A stretch of 64,000 nucleotides of DNA from Betaproteobacteria bacterium (GTDB lineage Bacteria > Pseudomonadota > Gammaproteobacteria > Burkholderiales > Casimicrobiaceae). The position numbers and the translations under genes are program-made. Positions 1-64,000 of this stretch are shown here, piece after piece; position 1 is the first letter of the stretch, and every line of letters begins with the position of its first letter. The notes beneath the pieces were generated by a model. That model had not been told where the DNA came from and ran no database searches. It saw only the letters and a program-made list of their open reading frames with translations. Location: NCBI GenBank assembly GCA_013298765.1, contig JAAFJA010000007.1, positions 1-64,000 of the forward strand, given 5' to 3'.

Positions 1-130
1 GCAATCTCTCGGTTGCGACGCCTCGTGCGACTCAATGTCGCAACGTCTGCTTTGCCTTCGGTACTCTGCATAAAACTCCCTTTCGGTCATCATATGCCTC
101 GTACACAAAATTCAGGATAGGCTCAGCGAG

Positions 131-331
131 GTGGGCGTTGCGCTAGCGAAAAGCATTACCGATGCCGATCGCGACGGATTGAAATTGAATCCTGCAATTA
201 CGATTGAGCATGACGAAAGTGTCACTGAAGCGCTAGCCAAACTTGGAGAAACTAGCCGACTATTGCTCGTTGTAGATCCCAGAAGCCAAAACAGACTCTG
301 TGGAATAGTTTCTCCCTTTGAGTTGATCTAG
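131..331 (+). CDS. small hypothetical protein resembling a single CBS domain (GTG start)
   Basis: 66-codon ORF whose C-terminus (LLLVVDP...LCGIVSPFELI) looks like a CBS motif. Local GC is below the window average. An upstream in-frame stop at about nt 71 means it cannot be the tail of a longer gene. It lies convergent with tatD. Confidence 0.3.
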   Translation: MGVALAKSITDADRDGLKLNPAITIEHDESVTEALAKLGETSRLLLVVDPRSQNRLCGIVSPFELI

Positions 332-1116
332 CGACCAAGCACTCGCCCCACATTCCCCGTCGTCAGCTCCGCAAACGCCTCCGCACTCATCCCCCGCGCC
401 TCCGCGAGCATCGCGCCGATGCGCGCGACGTGCTCGGGTGCGTTGCGCGCACGTGATCCCATCGTTCCGAGAAAGCTGGGCGGAATATCGGGCGCGTCGG
501 TTTCAACGACGATGTGTTCAATCGGCATGTCGCGGAGTAAGCGCCGCACGTTGTTGGCCTGCGGATACGTCGCCGTGCCGCCGAAGCCCAAACAAAACCC
601 CAGCTTCACGAATTCTTCGGCTTGCTGCTGACTGCCGTTGAACGCATGCGCGAAACCGCCGCGCACTTTGATGCGTCGCAAATGTTTGAGCAGATGATCT
701 TGCGAGCGGCGCACGTGCAGTGACACCGGCAGATCGAAATCGCGTGCAATTTTTAATTGCTCAGCGTAGAACCATTCCTGTTCCGCTTGATTGAAATTCG
801 GAATGAAAAAATCAAGCCCGATTTCGCCGATCAGATCCGGCTTCTCGCGCTCGACCCATTCGCGAAGCACCGCAATGTGTTCGCGCGCTGAGAAGCCACC
901 TGGCCCGGCGACCCACATCGGATGGATGCCGTAACCCGTGATGCAGAAATCTTTTCCGTAGCGCTCACGTGTCGATTTTGCTTGCGCAAAGTGATCGACA
1001 TGCCCCGGTAAATTGATGATCGCTTGCACGCCCGCCGCACGTGCACGCGCAACGACTTCATCGCGATCCGCATCAAACTCCGGCGCGTCGAGATGGCAAT
1101 GGCTGTCGATCCACAT
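328..1116 (-). CDS. tatD: TatD-family metal-dependent deoxyribonuclease/hydrolase
   Basis: 262-aa ORF. Its N-terminus MWIDSHCHLD and the HxH...E...H...H...D metal-ligand pattern are typical of TatD/YcfH/YjjV hydrolases. Confidence 0.9.
   Translation of the reverse strand: MWIDSHCHLDAPEFDADRDEVVARARAAGVQAIINLPGHVDHFAQAKSTRERYGKDFCITGYGIHPMWVAGPGGFSAREHIAVLREWVEREKPDLIGEIGLDFFIPNFNQAEQEWFYAEQLKIARDFDLPVSLHVRRSQDHLLKHLRRIKVRGGFAHAFNGSQQQAEEFVKLGFCLGFGGTATYPQANNVRRLLRDMPIEHIVVETDAPDIPPSFLGTMGSRARNAPEHVARIGAMLAEARGMSAEAFAELTTGNVGRVLGR
1087..1116. repeat. 30-bp exact direct repeat, copy A (the tatD start codon region)
   Basis: The string gtcgagatggcaatggctgtcgatccacat is identical at 1087-1116 and 3521-3550. 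Both were read directly from the sequence. Confidence 0.9.
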
Positions 1117-1254
1117 GCTCCGATTGTAGGATTGCCTCTCCCTGTGGGACCAGCCGTAGGCGCAGGACGCAACGCAGTTGCGGTCGGCGAGCTATGCGAG
1201 AGATGCGCTAAAGCGCACAGAGGTCGCGCGGAACGCGCGGGTGAGGGAAATCGC

Positions 1255-1340
1255 ACCTTGGTATACGTTGCTGCAGTGCAGTCGCTTTACCCTCACCCAA
1301 CGCTTTGCGTTGACCTCTCCCAAAAGGGAGAGGTTGGGCG
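1255..1340. repeat. GC-rich REP-like palindromic element (the CTCTCCC...GGGAGAGG / CCCTCACCC family)
   Basis: It contains cctctcccaaaagggagagg and ccctcacccaac. Related copies occur at about 7803-7930, 21296-21376, 40288-40332 and 63045-63175. Confidence 0.7.
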
Positions 1341-1350
1341 GGTTCAACTG

Positions 1351-2109
1351 TCAAAACACACAATCGCGGGGCAAAATCGACTTCTCGATCATCCGATTGC
1401 GCAATCGTTCGCGAAGCATCAACACCGGATTTTTCTCTCCGAGTTCTTGGTTGGGTGCGATCACGCGAATCGTAGGCGCGTTGGCCGCATCGCTTGGCTT
1501 TGCCACGACCAGAAACGCGGAGAGTGCGCTTTGCTCCATCGTGCATCGTGCGTCTCCGCCTTCGAGCGCGCCAGCTTCGAGCGCGTTGAGCAAGGCAACG
1601 GCGAGGCCGCAGGATTTTGGCGTGCTCAGATAATGCGCAAGCGTTTTGTCGAGCACATCGGTGCTCGCGAGGATGTTGCCTTGCACGGATACGCCATCGG
1701 CCGAGCGCGCGCCGCGTGCGTGCGAGGTGAAATGGCCGGTGAAACTCGCAGTCGTTGGTTTGCCTTCTTGAAGCGTGACGACGCCATATTGCCGAGTTTG
1801 CCGGATGAGCGCGATGCTTTGATCGACATGCGTTGAGGTGATCGCTCCAACGATCGCGTTCGCGGCGCTGCCTTCGCGCAGCATCTTGCTCGCGTGATCG
1901 CGCCCTTCGTTGCTGGTCAAACCCTGCGCGACGACCGCGCCTTTGCCCGGAACGACGCGGGCAATCACGGCGACATCCGGGAAGCAGGTTGCGCCAGCAG
2001 CGCCAACTTCGCCGGTTTCGGGGTCGACTGCGACAATGCTCCAAGTCGCTGAGGCAACGAACGGCAACAACGCGACAAAGGGCGCGCTCCATCTAAACCA
2101 CGGTTTCAT
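1351..2109 (-). CDS. DUF1028-family secreted protein (Ntn-hydrolase-like fold)
   Basis: 252-aa ORF with a signal peptide (MKPWFRWSAPFVALLPFVASA). The segment TWSIVAVDPETGEVGAAGATC matches the conserved DUF1028 N-terminal motif (T-FSIVA-D). Confidence 0.8.
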   Translation of the reverse strand: MKPWFRWSAPFVALLPFVASATWSIVAVDPETGEVGAAGATCFPDVAVIARVVPGKGAVVAQGLTSNEGRDHASKMLREGSAANAIVGAITSTHVDQSIALIRQTRQYGVVTLQEGKPTTASFTGHFTSHARGARSADGVSVQGNILASTDVLDKTLAHYLSTPKSCGLAVALLNALEAGALEGGDARCTMEQSALSAFLVVAKPSDAANAPTIRVIAPNQELGEKNPVLMLRERLRNRMIEKSILPRDCVF

Positions 2110-2216
2110 AGTTTCTCCTGATTCGAAACGAACAGGTCGAAATCTAGAGAGCGCGGGAAGTGGCGTCCTCGCAAAACCAAAAAACTTCGCTCAAAACCCG
2201 AAATAAGGAGATATTT

Positions 2217-3293
2217 TTAGTTTTGAGGGGTAGTAGGTGCGTTTTCGAGCACTTTTTTGCGGTAATCCGTCGGTGTCACGCCTTCGAGCGCCTTAAAAAC
2301 GCGGTTGAACGTGGCAAGTGACGCGAAACCTGAATCCATTGATATTCGAAGGATTTGTTGCCGCGCTTTTTCCGGATCGGCAAGCGCAACCTTCGCGTGC
2401 GCGATTCGCAAGCCCGTTACGTAGCTCGAAAAATTCCGATGCCCGAGCCCACGATTGATGAGCGCGCGCAACTGGTGTTCGGGAACGCCCACGCGCTTGG
2501 CCAGCGAACCGACACTCAGTTCGGGATCGAGAAACGCGCGACCGGTTTCCATTTCGGCGTTCAGCCTGCCCAGGACGGCCTGATCGCGTGGATCAATCGC
2601 GTGCTCGACCGGCGCTTTTGACGTTTCAAGCAGCGTCGTTTCGAACACCAAGGCTTCGTGCGAAAACTTAGCCAGCCAGAACAGCACCAGAAGCGTCGCA
2701 CCAAACGCAAAGAATGCGCGCAGGATATTGCCCGCTTCCACGTTATCGATTTCTTCCGCCAGCAACGACGCGACGATAGCGAAAGCGATCACCGCAACGA
2801 TCCAAAGTCGAAAACGCCGACGTTCCTCCAGCAAATCGTCGCGAAAGCCCGAGATTGCCATCCACAGCATGTGCGCGCAAAGCACGAGCGGTGGAACGAT
2901 ACCCACGTTGAGGACGAACGCTGGCCATTGCTGAACCATTGCGCCGAGCGAATGCAAAAAGTAATACGTGGGAAATACGCAAGCCGCAATCAAACCGAAC
3001 CACTGCAAGCCAGCGATTCGAAAACGATCATCGAGCAACGAGCAAGCGAACCACCAACACAGCCCAACCGAAGGAATACTCAACGCACGCGCAACGTTGC
3101 TCCAAGACGAAGGCAGCGCTAAAGCCGAGGGCAGCAGCCAGAGATAGCCGAAGCCCACCGAAATCATCAAGGCGATAAGCAAGAGCAGTGGCTTTGAGCG
3201 ATGCCCCGCGAAGATGCCTCTCGCGAGCAATCCGCCGACGATGAGCGAAACAATCGTGACGCCAATCGTCGGGAAAACTTGAAGAAGAAGCAT
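2217..3293 (-). CDS. membrane-anchored AraC-family transcriptional regulator
   Basis: 358-aa ORF. The N-terminal about 200 aa form multiple hydrophobic transmembrane helices. The C-terminal about 100 aa form the AraC/XylS double HTH (LAKRVGVPEHQLRALINRGLGHRNFSSYVTGLRIAHAK...SLATFNRVFKALEGVTPTDYRK). Confidence 0.8.
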   Translation of the reverse strand: MLLLQVFPTIGVTIVSLIVGGLLARGIFAGHRSKPLLLLIALMISVGFGYLWLLPSALALPSSWSNVARALSIPSVGLCWWFACSLLDDRFRIAGLQWFGLIAACVFPTYYFLHSLGAMVQQWPAFVLNVGIVPPLVLCAHMLWMAISGFRDDLLEERRRFRLWIVAVIAFAIVASLLAEEIDNVEAGNILRAFFAFGATLLVLFWLAKFSHEALVFETTLLETSKAPVEHAIDPRDQAVLGRLNAEMETGRAFLDPELSVGSLAKRVGVPEHQLRALINRGLGHRNFSSYVTGLRIAHAKVALADPEKARQQILRISMDSGFASLATFNRVFKALEGVTPTDYRKKVLENAPTTPQN

Positions 3294-3520
3294 GAGTTCG
3301 CGACGCGCGTGGTTACAAAGTAATCGTGATGGACTACGAATGTAACAACGCGAAGCTAGTGATTACGTCTTTTGCCAAAGATTTACACAGAAGTTCTAGA
3401 TGCCGAATCAAAGCGGCTTGTTGCGCGCGGCGCGGTGTTGCTCGGATGTTTTTTTGACGCAGATTACGCAGATGAATCAGTTGATTTACGCAGATTTTTC
3501 ACGAGCGCTTCGCGCGGCTA

Positions 3521-3550
3521 GTCGAGATGGCAATGGCTGTCGATCCACAT
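3521..3550. repeat. 30-bp exact direct repeat, copy B (a tatD 5'-end remnant)
   Basis: Identical to 1087-1116. On the minus strand it reads ATG TGG ATC GAC AGC CAT TGC CAT CTC GAC TAG, which translates to MWIDSHCHLD followed by a stop. It is therefore an orphan 10-codon copy of the tatD start. Confidence 0.9.
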
Positions 3551-3568
3551 TTAGCGAGAACTGCAAGA

Positions 3569-4075
3569 CTACTCTGCGGCCTTGAGTTCCTCGATAATCC
3601 TTGCGCTACGCGCCCTAATGCGCTCCATCATTGGTGGCATTAGCGATTGCATCATCGGGGCTGATTGCGATATCACCTGCGGTGCTTTCTGCGCAAACGC
3701 AATGCCCGCTGGCGAACGATAAAAGTCGCGAATTCCGCGCAATTCATCTAACGTATAAACAGTCGCATAGGCGTCCAGCATCGAAGCTTTTACCTTGCCA
3801 AGAAAATCCGCGCCCATCATGTCATCAGTAAATTCCGTCATATGGCGCTGCAAAATTTCCTGCTGCTTGGAGTTGAGCTTTTGACCACTGACTTGTTTTT
3901 GCAAGTTTTGTAGCGTGGGGGTCATGAGTTGTCGCACGCTTTGGGCCAGTGACTCGCTCGCGGTCAGATCCAAAACTTCTTGTGCAAGTTGTTTCGCTTC
4001 TGCCGAGGGCTGCGCATATGAAGGGGCGCTTGTGGCGAGAAGAAACGATGCGAGGAGTAGAGCGCGTAGTTTCAT
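3569..4075 (-). CDS. DUF2059-family periplasmic protein
   Basis: 168-aa ORF with a signal peptide (MKLRALLLASFLLATSAPSYA). It is helical and Q/L-rich, with the LDELRGIRDFYRSPAG motif typical of DUF2059. Confidence 0.7.
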   Translation of the reverse strand: MKLRALLLASFLLATSAPSYAQPSAEAKQLAQEVLDLTASESLAQSVRQLMTPTLQNLQKQVSGQKLNSKQQEILQRHMTEFTDDMMGADFLGKVKASMLDAYATVYTLDELRGIRDFYRSPAGIAFAQKAPQVISQSAPMMQSLMPPMMERIRARSARIIEELKAAE

Positions 4076-4136
4076 GTATTTCCTTTAATCGATTCGCCAA
4101 ACTGAAACAAGTGAGAGCGTAGCGGATTTCAACCGA

Positions 4137-5765
4137 TCAAATGGCAATAGCGTTGAAACTCAACCCAAACCGCGCCAAATACTTGCGCAACCGATCCGCG
4201 TCGTTCACTTCGCTTCGCTCTTCGCGCGAGACGTTGTAGAGCTTGCGACCCGCATCCGAGAGCGTGCGGCTTTGTTTGCACACGCGAATTACCGCTTCGA
4301 GTTGCAGGCGATCGAAGAGATCGAGTTTTGCGAGTGCGGCTTCGTCGACATAGCGTTCGAGCTCGACGCTTTGCGCGTTGCTCGTCGATGCGTCTTTCGC
4401 CCAAAGCCATTTGAGCCGCTCGATTTCCGCATCGACCACGGCCTCGGTGATGCGCCCGCCGTCGGCGAGTGTGGCCATGCGAGTCACACTTGCGGATAGA
4501 TCACGAAAATTGCCTCTCCACGCGCCATTTACACCGGACGCGAAGCTCATATAACGCTTTTTCGCTTCTACATTGAATCGAGCCTGTTGCCCGATATCTT
4601 TTGGGCTAAGTGACAATAGGTAATCTACGTTCGGCTCAATGTCTTCGGGTCGCTCGGCAAGGCCGGGCAAGGTGTAACTCCAGAGATTGATCCGCGCGAA
4701 CAAATCCTCTCGAAACTCGCCGCGCGCGACCGCATCGCGCAGATCGAGATTGGTGCCTGCGATCAACTGGAAATCGCTCGCAACTTCTTTGTCTGCACCG
4801 ACTGGATAGAAGCGTTTGTCTTCAATCGCTTTGAGCAGCATCGCTTGTTCATCAAGCCCGAGCGTGCCGATCTCATCGAGAAAGAGCACGCCTTTGTCAG
4901 CGCTGCGAAGCAAGCCCGCGCGATCGGCCATCGCGCCCGTGAACGCGCCCTTTTTGTGACCGAACAAGGTGGACGCGGCGCCGTCGCCCATGAGCGTTGC
5001 GCAATTCACTTCAACGAATTCGCCAGTGACGTTGTGTCGCTCTTTCTTCAATTCGTAAATGCGCTTCGCGAGGAAACTTTTCCCCGCGCCGGTGGGGCCG
5101 GTCAGCAACACTGGCGCACTTGATCGCAGCGCCACGTGTTCAATCTCATCGATCAAGGCGTTGAAGCGTTTGTTCTTCGTTGCGATGCCGCTTTTCAAGT
5201 AGCGCTTCGCATCGTCCGTCGCGATCGCAAAGCGTTTCGCAATCGCGTCATAGCGCGAAAGATCAAGATCGATCAGCGCATAGCTGCCCGGATCGCCTTC
5301 GCGCTGCGGGCGTGGCGGCGCGGTTTGCAGGAGCACACCCGGTAGCACGCGCGCCTCTGCAAGCAAGAACAAACAAATCTGCGCGACGTGCGTGCCCGTC
5401 GTGATGTGAATCCAATAATCCGATTGCTCCGGATCAAGCTTCTGCGCATGCGCCCAATCAAAGAGCGCGCCATACATCTCACCGAAATCCCAAGGATCGC
5501 GCACGGGCAGCGCATGCAAGGTGACGCGCGTATCCGGGCTCACGAGCGCGATGTCTGCCACCACTTGCTCCGCAATCCGCTCATGCCCCGGCGAATGCAA
5601 CAGCTCAATCGCATCAATCGCGACATCTTCGTGCTGCACGATAGAAATGGTCGGCCGCCACTTTTGCCAACGACCACGACCGCCGCCTGCATCAAGCTGC
5701 GAGCCTAGGAAGCCGATGACGGTGGTGGGTTTGGTGGTTGGTTGTGACACTCTTTGCTGCTCCAT
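4137..5765 (-). CDS. rtcR: sigma54-dependent transcriptional activator RtcR (CARF-like N-terminal domain + AAA+ domain + C-terminal HTH)
   Basis: Collinear with E. coli RtcR throughout (WRPT, HITTGTHVAQIC, IDLDLSRY, GPTGAGKSF, GAFTGA, FLDEIG, ATWRGNFRELSASVTRMAT, NDADRLRKYLARFGL). The start was chosen at MEQQRV (5765). An alternative upstream ATG lies at 5798. Confidence 0.9.
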   Translation of the reverse strand: MEQQRVSQPTTKPTTVIGFLGSQLDAGGGRGRWQKWRPTISIVQHEDVAIDAIELLHSPGHERIAEQVVADIALVSPDTRVTLHALPVRDPWDFGEMYGALFDWAHAQKLDPEQSDYWIHITTGTHVAQICLFLLAEARVLPGVLLQTAPPRPQREGDPGSYALIDLDLSRYDAIAKRFAIATDDAKRYLKSGIATKNKRFNALIDEIEHVALRSSAPVLLTGPTGAGKSFLAKRIYELKKERHNVTGEFVEVNCATLMGDGAASTLFGHKKGAFTGAMADRAGLLRSADKGVLFLDEIGTLGLDEQAMLLKAIEDKRFYPVGADKEVASDFQLIAGTNLDLRDAVARGEFREDLFARINLWSYTLPGLAERPEDIEPNVDYLLSLSPKDIGQQARFNVEAKKRYMSFASGVNGAWRGNFRDLSASVTRMATLADGGRITEAVVDAEIERLKWLWAKDASTSNAQSVELERYVDEAALAKLDLFDRLQLEAVIRVCKQSRTLSDAGRKLYNVSREERSEVNDADRLRKYLARFGLSFNAIAI

Positions 5766-5815
5766 GCTCCCTCTAGTGCTGGGTTCCTTGCACCACACCT
5801 CAATCTGTCATCCCC

Positions 5816-5914
5816 GCGGAGGCGGGGACCCAGACCGAGACGGTCGAGAAACTACGATCATTTGATCAACAGCAATCTGCCCGGTCTGGGTTCCCGCCTT
5901 CGCGGGAATGACGA
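5816..5914. repeat. inverted-repeat pair of GC-rich palindromic units (tgtcatccccgcggaggcggggacccagaccg / cggtctgggttcccgccttcgcgggaatgacg)
   Basis: Arms of 32 nt at 5816-5847 and 5882-5914 are reverse complements with 3-4 mismatches. Each arm is itself palindromic (CCCGCG..GCGGG). The pair lies in the rtcR / rtc-operon divergent intergenic region. Confidence 0.75.
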
Positions 5915-6064
5915 CAGCGGGTTAGCTATTTTGCTATTGAACGTGCTTTCAAGCTAGTTGCGCAGTGAATTGACTCACGTGCGGCGCCAGCAAACGTGAG
6001 CAAATCAGAAAAGTAATTAAATAAATCAATGGTTTACGGTTGGCAGCCGCTGCGATACACGATC

Positions 6065-6080
6065 TGGCACGCTCGCTGCA
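6065..6080 (+). promoter_or_regulatory. sigma54 (RpoN) -24/-12 promoter for the RtcR-controlled operon
   Basis: The sequence is cTGGCACgctcgcTGCAa. The GG sits at 6066-6067 and the GC at 6078-6079, giving the canonical 12-nt spacing. It matches TGGCACG-N4-TTGCW apart from a single T-to-C change. It lies about 300 nt upstream of the divergent rtcR and points toward the SPFH-ankyrin-rtcB genes. Confidence 0.75.
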
Positions 6081-6091
6081 ATAAGAAAAGC

Positions 6092-6655
6092 GTCAAACAG
6101 AAAACATGATGCGCTTACAGGTTCTAGGGGTTTGCTCCCCACCGGTGCGCGATGCCTCGAATGGTTCGAGTTGCGTGTTGCGTATGCCGCCGCATGTGGA
6201 CTGCTTGATATGAAGTTCTCTTGGTGACAGCGGCAACGCTGTTGGGTTCGATTCCCTTGAATTTCTCCTTTTGGATAGCTCAATCGGCAGAGCAATCGAC
6301 CACGAATCGATATGTAGCGGGTTCGAATCCCGTTCCAAAACCTGGCCTGAAACGCCATGATGAAACCCGAGCCGCAAGGCTCACCGCCGAATGCAGATCG
6401 GCAACGCGGACAACGAAGCATCGAAACACGAAAGCGAATCGATGCTGCGGTGGAAGCGAAGGCGATTTGTCAGCCCGCGCGCTCTGCGATATGCGAGAGG
6501 CGAGGACGAACGGCACGGCAGCGTTGTTAGTAACGCGTTCGATGCAGTTTGATCGAACGCGAAGCAAGCGACAACACCGTTGCTCAACGTTCAACGCAAG
6601 CGAATCCCGCGAGCGGACTGTAACGGCAACACTCACGAATAAAGAAAGAACAACA
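6092..6655 (+). ncRNA. structured 5' leader / candidate ncRNA region between the sigma54 promoter and the first CDS
   Basis: About 560 nt with no convincing CDS. The overlapping ORF translation is low-complexity and R/T-rich. The region contains the tRNA-like element and several perfect hairpins (GCATCGA..TCGATGC at 6419-6446; CGTTCGAT..ATCGAACG at 6536-6559). Confidence 0.4.
6269..6341 (+). tRNA. tRNA-like cloverleaf, Arg(ACG)-type but atypical; a possible pseudo-tRNA or Y-RNA-like tRNA mimic in the rtc operon leader
   Basis: Manual fold. The acceptor stem TTTTGGA/TCCAAAA has 7 bp. Positions 8-9 are U8 and A9. The D-arm is GCTC-AATCGGCA-GAGC and includes GG. The anticodon stem is ATCGA/TCGAT with loop CCACGAA, so the anticodon is ACG but position 33 is C rather than U. 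The variable loop is ATGTA. The T-arm is GCGGG-TTCGAAT-CCCGT. The discriminator is C and no CCA is encoded. The AT-rich acceptor stem is anomalous for this GC-rich genome. Confidence 0.5.
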
Positions 6656-7795
6656 ATGATGAATCTAAACAAAATCAATGTGCGCAAAACCGAACGTGCA
6701 GTACTTTTGCGCAATGGCGATTTCGAGCGCGTGCTCGCGCCGGGTCAATACTGGTTTCCTACGCTCTTCGACAAGATTGTCGTGGAGCGAAAAGAGGTAG
6801 CACAGCCACTCTACATCGGCGCTGCTGCTGACTACCTGCTCGCAACGCCTACCGATTCGGCAAACGAGCACTTCGTGCGTGTTGAATTGAACGATACGCA
6901 AGCTGGCTTGTTGTACGAAAACGATTCGCTCGTCGAACTTTTGCCGCCTGCGACGCGTCGCTTGTATTGGAAGACTTCGGCAAACGTGCGCGTTGAAACC
7001 GTTGAGCTTTCGGGTGAAGGCGAGCTTGCGAAAGACTTGGTTGCAAAGATCACGCATTCGCAATTGAAGCGTCGCGCGGTTGCTGGTTTGCAAGCGGTGT
7101 TGCAAGTGCAAGTGCCGGAATACAACATCGGCTTGCTTGTGATCGACGGGAAACTTGTTCGCATGCTGGAAGCGGGTTCGTATGCGTTTTGGCGATTTAA
7201 CCGTAGCGTTACGGTGGAGTTCGTCGATTTGCGTGTGCAAGCGCTTGAAGTCACCGGTCAAGAAATCTTGACGCGAGACAAAGTGGCGCTACGACTCAAC
7301 CTGGGCGCAACGTGGCGTTATGCGGACGTGTTGAAAGCGTTCGCGATGACTGCGAAACCGTTGGATAACCTCTATCGCGAATTGCAGTTTGCATTGCGCG
7401 CCGCAGTGGGCACGCAATCGCTCGACGAGTTGCTGGAAAACAAAACGGCACTCAATGAGAAGGTTAAAGTCGCAGTGCGCGAGCGCATGGCGAGCGCAGG
7501 TATCGCGCTTGAGGCAGTGGGTGTGAAAGACATCATCCTGCCTGGCGAGATGAAAGCGATCCTCGCGCAAGTCGTAGAAGCGGAAAAAGTCGCGCAAGCC
7601 AACTTGATCCGTCGCCGCGAAGAAACCGCTGCATCGCGCTCGCTCTTGAACACAGCGAAAGTGATGGAAGACAACCCAGTGGCGCTACGCTTGAAAGAGC
7701 TAGAAACCCTGGAACGCGTCGCGGAACGCATCGACAAAATCTCCGTGTTTGGAGGTTTGGACGGTGTGTTGAACGCGTTGGCGAAAGTGAAGTAG
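6656..7795 (+). CDS. SPFH/band-7 (stomatin/flotillin-like) domain protein
   Basis: About 379 aa starting at the ATGATG after aaagaaagaacaaca. The SPFH domain is indicated by the pattern LYENDSL..RRLYW... and long coiled-coil/EA-rich helices (ILAQVVEAEKVAQANLIRRREE). No N-terminal TM segment is evident. Confidence 0.75.
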   Translation: MMNLNKINVRKTERAVLLRNGDFERVLAPGQYWFPTLFDKIVVERKEVAQPLYIGAAADYLLATPTDSANEHFVRVELNDTQAGLLYENDSLVELLPPATRRLYWKTSANVRVETVELSGEGELAKDLVAKITHSQLKRRAVAGLQAVLQVQVPEYNIGLLVIDGKLVRMLEAGSYAFWRFNRSVTVEFVDLRVQALEVTGQEILTRDKVALRLNLGATWRYADVLKAFAMTAKPLDNLYRELQFALRAAVGTQSLDELLENKTALNEKVKVAVRERMASAGIALEAVGVKDIILPGEMKAILAQVVEAEKVAQANLIRRREETAASRSLLNTAKVMEDNPVALRLKELETLERVAERIDKISVFGGLDGVLNALAKVK

Positions 7796-7802
7796 CCTCG
7801 TC

Positions 7803-7930
7803 AACGAGTGATTCCCTCCCCTTCAAGGGGAGGGTCAGGGTGGGGATAGTTTTCTCTGCCTCCTATCGACCGAAAACCATTCCCCTCCTAGCCTCCCCGT
7901 TGAAGGGTGAGGAACCCGCAAAGCATCGGA
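7803..7930. repeat. REP-like GC-rich palindromic element (two units)
   Basis: It contains ccctccccttcaaggggagggtcagggtgggg and cctccccgttgaagggtgagg, which belong to the same family as 1255-1340 and 40288-40332. Confidence 0.7.
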
Positions 7931-7937
7931 TCAGCGC

Positions 7938-8474
7938 ATGAACGACTACGACTACATCATCAACAGCTTACAAAACGAGTCGATCACCGAATGGGAAGAG
8001 TTGGCGTTGATTGTTGACGATTTCCCCGGTGGGGTCGATTGGTGGTTGGGGCGACGTTGGATCATCAATGCAATTGATTTGTCCCCGTTGAGCGCAATCG
8101 AATGGATGCTCACGAAAGGGATAAACCTTCGATTCCGTGACGGCGAAGGCTATACGCCGTTACATTCAGCGGTAGAGCGTAGATTCGATGATCGCGTTCA
8201 AGTGATAAGTGCATTAGTGGGAGCGGGTGCAAATGTCGACGAGATTGGTCGTGAAACGACTACCCCTCTCTTATTCGCGCTCGAAATGAAGCGAAACGAG
8301 TGCGCACTTGCACTTTTGCAACTCGGCGCAAACGTCCACGTTCAAACACTGATCGATTGGTATGAATCCCCGCTCGAGTACGCGCAGCGCACGAAACATG
8401 AGCTGTTGCCTCAACTTGAAAATGCCGCTGCGCGAAAAACTCGCGAATTCGGGGCCAAAGTGAAAACAGCATGA
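7938..8474 (+). CDS. ankyrin-repeat protein
   Basis: 178 aa with three ANK-like units (GYTPLHSAVERRFDDRVQVISALVGAGANVDE; TTPLLFALEMKRNECALALLQLGANVHV). GC is about 50%, below the window background. Its stop overlaps the rtcB start (ATGA). Confidence 0.8.
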   Translation: MNDYDYIINSLQNESITEWEELALIVDDFPGGVDWWLGRRWIINAIDLSPLSAIEWMLTKGINLRFRDGEGYTPLHSAVERRFDDRVQVISALVGAGANVDEIGRETTTPLLFALEMKRNECALALLQLGANVHVQTLIDWYESPLEYAQRTKHELLPQLENAAARKTREFGAKVKTA

Positions 8475-9688
8475 AAAACTACAACGAAATCCAAACCGAA
8501 AACGTCCCGATCAAAATGTGGACGAAGGGCGTGCCTGTTGAGGACGACGCTCAGAAGCAATTGCTCAACGCTTCGAAGTTGCCGATTGTGTTTAAGCACA
8601 TCGCTGCGATGCCGGACGTGCATTTGGGGATTGGTGCGACTGTGGGCTCGGTGATTCCTACGCTGCGGGCGATCATTCCGGCGGCCGTCGGCGTGGACAT
8701 CGGTTGCGGGATGATTGCTTGCAAGACGACGTTAACCGCGAGCGACTTGCCGGATAACTTGTTGCCGCTTCGTAGCGCGATTGAGCGCTCGGTGCCGCAC
8801 GGGCGCGTGGCGATGCGCGGGAAGCGAGACACCGGCGCGTGGGACAGCCCGCCCGAGGAAGCGGATGCTGCGTGGGCGAAACTTGCATCGGGTTTTGATG
8901 AGATCACCGAGGTTGAGCCGCGCTTGAAAAACACGAACAACCGAAAGCATTTGGGAACGCTTGGAACGGGTAACCATTTCATCGAAATTTGTCTCGATGA
9001 GAAGCAGGCGGTTTGGATCATGCTGCATTCGGGTTCGCGCGGCGTGGGTAACGCGATCGGAACGCTCTACATTGAGCGCGCTCGCGAAGAAGCGATCAAG
9101 CACAACATGAATTTGCCTGACAAAGATTTGGCGTATTTCGAAGAAGGCTCGAAGTATTTCGGCGACTACGTGCGCGGCGTGAGCTGGGCGCAGCAATTCG
9201 CGAAACTAAATCGCGAAGTGATGATGCAGCGCGTGATTGCGGCGATGAAAACCGTGATCGCGAAGCCGTTTGAGACGCATCTGGAAGCGGTGAACTGTCA
9301 TCACAACTATGTGCAACGCGAAACGCATTTCGGCGAAGCCGTGTTCGTGACGCGCAAGGGCGCGGTGAGCGCAAAGGCGGGTGAACTCGGCATCATCCCG
9401 GGTTCGATGGGCGCGAAGAGCTACATCGTGCGCGGAAAAGGCAATCCGGAAAGCTTCATGTCATGCAGCCACGGCGCAGGCCGCACGATGAGTCGCACGC
9501 AAGCGAAAAAGCGCTTCACGCTCGCCGATCACATCAAAGCGACCGAAGGCGTGGAATGCCGAAAAGACGAGGATGTGATCGACGAGATTCCGATGGCGTA
9601 CAAAGACATCGACGCGGTGATGGAAGCGCAGCGGGATTTGGTGGATGTGGTTTATACGTTGAAGCAGGTGGTTTGTGTGAAGGGGTGA
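8471..9688 (+). CDS. rtcB: RNA-splicing ligase RtcB (3'-phosphate/5'-OH RNA ligase)
   Basis: 405 aa. The N-terminus ...PIKMWTKGVPVEDDAQKQLLNASKLPIVFKHIAAMPDVHLGIGATVGSVIPT is near-identical to the E. coli RtcB N-terminus. The metal-ligand and catalytic His regions (GTGNHFIE, SCSHGAGR) are conserved. Confidence 0.95.
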   Translation: MKNYNEIQTENVPIKMWTKGVPVEDDAQKQLLNASKLPIVFKHIAAMPDVHLGIGATVGSVIPTLRAIIPAAVGVDIGCGMIACKTTLTASDLPDNLLPLRSAIERSVPHGRVAMRGKRDTGAWDSPPEEADAAWAKLASGFDEITEVEPRLKNTNNRKHLGTLGTGNHFIEICLDEKQAVWIMLHSGSRGVGNAIGTLYIERAREEAIKHNMNLPDKDLAYFEEGSKYFGDYVRGVSWAQQFAKLNREVMMQRVIAAMKTVIAKPFETHLEAVNCHHNYVQRETHFGEAVFVTRKGAVSAKAGELGIIPGSMGAKSYIVRGKGNPESFMSCSHGAGRTMSRTQAKKRFTLADHIKATEGVECRKDEDVIDEIPMAYKDIDAVMEAQRDLVDVVYTLKQVVCVKG

Positions 9689-9691
9689 GGG

Positions 9692-10417
9692 ATGCAAGTA
9701 GATATCAATGCGCGCTATACGGACTTAGTGGTTCGCTCGGAGCGGACGTGGCAGGAAGCATTGCTATTGTTTGACCGACTGAATCGAAATAGAGAAGTAC
9801 TGAGCAGAATCGAGGAAGATGAACTAAGGAGTAATCCACCTCCTATTCATTTCATGCGAAAGCGAAAAAGCGAGTGGCGCGACGAAGCTATCGCGGCAAA
9901 CGCGGAGAGGCTACTTGAGATTGCATCGCGAACCGCATTGGTTTTCGGGCACTCCGCGTTGGACGCAGCACTAAACGATTTTCTGTGTTTTTGTGCGACC
10001 CTCGACGGCAGCGCTTTCGATTTTCATGTTCAGGAGCGAAAATTGCCCGCGAAGGAATTTCTTTCTAAGAGTGGTTCAGAACTCAGAGCAGCGCTTATTG
10101 ACCGATTCCTGAAAGAATCCTCAAGAGAACCAATTTTGAAAAGAATTTCGATACTTTTGTCGATTTGCAAGCCAACGGCTCAGCATTTCAGCGATGTTGT
10201 CTACCCAGAGTTTGTCTACGAGCAATCGCGAGTGGAGCAAATCGACCATTTGCGGCATCAGGTGATTCACCGAGGCGCGATACCAAGCATTAACTACGAT
10301 GACACGCTTTATCTTTACATGATCACACGCTTGGTCTATCGCGTAGTTACCTCGCTGCGCCCGGTCACATTCGATTTAGATCTTGCGATAAGAACCTCCA
10401 CTAACCTGAAGAGCTAG
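9692..10417 (+). CDS. hypothetical protein, low-GC, occupying the position where RtcA is normally found; possible HEPN-like Rx4H motif
   Basis: 241-aa ORF. Its start lies 4 nt after the rtcB stop, with no intervening intergenic region. GC is about 42-48%. No recognisable RtcA motifs are present. The C-terminal region has LRHQVIHRG, an R-x4-H pattern. It is predicted alpha-helical. Confidence 0.55.
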   Translation: MQVDINARYTDLVVRSERTWQEALLLFDRLNRNREVLSRIEEDELRSNPPPIHFMRKRKSEWRDEAIAANAERLLEIASRTALVFGHSALDAALNDFLCFCATLDGSAFDFHVQERKLPAKEFLSKSGSELRAALIDRFLKESSREPILKRISILLSICKPTAQHFSDVVYPEFVYEQSRVEQIDHLRHQVIHRGAIPSINYDDTLYLYMITRLVYRVVTSLRPVTFDLDLAIRTSTNLKS

Positions 10418-10582
10418 AGCATCGGAATTTCGTTTCGGTCGTAGCTAGGATGAAGCGCAACGGAATCGAGGCATTTCATTCGCAACCCCTCGATTGCGCT
10501 TCGTTTCATCGAGGCTGCGAATCGTGGATCGCTTCGCGATGCGTTACGGGAACCCGGATGCGAGCATCCGGGCTACGTCCTT

Positions 10583-10693
10583 CGTTTTCGGTAGGGTGCG
10601 ATCCTATCGCACCTTGTGCGCATACGCGCGAAGCGCACTACTTCAATCCGCGTTGGTCGGTATCAAACTGGGTGCGATAGGATCGCACCCTAC
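10583..10693. mobile_element. MITE-like element of about 115 bp (copy 1) with terminal hairpin/inverted repeats TAGGGTGCGATCCTATCGCACC ... GGTGCGATAGGATCGCACCCTA
   Basis: Terminal 23-nt inverted repeats lie at 10583-10606 and 10669-10693. The internal core (cttcaatccgcgttggtcggtatcaaa) is about 80% identical to the reverse complement of the core of the second copy at 55157-55255. Confidence 0.65.
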
Positions 10694-10712
10694 GATTCGT
10701 CACAAAATTGCA

Positions 10713-11063
10713 TCACGGTTTCCCGTACGCGCGCTCGACCTTGGCGATTCGTAATTCGAAGTGTTCATACCAACGCTCTTGCCCATACTGCTGCGCGACT
10801 AGGTGTTCGGCGTTGGCTTTCCATTTGACGATTGCGGCTTCGTCGCGCCAATACGAGACGGTGATGCCGAAGCCGTCGGCGCCGCGTGCGGATTCGATGC
10901 CGAGGTAGCCGTCTTGTTGGGCGGCAAGTTCGACCATGCGGTCTGCCATGTCGCCGTAGCCGTCGGACGCCCCGTGTCCGTCGTTGTCCGCACCGGGGGT
11001 TCGAAAGCTGGAGAAGATCACGGCGAAGTAGGGCGGTTGAGGAAGCGTTGCGAAGTTCGTCAT
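10713..11063 (-). CDS. antibiotic-biosynthesis-monooxygenase (ABM)-like / stress-responsive alpha-beta barrel protein
   Basis: 116-aa ORF with the motif SYWRDEAAIVKWKANAEHLVAQQYGQERWYEHFELRIAKV, typical of the ABM/Dabb fold. Confidence 0.55.
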   Translation of the reverse strand: MTNFATLPQPPYFAVIFSSFRTPGADNDGHGASDGYGDMADRMVELAAQQDGYLGIESARGADGFGITVSYWRDEAAIVKWKANAEHLVAQQYGQERWYEHFELRIAKVERAYGKP

Positions 11064-11177
11064 TCTTGTATCGTGAGGCGTTCAAGGCTCGGCTCGAAAT
11101 CGTAGCGCAACCGAAGCATTTGGCAGATGCGCTTTCAGCATCGATGTTGTTGAGCGAGTTATCCAATAATTGCTGTT

Positions 11178-11951
11178 ATGCGCATTCTCATCACCGGACT
11201 CAACGGCTCGTTAGCGCCGCATCTTGCGCGGGTTGCACGTGCGCACGCGCACGAGGTGATCGGTTGGGATCGCGGTGCGGTTTCTCCGGATGATGCAGCG
11301 GCGGGCGATACGTTCCTTCACAACACGCAACCCGATGCCATTGCGCATTTGGGCTTTGGGAGTGAGGATTGGGCCGCGCGGCTTGCGAGTTGGGCAGCGG
11401 CGAATGATCGAGCGTTTGTGTTCACGAGTACGGCAATGGTGTTCGATCATCTACCCGATGGCCCGCATCGAGTGAACGATGAGCGCACGGCGAAAGACGA
11501 TTACGGTCGCTACAAAATTCGTTGCGAAGACGCGATCCGCGCGGCGAATCCTGCTGCGTGCATCGCGCGGATTGGTTGGCAGATTGATGTTGACGACGAC
11601 GGCCACGCGCGGGGTAACAATATGCTTGCGGCGCTCGATCAACAGCAAGCCAGTGATGGACGGATTCGCGCGAGCACTGCGTGGCGGCCCGCGTGTTCGT
11701 TGATGAGCGATACGGCGTTGGCTTTGCTTCAGTTGATCGAGCAGCGCGGCGAAGGTGTCGTGCATCTCGATAGCAATGAAGACTCAGCGCTCAATTTTTA
11801 TGAGTTGGTTGCGTCACTCAAAGTGCGGTTCGCTAGAGCGTCGTGGATCATCGAGCCGCATGCGGAGTATGTTCACGATCAGCGGCTGATTGCTTCCGAG
11901 TGCAGCGCGGTGCGTATCGCGCCGCTTTCAGCACGGTTCGGTAGCCAATAA
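11178..11951 (+). CDS. NAD(P)-dependent sugar-nucleotide epimerase/reductase (short-chain dehydrogenase/reductase (SDR) family; RmlD-substrate-binding-like)
   Basis: 257 aa. It has an N-terminal Rossmann motif (MRILITGLNGSLAPHL) and the Y-x3-K pattern (DDYGRYKIRCE). Confidence 0.65.
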   Translation: MRILITGLNGSLAPHLARVARAHAHEVIGWDRGAVSPDDAAAGDTFLHNTQPDAIAHLGFGSEDWAARLASWAAANDRAFVFTSTAMVFDHLPDGPHRVNDERTAKDDYGRYKIRCEDAIRAANPAACIARIGWQIDVDDDGHARGNNMLAALDQQQASDGRIRASTAWRPACSLMSDTALALLQLIEQRGEGVVHLDSNEDSALNFYELVASLKVRFARASWIIEPHAEYVHDQRLIASECSAVRIAPLSARFGSQ

Positions 11952-12075
11952 TTGCAATGCAACTTAAATCGCTATAACCAGGCTTAAACAGGGCGAAAAT
12001 CAATAAATCAAGTTTATCAATGCTTAGGTTTTTAGACCGCTAGCCCCGCTAGAAAAAGGATTACGCTTGAAAAGC

Positions 12076-12579
12076 TTACTCTGTTTCAACAAGCTGTAAC
12101 GCCATGTAGAGCACGTCTGGCTCGGGGTTGTGCACATACGCTTCCGCCTCTTCAAAGCCGAGCGAACGGTAGAGCGAAATCGCGGCCGGCATCCGCGTAC
12201 GCAGTGTGTCGAGTTTCATCGTGCGATAGCCTGCAGCGCGCGCGAAGTCGATAGAGGTTTGCGCAAGAGCGCGTCCCACCCCCATGCCCTTCGCGGCGTC
12301 TTCCACCCAGAGGCGTTTCATCTCGCATTCCGCGTCGTTTAAGGGCTTTACTGCGATGCAGCCGAGCGGTTCTTGATCGCTTGTTCGTCGCGCGATCCAC
12401 AAATTTCCACGAGGCTTCACATACGCGCCCGGGAGCGCGGCAAGCTCAGCTTCGAAGTTCTGAAAACATAAATCGATTTGTGTCCATGTTTGATAGCGAC
12501 GCATCAAACCGCGCAGTGCATCCAAGTCTGCGGCCTGCGCTTCAAGAAGCGTGAAGGTGGTGCGATTTTCGACTGTCAT
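12076..12579 (-). CDS. GNAT family N-acetyltransferase
   Basis: 167 aa. It contains the acetyl-CoA binding motif region (RLWVEDAAKGMGVGRALAQTSIDFARAAGYRTMKLDT). Confidence 0.85.
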   Translation of the reverse strand: MTVENRTTFTLLEAQAADLDALRGLMRRYQTWTQIDLCFQNFEAELAALPGAYVKPRGNLWIARRTSDQEPLGCIAVKPLNDAECEMKRLWVEDAAKGMGVGRALAQTSIDFARAAGYRTMKLDTLRTRMPAAISLYRSLGFEEAEAYVHNPEPDVLYMALQLVETE

Positions 12580-12635
12580 AGTTGTCTAAATCTTCGCGAT
12601 TGCATCAAGGAGGCAGGCGCGTGTTTCGCGCATGT

Positions 12636-13295
12636 TCATCGGTTTTCAGGGCACGCACCGCTCGCCACATTACTGCTGGGGATACGTACTTTGAATTCTT
12701 CGAGCTTCTGCATCACGCTTTGCGGCGGCTCACGCAGCACGATTGAAGCGCCAGCGACGGTTTGTTGCCGCTGCCGATACACGGCCGTTTTCACACCTTT
12801 GTTGCGCACTTCTTCAAATCGGCTGTCTGCGGCGTTACGACTGCGAAACACGCCAAGCGAAATCGACCATTGCCACTGCCCGGCTTCGCTTACGATTGCG
12901 GCGTCGCTCACATTGAGTCGACCTAGCTCTGCAAGCGCGCGCTCGGCTGCCGCTTTGTTGGCTTTGGGCGGAATGTAGACCCAGTGCTCAGCGGTGATCT
13001 CCACTTTACGCGTCGACACGGTTTTTCCGAGTGCGAGCGGCTCAAGAAGGGCGCGCGCTTGGGTGAGCTCGGCATCATTAAAGGGCCCCCATTCCGCGCA
13101 TGCGAGTGTGAGCTGCGCCGCTTTTGCGGGGCCGAGCTTGGCGTACTGTTGCGCGCTTAGTACGCGCACGCTCTCCGGATTCATCGGCTTTAAGCGTTCG
13201 TTGTCGGGCGAGGCATTGGCGGCGAATTCGCGGTAATAGCCATAGCCAAACACCGCGAGGTTGGCGAAGAGCAGCACGAAGATCCAGCGTTTCAT
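12636..13295 (-). CDS. SPOR-domain protein (septal peptidoglycan-binding)
   Basis: 219 aa with an N-terminal signal/TM segment and a C-terminal SPOR-like region (QWQWSISLGVFRSRNAADSRFEEVRNKGVKTAVY). It sits at the conserved position downstream of coaX. Confidence 0.75.
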   Translation of the reverse strand: MKRWIFVLLFANLAVFGYGYYREFAANASPDNERLKPMNPESVRVLSAQQYAKLGPAKAAQLTLACAEWGPFNDAELTQARALLEPLALGKTVSTRKVEITAEHWVYIPPKANKAAAERALAELGRLNVSDAAIVSEAGQWQWSISLGVFRSRNAADSRFEEVRNKGVKTAVYRQRQQTVAGASIVLREPPQSVMQKLEEFKVRIPSSNVASGACPENR

Positions 13296-14038
13296 CGCGC
13301 AGCCTCCAGCGCAACCAAACGCACGCCTTCGAGCGCTAAGGTGTCGATCACCGTAGCATCCGCGCGCAAATGCGGCAGCAGTCGATACGCGCTGCCGCCA
13401 GTGAGTACCACTTTGGGCTCACGGAAATGCCCACGCTCATGCAACACCTTCGCCAATCGAGCATGACTCGCTTGAATTGCGCCCACCATGGCATCGATGG
13501 CGCCAGTCGCAAGTGCATCTCGTGTGTTTCTTGGCTGACTGGTCCAATCTCCAGCGTCCACCGATAGCGCGGCGGTGTTCCCAGCGAGTCCACCTAACAT
13601 CGCGTGATACCCGGCGACGATCGCGCCCCCCAAGAATCGGCCAGTCTCGTCGAGCTGATCGATGGTGAGGGCGGTTCCGGCGCTGACCACGAGGCAGGGC
13701 CCGAGTTTTCGCTGCCAGGACGCGACGAGCGCAGCCCAGCGATCTGTGCCAAGACGCGCTGGCTCGTCATAGCTATTCACCACGCCGCCGCAGCTCGCTT
13801 TGGATTCAATCCATTCGACCGTGTGGCCGAGCGAAGCGAGTTGCTCTTCGATCTTTCGGCGGGTGACCGCATTAGCGACGTGGCTCCCCGCAATTCGAGT
13901 TGGCTTGAGCTTCTCGACGCCGGCGCGCTCAAGAAATTGATCGAGTTCGGCGATAAACATCGCGCCGCGACTCACGATCATGTCATGTTCAAAGGCGGCC
14001 CATTTGAGGCGTGTGTTGCCGATATCGAGTGCGAGCAT
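13292..14038 (-). CDS. coaX: type III pantothenate kinase
   Basis: 248 aa. It has the MLALDIGNTRLKWA N-terminal motif and the LVVSAGTALTID ASKHA-fold motifs. It overlaps the downstream SPOR gene by 4 nt. Confidence 0.9.
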   Translation of the reverse strand: MLALDIGNTRLKWAAFEHDMIVSRGAMFIAELDQFLERAGVEKLKPTRIAGSHVANAVTRRKIEEQLASLGHTVEWIESKASCGGVVNSYDEPARLGTDRWAALVASWQRKLGPCLVVSAGTALTIDQLDETGRFLGGAIVAGYHAMLGGLAGNTAALSVDAGDWTSQPRNTRDALATGAIDAMVGAIQASHARLAKVLHERGHFREPKVVLTGGSAYRLLPHLRADATVIDTLALEGVRLVALEAAR

Positions 14039-14058
14039 GCGGGCGAAGAATGAGTCAA

Positions 14059-14835
14059 TCAGGCCGGGCGCAACGAAATCGCGCCCGAGTGAAGTGTATG
14101 CAATGCGCGCCCATCGTCGATGACAAGCGCGCCGCCTTCGTCAAGCGCTGCAATCCGGCCCACGTAGGATTGCCCGCTGGCTTCGCCGCGCTCGAATACG
14201 CGCACGGGTGTGTTGGCATAGGCACGACGCGACCACCATTCCTCTCGAAACACGCCAAAACCGTAATGCTCAAATCGATCTAGCGTGAGCGATAACTCAC
14301 TTAACAATGAGCTGCGTAGCGCGTTGCAGATAATGGCGGCACCGTCCGCATGTCGCGGGAGAACAGTGCTCACGAGCGCTGCGGGCGGCAACGCACCCGT
14401 CTCGAAAGACGCCGCGTTGGACGGATGCGGCGCGCGCACGTTAACGCCGACGCCGATCACGGCGCTGCGACCACCGCCTTCGTGAGGTAGGGTTTCAACC
14501 AATACCCCCGCGAGCTTGGCGCGATCTTCGAGCAGAACATCGTTAGGCCACTTGAGCGTGATGCGATCCGGAGAGAAATTTGTCACCGAGCGCGCCACTG
14601 CGAGGCCCACGGCAAGGCTGAGGCCATCGAGGCGTCGCGACGGTGAAAAAGTCCAACCGACGCTCAACAAAACCGCGTCGCCCGCCTCGGCATACCAGCG
14701 CCGTCCGCGCTGGCCGCGACCCACGGTTTGCACATCTGCCGAGACTGCACGCTGATGAATTGGGCTCTGGGCAGCGCGGCGAAGCAATTCCGAGTTGGTG
14801 GAATCGATGCTGCTGACGTGTTCAAGAACAAACAT
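14059..14835 (-). CDS. birA: biotin--[acetyl-CoA-carboxylase] ligase, class I (no HTH)
   Basis: 258 aa with the GRGRRGRRW biotin-binding loop motif (QTVGRGQRGRRWYAEAGDAVLLSV). It is syntenic with coaX. Confidence 0.9.
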   Translation of the reverse strand: MFVLEHVSSIDSTNSELLRRAAQSPIHQRAVSADVQTVGRGQRGRRWYAEAGDAVLLSVGWTFSPSRRLDGLSLAVGLAVARSVTNFSPDRITLKWPNDVLLEDRAKLAGVLVETLPHEGGGRSAVIGVGVNVRAPHPSNAASFETGALPPAALVSTVLPRHADGAAIICNALRSSLLSELSLTLDRFEHYGFGVFREEWWSRRAYANTPVRVFERGEASGQSYVGRIAALDEGGALVIDDGRALHTLHSGAISLRPA

Positions 14836-15181
14836 GGGTGGGTGTACGCGTGCGTACAGAGATAAATTATTATTTCGCGGAAACGCTTATTCTATTGGGC
14901 CTAAGGCGCGATTAATCTGATTAACGAAAATCAACAAAGTTGTTTCTAGCCGATGACTATTGGGGGGTAACTACCCAAAGCTGTCGTTCAGAAAGGTCCA
15001 ATAAATGGGAAACCCTAGTGCCTTAACTCTTGTATAGGACTTAGACTAAAACATTACCGACCGCGTGGTCGGTTTTGTTTCGTTTTGCGGCTCGGTCTAC
15101 CGTCAAACCAAACAAGCCAGTGATCGTAGCGCAGCGTGGAACCTGGTTTTTCGCCGCGGCTGAGTTCGATGAATAAGGAGG

Positions 15182-17131
15182 TTGACCGACATGCCCGAAC
15201 CAACGACGTTTCCGCGTCTGCTGCTCGCACACGCCGACGCGCGCCCGGACGCGCCCGCGCTGCGCGAGAAGTACCTCGGTATTTGGCAAACCTGGACATG
15301 GCGGGAAACAGCCACCGAAGTTCGCGAAGTTGCGGCCGGTTTGGCGTCGCTTGGCTTCAAGCGCGGCGATAACCTGGCGATCATTGGCGACAACCGGCCG
15401 CAACTCTATATGGCGTTTGCCTCGGCTCAATGCTTGGGCGGCGTCGCGGTTCCGATGTATCAGGATGCAGTTGCCGACGAGATGACGTACGTGCTCGACA
15501 ACGCCGAGATCAAATTCGCGATTGTTGAAGATCAAGAGCAAGTCGATAAGCTCCTCGAAGCTCGCGAAAAAGCGCCGGTAGAACACATCATTTTCGACGA
15601 CCCCCGCGGGTTGCGTAATTACAGCGCGCCTGGCCTGCAAAGCTTGGAAGCGCTGCGCGCGCTCGGCCGCGATTACATGGCGAAGCATCCGAGCTTCATC
15701 GATGCCGAAATCGAAAAAGGCAAAACGACTGACGTTTCAGTCATGCTCTACACCTCGGGCACGACCGGTAAACCGAAAGGGGTTTGCCAGACGCACGAAG
15801 CGTTCATCACGGCCGCACAAGGTGGCGTGGCGTTCGACCATCTGGTTGGCACCGACAACGTGCTTTCCTATTTGCCGATGGCGTGGGTGGGCGATCATTT
15901 GTTTTCCTACGCACAGTGGCTGGTGGCTGGCTTCACCGTGAATTGCCCCGAATCGGGCGACACCGTGATGATCGATCTTCGCGAAATCGGGCCGACGTAT
16001 TACTTCGCGCCGCCGCGTATCTTCGAAGGCATGCTGACTAACGTGATGATTCGCATGGAGGATGCGAGCAAGCTGAAGCGCTGGCTGTTCGACAAGTTCA
16101 TGGCCGTTGCCAAACGCTCGGGCGCGAAGATTCTGGATGGCGAAGCAGTAAGTTTTGGCGATCGCGTGAAGTACGCGCTGGGCAACGTATTCGTGTTTGG
16201 CCCGCTTAAAAACACGCTAGGTCTGAGCCGTATTCGCGTGGCCTACACCGCAGGCGCCGCCATCGGCCCGGATCTCTTCCGTTTCTATCGCTCGATTGGC
16301 ATCAATCTCAAGCAGCTTTACGGGCAAACGGAAACCTGTGCATACGTGACCTTGCAACCTGATCGTCAGATCAAGTTTGATAGTGTGGGCAAGGCGGCGC
16401 CGTCGGTCGAAGTGAAACTCGCTGAGAACGGTGAAGTGCTCGTGCGCGGCCCGATGGTGCTCAAGGAATACTACAAACGGCCAGACGCGACAGCGGAATC
16501 CATCGATCAAGAAGGCTATTTCCACACCGGCGATGCGGGCGTGTTCGATGGCGATGGCCACCTAAAAATTATTGATCGCGCGAAAGACGTGGGCCGCCTC
16601 GCAAATGATGCGATGTTTGCGCCGAACTACATTGAAAACAAGCTGAAGTTCTTCTCACATATCAAGGAAGCGGTGTGTTTCGGTCACGGCAAAGACGCGG
16701 TGATGGCGTTCATCAACATCGATCTCACCGCCGTGGGCAATTGGGCTGAGCGGCGAAATATCGTGTACTCGGGTTACATTGACCTGGCCGGCAAGCCCGA
16801 GGTTTACGAGCTGATCCGCGAATGTGTTGAGAAGTGCAACGCAGAACTCGCCACCGAAGGTGAACTCGCGCATTCGCAAATCGCCCGCTTCTTGGTGTTG
16901 CACAAAGAGCTTGATCCCGATGATGATGAGCTCACGCGCACACGCAAAGTCCGCCGCGGCTTCATTCAAGAAAAATACGGGCCGTTGGTAGACGCGCTTT
17001 TCAGCGGTAAACAAATGCAACACATCGAAACGCAAGTGAAATTCGAAGACGGTCGCACCGGCTCAATCGCTGCCGATATCAAGATTGCAGAGGCGAAGCG
17101 CTTCCCAGCGGTGACGAAGGCGGCGGCATGA
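15182..17131 (+). CDS. AMP-dependent synthetase/ligase (long-chain-fatty-acid--CoA ligase-like) associated with the ABC operon
   Basis: 649 aa. The AMP-binding signature reads YTSGTTGKPKGV, and YGQTE and the core GYFHTGDAG are also present. It overlaps the downstream ABC ATPase gene by 4 nt. Confidence 0.85.
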   Translation: MTDMPEPTTFPRLLLAHADARPDAPALREKYLGIWQTWTWRETATEVREVAAGLASLGFKRGDNLAIIGDNRPQLYMAFASAQCLGGVAVPMYQDAVADEMTYVLDNAEIKFAIVEDQEQVDKLLEAREKAPVEHIIFDDPRGLRNYSAPGLQSLEALRALGRDYMAKHPSFIDAEIEKGKTTDVSVMLYTSGTTGKPKGVCQTHEAFITAAQGGVAFDHLVGTDNVLSYLPMAWVGDHLFSYAQWLVAGFTVNCPESGDTVMIDLREIGPTYYFAPPRIFEGMLTNVMIRMEDASKLKRWLFDKFMAVAKRSGAKILDGEAVSFGDRVKYALGNVFVFGPLKNTLGLSRIRVAYTAGAAIGPDLFRFYRSIGINLKQLYGQTETCAYVTLQPDRQIKFDSVGKAAPSVEVKLAENGEVLVRGPMVLKEYYKRPDATAESIDQEGYFHTGDAGVFDGDGHLKIIDRAKDVGRLANDAMFAPNYIENKLKFFSHIKEAVCFGHGKDAVMAFINIDLTAVGNWAERRNIVYSGYIDLAGKPEVYELIRECVEKCNAELATEGELAHSQIARFLVLHKELDPDDDELTRTRKVRRGFIQEKYGPLVDALFSGKQMQHIETQVKFEDGRTGSIAADIKIAEAKRFPAVTKAAA

Positions 17132-17910
17132 GCGATAGAAAAATCGGCGACGTGATTTTGAAGGCGGAGAACATATCGCTCTCCTTCGGCGGCGTGAAGG
17201 CGCTCACCGATATCTCTCTTGATGTGCGCGAACATGAAATTCGCGCCATCATCGGACCGAACGGCGCGGGCAAGAGCTCAATGTTGAACGTGATCAACGG
17301 CGTCTACACGCCGCAAGAGGGCACCATCACCTATCGCGGCGAGCAACGCAAAGACATGAACACGTATGCAGCTGCTGCGAGCGGCATCGCACGTACCTTC
17401 CAAAACATCGCGCTCTTTTCCGGCATGAGCGTGCTCGACAACATCATGACCGGGCGTAATCTGAAGATCAAATCGAGCTTCGTCGAACAGGCGCTGTGGA
17501 TTGGTCGTGCCCGTCGCGAGGAAATGGAAAACCGCAAAGTCGTGGAAGAAATCATCGACTTCTTGCAGCTTCAACATGTTCGCAAGACGCCCGTTGCGCG
17601 CTTGCCATACGGCATCAAAAAGCGGGTCGAGCTTGCGCGTGCGTTAGCCGCCGAGCCCAACATGCTCTTGCTTGACGAGCCGATGGCCGGGATGAACGTG
17701 GAAGAGAAACAAGACATGTGCCGTTTTGTGCTCGACACTAACGATCAATTCGGCACCACCATCGTATTGATCGAACACGATATGGGTGTAGTGATGGACA
17801 TTTCCGATCGCGTTGCCGTGCTCGACTACGGCAAAAAAATCGGTGACGGTACGCCGGATGAAGTTCGGAACAATCCCGAAGTCATCAAGGCTTACCTGGG
17901 GGCGCACTAA
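17128..17910 (+). CDS. ABC transporter ATP-binding protein (LivG-like, branched-chain amino acid family)
   Basis: 260 aa. Walker A is GPNGAGKSS, the signature is LPYGIKKRVELARAL, and Walker B is LLLDEP. Confidence 0.85.
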   Translation: MSDRKIGDVILKAENISLSFGGVKALTDISLDVREHEIRAIIGPNGAGKSSMLNVINGVYTPQEGTITYRGEQRKDMNTYAAAASGIARTFQNIALFSGMSVLDNIMTGRNLKIKSSFVEQALWIGRARREEMENRKVVEEIIDFLQLQHVRKTPVARLPYGIKKRVELARALAAEPNMLLLDEPMAGMNVEEKQDMCRFVLDTNDQFGTTIVLIEHDMGVVMDISDRVAVLDYGKKIGDGTPDEVRNNPEVIKAYLGAH

Positions 17911-18806
17911 TGCAATTCTTTTTTGAAGTATTGATCGCAGGATTGCTCTCGGGCGTGATGTACGCGCTTGTCGCGCTCGGATTCGTGCTGATCTTCAAAG
18001 CCTCTGGCGTGTTCAATTTCGCGCAGGGTGCGATGGTGTTTTTCGCAGCGCTCACAACCGTGGGGCTGAAAGAAGAGTTTGGGCTCTCGCTGTGGGCGGC
18101 AATCCCTATCACGATGGTCGTGATGGTCTTGTTGGGTATCGCCACCGAGCGGATTGTGCTGCGACCGTTGGTGAACCAGCACGACATCACGCTCTTCATG
18201 GCAACCATCGGTCTCACCTTCTTCATTGAAGGTTTCGCACAGCTCGTGTGGGGCTCAACGGTGCGCAAGCTGGATTTGCCGATTCAAGACGTGCCCATCG
18301 AATTTGTGATGGAACGAACGGGAATGCTCATTTCGCAGTTTGACGTGATCGCGGCGATCATCTGCGCGATTCTTGTGGCCGCGCTCGCGATTCTCTTCAA
18401 CAAAACAAAAGTCGGGCGTGCACTGCGCGCCGTGGCAGACGATCATCAAGCCGCGCTCTCAGTCGGGATCCCGCTGCAACACGTGTGGGCGATTGTGTGG
18501 GCAGTCGCGGGGTTCGTCGCCCTCGTAGCCGGGTTGCTTTGGGGCGCACGAAATGGTGTGCAGTTTGCGCTCATCTTTGTTGCGCTGAAAGCGTTGCCAG
18601 TGCTGATTCTCGGCGGCTTCACTTCAGTTCCGGGCGCGATCGTTGGCGGACTGATCATCGGCGCATCCGAAAAGCTCGCTGAGGTTTACATCGGCCCCTA
18701 CGTCGGCGGCGGCATCGAAGGCTGGTTCCCGTACGTGCTCGCGCTGGTCTTCCTCTTGATTCGTCCCGAAGGCCTCTTCGGCGAAAAGATTATCCGGAGG
18801 ATCTAG
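17910..18806 (+). CDS. ABC transporter permease (LivH-like)
   Basis: 298 aa with a multi-TM profile. Its start overlaps the stop of the upstream gene. Confidence 0.85.
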   Translation: MQFFFEVLIAGLLSGVMYALVALGFVLIFKASGVFNFAQGAMVFFAALTTVGLKEEFGLSLWAAIPITMVVMVLLGIATERIVLRPLVNQHDITLFMATIGLTFFIEGFAQLVWGSTVRKLDLPIQDVPIEFVMERTGMLISQFDVIAAIICAILVAALAILFNKTKVGRALRAVADDHQAALSVGIPLQHVWAIVWAVAGFVALVAGLLWGARNGVQFALIFVALKALPVLILGGFTSVPGAIVGGLIIGASEKLAEVYIGPYVGGGIEGWFPYVLALVFLLIRPEGLFGEKIIRRI

Positions 18807-18859
18807 GCTGTGACTCATATGTTTTTCTGCCCAGTGGGCACTTCGGTCGGAGCCCGCGC

Positions 18860-19918
18860 ATGATCTATAGAGAATCCGGTCAATACAAAACGAGTTACAT
18901 CAACGACTCGCAAATTTTTCCAATTAAGCAAGATCGATATGCGGTGTTGGCGTTCATCGCCTTTGCGTTTCTCGCCGTCCCCTTCATTGCAACACCGTAT
19001 TTTTTCTCGGCGATCTTAATTCCGTTTTTGATCTTCTCGCTCGCAGCGCTTGGATTAAACATTTTGACCGGTTACGCCGGGCAAATCTCGTTAGGCACGG
19101 CTGCGTTCATGGCGGTCGGCGCATTCGCGGCATACAACTTTATGCTGCGCGTGCCGGGTATGCCGATCCTGCTCGCATTCATTTTGGGCGGCGTGTGCGC
19201 GTCCATGGTGGGTATCTTGTTCGGATTGCCAAGCTTGCGAATTCGAGGGTTCTACCTCGCGGCATCCACACTGGCGACGCAATTCTTCGTGGTGTGGTGC
19301 TTGACGAAAGTGCCTTGGTTTACCAATTACTCCTCATCGGGTGTCATCACCGCTCAAGAGGTGAAAATCCTTGGATTTCACTTCAACACACCAGAAGAGA
19401 AGTATCTTCTTGTTCTCGCAATCGTGTGTGTGATGGCGCTTCTGGCGAAAAACATGGTTCGCTCTACCGTTGGGCGCTCGTGGATGGCGGTTCGCGATAT
19501 GGACGTCGCCGCCGAGGTGATCGGCTTCAGGATCATGCGCACCAAGCTCACCGCGTTTGCGGTCAGCTCGTTCTACTGCGGCGTGGCCGGGGCGCTTTTT
19601 GCCTACTGCTACGTAGGCACCGTCGAGCCTGAGGCCTATAACCTTGATCTCTCGTTCCGGATTCTGTTCATGGTGATCATTGGTGGCCTCGGGTCAATCC
19701 TAGGCTCATTCCTGGGCGCAGGGTTTATCGTGCTGCTTCCCATCGTGCTGTCGTACATCGTGCACGTCACTGGGCTGCCTAACTCGGTGACATCAAACGT
19801 CGAGTTGATGGTGTTTGGCGCGTTGATTATTTTCTTTCTGATCGTTGAGCCGCATGGCTTGGCCCGGTTATGGCAAGTGGCAAAGGAAAAGTTGCGTTTG
19901 TGGCCATTCCCGCACTAG
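18860..19918 (+). CDS. ABC transporter permease (LivM-like)
   Basis: 352 aa with a multi-TM profile. Confidence 0.85.
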   Translation: MIYRESGQYKTSYINDSQIFPIKQDRYAVLAFIAFAFLAVPFIATPYFFSAILIPFLIFSLAALGLNILTGYAGQISLGTAAFMAVGAFAAYNFMLRVPGMPILLAFILGGVCASMVGILFGLPSLRIRGFYLAASTLATQFFVVWCLTKVPWFTNYSSSGVITAQEVKILGFHFNTPEEKYLLVLAIVCVMALLAKNMVRSTVGRSWMAVRDMDVAAEVIGFRIMRTKLTAFAVSSFYCGVAGALFAYCYVGTVEPEAYNLDLSFRILFMVIIGGLGSILGSFLGAGFIVLLPIVLSYIVHVTGLPNSVTSNVELMVFGALIIFFLIVEPHGLARLWQVAKEKLRLWPFPH

Positions 19919-19965
19919 TCCGATTCGTTTCGATACTTAAATTCAGTCAATCCAAAGGAGGATCT

Positions 19966-21285
19966 ATGAAACTGAAGTTCGTAAAGGCGTTAGCAGTGTC
20001 CGCGGTGGCTGCTACGACTGCGCTCACTGGCGCCTTGGCTACCGCACAAGAGCAGTTCATTCCCATTCTCTCGTACCGCGTCGGGCTCTATGCCGCAGGC
20101 GGCTCCGGCTTCTTCGGTGGCGCGATCGACTATTTCAACCTCGTCAATGCAAACGGCGGCATTAACGGCGTAAAAATCTCGTGGGAAGAATGCGAGACGG
20201 AATACGCAGCAACGCGCGGCGTGGAATGCTATGAGCGCCTGAAGAAGAAGAACGGTGGCGCAACGCTGGTTGAGCCCCTCGGCACCGGTATCGCCTACGG
20301 CATTTTGGATCGACTTCCTGCCGACAAAGTGCCGATGACGACATTGGGTTACGGTCGCTCCGATGCGGCTAACGGTCAAGTCTTCCCGTACGTGTTCCCA
20401 CTCATTACGAGCTACTGGAATCAAGCCGCGGGCATGATCAAGTACTTGGGCGACAAGTCGGGCGGAATGGACAAGTTAAAGGGCAAGAAGATCGTGCATC
20501 TGTATCACGATTCCGCCTACGGACGTGAGCCGTTCCCCGTGCTTGAAGCATACGAAAAGCAACTGGGCTTTCAGCTGATCAAGATTCCCGTGCCGCATCC
20601 TGGAACCGATCAAAACGCGCAGTGGTTGCAGATTCGCCAAGCCAACCCTGATCACGTCATTCTTTGGGGTTGGGGCGTGATGAATGCCGTTGCGCTCAAA
20701 ACGGCTGCACGTGTGGGCTTCCCGCGCGAGAAGATGTTGGGCGTTTGGTGGGCGGGTTCTGAAGAAGACACGATTCCAGCGGGCGACGCAGCGAAGGGCT
20801 ACACCACGATGACCTTCAACACGCCAGGCAACTATCCTGTGATCGACGAGATTCGCAAGAAAGTTTACGGCGCAAACAAAGGCAACTTGTCTGACAAAGA
20901 TCGTATTGGCTCGGTCTATCACATGCGCGGCATCACGGCCGCGATGTTGTGGGTCGAAGGCATTCGCAATGCACAGAACAAGTACGGCAAAGGCAAAGTC
21001 ATGACTGGCGAGCAAGTTCGCTGGGGGCTAGAGAACCTGAACGTCGATGAGAAGCGCCAGCGTGAATTGGGCGCACTCAACATGTTCCCAACCATCAAGA
21101 CGAGCTGCCAGGATCACGAAGGCTCGGGCGCGGTGAAAGTGCAAGTATGGGATGGCAAAGCATGGAAAGCCGTAACGCCAAACTGGGTGATCGGCGATCG
21201 CGCGATGATTCAGAAGATGGTGGCTGAGTCGTCTGCGAAGTACGCTGCAGAAAAGAAAATCACGCCTGCCTGCTTACCAGGCTAG
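19966..21285 (+). CDS. ABC transporter substrate-binding protein (Leu/Ile/Val-binding family, periplasmic)
   Basis: The start was chosen at MKLKFVKALAVSAVAATTALTGALATAQE, which gives a signal peptide. The ORF-track start at 19870 lacks one. It is about 440 aa. Confidence 0.85.
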   Translation: MKLKFVKALAVSAVAATTALTGALATAQEQFIPILSYRVGLYAAGGSGFFGGAIDYFNLVNANGGINGVKISWEECETEYAATRGVECYERLKKKNGGATLVEPLGTGIAYGILDRLPADKVPMTTLGYGRSDAANGQVFPYVFPLITSYWNQAAGMIKYLGDKSGGMDKLKGKKIVHLYHDSAYGREPFPVLEAYEKQLGFQLIKIPVPHPGTDQNAQWLQIRQANPDHVILWGWGVMNAVALKTAARVGFPREKMLGVWWAGSEEDTIPAGDAAKGYTTMTFNTPGNYPVIDEIRKKVYGANKGNLSDKDRIGSVYHMRGITAAMLWVEGIRNAQNKYGKGKVMTGEQVRWGLENLNVDEKRQRELGALNMFPTIKTSCQDHEGSGAVKVQVWDGKAWKAVTPNWVIGDRAMIQKMVAESSAKYAAEKKITPACLPG

Positions 21286-21295
21286 TGTGATTGCT

Positions 21296-21376
21296 CCCTC
21301 TCCCGCAGCGCGGGAGAGGGCTGGGGTGAGGGCGGTCGATCCAATGAATCGAGTGTCCTCCCTCCAGCCCCTTAAC
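21296..21376. repeat. REP-like GC-rich palindromic element
   Basis: The sequence is ctccctctcccgcagcgcgggagagggctggggtgagggc...cctccctccagcccc. Confidence 0.7.
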
Positions 21377-21386
21377 GTTTTCTGCA

Positions 21387-22190
21387 ATGAGCGCTTACCT
21401 AAGCATCAACAACATCGAAGTTATCTACGACCATGTGATTCTGGTGCTCAAGGGCGTGTCGCTCGAGGTGCCGAAGGGCAAGATCGTGGCGTTGCTTGGC
21501 GCGAACGGCGCAGGCAAGAGTACGACGCTCAAGGCGATTTCGAATTTGCTGCGCACCGAGCGTGGCGAAGTCACCAAAGGCTCCATCGAATTCGATGGCA
21601 AACGAACCGACAAACTCACAACCAACGACTTGGTAAAGCTGGGTGTCGTGCAAGTCATGGAAGGCCGGCATTGCTTCGCGCACTTGACCGTTGAGGAAAA
21701 TCTTCTCACCGGTGCGTACACACGAAAAATTTCGCGTGCAGAGCTGAAGAACGATTTAGAGAAGGTGTATCACTACTTCCCGCGCTTGAAGACGCGCCGC
21801 ACTTCGCAATCAGGCTACACCTCGGGCGGTGAGCAGCAGATGACCGCGGTGGGTCGCGCGCTGATGGCAAAGCCGTCGATGATTCTCCTCGACGAACCGT
21901 CGATGGGTCTCGCGCCACAAATCGTTGCCGAGATTTTCGAAATCGTGAAAGACTTGAACGCGAAAGAGGGCGTGAGTTTCTTGCTCGCGGAGCAAAACAC
22001 TAACGTCGCGCTCAAATATGCAGACTACGGCTACATCCTCGAAAACGGTCGCGTAGTGATGGACGGCGCAGCGAAAGATCTCGCATCCAACGAAGACGTG
22101 AAAGAGTTCTATCTCGGCGTGTCCTCGGGCGAGCGGAAGAGCTTTCGCGATGTGAAGAGCTATCGCCGCCGCAAGCGTTGGCTGGCGTGA
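21387..22190 (+). CDS. ABC transporter ATP-binding protein (LivF-like)
   Basis: 267 aa. Walker A is GANGAGKST, the signature is YTSGGEQQMTAVGRAL, and Walker B is ILLDEP. Confidence 0.85.
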   Translation: MSAYLSINNIEVIYDHVILVLKGVSLEVPKGKIVALLGANGAGKSTTLKAISNLLRTERGEVTKGSIEFDGKRTDKLTTNDLVKLGVVQVMEGRHCFAHLTVEENLLTGAYTRKISRAELKNDLEKVYHYFPRLKTRRTSQSGYTSGGEQQMTAVGRALMAKPSMILLDEPSMGLAPQIVAEIFEIVKDLNAKEGVSFLLAEQNTNVALKYADYGYILENGRVVMDGAAKDLASNEDVKEFYLGVSSGERKSFRDVKSYRRRKRWLA

Positions 22191-22214
22191 ACAACGTTAC
22201 GCCCTGTGATCATT

Positions 22215-22361
22215 GCCACAGATGCACACAGATTCAAACCAGTAACAAACGGATCACGCGCGCTGCACTCACGTCGAACTTTCGATGCGGGACTGCTGAT
22301 GCGAGTGACATGGCTTGTACCCATCTGTTTAATCTGTGTGCATCTGTGTAAATCTGTGGCA
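22215..22361. repeat. element of about 150 bp bounded by 21-nt inverted repeats (tgccacagatgcacacagatt / aatctgtgtgcatctgtg-ta-aatctgtggca); MITE-like or large regulatory palindrome
   Basis: The arms at 22215-22235 and 22331-22361 are exact reverse complements, and the right arm has a partial internal duplication. The element sits in the intergenic region upstream of the gamma-carbonic-anhydrase gene. Confidence 0.6.
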
Positions 22362-22375
22362 AATAATTTTCAAAC

Positions 22376-22903
22376 ATGGCTCTCTACGAACTCGACGGCA
22401 TTGCGCCCACTGTTTCTCCCTCTGCATGGGTCGCTGAATCGGCGCAGGTGATTGGCAACGTCACGTTGGGCGACAACGTCAGCATTTGGCCGGGCGTGGT
22501 GATTCGCGGCGATATGAATGTGCCGATTACGATTGGTGCAAACTCAAACATTCAAGACAACTCGGTGCTGCATGCCGATGATGGCGTGCCGCTCACCATC
22601 GGTGAAGGCGTCACCGTAGGTCATCTCGTGATGCTGCATGGCTGCACAATTGGCGATCATTCGTTGATCGGCATCGGCGCGATTGTGTTGAACAACGCGA
22701 AGATTGGTAAACACTGCCTTGTCGGCGCGAGCTCACTCGTCACTGAGGGAAAAGAGTTTGCCGATGGTTCGATGATTCTCGGCTCGCCTGCGAAAGCGGT
22801 GAAAGAGCTGCCGCCCGAAGCGCAGGAGAAACTAAAGTGGAGCGCAGGGCATTATGTTGCCAACGGCGCGCGCTTCAAACGCAGCCTCAAACGCGTTGGC
22901 TGA
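22376..22903 (+). CDS. gamma-carbonic anhydrase family protein (left-handed beta-helix / hexapeptide repeat; YrdA/PaaY-like)
   Basis: 175 aa with hexapeptide repeats and conserved His ligands (VIRGDMN, SVLHADDG, VMLHGCTIG). Confidence 0.85.
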   Translation: MALYELDGIAPTVSPSAWVAESAQVIGNVTLGDNVSIWPGVVIRGDMNVPITIGANSNIQDNSVLHADDGVPLTIGEGVTVGHLVMLHGCTIGDHSLIGIGAIVLNNAKIGKHCLVGASSLVTEGKEFADGSMILGSPAKAVKELPPEAQEKLKWSAGHYVANGARFKRSLKRVG

Positions 22904-23074
22904 GCAATGCATCGCAAATGCAAAGTATTCCCACAACACTTGAAAATGCTAGGGCTAGCGGCTGGTTGTCTAAGTAGTTAGTTGAAACGTATCTGCTCGT
23001 CTAGCCCAAATAGAATCGTCGTTCAGCCGATATTGCTATCTGGGGGCTTGACACGTTTGTTACCCTATCGATCA

Positions 23075-23515
23075 ATGTTGCTGTTTCGTTCCCATCGCCG
23101 CCTTGCTTTGATCGCGCTCGCGTTTGTCGTGCTCGCGATGCAAAGTCTCGCGCTTGTGCATCGGATCGCTCACGGCTCGCACGCTCATCACGAAGCCGCC
23201 ACGCAGACCGATGAAGTTGAACTGTGGCTCATCGTCGCGAACGGCGGTGAGGTGAGCGAAGCGGCGTGGAGGCAATCTACGAGCCCCACGCCAACAGACC
23301 CGTGGCACGCGCACGAGAACGCAAGCGATTGCGAGCGATTCGATGCGATCGCCGCAGCGCACGCGCTTTTAAGCACGACATCGCCCACGCCCGAGGCATC
23401 GCCACTGATTGAAGTCTTCACGCGTCATTACATCGCGAACATCGCTGCGCGCACCCCACGCGCTCACGCTCGCGCGCCGCCGCTCAAGGCCGCGCCCATC
23501 TACACGCTCGCCTAG
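23075..23515 (+). CDS. hypothetical His-rich protein, possibly DUF2946-like, upstream of a TonB-dependent receptor
   Basis: The start was chosen at MLLFRSHRRLALIALAFVVLAMQSLA, which gives a signal/TM segment. His clusters are present (HRIAHGSHAHHE, WHAHEN) along with a Cys. Such small His/Cys proteins commonly precede copper-type TonB receptors. This assignment is an inference. Confidence 0.4.
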   Translation: MLLFRSHRRLALIALAFVVLAMQSLALVHRIAHGSHAHHEAATQTDEVELWLIVANGGEVSEAAWRQSTSPTPTDPWHAHENASDCERFDAIAAAHALLSTTSPTPEASPLIEVFTRHYIANIAARTPRAHARAPPLKAAPIYTLA

Positions 23516-23619
23516 GCGAGCGTCCTTCCCTCCTTGCACCACTCGCGCGCTTTGCGTGCGAGTCGCTGCGTTTTGTTTTTCGACATAACGACGTCTGCGC
23601 GTTTTGGGCGTGCGCCGCT

Positions 23620-25743
23620 TTGTCTCACTGCCTCATTCTTATGCACCACAACCTCTCTCAAAACCCGCAGCGCGCAAAACCTGCGCGACGGTTACTCGTC
23701 CTTGCAATATCTGCATGCCTAACGCCTTACGCGGCGCATGCGCAAACGAGTTCGCCGCAACGAGTCGAACCGATTGTCGTCACCGGTAACCCGTTTGAGC
23801 GCGCCATCGCTGGGCAGCCGTGGTCCGTGCTGTCCGGCGAAGAGCTTGCCCAGAGACAAAGCGGCACACTCGGCGAAACCCTAAACGGTTTGCCAGGCGT
23901 ATCGTCCTCCTACTTCGGCCCAAACTCTTCGCGCCCTATCATCCGCGGCCTTGATAGCGAGCGCATTCGCGTGCTGGAAAACGGCGCATCGTCGGTCGAT
24001 GCGGCATCGCTCTCGTTTGATCATGCCGTACCCATTGATCCAATCGCAATCGAGCGCATTGAAGTGTTGCGCGGCCCTGCGGCGCTGCTCTACGGCGGCG
24101 CAGCGGTGGGCGGTGTGGTGAACGCAATTAGTAACCGTATTCCAAAGCGCGCATTCAAGCAGCCGACGTTCATGTTGCAAACGCAATTCGGCGGCGCGGA
24201 GCGTACCGCGATGGGCGCGGTCAGCGCGAATGCAAGCTTCGGGCAATTGAGCCTTCATGCCGATGCGTCGCGTCGCGAAACGGAAGACTTGCGCGTTCCT
24301 ACGTTCACCCTGCCTGATGGCGATACCGCCAATCGAGTCGTGAACTCAGCGCTCGAAGCCACCTCCGGCGCGTTTGGCCTTTCACACATGACAGCCAACG
24401 GCTACATCGGCGCATCGTTTGATAGCTACCGCAGCAAGTACGGCATCGTCGTCGAGCCTGATGTGACCATTGATTTGAAGCGCGACAAATTCATGCTCGC
24501 GGGCGAGCAACGCGTCGCTGGTTCGCTGTTTAACACGTGGTCTGGACACTTCGCTCACACGCGCTATCAGCATCAAGAGATCGAGGGCACGGGTGAAGTG
24601 GGAACGACCTTCAAGAATCGCGGATACGAGTGGCGCGTCGAAGGTAAAACGATGCAATACGGGCCTTGGCGCAGCGTGATCGGCGTAAGCGGTGACAACA
24701 CGCGCTTTTCCGCAGTGGGCGAAGAAGCGTTTGTACCGCCGACAAAGTCGAGCAACGCGGCGCTCTTTGCTAAACAGGAAGGCAAGTTCGGCGACTCGCT
24801 CATTGCATTTGGCGGGCGCTACGAGCGAAATCGTGTCTCCGCGAGCGACGTGCTTGATGAAGAAGGTGATTCGCGCTTTGGCCCCGCTGACTCGAAGCGC
24901 TTGAACCTTGCGAGTGCATCTTTCGGCCTTACGCAAAAGCTCTCGAATTCATTTTCGCTCCTCAGCAATCTCTCGTATTCAGAGCGCGCACCGTCTTACT
25001 TCGAGCGCTATGCGGATGGAGTGCATGTCGCCACCGCTGCTTATGAGCGCGGCGACCGCAATCTACCGAAGGAAAAATCAACTCATTTTGATGTTGGCTT
25101 CGCCTACAAACAAGGCCCATTTGCGGCGCAGGTAACCGCGTTCTCCTCTCGTCACAAGAACTTTGTCTCGCTTGATTTCACCGGCGAATTCTTCAAGGAA
25201 GAGAGCGAAGCGGCGAGCGCACAAAAAGGCGGTGAACACGAAGGCGAGTTGCCGATCTACCAATTCCGCGCTGTGCCAGCGCGATTCTCCGGCCTCGAAT
25301 TCGAATCGTCGCTGCGCGTGATTGACGCCCCTAGCTCGACGCTTGACCTCGGTCTGGGTATCGATCTCGTTCGCGCAACCAATCGCGCTTCTAACGAGCC
25401 GCTGCCGCGTATCGCACCGACGCGAATCACGTTTAACGCAACCTATCGCGCTGGCCCGTGGAAACTGCGCGGCGAAGTGGTGCATGCAGCGAAGCAAACG
25501 CGCATCCCGCTCGTGGAGCGCGAGGAGAACGATGCTGGCGACGGAACCACTGGCGCGTACACGATGCTCAACTTAAGCGCTGCATACGACATCCGTGTGG
25601 GCCGATTGAACGGCAACGTGTTCGTGAAAGCGACCAACCTGACCAATGAGCTTGGCTACAACGCCGCATCCATTCGTAGCGTGCGTGAGCTATCGCCGCT
25701 ACCTGGGCGAGGCATTCGCGCCGGTTTGACGTTCACGTTCTAG
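23620..25743 (+). CDS. TonB-dependent outer-membrane receptor (OprC/NosA copper-type likely)
   Basis: 707 aa with a signal peptide. The TonB box/plug reads PIVVTGNP...LNGLPGV. The beta-barrel C-terminus ends in ...RAGLTFTF. Confidence 0.9.
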   Translation: MSHCLILMHHNLSQNPQRAKPARRLLVLAISACLTPYAAHAQTSSPQRVEPIVVTGNPFERAIAGQPWSVLSGEELAQRQSGTLGETLNGLPGVSSSYFGPNSSRPIIRGLDSERIRVLENGASSVDAASLSFDHAVPIDPIAIERIEVLRGPAALLYGGAAVGGVVNAISNRIPKRAFKQPTFMLQTQFGGAERTAMGAVSANASFGQLSLHADASRRETEDLRVPTFTLPDGDTANRVVNSALEATSGAFGLSHMTANGYIGASFDSYRSKYGIVVEPDVTIDLKRDKFMLAGEQRVAGSLFNTWSGHFAHTRYQHQEIEGTGEVGTTFKNRGYEWRVEGKTMQYGPWRSVIGVSGDNTRFSAVGEEAFVPPTKSSNAALFAKQEGKFGDSLIAFGGRYERNRVSASDVLDEEGDSRFGPADSKRLNLASASFGLTQKLSNSFSLLSNLSYSERAPSYFERYADGVHVATAAYERGDRNLPKEKSTHFDVGFAYKQGPFAAQVTAFSSRHKNFVSLDFTGEFFKEESEAASAQKGGEHEGELPIYQFRAVPARFSGLEFESSLRVIDAPSSTLDLGLGIDLVRATNRASNEPLPRIAPTRITFNATYRAGPWKLRGEVVHAAKQTRIPLVEREENDAGDGTTGAYTMLNLSAAYDIRVGRLNGNVFVKATNLTNELGYNAASIRSVRELSPLPGRGIRAGLTFTF

Positions 25744-25818
25744 CACCACCGCTTCGTGCGCACCTAACCACGTGCGCACAACCCATTTGCTTCAATCGAT
25801 TCAAAACATCAACAAACA

Positions 25819-27927
25819 ATGAACACGAGAAAAAATAAAGCCGTCCCTTTCGCGCTGAGCGCACTTGTTTGCGCGCTTTCCACAACATCGGTGAATGCAC
25901 AAACGAACGACGCCCAGACGGCAAAGACCACTGAGCTTGAACGCGTTGAAGTGGTGGGCCGACGTCAAGGCGGCGGCTACGAGGCGGCGGATGTGAGCGG
26001 CACGAAATCGGATTTGCCGCTTCGCGAACTGCCTCAAAGCGTTCGCGTGATTTCACGACAAGCCATCGATGACTTGGGCGCGATACGTCTTGATGATGTG
26101 CTTGACTACGTGGGTGGCATCTCGCGGCAAAACAATTTTGGCGGCCTGTGGGACAACATCGCCATTCGCGGTTTGCCTGGTAATGAAAACACTGGGATGG
26201 CGATGTTGCGCAATGGCTTCGCCGCCAACCGCGGCTTTAACGCGCCGCGCGATCTGGCCGATGTTGAACGGGTTGAGTTTCTCAAAGGCCCGGCGGCTGC
26301 GCTTTATGGCGCAAGCGAACCGGGCGGCACCGTCAATCTCGTGACCAAAAAGCCGCTATGGCGCGCGGGTACTTCCGCAGAGCTTTATGCGGGTAACTAT
26401 GACTCTTACCGCGCAGCCATCGACACTACGGCACCGCTTGGCGCATCGTTTGCCTATCGTGTAAACGCGGCCATCGAAGATCGCGGTAGCTTTCGAGACT
26501 TTGTGAAAACTGAGCGCGCAGTGTTTGCACCCGCGTTTACTTGGAAGATCGGCGCGAACACCACACTGGACTACAACGGGCAGTGGCTGCGCCATCGCAC
26601 ACCGCTTGATCGCGGGGTGCAAGCGATTGGCGGCGTGTTGGGCACTGTCGCGCGTAGCCAGTTTCCGGGTGAACCGAATGATGGTGACGTGACCGTTGAA
26701 AACACATCACACCAGTTTGTGTTCGAGCATGAATTCAATACGGATTGGCGCGCGCGCGCCGCGCTTGGCGCTCGGGATGGCACGCTCAACGGCTTCTCGA
26801 CCGAACCGAGCAGCATTCGCTCCGACAATCGCACACTCTGGCGTCAACGCCGTGAGCGCGAATACAAGAGCGATGATCTGTCGGTTCAAGGCGAGCTACT
26901 GGGCCGCATAAAGACGGGCGCAATCAGTCATGATATGTTGTTGGGCGTTGAGACGTATCGCTTCAATCTTGATCAGTTGATGCGTCGAATCAACCCAACG
27001 GCAGCTGCGCCGTATGCAATTGATTTGCTCGCACCGGTGTACGGGCAAATCCGGCCAACACCGCTGCCGAATACGGATACACGTGAAGAGCAACGTGGTG
27101 TTGCGTTTACTGTTCAAGACGCGATTTCGTTCGGCTCGCACTGGCGCGCGGTTGCGGGGGTGCGCGTTGATCGAGTTCGCCAGTCGCTCGATAACCGCCG
27201 CACCGGCGCACGCACGCAACAAAACCCGACTGAGACGCTACCGCGATTAGGCGTTTCTTATCTGCCTAACGCGCAGTGGACGCTCTACGCCAACGCCGGA
27301 AAGAGCTTTCGCGCGAACGCTGGCAGCAGCGTGGCAGGCCGTGCGTTTGAGCCAGAGTCTGGCACGGCCTACGAAGTGGGGGCCAAATGGGAATCGCTCG
27401 ACAAGCGACTCGGCGCGACAGTCGCGCTGTTCGACATCACCAAGCGAAACGTGTTGACCCCCGATCCAGCGAATGCTGGGTTCTCCGTGACCGCAGGTAA
27501 GGTATCGAGCACAGGCATGGAGTTTGATCTCGCGGGTCAGCTCACGAAACACTGGCGCGTCACCGGTAGTTTGAGCTACGCTGATGTCGATGCGGGCGGC
27601 GGTGCGCGCCTGCTCAACGTGCCAAAAATCAACGGTAGTTTGCTCGCCGTTTACGAGAGCACATTCGCTGGCGGTTCGCGCTACGGCATCGGCGGCGGTG
27701 TGACTCATATGGGCCGACGCTTGGGCGAGACGGGCACAAACTTTGATCTACCTGCATACACCACAGCCAAGTTAGTTGCTTACTGGAGCGCAACACCAAC
27801 GCTACGAGTTTCGTTGGACGTCGATAACGTGTTTGACCGAACGTACTACACCAGCTCGTTCAGCCGCGTGTGGGTCACGCCGGGGACACCGCGCAATGTG
27901 ATGTTGGGCGTGCAGGCCAAATTCTGA
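25819..27927 (+). CDS. TonB-dependent siderophore-type receptor
   Basis: 702 aa. It has a signal peptide, a plug domain (ERVEVVGRR..., RELPQSVRVISRQAIDDLGA) and a C-terminal barrel ending in ...GVQAKF. Confidence 0.9.
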   Translation: MNTRKNKAVPFALSALVCALSTTSVNAQTNDAQTAKTTELERVEVVGRRQGGGYEAADVSGTKSDLPLRELPQSVRVISRQAIDDLGAIRLDDVLDYVGGISRQNNFGGLWDNIAIRGLPGNENTGMAMLRNGFAANRGFNAPRDLADVERVEFLKGPAAALYGASEPGGTVNLVTKKPLWRAGTSAELYAGNYDSYRAAIDTTAPLGASFAYRVNAAIEDRGSFRDFVKTERAVFAPAFTWKIGANTTLDYNGQWLRHRTPLDRGVQAIGGVLGTVARSQFPGEPNDGDVTVENTSHQFVFEHEFNTDWRARAALGARDGTLNGFSTEPSSIRSDNRTLWRQRREREYKSDDLSVQGELLGRIKTGAISHDMLLGVETYRFNLDQLMRRINPTAAAPYAIDLLAPVYGQIRPTPLPNTDTREEQRGVAFTVQDAISFGSHWRAVAGVRVDRVRQSLDNRRTGARTQQNPTETLPRLGVSYLPNAQWTLYANAGKSFRANAGSSVAGRAFEPESGTAYEVGAKWESLDKRLGATVALFDITKRNVLTPDPANAGFSVTAGKVSSTGMEFDLAGQLTKHWRVTGSLSYADVDAGGGARLLNVPKINGSLLAVYESTFAGGSRYGIGGGVTHMGRRLGETGTNFDLPAYTTAKLVAYWSATPTLRVSLDVDNVFDRTYYTSSFSRVWVTPGTPRNVMLGVQAKF

Positions 27928-29519
27928 TGCGAACGTCGCTGATTCGCCGCCGCTGTCTTCTGGCGGCGATGGCGCTGATCGGCGCGCAGGCCTTTGCGCA
28001 GACGACGAGCCAGATACCAAAGGCGGCGGATACACCCAGCACAGCCGTGCTGCGCATTGTGGGTCCGTGGGAAATTAGTGGGCTTGAACCCGCAAGTGCG
28101 GGGTATTTGTTCGCGCGAATGCGGGTGACCGAAACCTTGATCGATGCGGACGATTCAGGTCGAGCGTTACCTGGACTTGCGTCTCGATGGGAGGCATCGA
28201 GCGATGGCCTTCGCTGGCGCTTTGAACTTCGCGCGTCAGCACGATTTCACGACGGCACGTCGGTGGCTGCAGATCACGTCGCGCAAATGCTTCGCCGTGC
28301 CGCGTCGCGCCCCGGCGTGCTTGCCAATGCTCCGATCAAATTGATCAGCGCGGAGGCGGGCGCTGTGGTCGTGCAATTGAACAAGCCGTTCGCTGCACTC
28401 CCTGCACTGCTTTCGCATAGCAGTACGATGGTGCTCGCGCCCTCGTCTTTTGACGCGAAGGGCGGCGTGGCGCGCATCATCGGCAGCGGTCCGTTTCGCA
28501 TCACTTCGCTCGACCCGCCGCAACGATTTGAGGTGAGTGCGTTTGATCGTTATGACGGCGCGCTTCCGCTCATCCAGAACGCCAGTTACCTATCAGTAAG
28601 TCGCGCTGAAACACGCGCGCTGATGGTGGAGGCTGCGCAAGTTGAGATCGCGTTTGGATTGGATCCCGCGAGCTTAGAGCGGCTTCGCAAAAGCAGCCGG
28701 GTGCGAGTGGAATCAGTGACGATTCCCCGCACCATGATTTTGAAACTGAACGCGGGCCACCGATGGCTTGCGGACGTACGCGCCCGTGAAGCGATCAGCC
28801 TCGCGCTTAACCGCGCTGGCATCGCGCGCGCTCTCTTGCGCGACCCTGCGCTTACCGCGAACCAACTGTTTCCGCCAACGCTTGCGGGCTGGCATGTGCC
28901 AACGCTGCCACCGCTTCGGATGGATGTTGTGCGTGCGCGAGAACTGTGGAGCGAGCTTGGGTGGCAACGCGGACGGGATGGAATTTTCGAGCGCAATGGT
29001 GAACGTTTGAGTTTTACTCTGCGCACGTTTCCAGATCGTCCGGAATTGCCGCTGGTCGTGGCGGCGATTCAGGAGCAACTAAGACAATCTGGCGTTCAGA
29101 TTCGTGTCGCTATTGGCAATTCCGGAGACATTCCACTTCGACATCGGGATGGCAGTTTGGAGCTTGCGCTCGCGGCGCGCCAATACGGGTTGGTGCCCGA
29201 TCCGATTGGCACACTCTTGCAAGACTTTGGCACAAAGGGCGGCGACTGGGGCGCGATGCATTGGAAAAACGGCTCGTTGCAAACAGCCCTCAACGAACTC
29301 TCGAGTCTGCCGCCCACCGCGACCGATGCTGAACGAATGAAGCTTCGCGCTTTTATCGCTCAGGTATTGCACGAGGAGCTACCTGTGATCCCCGTCGCTT
29401 GGTATCGGCAAACAGCGGCGGTGTCGCCGCGCATCGACGGTATGACGATTGATCCGCTGGAGCGATCGTATCGAATTGATCGCATGCGCTGGGCGAGTCC
29501 AGCGCCTCGCGAACGCTGA
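27927..29519 (+). CDS. ABC transporter substrate-binding protein, family 5 (peptide/nickel/opine type)
   Basis: The start (ATG within TGATG) overlaps the stop of the receptor gene. A signal peptide is present (MRTSLIRRRCLLAAMALIGAQAFA). It has SBP_bac_5-like architecture and is about 530 aa. Confidence 0.85.
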   Translation: MRTSLIRRRCLLAAMALIGAQAFAQTTSQIPKAADTPSTAVLRIVGPWEISGLEPASAGYLFARMRVTETLIDADDSGRALPGLASRWEASSDGLRWRFELRASARFHDGTSVAADHVAQMLRRAASRPGVLANAPIKLISAEAGAVVVQLNKPFAALPALLSHSSTMVLAPSSFDAKGGVARIIGSGPFRITSLDPPQRFEVSAFDRYDGALPLIQNASYLSVSRAETRALMVEAAQVEIAFGLDPASLERLRKSSRVRVESVTIPRTMILKLNAGHRWLADVRAREAISLALNRAGIARALLRDPALTANQLFPPTLAGWHVPTLPPLRMDVVRARELWSELGWQRGRDGIFERNGERLSFTLRTFPDRPELPLVVAAIQEQLRQSGVQIRVAIGNSGDIPLRHRDGSLELALAARQYGLVPDPIGTLLQDFGTKGGDWGAMHWKNGSLQTALNELSSLPPTATDAERMKLRAFIAQVLHEELPVIPVAWYRQTAAVSPRIDGMTIDPLERSYRIDRMRWASPAPRER

Positions 29520-29532
29520 CAAATAGTTTCGT

Positions 29533-30510
29533 ATGCAACTTCATCCCCCTGCCCGGATTGGGCTTCATCCTTTTGCCCAGATTGGGCTCCATCGCTTGTG
29601 GCAAGCGCTGTTGGTTGCTCTCGTGGTCGGCACGCTCACTTTTTTTCTCTTGCGACTCCTGCCCGGCGATATGGCATTTCGCATCGCTGCAAGTCGGTAT
29701 GGCTATGACTTGGTGAGCGCGGCCGCAGCCGAATCAGTGCGAGCAGAGCTAGGGCTAGATCGGCCCATGTTCCTCGCCTTGCTAAGCTGGTGGCGCGATT
29801 TAATGCAGCTCAATCTCGGCAATTCGCTAGTCAGCGGTGAGCCGGTGCTACATGAGCTTGCCCACGAACTGGGCAATACGCTGCAACTCGCTGGCGTTGC
29901 GCTACTCCTTTCCGCGGTGATTGGTGTACCGCTGGGGATGCTAGCGGGGAGCCGCCCCGGCGGTGTGATTGATCGCGTGACTCTCGCGCTTGCCGTATTG
30001 CTGCGCGCGCTACCGCCGTTTGTGCTTGGGTTGGTTCTCATCGTTGTGTTCGCGGTGCAGGTATCAGTGCTGCCCGCTGCGGGACATGGCGCACCGAGTC
30101 ATATCGTGCTGCCCGCATTAACGCTCGCCTTACCGCTTGCCGCACTGAGTTGCCGCGTCGCGCGCGACGCGATGGTGAGCGTGGGCCAATCGGCGTACTT
30201 CGCCTTCGCGTTGACCAAAGGTCTTAGCCAGCGACAAGCGCTGTTGCGCCATGGACTGCGCAACGTGGGCGTACCGGTGGTGGCCTATCTCGGCGTGCAA
30301 ATGGTCGTGTTGGTTGAAGGGGTGGTGATCGTTGAAACGCTCTTTGCCTGGCCCGGCATTGGCCACGCGTTGGTACACGCCATCTTCGGGCGCGACGTCC
30401 CGATGATTCAGGGGACCGCGCTTGCGATGGGGCTTTTGTTTGTGCTTTTCAACGCGCTCATTGATGTTGCGTGTCACACCATCGATCCGCGCCGGAAGGC
30501 AACGTCATGA
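29533..30510 (+). CDS. ABC transporter permease (DppB/NikB-like)
   Basis: 325 aa with a multi-TM profile and an EAA-like loop. Confidence 0.85.
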   Translation: MQLHPPARIGLHPFAQIGLHRLWQALLVALVVGTLTFFLLRLLPGDMAFRIAASRYGYDLVSAAAAESVRAELGLDRPMFLALLSWWRDLMQLNLGNSLVSGEPVLHELAHELGNTLQLAGVALLLSAVIGVPLGMLAGSRPGGVIDRVTLALAVLLRALPPFVLGLVLIVVFAVQVSVLPAAGHGAPSHIVLPALTLALPLAALSCRVARDAMVSVGQSAYFAFALTKGLSQRQALLRHGLRNVGVPVVAYLGVQMVVLVEGVVIVETLFAWPGIGHALVHAIFGRDVPMIQGTALAMGLLFVLFNALIDVACHTIDPRRKATS

Positions 30511-31352
30511 GCGCGTCAATCAACACCTCCACTGCGGTGTATCTAGTAGCAAATACTACTCGGAAGACCCATAAAATACCGGTATACATTGGCATTTTAA
30601 TACTTCTCTTTTTAGTATGTATTGCAGCGTTTGCCCCGTTATTTAATAGATTTGACGCCATTAGCCAAAATCTTGATCGCGTGCGAGAAGCGCCCTCACT
30701 CGAGCATTGGCTGGGCACGGACCATTTGGGGCGTGATCAGTGGGCGCGGCTCGCCGCTGCGTTGCGGGTGTCGCTGGGAAGCGCGCTCATCGCTGTGCTC
30801 GTCGCAGCGTGTATCGGCTGCGGACTCGGCGTGCTTGCCGCGTGGCGAGGGGGCGGGGCGGAGCGCGCGATCTCCGCATTCGCCGATGCGACGATGGCGC
30901 TTCCGGGCCTGCTGTTGGTGCTCTTGGTGGCAAGCTTGTCGCCGGGCGCGTATGCGTTGCTTTACTTGGGCGTCGCGCTCTCGATGTGGGTGGAATATTT
31001 TCGAGTGGTGCGCGCGATGAGTCATCGCGTGTTGAGCGGCTCGCCGGTCGAAGCCGCGCGGCTGCTGGGCTTTGGCCCGCTCTACATCGTTCGAAGGTAT
31101 CTGTTGCCGGAGCTGCTGCCCGTTATCGGCACGCTTATGTGTTTCGGCGTATCTGCCGCAGTGCTCGCCGTTGCAGCGCTGGGTTTCGTCGGGGTTGGAT
31201 TGCAGCCGCCCGCGGCTGAACTTGGCGTGATGCTCATCGAGTTGATGCCGTATTACGAAGAGGCACCGTGGCTGCTCGCCGCGCCTTCGGCCTGCCTGCT
31301 GCTGTTGCTGATCGCGCTGGTCTTGTTGGCTGGAGAGAAGGATCCGCGATGA
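30507..31352 (+). CDS. ABC transporter permease (DppC/NikC-like)
   Basis: The start was chosen at MSASINTS, whose ATG overlaps the upstream stop. It is multi-TM. Confidence 0.8.
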   Translation: MSASINTSTAVYLVANTTRKTHKIPVYIGILILLFLVCIAAFAPLFNRFDAISQNLDRVREAPSLEHWLGTDHLGRDQWARLAAALRVSLGSALIAVLVAACIGCGLGVLAAWRGGGAERAISAFADATMALPGLLLVLLVASLSPGAYALLYLGVALSMWVEYFRVVRAMSHRVLSGSPVEAARLLGFGPLYIVRRYLLPELLPVIGTLMCFGVSAAVLAVAALGFVGVGLQPPAAELGVMLIELMPYYEEAPWLLAAPSACLLLLLIALVLLAGEKDPR

Positions 31353-32800
31353 GTGGCGCATTATTAGATGTCCGCGATCTGTCGGTACGCACGCTCGCGT
31401 CGCCTCACACCACGCTGGTCGATGAGGTGTCGTTTTCACTTCACGCAGGTGAGGCGTTCACCTTGCTCGGCGAAAGCGGTTCCGGGAAATCGCTGTTGGC
31501 GCAGGCCATCGTGGGAAACCTTCCGAACACGTTACAAGCGCGCGGCGTGATCCGGGTCGGCAAACGAGAGATGCGCGCCGAGCACGCGGGTGAGCAACGC
31601 GCGCTGTGGGGGCGTGAGTTGGCGCTATTGCCACAGGAGCCGTGGGCAGCGCTTGACCCAACGATGCGCGCCCTGCCGCAAGTTGCAGAAACCTATCAGC
31701 TCGTGTGCGGTTATGAGACGAAGGAAGCACGCGCTCGTGCCAATACCGATCTCGCGCGCTTGGGGCTTGCCGCGCACGCCCACAAATTCCCGCATCTTTT
31801 GTCGGGCGGTATGGCGCAGCGTGTCGCTTTTGCGGCAACGGTCGCGGGCGGCGCACCGATGCTGATCGTTGATGAGCCCACGAAGGGGCTCGATCATGCG
31901 TTGCGCGACCAGATCGTGAGTTTGTTGAAAGACGTATTGGCAGCAGGCGGCGCGGCATTCGTGATCACGCACGATGTGTCGGTACCGCGTTCGCTGGGCG
32001 GTACCGTCGCCGTCATGCGTGATGCGCAGATATTGGAGATTGGCCCAAGCGACACCGTATTGCAGCAGCCTGCACACAGCTACACCCGCGCCTTACTCGC
32101 AGCGGAGCCTGCGCGCTGGCCGATCATTGATGACGCATCGATGTGCAGAGACGGCGATCCCGAATCTCGCGAGCCGCTTCTCACCGCGAGCGCGCTCACG
32201 CAGCGCTTTGGTGAGCACACCCTGTTTCAAAACGTCGATGTGACGCTGCAACGAGGTGAGCGCATCTCGATTACCGGCCCCAGCGGTTCCGGAAAAACTA
32301 CGCTCGGTAATGTGTTGCTGGGATTGCGAACGCCGAGCGCTGGTTCAGTTACTCGCGCGCGTGAGCTGCATCCGCAAGCGTTTCAAAAGCTCTATCAAGA
32401 CCCACTTGCCGCATTTGCGCCGCAGTTGCAGATCCGCGTGGCGTTACGCGACTTGATGCAACTGCATCGGCTACAGGACGATGCCTATCTGCCGTGGCTA
32501 GAAAAGCTCGGCCTCAGCGACGCGCTCCTGGATCGGCTTCCTGCACAAGTGTCGGGCGGTGAGCTGCAACGGATCGCGCTCGCACGCATCCTTGCACTGA
32601 AACCCGCGCTGATCTTCGCCGACGAACCCACGTCGCGCCTAGACCCGATTTCACAGCAGCAAACGATGGCCTTGCTGATCTCGTCGATCGCGGAGCAGGG
32701 CGGTGCATTGCTGCTCGTTACACACGATCCGTTTCTCGCGCAAAAACTCACGCATCGCCAGATCGAGATAGGAGACATGCGCGACGAACCCAATGTGTAG
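31349..32800 (+). CDS. ABC transporter ATP-binding protein, fused tandem ATPase (DppD/DppF-like)
   Basis: About 483 aa with two Walker A motifs (GESGSGKS and GPSGSGKT) and two signature motifs (LSGGMAQR and VSGGELQR). Its start overlaps the permease stop. Confidence 0.85.
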   Translation: MSGALLDVRDLSVRTLASPHTTLVDEVSFSLHAGEAFTLLGESGSGKSLLAQAIVGNLPNTLQARGVIRVGKREMRAEHAGEQRALWGRELALLPQEPWAALDPTMRALPQVAETYQLVCGYETKEARARANTDLARLGLAAHAHKFPHLLSGGMAQRVAFAATVAGGAPMLIVDEPTKGLDHALRDQIVSLLKDVLAAGGAAFVITHDVSVPRSLGGTVAVMRDAQILEIGPSDTVLQQPAHSYTRALLAAEPARWPIIDDASMCRDGDPESREPLLTASALTQRFGEHTLFQNVDVTLQRGERISITGPSGSGKTTLGNVLLGLRTPSAGSVTRARELHPQAFQKLYQDPLAAFAPQLQIRVALRDLMQLHRLQDDAYLPWLEKLGLSDALLDRLPAQVSGGELQRIALARILALKPALIFADEPTSRLDPISQQQTMALLISSIAEQGGALLLVTHDPFLAQKLTHRQIEIGDMRDEPNV

Positions 32801-32934
32801 CGTCGCAAGAAGCACGGCACGCCTATGCAGCCGGGCACCAATGTTTATACAAGCGCCCAGCGTATGAAAACACGCCCATCTACATTGGGTCTATGGGTCG
32901 GCTGTACGCGCGGAGTCGCTCGCTTCACACCATC

Positions 32935-33417
32935 CTATTGCAAATGCGCGCGCAACATCCACGCCATTTTTTCGTGTTGCTCGATCAAGCTGACGAGGAA
33001 ATCCTCGCTCGCTGAATCTTCTGCGTCGTCCGCGAGATCGGCGTATTTGCGCAAGTTGCGAATGATTGCTTCGTGTGCTTTAAGCAGGGATTCGATCATC
33101 TTCGCGGCGCCTGCTTCGTTACCCGCACCGTCGTCGATCGACTTGGCTTTCGCGTACGCGCCGACGCTCGCAGGCGCGGGTGCGCCAAGCGCGCGCATCC
33201 GCTCGGCGACATCATCAAGAATGTCATCGAGCGCCTCGTACTGCGATTCGAAAAAGCTGTGCAACGGACCGAAATTCGGGCCAACAACATTCCAGTGCGC
33301 GCCACGCGTTGCGATGTAGAGCGCCACCTCATCCGCGAGCAATTGCGCGAGCGCAGCGCTCACCGTTTTTCGGTTTTTCTCAGAGAGACCGATGTTCATT
33401 TTCATAACGTTTTCCAA
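32935..33417 (-). CDS. dps: Dps (DNA protection during starvation protein, ferritin-like)
   Basis: 160 aa with ferroxidase-site residues in the conserved context (HWNVVGPNFGPLHSFFESQYEALDDILDDVAERMRALG). Confidence 0.9.
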   Translation of the reverse strand: MENVMKMNIGLSEKNRKTVSAALAQLLADEVALYIATRGAHWNVVGPNFGPLHSFFESQYEALDDILDDVAERMRALGAPAPASVGAYAKAKSIDDGAGNEAGAAKMIESLLKAHEAIIRNLRKYADLADDAEDSASEDFLVSLIEQHEKMAWMLRAHLQ

Positions 33418-33529
33418 TGACTTGTGGGAGGAGGAGCCGCGAATTTACGAACTGTGACGCGAGTTGTCTATAGGAAATTTACTCCGCAGAGACCACTCGC
33501 GTTTTGGGTTACGTTCGGCCGATTGCGTC

Positions 33530-35791
<2,262 letters not shown>

Positions 35792-36020
35792 TTAGTAAAA
35801 CAATTTAAAATTGCTGCTGTAATCGAAAATACAGATCAATTGAGTTGCCCGCTGTCAGAGAAGTTCCATACTTGACGTCAGATTTCGATGACATATAGGC
35901 TGCGCCCTGCGAAACCAAGGGCTGTGGGTTCTCTGCCGACACGATGGCTCAAAGTCGAATAGTCGAAGCGGGCGATTGGTTCGATCTCGCTGAATCCGTA
36001 GTCGCCGGAGAAAACTTGCC

Positions 36021-36998
36021 ATGCCAGCATTACCTTCACTGCATCAGCTCCGCTATCTGATCGCGCTTCACGAAGAGCAGCATTTCGGTCGCGCGGCAGA
36101 AAAAGCGTTTGTCACGCAAAGCACGCTCTCTGCGAGCCTTAGAGATTTGGAAGCTGTGCTCGACGTTACGCTCGTGGAGCGTGATCGTCGGCACGTGGCA
36201 TTCACGCCGATTGGCGAAGCGGTCGTAGCGCGAGCGCATGACTTGATTGCGCAGGCGAGCGATTTGGCTGAGCTTTGCGCCTCATCCCGCAATCCTTTGA
36301 CGGGTACCTTCCGATTAGGTGTAATTCCGACCATTGCGCCATTTGCCCTTCCAGCCACGCTAAGTAAGCTGCGTACGGATTACCCCAAGCTCAAACTCAT
36401 CTTGCGGGAAGATCTGACCGAAGTCTGTATTGATCGCTTGGTCGCGAGCGCACTCGACGCTGCACTGATCGCCACCCCGTACGATTTGCCGCCCGCCATC
36501 GAAACTTTGCCGTTGTTCGATGACGAGTTCCTGTTCGTCACCGCCGACAGCAAACTCGGCGCTGCCTCGTCGCCGCTGCCCATCGACAAAATAGATTCCG
36601 ATTCGTTGCTCCTGCTTGAGGACGGGCACTGTCTGCGCGATCACGCGATCGCCGCATGCAGTCTGAAAGAGCCTTCGCGTAACGCTTCCGCTGCCAACAG
36701 CTTAGCGGCAACCAGCTTGATCACGCTCACCCACATGGTGCAAGGCGGGTTGGGCAACACGCTCCTGCCCGAACTCGCCATCGCCGGAGGTGTGCTCTCA
36801 GGCACGAGCCTCTACGCCCGCCGCTTCACGCCGCGCGGCCCCGCGCGCACGATCGCGCTCGCGTACCGAAAAACCTCCGCCAGAAAACACGAAATCGCAG
36901 AGCTTGGACGAATCTTTTCAGCGAGCAAAGGTTTTACCGGTGCTACTCGTGCGAAGACAGTGAGGAAGGCGAGGACGGTGGCGGGTGGCAGTCGATGA
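36021..36998 (+). CDS. oxyR: LysR-family transcriptional regulator, OxyR-like (divergent from katG)
   Basis: 325 aa with an N-terminal LysR HTH (LHQLRYLIALHEEQHFGRAAEKAFVTQSTLSASLRDLE). It is divergently arranged with katG/dps. The redox Cys positions were not verified. Confidence 0.75.
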   Translation: MPALPSLHQLRYLIALHEEQHFGRAAEKAFVTQSTLSASLRDLEAVLDVTLVERDRRHVAFTPIGEAVVARAHDLIAQASDLAELCASSRNPLTGTFRLGVIPTIAPFALPATLSKLRTDYPKLKLILREDLTEVCIDRLVASALDAALIATPYDLPPAIETLPLFDDEFLFVTADSKLGAASSPLPIDKIDSDSLLLLEDGHCLRDHAIAACSLKEPSRNASAANSLAATSLITLTHMVQGGLGNTLLPELAIAGGVLSGTSLYARRFTPRGPARTIALAYRKTSARKHEIAELGRIFSASKGFTGATRAKTVRKARTVAGGSR

Positions 36999-37150
36999 CC
37001 GTTTCGACTGTTCAAAGTCGGCTTGCTCCTGCGTGGAGGCGCCAGAATGTAAAGCCATGCCCAGGTGAAAGAGGGTAGCTGAACGTCGGCACAGGGAAAT
37101 GGCGGTTTTTAAGCTTGCAAAAATAGGAATAAAACTCCATAATTGCAAGG

Positions 37151-38329
37151 ATGTTGCATCGACAACTCTTCGCCACCGTTGAGGACGAGCTAACTCATTC
37201 TCCAGCGGTCGCGCTCCTCGGCCCTCGCCAAGTGGGCAAGACGACGCTTGCGCTCGATATCGCTGCGAAGCACCCCGGAAGCATCTACCTGGATCTTGAA
37301 TCTGAGGCGGATCGATTCAAGCTTTCTGAGCCGGAGCTTTATCTATCCGAGCACCTTGATACGCTCGTAATCCTTGATGAGGTGCATCGCGCGCCGGGAC
37401 TGTTCCCGATTCTTCGCGGACTGATTGACCGCGCGCGGCGGCGCGGCCATCGTGCAGGGCGCTATCTGTTGCTCGGCTCGGCGTCGCTCGATCTGCTCAA
37501 GCAATCCGGCGAGAGTCTTGCTGGCCGTATCGCGTATCTAGAACTCGGCGGATTGACGCTCGGCGAGGTTGGGGAAGACAAACTCGACACGCTCTGGTTG
37601 CGTGGTGGGTTTCCCGAGAGCTTAACTGCAGCGAGCCACGCACGCAGCTTAGCGTGGCGACAAAACTTTATTCGCACTTATCTCGAACGCGATATTCCTC
37701 AGTTTGGGTCACGAATCGCGGCGGAAACCCTTCGCCGCTTTTGGACGATGCTTGCCCACCATCAAGGCGGTCTTCTCAATGTCGCACAACTTGCCCGCAA
37801 TCTGGGTGTCGATGTAAAAACCGCTGCGAGCTACATCGATTTATTGTGCGATTTGCTTCTCGTGCGCCGACTGCAACCGTGGCACGATAACCTCGGTAAG
37901 CGCCTGGTGAAGAGCCCGAAGACTTACGTGCGCGATACCGGTTTGCTGCATGCGCTACTCGCCATTGGCACCCGCGACCAATTGCTCGGGCATCCGGTGG
38001 TTGGGGCTAGTTGGGAAGGTTTCTGCATCGAAAACGCGATTGCGAGCGCACCGCGCGGCACGGATGCTTACTTCTATCGCGCAAACGGGGGCGCGGAAAT
38101 CGATTTATTGCTAACGCTGCCCGATGGAGAGCGCTGGGCCATCGAGGTGAAGCGCAGTTTGACACCAAAGATCGAACGGGGCTTTCATTCCGCATGTGAG
38201 GATGTCATGCCCGCGCGGAAATTTGTCGTGTATCCCGGCAAAGAGCGCCTGCCCATGCCTCACGGCATCGACGCGCTGCCGCTCGGTGTGTTGTGTACAA
38301 CGCTGCGAAATGCCAGCAAAACGCCGTAG
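37151..38329 (+). CDS. AAA-family ATPase with a DUF4143 C-terminal domain
   Basis: 392 aa. Walker A is GPRQVGKTT and Walker B is LVILDEVH. The C-terminal part resembles DUF4143. Confidence 0.8.
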   Translation: MLHRQLFATVEDELTHSPAVALLGPRQVGKTTLALDIAAKHPGSIYLDLESEADRFKLSEPELYLSEHLDTLVILDEVHRAPGLFPILRGLIDRARRRGHRAGRYLLLGSASLDLLKQSGESLAGRIAYLELGGLTLGEVGEDKLDTLWLRGGFPESLTAASHARSLAWRQNFIRTYLERDIPQFGSRIAAETLRRFWTMLAHHQGGLLNVAQLARNLGVDVKTAASYIDLLCDLLLVRRLQPWHDNLGKRLVKSPKTYVRDTGLLHALLAIGTRDQLLGHPVVGASWEGFCIENAIASAPRGTDAYFYRANGGAEIDLLLTLPDGERWAIEVKRSLTPKIERGFHSACEDVMPARKFVVYPGKERLPMPHGIDALPLGVLCTTLRNASKTP

Positions 38330-38425
38330 TTCCAAGTAGTGCTGCGTTGCGGTGTAGTCAGCGCCACACGCGGAAGGTATGTTTTAGATCTCGATGCGTC
38401 TGCACTAACGACGCTTGACAATTGC

Positions 38426-38462
38426 GATTACATGCGTAAACATATCGCACGATTACAAATGT
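38426..38462. promoter_or_regulatory. BlaI/MecI-type operator dyads (TACA/TGTA palindromes) upstream of the blaI-like gene
   Basis: A perfect palindrome GATTACAAATGTAATC lies at about 38447-38462. A second dyad, TTACATGCGTAA, lies 10 nt upstream. Confidence 0.6.
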
Positions 38463-38483
38463 AATCAACGCGCGAAAGAGTCT

Positions 38484-38915
38484 ATGCCCCAGAAGCCCAG
38501 GACGAACGTAAAGACCGCACTACAGCGTACGGTCGATTCGCTCGCGTCGCTCACGATTAGCGAGGCTGAATCGGCCGTGATGGAAGTGCTGTGGCATCGA
38601 CAACCGCAAGCTGCGGACGAGATCGTTGCCGCGCTTTCCAAGGAACGAGATTGGCAAGAGTCGACCGTGAAGACGCTTATCAATCGCCTATTAAAAAAAG
38701 GTGCGATCGATGCTGAACAAGACGGGCGACGCTATCTCTACCACCCGATCCTCAAGCGAGACGTTTGGCTTCGTTCGCAAAGCACGAACTTACTGGATCG
38801 GCTATTTGGCGGGAGGGTTGCGCCGTTGGTTGCGCACTTCAGCGAGCATCGAAAGTTGACGCGCGACGACATTGCCGAACTCAAGCGAATCGTTGCGAAG
38901 CTGGAGAAAAATTGA
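38484..38915 (+). CDS. BlaI/MecI/CopY-family transcriptional repressor
   Basis: 143 aa with a winged helix (ISEAESAVMEVLWHRQPQAADEIVAALSKERDWQESTVKTLINRLLKKGAI) and a C-terminal dimerisation helix. Confidence 0.85.
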   Translation: MPQKPRTNVKTALQRTVDSLASLTISEAESAVMEVLWHRQPQAADEIVAALSKERDWQESTVKTLINRLLKKGAIDAEQDGRRYLYHPILKRDVWLRSQSTNLLDRLFGGRVAPLVAHFSEHRKLTRDDIAELKRIVAKLEKN

Positions 38916-39943
38916 TGAGCCCATTTCTCGAAGCGTTCGTGCATCTGTGCATCGTCGTTACCGCCGCGATCGTCATCGTGCTTGGCTGTCGAGTCCCGTT
39001 GCGTTGCTATGCAGGCGCAAGCCTCGCGTATGCGACTTGGTTGCTGATTCCGGTCATGATCGTGGCGTTCGTGATCGCGAAAAGTATCCCAACTGCACCC
39101 TTCGGGTTGCCGATGCCCACCGCGATACAAGCGCCAACGATTCTGGCTTCTTCCCGGCAGATTACGTCACAAACTGATCTAGATGTCACGCAAGTACTGC
39201 TCGCTGCATGGTTGATCGGAATGTGTGCCATGGCCGCGCGGTTTGCGATACGCCAATACCGATTTGTTCGCAGCTTGGGTTCGCTAACACGTGAAGATTC
39301 GACTACTACTACAGCTCCTGTGCTCCGCGCCGCAAATACATCGACTGGGCCGTTGGTGCTTGGTTTGACTCGATCGCGAATTGTGATTCCCGCAGATTTC
39401 TACGAGCGCTACAACGAAGCGGAGCAGCGGCTGGTGATCTCCCACGAGTTAGCGCACATTAGCGGCGGCGATCTCTACGCAAATGCGTTGGCGACATTGA
39501 TGCAAATCGTGTTTTGGTTCAACCCACTTACTCATTTGGCTGCTTCGAGGATGCGTTTCGATCAAGAACTCGCATGCGACGCGCGAGTGCTACGCGCAAC
39601 GCATGACATTGCAGATCAAGCGAAAACGTACGCAGCCGCCGTGTTGAAAACAGCGCTACCGAAACACGCGTCTCCGCTTGCCTGTCACTGGCATTCCCGC
39701 CACCCCTTGAACGAAAGGATACTCAGCATGACTGCTCCTAAACCTCTCACAGCATCGCGCCGTGCAGCTCAGATCGGGCTGACTGCGCTAGTTGCCGCTT
39801 GCTGCTACGGCGCGCTCGCGTTTGCAAACAACACTCCAAAAACGGGTGAAGGTCAGTATCGGATTGATTTTCTCTACACGAGCTACACCTTCGACTCTGC
39901 GTCCGATCTCACGCGACGTAGAAGTAGCTTTAGCATGATTTAG
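38915..39943 (+). CDS. M56-family (BlaR1-like) membrane metallopeptidase / signal transducer
   Basis: 342 aa with N-terminal TM helices and the HEXXH motif (ISHELAHISGGD). Its start overlaps the blaI stop. It ends at TAG 39941-39943, and the same frame stays open for a further 79 codons. Confidence 0.85.
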   Translation: MSPFLEAFVHLCIVVTAAIVIVLGCRVPLRCYAGASLAYATWLLIPVMIVAFVIAKSIPTAPFGLPMPTAIQAPTILASSRQITSQTDLDVTQVLLAAWLIGMCAMAARFAIRQYRFVRSLGSLTREDSTTTTAPVLRAANTSTGPLVLGLTRSRIVIPADFYERYNEAEQRLVISHELAHISGGDLYANALATLMQIVFWFNPLTHLAASRMRFDQELACDARVLRATHDIADQAKTYAAAVLKTALPKHASPLACHWHSRHPLNERILSMTAPKPLTASRRAAQIGLTALVAACCYGALAFANNTPKTGEGQYRIDFLYTSYTFDSASDLTRRRSSFSMI

Positions 39944-40183
39944 GATATCGGAAAACCGTCCGTCTTCAAGCCAGCGAAAGATAGTGCATGCGAGTTCTCG
40001 TTTACGGTGACTCCACTGAAAGACGATTTAGTACAAATTGACGCGCCTTTCGTATGCGATGGCAAAGAATCGCACCCGAAAATGGTCACCCAACTCGGCA
40101 AACTCTCGTCTATCGAAACAACGGTCGGCGAGATCGGATCAACCAGGACCGTTCATAACGTAACCATGACGGTGACTCGCTGA
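39944..40183 (+). other. in-frame open continuation (79 codons) of the M56 gene beyond its amber stop; a possible disrupted C-terminal domain or pseudogene fragment
   Basis: It translates as DIGKPSVFKPAKDSACEFSFTVTPLKDDLVQIDAPFVCDGKESHPKMVTQLGKLSSIETTVGEIGSTRTVHNVTMTVTR* without internal stops. GC is about 48%. Confidence 0.3.
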
Positions 40184-40287
40184 ACTCGCGCGAACAGTTA
40201 CACAAGAAATAGTCAGCGTCATTCTGCGAAATCAGCGTAATCCGCGTCAAAGGAATCAACGCGCCGAAGCGCTATTGAATCCCGCTG

Positions 40288-40332
40288 AACCCCAACCCAC
40301 CCTAACCCTCCCCTTGAAGGGGAGGCATCAAT
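40288..40332. repeat. REP-like GC-rich element (ccctccccttgaaggggagg)
   Basis: Its core is the same as the 7812-7830 element. It lies upstream of ppc. Confidence 0.65.
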
Positions 40333-40377
40333 ATGCGGTAGTTTGCGGTAGTGCTGCATTGCAGCATAATCAGCCGC

Positions 40378-43119
40378 ATGAACGTCACCGCCGCTCCCCT
40401 CCCTACTTCCGAAGACAAAGAAGCGCTCTTGAAGGCCGACACCCGTTTGGTGGGTCGGCTGTTGGGCGACATCATTCGCGAACAGCGCGGTAGCGCGACA
40501 TTCGAAACGATTGAGGCGATTCGAAAAGAGTCGGTTCGTCTGCACAAGGAAGGCGTGTCGCATCGTTCGATGGACGCATTGCTTTCCGATTTGACGATCG
40601 AGCAAACGCTTGATGTGGTGCGCGGCTTCACGTATTTTTCGCACCTCGCCAATATTGCCGAAGACGTGCAACAGAATCGTCGTCGTCGCTTCCATAAACG
40701 TAGCGGCTCTGCGCCACAAGTCGGCTCGCTCGCGGCGGCGTTCGAACATTTGAAGGCGGCTCAAATTTCAGGCAGCGAGATTTGGCATTGCCTCTCGCGC
40801 GCGAACGTGAGCCCGACGCTCACCGCGCATCCGACCGAGATCAAACGCCAGAGCATTCTGGATACGGAGCGTGCGATCACGAAAACGCTCGCGGGTGACG
40901 AGGATGAGCGTGAAGAAATTTTGAAGCGCTTCATTCTGCAAATGTGGCAGACCGCGATGCTTCGGCTCACCAAGTTGCGCGTTCGCGATGAGATTGACAA
41001 CGCACTTTCATATTTCCGGGCGAGCTTCCTCTCCGAAGTGCCGCGATTGATGAAGCACACCATCGACGCGCTTGAAAAGCATGATGGCACGCAAGCCGAG
41101 TTGCCCGCGTTTTTCAAAGTCGGGATGTGGATTGGCGGCGATCGTGATGGCAATCCGTTTGTCACCGCAGAAACGCTCGACTACGTGATCGATACGCAAA
41201 GCGAATTAGCGTTGTCGCATTACTTGAACGAGCTACACACGCTCGGCGCCGAACTTGCGATGTCTTCGCGGGTGGTGGAAGTCACGCCTGCGCTACAAAA
41301 CCTCGCCGAGCGCGGTCATGATGATTCGCCGTTTCGCTCCGACGAGCCGTATCGCCGCGCGATCACGGGAATGTATGCGCGCCTGTCGCTCACTTATGAA
41401 GCGATCGTCAAGAAACCGTTCTTCCGACCAGCTCGGGCGACTAACGCTCAATCCTATTCGGCTGCAGGTGAATTTGAAGATGATCTCGAAATCATTGCAG
41501 AATCACTTCGAGCCCATGGTTCTTTGGGGATTGCTCAACAAAGGCTTCTGCCCCTAAAGAACGCGGTGCAGATTTTTGGCTTTCATCTTGCGCCGATCGA
41601 TTTGCGTCAGAACTCTGCCGTGCACGAGAGTGTGATCGCTGAGTTGCTTGCTGGCTGCGGCGTCTGCGAGAACTACGCCTTGCTCCCCGAGGCCGAAAAA
41701 GTCGCGTTGCTCACGCGCGAACTGAACACGGCTCGCCTCTTGTCATCACCGTATTTGAAGCTCTCCGAAGTCGCGTTATCTGAGCTTGCAATTTTCCGTC
41801 GTGCGGCCGAAGTGCACGCGCGCTTTGGCGCGGCCGCGATTCCGCGGATGATTATTTCGAAGGGCGAATCGCTCTCTGATTTGCTTGAAGTTGCCACGCT
41901 TTGCAAAGAGGTCGGCCTCGCGCGCGGCGGCGAAATGCCGCATCTGGCGGTGGCAATCGTGCCGCTGTTTGAAACCATTGAAGACTTGCAAAACGCGCCG
42001 CGCGTGATGGCTGAGGCCTTCGCGCATCCGCTCTATCGTCGCTGGATTCGCGCGCAAGCCGATGCGCAAGAAATCATGTTGGGCTACAGCGATAGCAACA
42101 AAGATGGCGGCTATTTCACTGCGAACTGGTCGCTCTACCGCGCGCAGCAGTCGCTCGTGGAATGCTTCGCGAAACACGGCGTTCGCCTCTGCTTGTTCCA
42201 CGGTCGTGGCGGCAGTATTGGTCGCGGCGGTGGCCCGAGCTACGACGCTATTCGCGCGCAACCTGCAGGTGCTGTGAACGGATTTCTTCGCCTAACCGAA
42301 CAAGGTGAAATCATCTCGAGCAAATACGGTGACCCCGAGCTCGCGCAGCGGAATTTGGAAACACTCCTGGCTGCCGTGCTGGAAAGCACCTTGTTGCCGA
42401 ACTTGACGACTGATGCTGCGCAGGCGAGACGTTTCGAGGCTATCGCAGAAAAATTGAGCGGCTTTGCGTTTCACGCTTACCGCGATCTTGTTTACGGCGA
42501 CGACGGTTTCGTCACCTATTTCCGCGAGAGCACTCCGATCAAAGAAATTGCCGAGCTCAATATCGGCTCTCGCCCTGCGTCACGCAAGGCGAGCCCAGCG
42601 ATCACTGATTTGCGCGCCATTCCTTGGGTGTTTTCCTGGGCGCAAGCGCGTATCGCGCTGCCCGGTTGGTTTGGCTTTGGTAGCGCGGTTGAAAAACTGC
42701 TCGCTGACGATCCAAAAGCCATCGACGATCTTCGCGCCATGGCAAAAGAATGGCCGTTCTTCAAAACCATTCTCTCGAACCTGGGCATGGTGCTCGCGAA
42801 AACCGATTTGCAGATCGGCGAAGCCTATGCCTCGCTCGTGCAAGACGCGACGATTCGCGAACGCGTCTGGTCGCAGATCAAAGCCGAATGGCATCGTTGC
42901 CGCGACGCCTACGTTCAGATTGTTGGCGCCGAACCGCTCGCCGACAACGCCACACTCGCCCGCTCGATCCGCAATCGATTCCCGTATCTCGACCCGCTCA
43001 ATCACGTGCAAATCGAATTGATCCGCCGCGTACGCTCGGGCGACGTGGAAGAGCGCACCAAGCGCGCGTTGCATTTGACGATCAACGGGCTTGCGGCGGG
43101 GTTGCGGAATACGGGGTGA
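40378..43119 (+). CDS. ppc: phosphoenolpyruvate carboxylase
   Basis: About 913 aa. Hallmarks are VLTAHPTE, GYSDSNKDGG, and FHGRGGSIGRGGGP followed by a C-terminal ...NTG. The start was chosen at MNVTAAPLP. Confidence 0.95.
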   Translation: MNVTAAPLPTSEDKEALLKADTRLVGRLLGDIIREQRGSATFETIEAIRKESVRLHKEGVSHRSMDALLSDLTIEQTLDVVRGFTYFSHLANIAEDVQQNRRRRFHKRSGSAPQVGSLAAAFEHLKAAQISGSEIWHCLSRANVSPTLTAHPTEIKRQSILDTERAITKTLAGDEDEREEILKRFILQMWQTAMLRLTKLRVRDEIDNALSYFRASFLSEVPRLMKHTIDALEKHDGTQAELPAFFKVGMWIGGDRDGNPFVTAETLDYVIDTQSELALSHYLNELHTLGAELAMSSRVVEVTPALQNLAERGHDDSPFRSDEPYRRAITGMYARLSLTYEAIVKKPFFRPARATNAQSYSAAGEFEDDLEIIAESLRAHGSLGIAQQRLLPLKNAVQIFGFHLAPIDLRQNSAVHESVIAELLAGCGVCENYALLPEAEKVALLTRELNTARLLSSPYLKLSEVALSELAIFRRAAEVHARFGAAAIPRMIISKGESLSDLLEVATLCKEVGLARGGEMPHLAVAIVPLFETIEDLQNAPRVMAEAFAHPLYRRWIRAQADAQEIMLGYSDSNKDGGYFTANWSLYRAQQSLVECFAKHGVRLCLFHGRGGSIGRGGGPSYDAIRAQPAGAVNGFLRLTEQGEIISSKYGDPELAQRNLETLLAAVLESTLLPNLTTDAAQARRFEAIAEKLSGFAFHAYRDLVYGDDGFVTYFRESTPIKEIAELNIGSRPASRKASPAITDLRAIPWVFSWAQARIALPGWFGFGSAVEKLLADDPKAIDDLRAMAKEWPFFKTILSNLGMVLAKTDLQIGEAYASLVQDATIRERVWSQIKAEWHRCRDAYVQIVGAEPLADNATLARSIRNRFPYLDPLNHVQIELIRRVRSGDVEERTKRALHLTINGLAAGLRNTG

Positions 43120-43410
43120 TACCACGCGCATGCGCGATGCGGATTGCGCTACGACGTTATGAATCCTTTACATGTCTTGCAGTTGTCCGCCGCCCGACAA
43201 TCGCTGCTCCCTTCGTTCATTCTTTGGATTTAATTGTTTGAGACGATTCTGACCAAGCGGTTTGAGCGCCTACTATACTTCGCAACAGTGCCTTCTGCGT
43301 CCGTCGAGTTTCTTACGATATTGCGCGAATTGTTTTGAACGGCAGCGCTGTATCGTTTGAACGCTGATGCTGGCGGCGCGAGCGATTAGCATTTTTCGGG
43401 GGGTATACCA

Positions 43411-45537
43411 ATGAAACGCGTCTTTTATCGTCTGCACATCATGCGGACGCTCATGACCCTTGCCGTAAGCGCGGGTCTCGGATTGATATCAAGTATTGTC
43501 GGCGCTCAAACCGTCATTAACGCAACGCTCGGGAGCGCGCCGCCTACGGGCTCCAACTACACCGCGAGCAGTGGGACACAAACGGGTCGTCTGCTGCGCA
43601 ACGGAACAGCCTCCACCTGCGCAGCGCCGAAGACGAATCCAGGTTTGAACGACACCGACCCGGGTCGGGCGTATCACGCCTACACGTTCACGAACACAGC
43701 AAGTAGCGCGGTCTGCTTTACGGTGACTTTGACGCAGCCGGGTAACACGCTGTTTGTATTGGCATACGGTAACGCGGGTCTCGTTACTTCGGCGCCCGAT
43801 ACGAACTACCTTGCAGACGCCGGATCCTCTACCGCAACCGCAACCTTCAGTTTCAATGTGCCAGCGGGCGAGAGCTTTACGCTGGCGGTGCACGAAGTCG
43901 CTGCGGGAGGAGGGGGAGGGACGGCTTACACACTCTCCGTGAACTTGCCATCCGCCGATCTCGCGATTACTAAAACCGATGGCGTTACCACCGCCGTGCC
44001 GGGCGGCTCGGTCACCTATACAGTCACAGCTAGCAACGCTGGACCCGGAAGTGCCAACGGTGCGACGGTCGCTGATACCTTTCCGGCTGCGCTCACCTGT
44101 ACCTGGACTTGCGCAGGCGCGGGCGGTGGAACTTGCACAGCATCGGGCTCCGGAAACATCAACGACACCGTAAATCTCCCGACTGGCGGCTCTGTAAGCT
44201 ACACCGCATCTTGTGCCATCTCTGCCTCAGCAACGGGAACGCTCAGCAACACCGCCACGGTGTCGCCGCCCGCTGGCGTTGTTGATCCGAACCCTGCGAA
44301 TAACAGCGCGACGGACACCGACACGCTAACGCCAAGCGCCGACCTCGCAGTCACGAAGACCGATGGCGTTACAACTGTGACAGCCGGCACCTCTACGACG
44401 TACACGATTACGGCCAGCAACGCCGGGCCTAGCAATGCTCTCGGAGCCACTGTGGCCGATACGTTTCCGGCGTCGCTCACCTGTACGTGGACTTGCGTAG
44501 GTGTTGGCGGCGGCTCGTGCACTGCATCGGGCTCCGGAAACATCAACAACAACGTGAATTTACCCGCCGGGGGTTCGGTAACCTACACCGCAACCTGCGG
44601 CATCGCTGCAACGGCAACTGGATCGTTAAGCAATACCGCCACCGTGACGGCGCCCGGTAGCGTCGTTGATCCGAACCCTGCGAATAACAGCGCAACGGAT
44701 ACCGACACGATCATCGCGGCGACCTACACCATTGGCGGCACAATTTCCGGACTCAGTGCGAGCGGTTTGGTGCTCGCGGCAGGCACGTCGCCCAATCAAA
44801 CGGCGTCTCCCGCTTCTGGTGCGAGCAGCTTCGCATTCCCGACTGCGGCATCCGGAAGCTATGCGGTCACTGTGCAAACGCAGCCAAGCGGATTGAACTG
44901 CAGTGTTGCAAACGGTAGCGGCACACTTACGGCCAACGTAACCAACGTAGCGGTGACTTGTTCGGCGATCACATTCACGGTGACCGGCATCGCGAATCCT
45001 TCGGCAGGCGGAACGGTGAATTGCGTTTCTCCGGTGAACTTTGGTGGCAGCAGCTCCTGCAATGCGAGCGCGAACGCCGGGTACGTGTTTTCGAGTTTCA
45101 GCGGCGGGTGCGTGGGAAGCACTTGCGCAATTAGCAATATTCAGGCGAATCAATCAGTCACCGCAAATTTCTTGCTAACTCAAACGATCACGTTTGGCAC
45201 TCAAACGCCGCGCGCACTGATCGCCGGGGGTTCGTTCCTGCTGAACCCTGTTGCAACTGCGAGCAGCGCTCTGCCGCTCGCCTACTCATCGCTTACGCCC
45301 TCTGTGTGTACCGTTTCTGGAACGACCGTGACCATGTTTACAGCTGGCACCTGCACCGTCAGGGCCGATCAAGCGGGTAATGCGCAGTTCGCGTCCGCTT
45401 TCGCTACGCAATCCTTCGTCATTGGCGCAGCCGCGGCCGCAACCCAGGTGCCTTCACTGCCGGTTGGGTGGGTCATCGCCCTAGCGCTATTGCTCATCGC
45501 GGCGGGTGTGATCGTTCAACGTGCGAAACGAACGTAG
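43411..45537 (+). CDS. DUF11-repeat surface protein with an IPTL-CTERM-type C-terminal sorting signal
   Basis: 708 aa with a signal peptide. There are three repeats of about 125 aa (LAITKTDGVT...TASNAGP...DPNPANNSATDTDT), which are DUF11/CARDB-like. The C-terminus VPSLPVGWVIALALLLIAAGVIVQRAKRT matches the IPTL-CTERM pattern: the motif, a TM helix, then a basic tail. Confidence 0.8.
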   Translation: MKRVFYRLHIMRTLMTLAVSAGLGLISSIVGAQTVINATLGSAPPTGSNYTASSGTQTGRLLRNGTASTCAAPKTNPGLNDTDPGRAYHAYTFTNTASSAVCFTVTLTQPGNTLFVLAYGNAGLVTSAPDTNYLADAGSSTATATFSFNVPAGESFTLAVHEVAAGGGGGTAYTLSVNLPSADLAITKTDGVTTAVPGGSVTYTVTASNAGPGSANGATVADTFPAALTCTWTCAGAGGGTCTASGSGNINDTVNLPTGGSVSYTASCAISASATGTLSNTATVSPPAGVVDPNPANNSATDTDTLTPSADLAVTKTDGVTTVTAGTSTTYTITASNAGPSNALGATVADTFPASLTCTWTCVGVGGGSCTASGSGNINNNVNLPAGGSVTYTATCGIAATATGSLSNTATVTAPGSVVDPNPANNSATDTDTIIAATYTIGGTISGLSASGLVLAAGTSPNQTASPASGASSFAFPTAASGSYAVTVQTQPSGLNCSVANGSGTLTANVTNVAVTCSAITFTVTGIANPSAGGTVNCVSPVNFGGSSSCNASANAGYVFSSFSGGCVGSTCAISNIQANQSVTANFLLTQTITFGTQTPRALIAGGSFLLNPVATASSALPLAYSSLTPSVCTVSGTTVTMFTAGTCTVRADQAGNAQFASAFATQSFVIGAAAAATQVPSLPVGWVIALALLLIAAGVIVQRAKRT
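43957..44710 (+). repeat. tandem direct DNA repeats of about 380 bp, two full copies, encoding the DUF11 domains
   Basis: The protein repeats are about 80% identical. The DNA copies are 43957-44340 and 44341-44710. Confidence 0.7.
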
Positions 45538-45616
45538 CACGTTGCATGGGCTTCGGATGTGATCGCGCCCGTTCAGCCGGGCTCGCCGCCACATAGACGC
45601 AAGCCAGATTGAACCG

Positions 45617-45643
45617 TAAAGAAGGGGCGCCAGCCCCTTTTTT
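45617..45643 (+). terminator. rho-independent terminator (gaaggggcgccagcccctttttt)
   Basis: A GC stem (GGGGC / GCCCC) is followed by a T6 run. It lies 80 nt after the DUF11 gene stop. Confidence 0.7.
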
Positions 45644-45689
45644 GCGGAACGCGCACTGTAGAAGACGATGACGTGAGCGAAGTCCGATG

Positions 45690-45980
45690 CCTAACGCTCG
45701 GCGGAAGCGAACTCGGTAAGACGCTGTTGTGGCGAGGGCGCAGTACATCGTGCGCCGATGCTGAAACTCGATTGATCTCGGCATGGAAGGTTCCCGCGAA
45801 GCGATTTGCTTACCCCGTGGGTGTCGTGAACGGCTTTCTGCGCCGTTCCGAGCACAGCAAAGCCACTTCCAGTAAATACCGCGATCCAGATCTCGTGCAG
45901 CGAAACTTAGAAACGCCGTTCGCGACTGTACTCGAAAGCACGTCGATCGAAAAAATCGCGGACCTCAGCATCGGCTGACA
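45690..45980 (+). pseudogene. decayed fragment of a ppc paralogue/duplicate (PEP carboxylase C-terminal region)
   Basis: Its translation PVGVVNGFLRRSEHSKATSSKYRDPDLVQRNLETPFATVLESTS...IEKIADLSIG aligns to Ppc residues PAGAVNGFLRLTEQGEIISSKYGDPELAQRNLETLLAAVLESTL...IKEIAELNIG. The nucleotide sequences are clearly homologous at about 70% identity. The fragment is truncated and has internal deletions. Confidence 0.65.
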
Positions 45981-46094
45981 GTCATCATCGCGTTTGCTCT
46001 CCGCCCTACTAAGTGGGCGCTAGCGCAAGAAAAATGCATTAACGAGAATCGCGAATAACGCCTTGTAGCCCCAATTAATGTGAGCTCGGTGAGC

Positions 46095-47255
46095 CTATCC
46101 TGCTATGCACAACACGCTCTTCACAAGACGCGCATTGGCAAGCGCTTCATCAAGCGTCGCCGCGGTACAGGTGACGTGCCCCATCTTTCGCGCGCGTCGC
46201 GGTTCGGCCTTGCCGTAGAGATGCAAGTGTGCTCCAGGAATCGCGAGCACGTCGTTCCACGCCGGCTGCATGGGCGTTTCAGCGTCGAACCAGACATCGC
46301 CGAGCACATTCACCATCACCGCCGGTTGAATGAGCGAGGTGTCGCCGAGCGGCGCACCTGCGAGGATACGCGCTTGCTGTTCGAACTGTGAAGTTACGCA
46401 GGCTTCAATCGTGTAATGACCGCTGTTATGCGGGCGCGGCGCGATCTCGTTCAGCAAGAGTTCGCCTGACTTCGCGACGAACATTTCAACGCAGAGCACG
46501 CCAACGTAATCAAGCGCGGTGACGAGTTGCTTTGCGAGCGACTGCGCGCGAGCGCTGATGTTTGCTGCGATGCGCGCAGGAACAATCGTGAGATCAAGAA
46601 TGCCGTTGGCGTGTTCGTTTTCCTGCACAGGCCACACGCCTACATCGCCATCAGCGCCGCGCGCCACGAGCACAGAAATTTCCATGTCGAACGCAATCAG
46701 CGCTTCGAGCATGCACGGTACGGCCTTCATCTTTGCGAACGCGGCGAGCGCCTCTTCGAGGTTTGCAACCCGCGCCTGGCCCTTACCGTCGTAGCCGAGG
46801 GTTGCCGTTTTCAGAATGCCTGGAAAAAGCGAAGCCGCTACAGCACGCAGATCGGATTCGGATTCGATCGCAGCGAACGCACCCACTGGCAAACCGCTTT
46901 TTGCGAAGAACGTCTTTTCCAGCCGACGATCTTGTGCAACGCGTACGGCAGCAGCGCTCGGTCGGGTTGGAATTTTCTGCGCGAGGCGTTCGAGCGCGGC
47001 GGCCGGAACGTTCTCAAATTCGGTGGTGACTGCTGAAACGCGTAAAGCGAGTGCATCAACCGCTTTCAAGTCGTCATAGTTGGCAGCGATCACATCATTG
47101 GCAGCTTGTGCGGCCGGGCCGTTGGCATCCGGATCAAGTACGACCACGTGATAGCCCATGGCTTGCGCGGCATGCACGAACATGCGACCCAACTGACCGC
47201 CACCCATGCAGCCCAACCAGGCACCCGGCGGCAGCGTGCTCGCACTAGCGCCCAT
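46095..47255 (-). CDS. purK: N5-carboxyaminoimidazole ribonucleotide synthase
   Basis: 386 aa with an ATP-grasp fold. The N-terminus GCMGGGQLGRM matches PurK's LGNGQLGRM. Its start overlaps the purE stop (TGATG). Confidence 0.9.
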   Translation of the reverse strand: MGASASTLPPGAWLGCMGGGQLGRMFVHAAQAMGYHVVVLDPDANGPAAQAANDVIAANYDDLKAVDALALRVSAVTTEFENVPAAALERLAQKIPTRPSAAAVRVAQDRRLEKTFFAKSGLPVGAFAAIESESDLRAVAASLFPGILKTATLGYDGKGQARVANLEEALAAFAKMKAVPCMLEALIAFDMEISVLVARGADGDVGVWPVQENEHANGILDLTIVPARIAANISARAQSLAKQLVTALDYVGVLCVEMFVAKSGELLLNEIAPRPHNSGHYTIEACVTSQFEQQARILAGAPLGDTSLIQPAVMVNVLGDVWFDAETPMQPAWNDVLAIPGAHLHLYGKAEPRRARKMGHVTCTAATLDEALANARLVKSVLCIAG

Positions 47256-47770
47256 CAGTGTTTTTCAGTAATGAGCGGCGGCACGATCATTGAGCGCGCC
47301 GACGCTGTTTGCTCATCACGGAATGACGCGAGCTGCTGCGTCAAAGATCGATTAGAGATGCCGAGCATAGCAACGGCGAAAAGCCCCGCATTTGCCGCGC
47401 CCGCTTCACCAATGGCAAAGGTTGCAACCGGTACGCCCTTTGGCATTTGCACGATGGAGAGCAGGGAGTCTTCGCCACGCAAGTATTTCGACGGAACAGG
47501 AACGCCGAGCACGGGAACAGTCGTTTTCGCCGCGATCATTCCGGGGAGGTGCGCCGCGCCACCCGCCCCCGCGATGATCACCTTGATACCGCGATCCGCT
47601 GCAGTTTCGGCGTAGGCAAACATATCGTCGGGCGTACGATGCGCCGAGACGACTTTAGCCTCAAAGCTCACGCCAAAGCGTTCGAGCATATCCGTCGCGT
47701 GTTTCATCACCTCCCAATCGGAAGACGATCCCATCACGACGCCCACTATTGCGTGATCCCCGTTTTGCAT
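47255..47770 (-). CDS. purE: N5-carboxyaminoimidazole ribonucleotide mutase
   Basis: Core PurE motifs are [11 protein letters not shown] and [10 protein letters not shown]. The start was chosen at MQNGDH. The ORF track extends it to 47791. Confidence 0.9.
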
Positions 47771-47919
47771 GCCGCGATTGTAGCTACGCACCGATTCCTC
47801 AAGGCTTTATCCCTGATGGGCGCTCGCGGCGTTGCGAATTCGCCCCTCGCGGCGCGTTCTTAGGGGGCGCACGGGAAGTCGATGTAGTCCGCTCGCACCG
47901 ATTCGCAGAAAATATCGGT

Positions 47920-49842
47920 ATGAAGTTGAAAACGATCACATTTCTGAGCGCGCTTGCATGTTTTTTGCCGAGCGCGATGGCAAACGATGCCGCGGTGAAA
48001 GACGCATCTGAAGGCTTTCGATTAGGCGAAATGTCGCGCATCTCTGCTGCGCTGCCCAAGGTGCGCGGGCATGTGCTTGAGAACTACGTGGAATACTGGG
48101 CGCTTCGTTTGGCGATTGACGGCGCTCGCGCGGAGGAAATCGAATCGTTTCTGCAACGCCACAAATCAAGCGCTGTTGCCGATCGTTTGCGCGTTGATTG
48201 GCTAAAGCAGCTCGGAAAAAATGATCGCTGGGATGAATTCGTACGCGTGGGCGAAGGCTTCGAGACAGACGATGCAGAAGTCGGTTGTCACCGCGCAACG
48301 CTCGCGGCACGTCGCGGCGAAACGGGTGGCGCAATTCCTCCAGGAATATGGGCCGAGCGGCTCACCGAGGCGTGCGCGCAGGCGTTTTCTGCGCTGGCGG
48401 AGCGTGGTCGTCTATCGGTTGAAGAAACGGTTTTTCGTTTACGCTCCGCTGCCGATGGCGCAACGTTTCTTGCTGCACAACGCGTAGCCTCTGCGCTGCC
48501 CGAGAGTGCGCGGCCCAGCGAGGAATTGCTTCGACGTGCGTTTAGCACGCCCGAACAACAACTAAAGGCACCGCGTGTGAGTGGTCGTGCGCAACGCGAA
48601 GCCACGCTCTTCGCGCTCGCTCGCGCAGCGCGCACCGACCCCACGCGCGCGGCGGTGCTGTGGGATGCCAATCGCTCGCGCTTCAGCGACGATGAACAAC
48701 GCTTCGCTGCCGCAACCCTCGCGTATCGCTTCGCGCGCAGGCTCGAAACGGACGATGCGCTGCGTTGGTTTCGCCAAGCCGGTAGCGAGACAAATATGCC
48801 GCGTTTAGGGGATTGGCAAGTCGCGTGGATTGCACGCTCGGCGCTTCGCGAACTGGCGTGGTCCGACGTGTTGCGCGCGATTAACGCGATGAGCGCGTCT
48901 AGCAACGGCGGTCAGATGGACCCGACGTGGCGCTACTGGAAAGCGCGGTCACTTGCGGCACTAAATGATGCAAACGGCGCAACCAACCTTTACACGGAGC
49001 TTGCAAAGGAATTTCACTTTTACGGTTTGCTCGCGGCCGAGGAAATCAAAGCGCCGCTACCAAACCCAGAGTCGCTCAAAACCGGGACAGTCACACCGAC
49101 TGCTGAGCAGCTTGCGAAGTTTGAGCAGTCGCCTGCCGCTAAGCGCGTGTTGAAACTTTCCGAGCTCGGCCTTCGCGCCGACGCCGCGCGCGAGTGGTTC
49201 AGCGTGGTTCGCGAATTTGGCGATGCGGAATCACTCGTCGCTTCGGAATGGATGCGTCGCAAAGGGATTTGGGATCGCTCAATCAACACCGCTGAGCGCA
49301 CGCGTAGCGCACACGATTTCGGACTGCGTTTCCAAACACCGTACGACAAAGAGATTCGTAAAGCAGCCGCCTCGGTAAATCTGGATCTCTCGCTCACATT
49401 TGGTCTGATTCGGCAAGAGTCACGCTTCTGGGCCGAGGCGGTATCTTCAGCGGGGGCGCTAGGTTTGATGCAAGTAATGCCCGCTACGGGAAAATGGATT
49501 GCGCAGCAGCTCAGCATTCCAAATTACCGCCCTAGCATGCTGACCGACATTGATGTCAGCACCGGCTTTGGCACGTTCTATCTCAAGAATGCGCTTAACA
49601 ACCAAAACGGGAGCGAAGTGCTCGCTTCCGCTGCGTACAACGCAGGTGCGGGGCGCGCTCGTGCGTGGCGCCATGATCGGCGTGCGCTCGAAGGCGCGAT
49701 CTACGCCGAATCCATTCCGTTTAACGAAACGCGCGATTATGTGAAGAAAGTGCTGACCAACGCGGTTTGGTATGCACATTTAGGCGTAGGCGGCGAAACA
49801 AGTATCAAGAAACGCCTGGGTGTGATTCAGCCAAAAGGCTAG
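47920..49842 (+). CDS. slt: soluble lytic murein transglycosylase (Slt70-like)
   Basis: It has a signal peptide (MKLKTITFLSALACFLPSAMA), superhelical U/L domains, and the C-terminal lysozyme-like catalytic motif (ESRFWAEAVSSAGALGLMQVMPATG, AYNAG). Confidence 0.85.
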   Translation: MKLKTITFLSALACFLPSAMANDAAVKDASEGFRLGEMSRISAALPKVRGHVLENYVEYWALRLAIDGARAEEIESFLQRHKSSAVADRLRVDWLKQLGKNDRWDEFVRVGEGFETDDAEVGCHRATLAARRGETGGAIPPGIWAERLTEACAQAFSALAERGRLSVEETVFRLRSAADGATFLAAQRVASALPESARPSEELLRRAFSTPEQQLKAPRVSGRAQREATLFALARAARTDPTRAAVLWDANRSRFSDDEQRFAAATLAYRFARRLETDDALRWFRQAGSETNMPRLGDWQVAWIARSALRELAWSDVLRAINAMSASSNGGQMDPTWRYWKARSLAALNDANGATNLYTELAKEFHFYGLLAAEEIKAPLPNPESLKTGTVTPTAEQLAKFEQSPAAKRVLKLSELGLRADAAREWFSVVREFGDAESLVASEWMRRKGIWDRSINTAERTRSAHDFGLRFQTPYDKEIRKAAASVNLDLSLTFGLIRQESRFWAEAVSSAGALGLMQVMPATGKWIAQQLSIPNYRPSMLTDIDVSTGFGTFYLKNALNNQNGSEVLASAAYNAGAGRARAWRHDRRALEGAIYAESIPFNETRDYVKKVLTNAVWYAHLGVGGETSIKKRLGVIQPKG

Positions 49843-50038
49843 CGCGGCGCGCGAGCGAAATCGAATGCCCGATGACGGGTGGCCCAGCGCCTTGCGATCA
49901 GTGATGCGAGGAGAGATCGCCGATTTTCATTGCATCGCGAAATCCTGGCTAAGTCAAACGTAAAATAGCTTTTTAGTCTGCGTCTTTCGTGTTTTCGTCT
50001 CGCACTGATCGTGCGTTCGCTATCCGTCTTCTTTCAAA

Positions 50039-50983
50039 ATGAATCTCCTCATCCTCGGCGGCTCCGGCTTCGTCGGCACCGCGATCTGTAACAAGCTCGC
50101 CGCACTGAATCACAACGTTACGGTGATTACGCGCAAACGCGATAACGCGCGAGCGCTTTTCATGCTGCCTACGGTCACCGTCGTTGAAGGTGACGCGTTT
50201 GATCGTGCCACGCTTGTGCGCTACGCGAAGGGTAAGGATGCGCTCATCAACCTGGTGGGCATCCTCAATGAAAAGAAGCGTGGCGGTTTCAATCGCGCGC
50301 ATGTCGAGCTGACTGAGCTCGCGCTCGGTGCGTGTAAAGATGCAGGTGTTTCGCGCTATTTGCATATGAGCGCGCTGGGGGCGTCAGAAAAAGGCCCGAG
50401 CGAATATCTGAAGTCGAAAGCAAAGGCGGAAGCGGTCGTGCGCGCGAGCGGACTCGATGTGACGATTTTCGCGCCGAGCGTTGTGTTCGGGCGGGGTGAC
50501 TCGTTTCTTACCCGTTTCGCTAATTTGGTTGCGCTCACGCCGCCTTTTGCGCCGTTTGCTCTGCCGGGTTCAAGTGCGATGTTTCAGCCGGTGTGGGTGG
50601 AAGATGTCGCTAGCGCGTTCGTGGCTTCGCTAACGCTCAAATCGACGATTGGGCAGCGCTACGAATTGGTCGGTCCGCAGCGATACAGCTTGGGCGAGTT
50701 GGTGCGCTACGTGATGACGCTCAAAAATGATCGTCACATCATTATCGGTTTGCCTGGATTTGTGACGAGCCTGCTCGCGGGTGTGATGCAATTTGTTCCA
50801 ACGCAACCGCTCACGCCCGACAATGTGAAATCCATGTCGGTCGCGAATGTGAGCGATGCGCCGTTCCCAGCGTTTGCGGGAAAAGCGACACCGCTTGAAC
50901 AAATCGCGCCGAGCTACATCGGCACGTCAGCCGTGGTTGATACACACGCCGACGCGCGCCGCAAGGCAGGGGATCGGCAATAG
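50039..50983 (+). CDS. NAD(P)H-binding short-chain dehydrogenase/reductase (SDR)-family protein (complex I NDUFA9-like / NmrA-like)
   Basis: 314 aa with a Rossmann motif (MNLLILGGSGFVGTAIC) and Y-x3-K (YLKSKAKAE). Confidence 0.8.
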   Translation: MNLLILGGSGFVGTAICNKLAALNHNVTVITRKRDNARALFMLPTVTVVEGDAFDRATLVRYAKGKDALINLVGILNEKKRGGFNRAHVELTELALGACKDAGVSRYLHMSALGASEKGPSEYLKSKAKAEAVVRASGLDVTIFAPSVVFGRGDSFLTRFANLVALTPPFAPFALPGSSAMFQPVWVEDVASAFVASLTLKSTIGQRYELVGPQRYSLGELVRYVMTLKNDRHIIIGLPGFVTSLLAGVMQFVPTQPLTPDNVKSMSVANVSDAPFPAFAGKATPLEQIAPSYIGTSAVVDTHADARRKAGDRQ

Positions 50984-51110
50984 CATTAATCGGTAACCCG
51001 TTGTTTAATTTGGGCTAGCTTTACGTTGCGCGCAGTAGCTAGTTGCCAGAAAAATGCAAGCTATCCCCAATCAATTAGTCTTTTCTCAGAAATTGCGGAA
51101 TCACAACACC

Positions 51111-52055
51111 ATGCTCGATCCTGATCTAAAAAAGTATTTCGACGAGCTGGCGCTGATGTTTCCTCCGCTTCCGCTGGATCCGACGCCGCTTGTGCGTCGG
51201 TCACGCTACTGGACGCTTTGTGCTATCGGCCGCACGGCGATTCCTTCGAGCGTCACGATGAATGACATTGAGTTAGCGCTGCCGCTCGGCGCTACTCGCG
51301 TGCGCTTGTTTTACGGGCACGACGGCCGTGATGAACCGGTTCCTACGATTATTTACTTCCACGGCGGCGGCTGGGTGGTGGGCGATGTTGAAACTCACAC
51401 GGTCACCTGTGCGCGCATGGCGCATGAGGCGAATGCCTTGGTCGTCTCGGTTGACTATCCGCTTGCACCTGAGGCTGATTGGAAGACGATCACACAAGTT
51501 TGTTTTGATGCGGCACGCGCTATTGCCTCGGATCGCGACGCGCAGCAGCCTGGCACACCTATCGCACTGGTCGGCGACAGCGCGGGCGCGCATTTGGCAG
51601 CAGTCACCTCAATCCGAGCGCGCGACGAGAATGCGTTTCACATCGCGCTGCAGGGGCTTATCTATCCCTGCATTTCGCCCGACACTGACACACCGAGCTA
51701 CAACGAATTTGAAGCAGGCCCCGGTCTCACACGCGCCGATATGCAATGGTATTGGCGGCACTTCGCAGGCCAAGATGCATCACTTTCTGATGCGCGGATT
51801 TCTCCTGCTCGCGCGCGATCGTTGACCGGGCTGCCGCCCGCTTACGTGACCACCGCCGGGCGCGATCCGCTGCGCGACGAGGGGCGTGGCTACGTGCTTG
51901 CGATGCGCGAGCACGGCATTGATGTCGCGCATGATGAGTTCGATTCACTGCCGCACGGATTTCTCAGAATGGCGAAATACAGTGAAGCAGTGAATGCTGC
52001 CGTGTCGCGGATCAATACCCGCATCGGTGAATTGCTGCGCGCATCCGCCTCGTAA
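51111..52055 (+). CDS. alpha/beta-hydrolase fold esterase/lipase (HSL family)
   Basis: It has the HGGGW oxyanion motif (IIYFHGGGWVVGD) and the nucleophile elbow GDSAGAHLA. An alternative ATG lies at 51054. Confidence 0.8.
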   Translation: MLDPDLKKYFDELALMFPPLPLDPTPLVRRSRYWTLCAIGRTAIPSSVTMNDIELALPLGATRVRLFYGHDGRDEPVPTIIYFHGGGWVVGDVETHTVTCARMAHEANALVVSVDYPLAPEADWKTITQVCFDAARAIASDRDAQQPGTPIALVGDSAGAHLAAVTSIRARDENAFHIALQGLIYPCISPDTDTPSYNEFEAGPGLTRADMQWYWRHFAGQDASLSDARISPARARSLTGLPPAYVTTAGRDPLRDEGRGYVLAMREHGIDVAHDEFDSLPHGFLRMAKYSEAVNAAVSRINTRIGELLRASAS

Positions 52056-52070
52056 CACTGAAGCGGCGCG

Positions 52071-52830
52071 CGTGAGCTTTCAAATCATTACTGATCCGTG
52101 GTTTTATGTGTTCGCGATTCCCGCGATATTGATCACAGGCATCTCGAAAGCGGGCTTCGGCTCGGGCTCGGGCGGAATCGCCGTACCGATGATGAGCCAA
52201 GTGGTTGCCCCCAGCGCGGCTGCTGGCATCACGTTGCCGATATTGATCGTGATGGATATTCTGGGTATCCGCGCCTATCGAGGTAAGTGGAGTGTGGCTG
52301 CACTTAAGCCCATGATCGCGCCCGCCGTTCTTGGCATCGTGATTGGTGGGCTCATGTTTGGCGTGCTCTCCGTGAAGGCGACCAAAGCGCTCTTGGGCGC
52401 AATCGCTGTCTCCTTCGCGCTCTATCAGTTCCTGCCGGTGCTGCGAGATTTGAAATCGTGGCTGCCCGCTCCTATGCGGCCCTGGATTTGGTGCACGCTA
52501 TCGGGCTTTACCTCTACGCTCGCGCACGCGGGCGGGCCACCCTGCACAATCTATTTGTGGCCGAAAAATCTTGATCGTGTCACCTTCGTAGCGACCACGG
52601 TCGTGTTTTTCACCATCGTGAATCTGGTGAAACTCGTGCCCTACGCGATCCTCGGTCAGCTCAACTTCGCAAATCTTGCCACGGCGTTAGTGCTGATGCC
52701 GCTCGCGCCGCTGGGCGTCTGGATCGGTGTGCGTATCAATCGTTGGCTGAGCGAAGCTGCGTTCAAAAATACCATGCTCGCGCTCACGTTTGTCTTCGGA
52801 TGCAGACTGCTATTTGAGGGATTGCGATGA
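52071..52830 (+). CDS. sulfite-exporter TauE/SafE (DUF81) family membrane protein
   Basis: A GTG start is inferred at VSFQIITDPWFY. It has 7-8 TM helices and glycine-rich motifs (GISKAGFGSGSGGIAVP). Confidence 0.7.
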
Positions 52831-55157
52831 AAGATTCGCTTAGCTCGCTCACACTTGTCGCCGTGGATTGCGCGTACCCCGCGCTTGCTGCGAAGGCGCT
52901 CCAGCGATCTGCTGCGCTCTTGCCAAGTGCACGCGTATTGCTCTTGTCAGATTGCGGCGAAGTGTTTCCGGACGTTGAGACCGTTGCCATTGCGCCAATT
53001 AAATCGCGCTCGGCGTACTCGCGCTTCATGCTTAAAGAGCTCGCGGATTACATCGATACCGATTTCGCGCTGGTTGTGCAGTGGGACGGTTTTGTGATCC
53101 ACGACAACGCGTTTGCCAAAGAGTTTTGGAACTACGATTACATCGGCGCAAAGTGGCCCCACAAGGAAGGCGATTTCCGCGTCGGCAACGGCGGCTTCTC
53201 ACTGCGCTCGAAGCGCTTGCTAGAGGCGCTTCGCGATCACGCTATTGAGTTTCTGGAAGACGAGAACGAAGACGAAAGTATCTGTATTCGTTATCGGGAT
53301 CAACTGGAAACCCAGTACGGAATCGTTTTTGCTGATGAACGTGTTGCGGATCGATTTGCGTTCGATGTTTCACGCCCGATTGGCCGCACGCTTGGCTTTC
53401 ATGGCGTGTTTAATTTCTGGCAGGCGCTTTCAGCCGATGAGTTAGTGGAGTTCGCGCGCACTGCTCCGGAGGCAATTGCGGAAGGGCTCGGGTTCGGTTC
53501 GCTCACTAAAAATCTAGTCGATCTGAAGCGAAATGAGGTGGCGAGCGAATTCGTTACTCGTCGGCTTGCTTCGGTGCCTGGTGATCCGGCCGCGCTCGCG
53601 CTTCGTGCTCGTCTCGCCGATGCGCTTCGTGTTAATGCCTCATCTGCGTCTACACAGCCCGCTCCAAGCGATGTGGGGGTCAAGCCGCCGGCTTCACGAA
53701 ACGATCCGTGCCCGTGTGGCAGCGGGAAGCGCTACAAGGAATGTCATGGCGCGATTGCAGCGGCTACAACCGCTCAGAGCGTGAAAATTGATGAAGAAAG
53801 CGTGATTGCCGAGGCGCTCCGGCTTCATGAGCAAGGCCAGATTCAAGCAGCGGTTGAACGGTACAGCCGCGTGCTCCAGCAATCGCCTGAAAATCCGACG
53901 GCCCTGCACTTTATCGGGCTTGCGCAGTACCAGGCAGGTCAGCCCAGTGATGCGATGGAAGCGATGTGGCGCTCATTGCTTCTCGCACCAAACGAACCCG
54001 AGTTCCTTAGTAACTTCAGCGCTGCGGCGTGGAGCGCGGGTCGCTACGATGAAGGCAAGTGGGCTGCCGAGCGCGCAATCGAGTTGCAAGCTGATCATCC
54101 TGGCGCCCTCAATAACTTGGGCTTTAACTTGCGCGCGCTCAATCGGATTGACGAATCCATCACAGTCTTTGATCGTGCGCTTGAGCTACACCCGCAGTTC
54201 GATTACGCGCGCTGGAACCGCATGTTTTCGTTGCTCGCAAAGGGTAACTACTCGCAAGGATTTGCTGATAACGAACTGCGCTTGCAGTTTCCACAAACGC
54301 AGCCCACCGGGAGAATTCCCGCAAACACGTCGCTGTGGCGTGGCGAGGCTGCAACAGGCAAGTCGATCGTGATTCTGTGCGAGCAAGGGCTGGGCGACAC
54401 GTTCATGTTTGCGCGGTTTGTTCCGCTCGTCATTGAGCGTGGGTTGCGCGTAACACTCGTGGTTCAGCGCTCTCAAGTGGCGCTGATGCAGCAGTCGTTT
54501 CCGCATGCGCGCGTGCTCTCCGTGGGTGAACACGAGGCGCTCAGCTTTGATTTTTGGACGCCGTTGTGGTCGCTCACCTCCGCGCTCAACATTACGCTTG
54601 AGAATCTCCCCACGCCTGAGCGTTTTTTGCAAACTAACGTGGCTGATGTCGCTCGTTGGGAAGCGCGTCTGTCGCGAGTCTCCGCGACAAATGCTGGAAG
54701 GCCGCTTCGAATCGGTTTGGTTTGGCAAGGTCAAATGGCTGGTGCCGATAGCCAAATGGCGGAGCGTTCAATCGCGCCGCGTCTGGTGAAGCGTTTCGTG
54801 GAATCGCACCCTGAACATGTGTGGGTTTCTCTTCAGCATGGCGCTGCACCGCTCGGCGCGAGTAACCTGAACGATTGGACGAGTGAGACAGTTGAATTCA
54901 CGCAGATGGCGGCGTTAATCGACGCGCTCGACATCGTGCTCACGATTGACACGGGTGCCGCACATCTCGCCGCTGCACTCGGCGCGAAAACCTGGGTCAT
55001 GCTGCGCCATGCAGGCGATTGGCGCTACGGCACCGAAGCCGCGAATGGCGAGCTCTGCCCGTGGTCACCGACCATGCGGCTATTCAGACAGGACGAATCG
55101 CGGCGTTGGGAGCCTGTGTTCGCACATATCGCGGACGCGCTTCGTGAAGCGGGGTAG
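52827..55157 (+). CDS. multidomain protein: N-terminal unknown domain + SEC-C zinc motif + TPR repeats + C-terminal glycosyltransferase family 9 (heptosyltransferase-like) domain
   Basis: 776 aa. The SEC-C motif is DPCPCGSGKRYKECHG, with TPR-like helical repeats after it. The C-terminal region (GLGDTFMFARFVPLV...TGAAHLAAALG) is GT9-like. Confidence 0.7.
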   Translation: MKDSLSSLTLVAVDCAYPALAAKALQRSAALLPSARVLLLSDCGEVFPDVETVAIAPIKSRSAYSRFMLKELADYIDTDFALVVQWDGFVIHDNAFAKEFWNYDYIGAKWPHKEGDFRVGNGGFSLRSKRLLEALRDHAIEFLEDENEDESICIRYRDQLETQYGIVFADERVADRFAFDVSRPIGRTLGFHGVFNFWQALSADELVEFARTAPEAIAEGLGFGSLTKNLVDLKRNEVASEFVTRRLASVPGDPAALALRARLADALRVNASSASTQPAPSDVGVKPPASRNDPCPCGSGKRYKECHGAIAAATTAQSVKIDEESVIAEALRLHEQGQIQAAVERYSRVLQQSPENPTALHFIGLAQYQAGQPSDAMEAMWRSLLLAPNEPEFLSNFSAAAWSAGRYDEGKWAAERAIELQADHPGALNNLGFNLRALNRIDESITVFDRALELHPQFDYARWNRMFSLLAKGNYSQGFADNELRLQFPQTQPTGRIPANTSLWRGEAATGKSIVILCEQGLGDTFMFARFVPLVIERGLRVTLVVQRSQVALMQQSFPHARVLSVGEHEALSFDFWTPLWSLTSALNITLENLPTPERFLQTNVADVARWEARLSRVSATNAGRPLRIGLVWQGQMAGADSQMAERSIAPRLVKRFVESHPEHVWVSLQHGAAPLGASNLNDWTSETVEFTQMAALIDALDIVLTIDTGAAHLAAALGAKTWVMLRHAGDWRYGTEAANGELCPWSPTMRLFRQDESRRWEPVFAHIADALREAG

Positions 55158-55255
55158 GGTGCGATCCTATCGCACCCAAATTGATACTAGCCAACGTAGA
55201 TTGAGGAAATGCGGTCGCGCGGATCGTCACGAGGTGCGATGGGATCGCACCCTAC
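55157..55255. mobile_element. MITE-like element (copy 2, inverted relative to copy 1)
   Basis: It has the termini TAGGGTGCGATCCTATCGCACCC ... GGTGCGATGGGATCGCACCCTAC. The internal core is the reverse complement of the 10607-10668 core, at about 80% identity. Confidence 0.65.
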
Positions 55256-55277
55256 ACACTGCCTGCTCGGCAACGCG

Positions 55278-56375
55278 CTACACGTTGAACAAAAAGTTCA
55301 ACACGTCGCCATCATGCACGACGTACTCTTTGCCTTCCGCGCGCATCTTGCCCGCTTCCTTCGCACCGGCTTCGCCCTTGAGTTTCACGTAGTCGTCGAA
55401 CGCAATTGTTTGCGCGCGAATGAAACCCTTCTCGAAATCGGTGTGGATCACGCCAGCGGCTTGCGGTGCGGTGTCGCCTTTGTGGATCGTCCACGCGCGT
55501 ACTTCTTTCTCGCCCGCAGTGAAATAGGTTTGTAGCCCAAGCAAATCGTAGCCCGCGCGAATCACGCGATTGAGCCCTGGCTCTTCAAGGCCCAAGTCTT
55601 TCAAGAATTCCATCTTGTCGGCGTCATCCATGTCGCCGATCTCGGCTTCAATGTTGGCGCACACCGCGACGACCGGCGCTTTCTCGCTCTTCGCGTGCGC
55701 GAGCACAGCTTGATAGTGAGCGTTGCCTTCGAGATTGTTCGCGTCCGCCACGTTCGCAACATACATCGTGGGCTTCGAAGTAATCAGTGTGAGCTGCTTC
55801 ACCACCACTTTTTCTTCTTCGTAGAAATCGAGCGTGCGAACGGCCTTGCCCTCGTTCAATACTTTTTGGCACTTCTCAAGCACGCCCATCATGCGCTGGG
55901 CTTCTTTATCGCCGCCCGCTCGGGCGAGTTTGCTGTACTTGAGGATCGCTTTTTCGACCGTTGCCAAATCAGCCAACGCGAGTTCAGTGTTGATGATTTC
56001 AATATCGTCGACGGGTGAAACTTTGCCGGAGACATGAATCACGTTGTCATCTTCGAAGCAACGCACCACATGCGCAGTGGCATCACACATACGAATGTTG
56101 GCGAGAAATTGATTGCCCAATCCTTCGCCTTTTGATGCGCCTTTCACAAGCCCCGCGATATCAACGAATTCAACGGTCGCTGGAATGATCTTTTGCGGCT
56201 TCACAATGGCCGCGAGTTGCTGCAAGCGGGTGTCGGGCACTTCGACGATGCCGGTGTTGGGCTCAATCGTGCAAAACGGATAGTTTTCCGCTGCGATTCC
56301 CGCTTTCGTGAGCGCGTTGAAAAGCGTCGATTTGCCGACGTTCGGAAGGCCGACGATGCCACATTGGACTGCCAT
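55278..56375 (-). CDS. ychF: redox-regulated ribosome-binding ATPase YchF (Obg family)
   Basis: 365 aa. The N-terminus [40 protein letters not shown] is near-identical to that of E. coli YchF. Confidence 0.95.
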
Positions 56376-56567
56376 GTTGTTCTTCTGTGTAAGGGTTGAT
56401 TTGCCTTAATTGTAGGCGGCTCGTGCGTCGCTGTAGGCGCGCACTTGGGCGCGCTTGCGGCATGGGCGGTATGTCAGCGCCGGGAAGCGCGGCCAAGTCC
56501 GCGCCTACAATCCGATCGTCTAGCGCCGAATGCGCGTTTGTCATGGGGCATTCGTCCTGCGAAGCAA

Positions 56568-57137
56568 ATGAATATCCTGTATCTACACGGTTTTCGCTCG
56601 TCGCCGCAATCGATGAAGGCGCGATTAATGGCCGCGCATTTCGCGACGACGGAGCACCGTTTCATTTGCCCGCAACTACCCGCGAGCCCCGCCGCGGCAA
56701 TCGAACTCGCGAGTGACTTCATCGAAGATCGAGGCGATCCCCAAAAGGATTGGGCGTTAATCGGCTCATCGCTCGGTGGCTTCTACGCCGCTTTCTTGGC
56801 GGAAAAATATGGCAGCCGCGCGGCACTACTCAATCCGGCCGTGTTCCCCGCCGACGATCTCGCGGGCTATGTGGGCGAACTCACGATGTATCACTCGAAC
56901 GATCCATTCGAATGGAAAGCAAACTATTTGCACGAACTCGAATCGTTACGCGTCGCACAAATTACGAAGCCCGAACGCTACTTTTTGCTCGCCGCCACTG
57001 GCGACGAAGTGCTCGATTGGCAAATGATGCGCGATCACTACGCGGGCGCGGAGCAGGTGATCATTCAGGGCAGCGATCATGCGATTAGTGAGTTTGAGCG
57101 ATACATTACTCGAGTGGCGGCTTTTTGCATCGTGTGA
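56568..57137 (+). CDS. YqiA-family esterase (UPF0227, alpha/beta hydrolase)
   Basis: The N-terminus is MNILYLHGFRSSPQS and the nucleophile motif is GSSLGG. It is about 189 aa. Confidence 0.75.
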   Translation: MNILYLHGFRSSPQSMKARLMAAHFATTEHRFICPQLPASPAAAIELASDFIEDRGDPQKDWALIGSSLGGFYAAFLAEKYGSRAALLNPAVFPADDLAGYVGELTMYHSNDPFEWKANYLHELESLRVAQITKPERYFLLAATGDEVLDWQMMRDHYAGAEQVIIQGSDHAISEFERYITRVAAFCIV

Positions 57138-57948
57138 TTCGTGGCAGACCCGCCAAATCGTGAATCATTTCAACATCGGCGAATCCCGCTTCACGAAATA
57201 GCGCTGGCACCGATTCGCCTTGATCGTAGCCGTGTTCAACAATCAGCACACCGCCTTCGCGTAAGCGCGCTTTCGCACCGCTTAAAAGTTCGCGATAACT
57301 CTCTAACCCATCAACGCGATCACGCAGCGCGAGCCACGGTTCGAAACGCAGATCGCCTTTGAACAAATGCGGATCGTTCGGAGGGATGTAGGGCGGATTG
57401 CTCACAATCACGTCGAAGGTTCGATTCGAATCGATTGCTGAAAACCAATCGCTTTCGATGAATTCGACGTTGGTTGCTCCGAGCGCGTTCGCGTTTTCGC
57501 GCGCGAGAGTGAGCGCATCGCGCGAGAGGTCGCACGCGGTCACGCGAGCGTTGTCAATTTCGAGCGCGAGCGTAATGGCGATACACCCCGTACCAGTGCC
57601 GACGTCGAGGATGCTTGGCTCTCTGTCTTCCCCGAGCAAGCGAGGATCGTCGCGCAACAAATCGATGAGCAACTCTGTTTCTGGTCGCGGAATCAACGCG
57701 GCGGGCGTGCACTTGAAGTTGCGACCATAAAACTCGCGCACGCCAAGGATGTAGGCGATCGGCTCGCCTGCGGTGCGGCGTGCAGCAGCAATTCGCAGAT
57801 GATTTTCTTCAGTCGGCGTGAGCTCGTAATCGTCGTGCGCCGCGAGCCATGCTGCGTTTTGTGCGAGCACGTGCGAAAGCAACAAGCGGAGCTCCGCGCG
57901 AGGTAGGGAATCGGAAACCAGCTGGGCGATGGATTGGCGAATGTTCAA
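57106..57948 (-). CDS. prmC: release factor glutamine N5-methyltransferase
   Basis: 280 aa with the NPPY motif (VSNPPYIP) and the SAM motif (ILDVGTGTGCIAI). Confidence 0.9.
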   Translation of the reverse strand: MNIRQSIAQLVSDSLPRAELRLLLSHVLAQNAAWLAAHDDYELTPTEENHLRIAAARRTAGEPIAYILGVREFYGRNFKCTPAALIPRPETELLIDLLRDDPRLLGEDREPSILDVGTGTGCIAITLALEIDNARVTACDLSRDALTLARENANALGATNVEFIESDWFSAIDSNRTFDVIVSNPPYIPPNDPHLFKGDLRFEPWLALRDRVDGLESYRELLSGAKARLREGGVLIVEHGYDQGESVPALFREAGFADVEMIHDLAGLPRITRCKKPPLE

Positions 57949-58130
57949 CGCGACACGCAGCGACTTTCACGCGTTAATGGCAAAGCACAGAAGTATTTAT
58001 CTGTATATCGAACAATATGACGGGGCTAACGGGCTGAAAATTGATAACACAGTAACAAATGCAATTCGCGCCTAGCCCCATATTTATTGGGACTTTGTTG
58101 ACGAAGTCATAACTGTGTGTGGTCACACAT

Positions 58131-58943
58131 TTAAGCGACGCTTGCGCCGTCTGCAATCATCTGTTCGACAGCGCCGCGCGCTGCGTGCGCGAAATCGTCG
58201 CCGTTCGATGCGTAGAGCACGGAGCGCGACGCGCTGATCATGAGCCCTGCGCCATTGCCTGCGCGGCCGGCAGCGACCGAAGCGGCAACATCGCCGCCCT
58301 GCGCGCCAACACCGGGTACGAGTAGCGGCATATCGCCGACGACTGCGCGCACATCGGCAATCACTTTCGGCACGGTCGCACCGACCACGAGCGAGACATT
58401 GTTGTTCGCGTTCCACTTCGTTGCGGCAAGGCGCGCGACTTTCATGTAGAGCGGTTCGCCATCGATCAAAAGTTCTTGCAAATCCGCAGCGCCGGGGTTC
58501 GATGTGCGGCACAAAAGAATCGTGCCGCGATCGGCGTACTTCGTGAATGGCTCAATCGCATCCGTTCCAAGGTAGGGGCTCACCGTTACCGCGTCTGCCT
58601 TGAAGCGATCAAAGGCTTCCTGCGCGAGATACATCGCCGTGTTACCCATATCGCCACGCTTTGCGTCCAGAATCACCGGCACGCTCGGATAGCGATCGTG
58701 AATGTAATCAATGATCGCGGCGAGCTGATCGTACGCACCGAGCGCCGCATGATGTGCGAACTGCGGCTTGTATGCGCAGACGATGTCGTGCGTCGCGTCC
58801 ACAATCGCTTTGTGAAATGCAAACACACCATCAGGCCGCTCACGAAAACGCGCAGGCAGTTTTGGCATCTCGGGATCAAGACCGACGCAAACCAGTGAGC
58901 GAGATTTGCGCCAAGCCACGTTTAGTTTTTCGGTGAAAGTCAT
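58131..58943 (-). CDS. pyrF: orotidine 5'-phosphate decarboxylase, type 2
   Basis: 270 aa with the motifs [22 protein letters not shown] and [12 protein letters not shown], typical of long-form PyrF. Confidence 0.8.
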
Positions 58944-60025
58944 ACCGTCGCCCCTTCCATGCTCGCCATTTGTTCTGCCTGATGTTCGCTGCGCAACGCA
59001 TCGACCATATCGCCGATGTCGCCGTCCATAATCATGTCGAGCTTGTAGAGCGTCAAATTAATGCGGTGATCAGTCATGCGGCCTTGCGGATAGTTGTAGG
59101 TACGAATGCGCTCGCTCCGGTCGCCGCTGCCGACGAGTGATTTGCGCAGTCCTGCTTCTTTCGCATGCGCGGCCTCGCGCTCGCGCTCAAGCAGGCGCGA
59201 GGCGAGCACTTCCATCGCACGCGCCTTGTTCGAGTGCTGCGAACGACCATCCTGGCATTCAACGGTTACGCCGGTTGGAATGTGAACGATGCGCACTGCC
59301 GAATCGGTCTTGTTGATGTGCTGACCGCCCGCACCGCTCGCGCGGAACGTATCGATGCGCAAATCCGACGGATTGATCGTGATGTCTTTCACCGGATCGG
59401 CTTCCGGCAGGATCGCCACCGTGCAGGCGCTCGTGTGGATGCGGCCCTGCGCTTCGGTTTCCGGCACGCGTTGCACGCGATGCGTGCCCGATTCAAACTT
59501 GAATTTCGAATACGCACCTTGTCCGCTGACGCGCGCGATCACTTCTCGATAGCCACCAAGCTCGCTCTCGTTGGCGGAAACGATTTCCACTTGGTAGCGC
59601 TGACGCTCTGCAAAGCGTGTGTACATGCGAAGTAAATCGCCTGCGAAAATCGCGGATTCGTCGCCGCCTGTACCCGCGCGAATCTCCAAAAAGATGTTGC
59701 GTTCGTCGCTTGGATCTTTCGGCAGCAGCGCAATCGTCAGTTCTTTGTCGATTGCATCGATCGCTTCTTTCGCGCTCGCGATTTCTTCTTGCGCCATCTC
59801 CTTCATCTCGGGATCGGCGAGCATTTCTTGCGCAGTCGCGAGATCGTCTTCGCGGGCCTTGAACTGCTTAAACAGCTCCGCCACTGGCTCCAAATCACTG
59901 CGCTCTTTCGACAACGCACGATAGCGGTTCATATCGTTCACCACCGTCGGATCGGCGAGCAAAGACTCCACCTCGACCAAGCGGCGTTCGAGTTGCTCGA
60001 GTTTGATACGGAAACTGTCTTTCAT
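58940..60025 (-). CDS. prfA: peptide chain release factor 1
   Basis: 361 aa with the GGQ motif ([18 protein letters not shown]) and the PxT tripeptide anticodon region. Confidence 0.95.
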
Positions 60026-60031
60026 GTTGCT

Positions 60032-60454
60032 TTATTTTTCTGTATTTGATTCTGGGGCTAGCCAGTTTTCAATTTGCAGCGCGGGAACGCGCATGAACTC
60101 ACTCTCGTTATTGGTGATGAGCGTGAGTCCTTCGCTGCGTGCGTGCGCTGCGATATGCAGATCATTGACGCCGATGGGCGTACCGGCCCGCTCTAGCGAG
60201 GCTCTGATCGCGCCGTAGTGCGCTGACGCTTTCGCGCCGTACGGCAAGACTTCAAGCCGGCTACAAAAATCTTCAACGATCGAGAGATTTGTGTTCCTGC
60301 GTTCGCTTTTCTCCGCGCCGTGTATGAGCTCCGCCAGCGTAATCGATGAGATTGCCATTCGTCCCGCGTTCTCATTAAAGCGAACACGCGCGACCTCGGG
60401 GCGCTTTTTGATGACATAGATCACGATATTCGTGTCCAGAAGGTAGCGCAGCAT
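60032..60454 (-). CDS. vapC: type II toxin VapC (PIN-domain ribonuclease)
   Basis: 140 aa. The N-terminus MLRYLLDTNIVIY carries the first PIN Asp. Other acidic residues are conserved. Confidence 0.85.
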   Translation of the reverse strand: MLRYLLDTNIVIYVIKKRPEVARVRFNENAGRMAISSITLAELIHGAEKSERRNTNLSIVEDFCSRLEVLPYGAKASAHYGAIRASLERAGTPIGVNDLHIAAHARSEGLTLITNNESEFMRVPALQIENWLAPESNTEK

Positions 60455-60460
60455 AGGCAG

Positions 60461-60694
60461 CTACAGCGTGTCGCGGTCAGCTTGCGTCTGCAATGCGCGC
60501 GTATCCATGAAGTCATCGCTGACTGTCTCAGTGGCCGAGAAAAAGCTATCCCACGACGCACCAGCGGGCGCAATGATTCGCTCAACGCCGCGCGCGCGCA
60601 CGTCCACATGCTTCACGCCCTCCGGCATGCGAAGCTCCGCCGGCAGGCGAACCGCTTGTGTGCGGTTGTTGGTGAAGATTGTGCTGGTGGTCAT
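60461..60694 (-). CDS. vapB: type II antitoxin VapB (AbrB/SpoVT-type swapped-hairpin)
   Basis: 77 aa with TNNRTQAVRLPAELRMPEGV. It lies immediately upstream of vapC with a 6-nt gap. Confidence 0.75.
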   Translation of the reverse strand: MTTSTIFTNNRTQAVRLPAELRMPEGVKHVDVRARGVERIIAPAGASWDSFFSATETVSDDFMDTRALQTQADRDTL

Positions 60695-60888
60695 TTCGAC
60701 GAGGGCGGAGATAAGAATGCTAAGTCGTATATGGCAATTGTATATTGCAGTCGTGTCGACAGTCTTGCGTGTAACGAACGTGTGCTTGCATTACCCGCAA
60801 AATAATCGCAAACTGTATCGCTCATTGATATATAAATTATTGAAAAACAACAAAAGATTCACAACATTTACTATGCGAATGCGCGTGA

Positions 60889-62220
60889 ATGAAACGAGCC
60901 ATAACCGACCTTCTAGCATCCGACGGCCCGCTCTCGGCACCAGAGGCGGCGCGACGCTTGGGCGTTGACCCGCTGACGATTGCGCGGCAAGCACGCGCGT
61001 CAGCGAGTCGTGTTCTTTCGCTTGGACGCGGCAAAAACACGCGCTATGCAGTGCCCGAGATCGTGGTCACTGGCGCGGCTCAATGGCCGCTCTTTTGGAT
61101 TGACGAGAACGGCCGTGTCACCGAATTCGCAACCGCGTCGTTCGTCAAGCCGCAAACCGTGCATGTGTATGGCAGCGGTATCAACGATGCGTCGCGCGGA
61201 GAGGTCCCGTGGTTTCTATTGCCGCTGATATTGCGCGGCTACCTTGGGCGCGCCGCGCGGTTTCGCTTGGGCGCTGTCGTTCAGTCGTGGGATAGTCACC
61301 CCGAGCGCTGGACGCTCGCGCAGCATGTTTTTGCAATGCAATCGTCCGCGCTTGAACATGCGGGAGCAATCCTCATGGGCGACGATGCGGTTAGCGCTTG
61401 GCAAGCGGCGCAGCAACAAAAGCCGTACCCCGATTCGCCGGAAGCGCTCGCGCAAACGTACGATGCGCTCGCGCATGACGCGATGTCGGGGCGCGTCGCG
61501 GGATCAAGTGCGGATGGGGAGCAGCCTAAATTCAGCACGCGTGTCGTCGATACTAATGGCAACATTCGCGAAGTGTTGGTTAAGTTCTCGCCCCCGCGCG
61601 GCACACCGTTTGGCGAACGTTGGAACGATTTGCTCCACGCCGAAGCAATCGCCGCCGACGTGTTACGTGACCATGGCTTCGCAGTCCCGAATACCCGAAT
61701 CATTCGCAGCGAAAAGCGCACCTATTTCGAATCGGTGCGCATCGATCGCATCGACGCAACTGGACGGCGACATCTGTTACCGCTTCATGCCGTTCACGCC
61801 GCATTTCTTCCAGGGTCGCAACAACACTGGGCTGCGACCGTTGCACAACTCGCCGCGCAAAAACGCATCACCTACCATGCGGTCGCTGCGACGCAAACGC
61901 TCTACGCTTTCGGACAACTCATCGGGAACACCGATATGCATTTCGGCAACTTAGGCATGATCGCCGAGTCGCCGCAGGAAATCGCAAAAGGGCGTTTCAA
62001 ACTCGCTCCGTGTTACGACATGCTGCCGATGCGGTTCGCGCCTGGGGCGCATAGCGATTTGGAGTACACGGCGTTTGGTGTGGAATTGAATGCAGCGTTG
62101 CCAGAGGGCGTCGCAAGCACTGCGCGCGCCATGGCAAAAGAATTTTGGCGGCGCGTTTCTGATGAAACACAAGTGAGCGCGAGCTGGCGCGAGTTCGCAC
62201 TTGGACGCGCTGCCGCTTAA
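60889..62220 (+). CDS. HipA-like Ser/Thr kinase with an N-terminal HTH domain (YjjJ/HipH-like toxin family)
   Basis: 443 aa. An N-terminal HTH-like region (SAPEAARRLGVDPLTIARQARA) precedes a HipA-like core with the catalytic-loop motif GNTDMHFGN. It is preceded by an AT-rich promoter region. Confidence 0.7.
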   Translation: MKRAITDLLASDGPLSAPEAARRLGVDPLTIARQARASASRVLSLGRGKNTRYAVPEIVVTGAAQWPLFWIDENGRVTEFATASFVKPQTVHVYGSGINDASRGEVPWFLLPLILRGYLGRAARFRLGAVVQSWDSHPERWTLAQHVFAMQSSALEHAGAILMGDDAVSAWQAAQQQKPYPDSPEALAQTYDALAHDAMSGRVAGSSADGEQPKFSTRVVDTNGNIREVLVKFSPPRGTPFGERWNDLLHAEAIAADVLRDHGFAVPNTRIIRSEKRTYFESVRIDRIDATGRRHLLPLHAVHAAFLPGSQQHWAATVAQLAAQKRITYHAVAATQTLYAFGQLIGNTDMHFGNLGMIAESPQEIAKGRFKLAPCYDMLPMRFAPGAHSDLEYTAFGVELNAALPEGVASTARAMAKEFWRRVSDETQVSASWREFALGRAAA

Positions 62221-64000
62221 GCCTTCGCAAACTCTGTCCGATGCGCAATCCATCGCGCTAGAAACGCTGCGCGATGGAATGCCGGGTCGTTATCGAGTTG
62301 ATTTGCGGCATTGCGCGCGGCTTCGACGAGGTCGATGTCTTCTTCGATGTTCGCGTAGCGAAGCCCCGGTACGCCGGACTGCCTTGGGCCAAGCAATTCG
62401 CCAGGGCCCCGAATGCGCAGATCTTCTCTGGCGATCACGAAGCCATCGGTGGTTTCGTAGATGACTTTGAGGCGTTGCTTGGCGGTGTCGGAGAGTTTGT
62501 CGGCGAAAAGCAGAATGCAAGTGGACGCCGCACTGCCGCGCCCCACGCGTCCGCGTAGCTGATGCAGTTGCGCAAGACCGAAGCGTTCCGCGTGTTCGAT
62601 CACCATCCAACTTGCGTTCGGTACATCGACGCCGACTTCGATGACGGTGGTCGATACGAGCACTTGTACCTTGTTTTCGATGAAGGCTTGCATGATTTCC
62701 GCCTTCTCTTCGGCTTTCATGCGACCGTGCAAGAGCGCGACCTTGACGTTCGGCATCGCTGTGACGAGCTCTGTGTAGAGCGCGGTTGCGTTTTGCAGCT
62801 CGATTTCCATTTTGTCGCTCTCTTCAATGAGCGGACAAACCCAATACGCTTGCGCGTCGGCTTGCGCGGCAGCGTAAATGCGTTCGGCAACCTCGCCGCG
62901 GCGTTTTTCGGAGACGAGTTTGGTGACGATCAGTTGTCGGCCGCTTGGGATTTCGTCGATGACTGAAACATCGAGGTCAGCGTAGTAGCTCATCGCGAGC
63001 GAGCGTGGAATGGGGGTGGCGCTCAGCATTAATGTGTGGGGGGCGAGTTGCTCCCTCCCGTTCAACAGGAGGGCGGGGGTGGGGATGGGGTTGTCTTCTG
63101 GCGCGTTAAACCGGACGCCAACTCCCTCACCCGCCCTTCGGGCACCCTCTCCCAGAGGGAGAGGGACGGTTTTCGAGCGCAATCGCAACCGCTGCTCCAC
63201 GCCAAATCGGTGCTGTTCATCTACGACCACCAAGCCCAATCTTGCAAACGACACTTTCTTCTGAAATAGCGCGTGCGTACCGATGGCGATCTGTGCTTCG
63301 CCTCGCTTGCACTTCTCCTGTGCGGCCTTGAGCTCCGCCGCGGTGAGCGAGCCGGCAAGCCAGGTGAGCTGCACGGGCAAATCTTTGAGCCAGTGCGAGA
63401 GCTTGCGAAAGTGCTGCTCGGCCAGCAGCTCTGTCGGGGCCATGAACGCGACCTGGTAGCCCGCCTCGACACAGGCGAGCGCCGCCAGCGCGGCGACGAT
63501 GGTTTTTCCGCTGCCTACATCGCCTTGAAGTAGGCGTGTCATCGGCACCTCGCGGGCGAGATCGCGCAGCACGTCGGCGACTGCGCGTTCCTGAGCGGCC
63601 GTGAGCGTGAACGGCAAACGCTGCATCATCAATGGTGTGATGAGCTGCGTGGGGCTGATCGATGGCGCGCGCTCGGCGGCGCGAAGCGTTTTCGCATCTT
63701 TGAGCGCGAGCTGTTGTGCGAGTAGCTCATCAAACTTGATACGCCGCCATGCGGGATGCGTTCGCGTTTCAAGCGCGGCAATCGCGTTCACATCGGTGGG
63801 CGCATGGAGCGCGGCAAGCGTCTCCCCCCACTGCAGCAGTTTCATTGAATCTCGCGCCGACGCTGGCAACAGTTCCGACTGCCACTCACGAACCTTGAGC
63901 GCTTTGCTCGCGAGCGTGCGCAATGCTGCCTGAGGAATTCCCGCAGTGGACGGGTAGACAGCCGTAAGCGCTTTCGAACCACTTAATTGGGGCTCAATCT
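62217..64000 (-). CDS. recG: ATP-dependent DNA helicase RecG, partial (N-terminus lies beyond the window end)
   Basis: Helicase motifs are conserved: GDVGSGKT (I), VVDEQHRFGV (II), SATPIPR (III) and the C-terminal QLRGRVGRG (VI). It carries an extra segment of about 35 aa between motifs II and III that derives from a REP element. Confidence 0.9.
   Translation of the reverse strand, partial: IEPQLSGSKALTAVYPSTAGIPQAALRTLASKALKVREWQSELLPASARDSMKLLQWGETLAALHAPTDVNAIAALETRTHPAWRRIKFDELLAQQLALKDAKTLRAAERAPSISPTQLITPLMMQRLPFTLTAAQERAVADVLRDLAREVPMTRLLQGDVGSGKTIVAALAALACVEAGYQVAFMAPTELLAEQHFRKLSHWLKDLPVQLTWLAGSLTAAELKAAQEKCKRGEAQIAIGTHALFQKKVSFARLGLVVVDEQHRFGVEQRLRLRSKTVPLPLGEGARRAGEGVGVRFNAPEDNPIPTPALLLNGREQLAPHTLMLSATPIPRSLAMSYYADLDVSVIDEIPSGRQLIVTKLVSEKRRGEVAERIYAAAQADAQAYWVCPLIEESDKMEIELQNATALYTELVTAMPNVKVALLHGRMKAEEKAEIMQAFIENKVQVLVSTTVIEVGVDVPNASWMVIEHAERFGLAQLHQLRGRVGRGSAASTCILLFADKLSDTAKQRLKVIYETTDGFVIAREDLRIRGPGELLGPRQSGVPGLRYANIEEDIDLVEAARNAANQLDNDPAFHRAAFLARWIAHRTEFAKA
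63045..63175. repeat. REP-like GC-rich palindromic element embedded in-frame within recG
   Basis: It reads ctccctcccgttcaacaggagggcgggggtggggatgggg...ccctctcccagagggagagggac. On the minus strand it translates to ...TVPLPLGEGARRAGEGVGVRFNAPEDNPIPTPALLLNGREQ... inside RecG. Confidence 0.7.

Follow-up and report, generated by a model that had tools for sequence, protein, structure and literature searches.

That a structure-forming repeat can persist in a conserved gene by virtue of its translatability is already known from the Rickettsia palindromic elements (RPEs) and from tagged REPs in DNA-repair genes. The RPEs, reportedly described by Ogata et al. in 2000, are A/T-rich and about 100–150 bp long. 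A second kind of dispersed repeat, the BoxC / PIT elements, is said to have been described early on by Bachellier et al. in the 1990s and by Hoyne et al. in 2000. The published pattern of the BoxC/PIT/TM family is CCCTCNCCC-N3-6-GGGNGAGGG-N3-GGGNGAGGG, i.e., a 9-nt C-rich stem, then a complementary G-rich stem and a tract that mirrors the purine stem with one mismatch at most, and all 23 copies in E. coli K-12 are intergenic (PMC4666352). REPs with a GTAG/CGTC tag also occur inside genes, where singletons and dimers encode 20–80 aa (Di Nocera, De Gregorio and Rocco 2013, PMC3733652); they are strikingly frequent in genes of DNA replication and repair (uvrA, uvrB, uvrD/rep, polA, recBCD, dnaE2), and in the view of these authors they are tolerated rather than functional.

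Here, we analyzed a repeat-derived insert in the recG gene of a free-living Casimicrobium-like betaproteobacterial lineage. The window, i.e., the whole stretch of DNA considered, comprises 64,000 nucleotides, and recG lies at its right-hand end. Most probably the insert is a passenger at the level of DNA that the helicase tolerates because the loop concerned is permissive, and not a domesticated protein module. The comparison with related loci (L numbers below) and with the systems above was used to weigh this reading against its alternatives.

Structure of the recG locus

The recG reading frame runs on the minus strand off the window end, with its stop codon at 62217–62219 and its first 145 codons beyond that end. 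The window translation matches the complete protein (P0001, 738 aa) at 100%, contains the Pfam domains RecG_wedge, DEAD, Helicase_C and RecG_dom3_C, and aligns with E. coli RecG (PDB 9wm0) at E 2.6e-167. Between helicase motifs II and III it reads DEQHRFGV EQRLRLRSKTVPLPLGEGARRAGEGVGVRFNAPEDNPIPTPALLLNGREQLAPHTLML SATPIPR without a stop.

62217..64000, minus strand: recG coding sequence, partial in the window (open reading frame and translation)
63198..63221, minus strand: DEQHRFGV codons, helicase motif II (translation; invariant among 36 homologues)
63003..63023, minus strand: SATPIPR codons, helicase motif III (translation; columns S471-R477 invariant)
63045..63176, minus strand: in-frame insert between motifs II and III, 132 nt or 44 codons (SKTV...REQL), composed of an inverted BoxC/PIT/TM-type pair and a spacer

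Translation and alignment agree with the preliminary description that the insert sits in frame inside recG between these two motifs, and all RecG helicase motifs are intact despite it. Motifs II and III are separated by 58 aa in this protein, compared with 22 aa in E. coli RecG (9wm0), and not by the approximately 52 and 17 aa first given; the excess of about 36 aa was right. In the HMMER alignments, residues 422–461 stand opposite only 4 residues of the T. maritima protein (1gm5) and likewise of E. coli 9wm0. Related organisms yielded three further, independent assemblies with this very insert (L001, L002 and L006), and it is therefore no assembly artefact.

An AF2 model of moderate quality (mean pLDDT 69) was used for local secondary-structure context. 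It has a helix at residues 412–419, no secondary structure and pLDDT < 50 at 423–460, and a strand at 466–471, the low loop pLDDT being weak evidence of disorder because some conserved segments also fall below 50. As modelled, the insertion site is the connection from the helix after motif II to the β-strand leading to motif III. With the usual RecA-fold topology, the loop would lie on the face of the first RecA-like domain that points away from the ATP cleft, where it is presumably disordered and harmless.

Judged by its sequence, the insert is an inverted pair of BoxC / PIT / TM "intrastrand triplex motif" units, for which formation of a triplex by the single-stranded DNA is predicted from the published motif.

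63124..63165, minus (coding) strand: repeat unit 1, CCCTCTCCC-TCT-GGGAGAGGG-[TGCCCGAAGGGC]-GGGTGAGGG (exact hairpin pattern)
63091..63123, minus strand: spacer between the units, 33 nt (7/33 positions differ from L001)
63053..63090, plus strand: repeat unit 2, CCCTCCCGT-TCA-ACAGGAGGG-CGG-GGGTGGGGA-TGGGG (nhmmer E 2.7e-8)

Unit 1 is ordered as C-stem, G-stem, a 12-nt mini-hairpin in the position of the second loop, and a mirror "third strand" (GGGTGAGGG) that by inspection mirrors the purine stem at 9/9 positions; only 1/42 of its positions is changed relative to L001. Its first stem, CCCTCTCCC-TCT-GGGAGAGGG, fits the published pattern exactly, while that of unit 2 has one mismatch and belongs to a CCCTCCCC/GGGGAGGG sub-family; a hairpin-only HMM of another, second sub-family matches the unit 1 hairpin weakly (E 0.03). 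Unit 2 has the published second-loop length of 3 nt (CGG), and its mirror triads number 7/9 in the window and 9/9 in the orthologues L001 and L006 (by inspection). The architecture of unit 1, with a mini-hairpin of 12–14 nt before GGGTGAGGG, is by inspection common to the copies at 1239–1334 and at 4403–4534 of L012.

Hairpins are found at 63145–63165 (CCCTCTCCC-AGA-GGGAGAGGG) and 63053–63073 (CCCTCCCG-TTCAA-CAGGAGGG), and the G-rich arm at 63070–63083, part of a G-rich run to about 63093, pairs with the C-rich arm at 63124–63137. The predicted RNA fold of the insert consists of hairpin, mini-hairpin, arm pairing and hairpin, with –61.6 kcal/mol and z = –2.65, and 0/200 shuffles were equally stable.

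Relationship to other copies

The four other elements listed in the window are all intergenic, the first of them being placed between the minus-strand genes 328–1116 and 1351–2109:

1239..1334, unstranded: intergenic copy, GGGTGAGGG ... CCCTCACCC, 14-nt mini-hairpin, ACCTCTCCC-AAAA-GGGAGAGGT (weak HMM match, E 0.097)
7812..7915, unstranded: intergenic inverted pair, more closely related to unit 2 than any other copy in the window (nhmmer E 8e-14 for 7812–7855 and 1.5e-8 for 7915–7871)
21296..21375, plus strand: intergenic copy followed by a C-rich partner arm (nhmmer E 5.7e-10 with the second sub-family profile)
40286..40326, minus strand: single intergenic unit of the unit 2 sub-family (nhmmer E 1e-9 for 40325–40286)

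The preliminary description placed the recG segment in one family with the intergenic elements at about 1255–1340, 7803–7930, 21296–21376 and 40288–40332, and pattern and profile searches agree in supporting this kinship. The hairpin pattern CCCTCNCC-N3-9-GGNGAGGG occurs three times in the window (at 7814, 21296 and 63145) vs. 0.00 times in 100 shuffles. A family profile HMM, built from 12 copies of other genomes with neither recG copies nor copies from the window, gave four matches in the window, with the recG insert (63050–63094) at E 2.7e-8. A plain blastn-short search with the insert against the window returned marginal matches only (best 35 nt at 83%, E 1.8), and family membership therefore needed the pattern and profile searches. 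The BLAST alignment between 63052–63086 and the pair at 7812..7915 covers 35 nt at 83% identity. In its strict form, the published TMECO pattern fits 21296–21332 alone, and there only if a first loop of 7 nt is allowed.

Outside the window, an exact 21-mer has 12 occurrences in 7 related loci. Among the clade units, if a second loop of 3 nt is assumed, the third tract has its non-G position in mirror image to the one in the purine stem in 21/21; as tabulated, the mirror tract is exact in 14/21. In a set of 3,772 E. coli genomes, the element also aligns weakly with about 9,000 sites that lack annotation.

Loop states among relatives

Outside the Casimicrobium-like clade the motif II–III loop has 18–22 aa, and within it either 22–25 aa (empty) or 54–85 aa. 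Several subtypes of the repeat occur there, and short remnants as well. The inserts of the orthologous RecG proteins are all built from this BoxC/PIT/TM family; an equivalent insertion dissimilar to the intergenic repeats, named in the preliminary description as evidence against its reading, was not found among them. Parsimony on the loop states requires 19 changes when the NJ tree is used, and never fewer than 15 across 200 bootstrap trees. Repeat pairs are also read through in the pbpC genes of relatives, at three or more sites, as well as in other ORFs.

A possible explanation of this pattern, if not a likely one, is that a single early invasion of the loop, or a small number of them, was followed by deletion, divergence, gene conversion from copies elsewhere in the genome, and homologous recombination that carried filled and empty alleles from lineage to lineage, which together made the patchwork. 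recG is indeed mosaic, and the loop marks the exact point at which the divergence between L001 and L006 rises abruptly, from about 8% to about 20%; short remnants such as TPSPLEGE together with symmetric small deletions indicate ongoing decay. In sequence, the "empty" alleles of 22 aa (GEQxL) look like the element's right end. On the other hand, empty alleles keep a conserved resident linker (QQDSERxL, xSSDExL) that is missing from the filled ones, and are therefore unlikely to be deletion products. The QRSTPSP junction of L010 is held in common with another RecG group, but no extended recombination tract that would explain the shared junction was seen around the L010 insert. A single old event is also difficult to reconcile with the minimum number of changes, which holds in every bootstrap tree, and with a distant RecG clade of different synteny in which a separate inverted pair occupies a slightly shifted position in this loop.

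At the other extreme, the RecG II–III linker could be a genuine recurrent landing site for BoxC/TM repeats, with repeated independent insertions in at least two RecG clades, which we think is unlikely. The insertion point would then lie 2–3 codons upstream of the conserved (A/V)PH codons, pairs of filled, empty and remnant alleles would record the insertion and excision chemistry of the repeat family, and the inserts might act as intragenic recombination breakpoints.

As a separate observation, PLPL and PSPL peptides were considered as products of different reading phases, hence of independent insertions. Inspection of the codons does not bear this out: the alleles compared all have the G-rich stem in the phase GGA-GAG-GG ("GEG"), and the PLPL/PSPL difference is one of loop length.

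Element ends and mobility

With regard to the hallmarks of a MITE (terminal inverted repeats and a target-site duplication), the element is as a whole an inverted repeat. No consistent direct repeat or target-site duplication was found around the inserts, the only candidate being a 4-nt GAGC in L005 that is too short for significance, and no conserved outer terminus was found that would fix the exact ends of the element. That the insert is a REP/REPIN proper, i.e., a REP doublet mobilised into recG in trans by a RAYT tyrosine transposase, is quite improbable. Two inverted palindromic units with a spacer can form one long hairpin, the window contains several copies, most of them intergenic, and intragenic REP dimers are on record (PMC3733652), all of which such an origin would explain. 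However, neither GTAG nor CGTC adjoins the stems, and among the outer flank positions of 26 canonical units, –1 alone is prominent (T in 62%). Moreover, REPINs replicate as a unit, whereas the spacers here are wholly different between copies of one genome: the copies inside L011, L012 and L032 have repeat units in common and unalignable spacers. A tblastn search with the E. coli RAYT sequence (verified against 4er8) gave no match in the window and 87 related loci (1.37 Mb), which counts as a weak negative, each genome being covered in small part only, and Holder et al. (2015) found no transposase tied to the BoxC/PIT/TM family (PMC4666352). With the tag missing and the spacers not conserved, the original assignment to REPs had to be replaced by one to BoxC/PIT/TM (PMC4666352).

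Selection and divergence

The exact insert is known from only three orthologous sequences, which sets the scope of the following comparisons. Between the window and L001, the recG flanks have dS 0.75, dN 0.061 and ω 0.08, and the insert has dS 0.13, dN 0.13 and ω about 0.96. Within the insert, 4/80 positions are changed in the motif parts vs. 11/52 in the spacer and junctions (Fisher p 0.009), and two of the four motif changes form a C-G to G-C swap in the unit 2 stem relative to L001/L006, i.e., they are compensatory. The divergence of the insert (p about 0.06–0.12) is low compared with about 0.45 at flanking synonymous sites. An initial interpretation of its low dS as pure nucleotide-level constraint was tempered after mosaic recombination was found in recG: the left half of the insert is surrounded by a tract of low divergence between the window and L001 (about –180 to +75 nt), and part of the low insert divergence could be owed to a recent transfer by recombination and not to constraint. 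The contrast between motif and spacer then comes mainly from the right half (3/38 vs. 11/41). There is no detectable selection on the insert peptide, and it is the DNA motif (stems, mirror tract, compensatory change) that is conserved.

Motif conservation of this kind might be taken as a sign of function at the nucleic-acid level, with hairpins, triplexes or G-quadruplex-prone tracts modulating recG expression (translation pausing, mRNA stability) or making the locus a site of programmed recombination or instability, but it is expected anyway from the element's own persistence or from homogenisation by conversion. We consider such a function highly improbable. The stable mRNA structure, the coincidence of the L001 vs. 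L006 breakpoint with the insert, and the association of the family with local instability reported by Holder et al. (PMC4666352) would be in line with it; on the other hand, presence and absence vary among close relatives with conserved RecG, a promoter and terminator scan of 62800–63400 found none, and an Rfam scan of the whole window returned one tRNA only, with no match at the insert. PIT elements tested in vivo also gave no promoter, terminator or polymerase-blocking effect (PMC4666352, introduction).

Finally, it is hardly credible that the repeat peptide was co-opted ("domesticated") as a functional RecG surface loop, e.g., a partner-binding or regulatory one, as the preliminary description proposed, since its retention in frame in three diverged lineages (flanking dS 0.46–0.82), the strong purifying selection on RecG (ω 0.08–0.10) and the long loop kept here by many relatives are outweighed by a dN/dS of about 1 in the insert vs. 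0.08 in the rest of recG, an amino-acid identity of about 80% that is below the 90% of the flanks, substitutions that avoid DNA motif positions and not particular residues (motif positions being more conserved than spacer and junctions), tolerated in-frame deletions of 6 nt, close relatives with empty loops, other subtypes or unrelated spacer peptides, repeats read through in other genes, and a loop predicted to be without structure.

Discussion

The reading of the recG insert as a tolerated passenger accounts for the above as follows. The anatomy of the insert, its family membership, its position, the selection pattern and the polymorphism among relatives are established. The repeat is made of C/T and G/A runs and is almost free of stop codons, and its G-rich tracts are read in the phase that avoids the TGA of GGGTGAGGG; having few stops and a length that is a multiple of three, it is therefore expected to be read through as a loop of 36–40 aa. 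This loop, rich in Pro, Leu, Gly and Glu, is probably disordered, and RecG remains under strong purifying selection around it. The repeats presumably reach recG by the family's own dispersal mechanism, and their survival there would reflect the permissiveness of the site. The family appears to be active in this lineage, and in the Casimicrobium-like clade the loop has probably been filled, emptied or re-filled many times with different repeat sub-families. Given that such repeats are also read through at several points of pbpC and in other genes, recG would be one permissive site among several.

Two practical consequences arise. Annotators should expect low-complexity loops of repeat origin, rich in Pro, Leu, Gly and Glu, in the proteins of this clade, and the filled, empty and remnant alleles of recG constitute a natural data set on the movement and decay of such repeats.

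Comparison with known systems

The BoxC/PIT/TMECO elements (PMC4666352) have the same three blocks as the insert, i.e., C-rich stem, G-rich stem and mirror tract (CCCTCTCCC / GGGAGAGGG / GGGTGAGGG). Like the repeats described here, they form inverted pairs of two different unit types, are multi-copy with no associated transposase, and undergo small deletions in palindromic pairs that leave the hairpin possible. In contrast to the intergenic copies of E. coli K-12, a pair is found here in frame in recG and, in relatives, pairs are found inside pbpC; a position between genes has been described for the E. coli copies but does not define the structure of the family. In unit 1, a 12-nt mini-hairpin stands in for the 3-nt second loop of the published pattern, and unit 2 departs as a CCCTCCCC-TTCAA-GGGGAGGG sub-family. 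Our literature search for intragenic BoxC/PIT/TM copies found none in the library covered.

REPINs (Bertels and Rainey 2011, PMC3116915) resemble the insert in consisting of two inverted units and a spacer that can form one long hairpin, but they are tagged and share their spacers among copies, and they are mobilised by a RAYT, a Y1 HUH transposase whose gene typically has the repeats on either side; here tag and common spacer are missing, and the 1.37 Mb covered gave no RAYT match. The tagged intragenic REPs differ by the GTAG/CGTC tag that is missing here, and the study that described them (PMC3733652) does not report turnover of one site across a clade; recG is absent from its main text and from its supplementary text files, including the table of intragenic REPs.

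The RPEs of Rickettsia work alike, as palindromic repeats that lie in frame in conserved genes and are translated into an additional surface segment while the function of the gene is kept, and their family is likewise also present in intergenic DNA. The recG insert behaves in this way, being a dispersed repeat in frame with helicase motifs intact and flanks at ω 0.08, which is a likeness of mechanism and not of sequence; the sequences are presumably unrelated, and the Rickettsia hosts have reduced intracellular genomes. Homology to RPE-1 to RPE-8 we take to be implausible, given the G/C-rich composition of C/T and G/A runs and the different host. To our knowledge, no clade is known in which RPEs have repeatedly settled in one and the same loop. 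Relative to all these systems, what is new is the repeat class, which in the literature searched is intergenic only (as stated for E. coli K-12), the free-living betaproteobacterial host, and a single RecG loop with at least about 15 state changes, and it is this recurrent use of one loop that is the only unusual aspect of the locus.

Repeat insert in recG

The recG gene is encoded on the minus strand and its open reading frame and translation extend from 62217 past the end of the window; the C-terminal 593 residues of P0001 (a 738-aa RecG of an NCBI assembly) are 100% identical to the window product. Motif II (DEQHRFGV) is separated from motif III (SATPIPR) by 58 residues (EQRLRLRSKTVPLPLGEGARRAGEGVGVRFNAPEDNPIPTPALLLNGREQLAPHTLML) vs. 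22 in E. coli RecG (PDB 9wm0), and in HMMER alignments with RecG of E. coli and T. maritima (1gm5), query residues 422–461 face just 4 residues. The preliminary description had correctly placed a repeat element inside recG between these motifs and its excess of ~36 aa was right, while the spacer lengths it gave (~52 vs. ~17 aa) were slightly off. The 132-nt in-frame insert (63045–63176) consists of:

63124–63165, minus strand, unit 1
63145–63165, hairpin CCCTCTCCC-AGA-GGGAGAGGG
63124–63137, C-rich arm, complementary to the G-rich arm
63091–63123, spacer between the units
63053–63090, plus strand, unit 2
63070–63083, G-rich arm, its G-rich run continuing to ~63093
63053–63073, hairpin CCCTCCCG-TTCAA-CAGGAGGG

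The insert mRNA was predicted to fold as hairpin, mini-hairpin, arm pairing and hairpin (– 61.6 kcal/mol, z = – 2.65), and 0/200 shuffles were equally stable.

The insert belongs to one repeat family with the intergenic elements, as had been claimed. Its hairpin pattern occurs 3 times in the window and not once in 100 shuffles, and a scan of the window for C/T-rich hairpins returned the family solely in recG and where the preliminary description had located it. As an independent test, a profile was built from 12 units of other genomes, leaving out any from recG or from the window itself; it matched 7812–7855 (E 8e−14), 40325–40286 (1e−9), and 7915–7871 (1.5e−8) as well as the recG insert at 63050–63094 (2.7e−8). 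Unit 1 matched a second sub-family profile over the hairpin alone (E 0.03), and has a 12–14-nt mini-hairpin between the G-stem and GGGTGAGGG in common with intergenic 1239–1334 and with L012:4403–4534 (a related locus). The other four window copies are all intergenic; a long ORF over 1314 was rejected because it is a spurious reading in another frame, with a real gene on either side.

Family identity

BoxC repeats, known since the 1990s, are the same as PIT (potential intrastrand triplex) and TM/TMECO elements (Holder et al. 2015, PMC4666352). The published TM pattern, CCCTCNCCC-N3-6-GGGNGAGGG-N3-GGGNGAGGG, was counted 3,610 times in 262 proteobacterial genomes; E. coli K-12 has 23 copies, intergenic without exception, and in five of the arrangements two unlike unit types form an inverted pair (PMC4666352). 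The family lacks an associated transposase and is tied to local instability (PMC4666352).

The window copy at 21296–21332 fits this pattern with a 7-nt first loop. With the second loop set at 3 nt, the third tract has its odd base at the position mirroring the purine-stem A in 21/21 units (window and loci L001–L032), a count that takes in a minority sub-type with a shifted A, the exact mirror as tabulated being 14/21; the third-tract A/T and the purine-stem A shift jointly (position 3 with 3, 4 with 4). A triplex-type constraint would be expected to produce mirror symmetry, and the three-block covariation fits such a constraint, beyond a hairpin alone. Because each insert unit has at least four runs of three or more G with short loops (unit 2, 63067–63093, plus; unit 1, 63124–63165, minus), a G-quadruplex is an alternative to the triplex, its possible site being the template strand in unit 2 and the mRNA/coding strand in unit 1.

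As the copy at 21296–21332 fits the TM pattern and the clade units show the mirror symmetry, the recG insert appears to be an inverted pair of two BoxC/PIT/TM units, both somewhat degenerate: the second loop of unit 1 has 12 nt, and unit 2 keeps 7/9 mirror triads in the window and 9/9 in orthologues. The original REP label is fair in a loose sense, but the defining features fail. Neither a GTAG/CGTC tag nor a conserved terminus was found at the BoxC/PIT/TM-type units examined, spacers differ between copies of the pairs, and, as a weak negative, no RAYT homologue was found in 1.37 Mb of window and related loci (partial genomes). The family assignment needs renaming to BoxC/PIT/TM.

RecG loop across relatives

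By its RecG homologues, the window falls in an uncultured clade of betaproteobacteria around Casimicrobium, and the common gene order (A2M-like gene, recG, optional hipA-like gene, prfA etc.) shows the recG loci to be orthologous. Between prfA and recG, the window (60032–62220) carries a variable cassette that differs among relatives, being absent in L003, with a hipA-like and a FAD-binding oxidase gene in L001 and a PIN pair in L002. Its ORFs in the window are:

60032–60454, minus strand, PIN-domain toxin-like
60461–60694, minus strand, small upstream ORF beside it
60889–62220, plus strand, HipA_C-like

Outside the clade the motif II–III spacer has 18–22 aa (31–37 aa in a few unrelated exceptions). 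Inside it, empty alleles have 22–25 aa with a conserved resident linker (e.g., QQDSERVL) and filled ones 54–85 aa, in every case with BoxC/PIT/TM-type repeats of several sub-types: PLPLGEG...GVRxN...IPTP...PLKGRE (window type), PSPLAGEGWGEG...PLPQPLPxxGGGE, or PPPGGEGLGERE...PSPQPSPPGGGS. Short remnants, e.g., TPSPLEGE, also occur. The 22-aa empty loops (L009:8284–8349, P0015–P0018) read RARG-GEQ(A/E)L-APH, and their GAGCAA...CTCGC resembles the right end of filled alleles (GGGAG-CAA-CTC-GC).

Three assemblies have the orthologous insert with identical junctions, L001 (89% aa identity), L002, and L006 (both 86%), while L005 has the spacer and one hairpin in common with it, together with a different first unit and one extra hairpin. 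In L006 (11234–11395 vs. window 63024–63197), and likewise in L002, each unit has lost 6 nt in frame (GTCCCT, CCCGCC); as the two deletions sit symmetrically, the pair is still foldable. Palindromic pairs with small deletions that leave the hairpin possible were likewise described by Holder et al. (PMC4666352).

Filled and empty alleles are interleaved in a neighbor-joining tree of the RecG core, where parsimony gives 19 changes; at least 15 are needed in each of 200 bootstrap trees and randomised tips need at least 26. L086 (3569–3781), from a more distant RecG clade with 58% identity and different neighbouring genes, carries an inverted pair of its own in this loop, stopping three codons before the conserved VPH (VPHQLMM), whereas no repeat motifs occur in the 36-aa loop of its relative L087 (4177–4284). 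The RecG loop may be a genuine hotspot of insertion, or a few old alleles may have been shuffled by deletion, conversion, and recombination; the 22-aa empty loops may be deletion footprints instead of never-filled sites.

Selection and recombination

Between the window and L001, the recG flanks (530 codons) have dS 0.75, dN 0.061, and omega 0.08, vs. dS 0.13, dN 0.13, and omega ~0.96 in the insert (45 codons), where synonymous differences are fewer (Fisher p = 1e−5). Thus, the peptide is without detectable amino-acid selection while its DNA changes slowly. Motif parts differ at 4/80 positions, spacer and junctions at 11/52 (p = 0.009); two of the motif changes, both in hairpin 2, together turn a C-G pair into G-C, and a third results in G-U pairing on the mRNA strand.

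Among these lineages, recG has a mosaic structure. Over 6 kb upstream and 5 kb downstream, the divergence between L001 (8122–8295) and L006 (11234–11395) rises from ~8%, a level covering the 6 kb upstream including the recG 5′ half, to ~20% exactly at the loop, a single case that looks like a recombination breakpoint at or beside the repeat. Given this mosaicism and a low-divergence tract between window and L001 (about – 180 to + 75 nt), recombination instead of constraint may partly explain why the left unit diverges so little, in which case the motif-vs.-spacer contrast depends mainly on the right half (3/38 vs. 11/41).

Loop structure and read-through

AF2 modelled P0001 with moderate confidence (mean pLDDT 69, pTM 0.56). 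Insert residues 423–460 (pLDDT 28–34) have no secondary structure in the model and lie between a helix (412–419) and the strand (466–471) ending in motif III. The low confidence is weak support for a disordered loop, since other parts of the model score low too. In the RecA-like fold, the connections from helix to strand are found across from those strand ends that bear the motifs; this topology would make the loop protrude on the side facing away from the ATP cleft.

The units consist of runs of C/T and G/A, and 3/6 frames are open in the insert and 1–4 of 6 in intergenic copies. In the codon listings inspected, G-rich tracts read GGA-GAG-GG, a phase that avoids the TGA in GGGTGAGGG. Survivors would be only copies of multiple-of-three length in a permissive loop, which is a survivorship filter and not evidence of design. 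Domestication of a REP element as a RecG surface loop, as first proposed, is not supported, as peptide selection was not detectable; the best explanation is a DNA-level passenger that a permissive linker tolerates, the lineage being one whose genes this family often enters.

The same repeats in other genes

Repeat pairs were also found in frame at at least three alignment sites within pbpC (PBP1C), upstream of recG and on the minus strand in each locus (L011:1958–4495, L012:2030–4567, L032:977–3592, L006:1962–4520, L005:2143–4569), in some lineages and not in others, and other long ORFs in the flanks of the orthologous loci contain pairs too. Having genes decorated in frame with this repeat is therefore characteristic of the lineage and not special to recG. 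Within one genome, recG and pbpC copies are of one unit sub-type with unrelated spacers. Another type of peptide derived from repeats (FVVSLSNH...STSSPRTE, FDKLRTSG) is present in pbpC as well.

Such decoration by BoxC/PIT/TM-type repeats has parallels in the RPEs of Rickettsia and in intragenic REPs (Di Nocera et al. 2013, PMC3733652). The latter, among whose published cases recG is absent, are overrepresented in replication/repair genes (uvrA, uvrB, uvrD/rep, polA, recBCD, dnaE2), and Di Nocera et al. argue for their tolerance, not function (PMC3733652).
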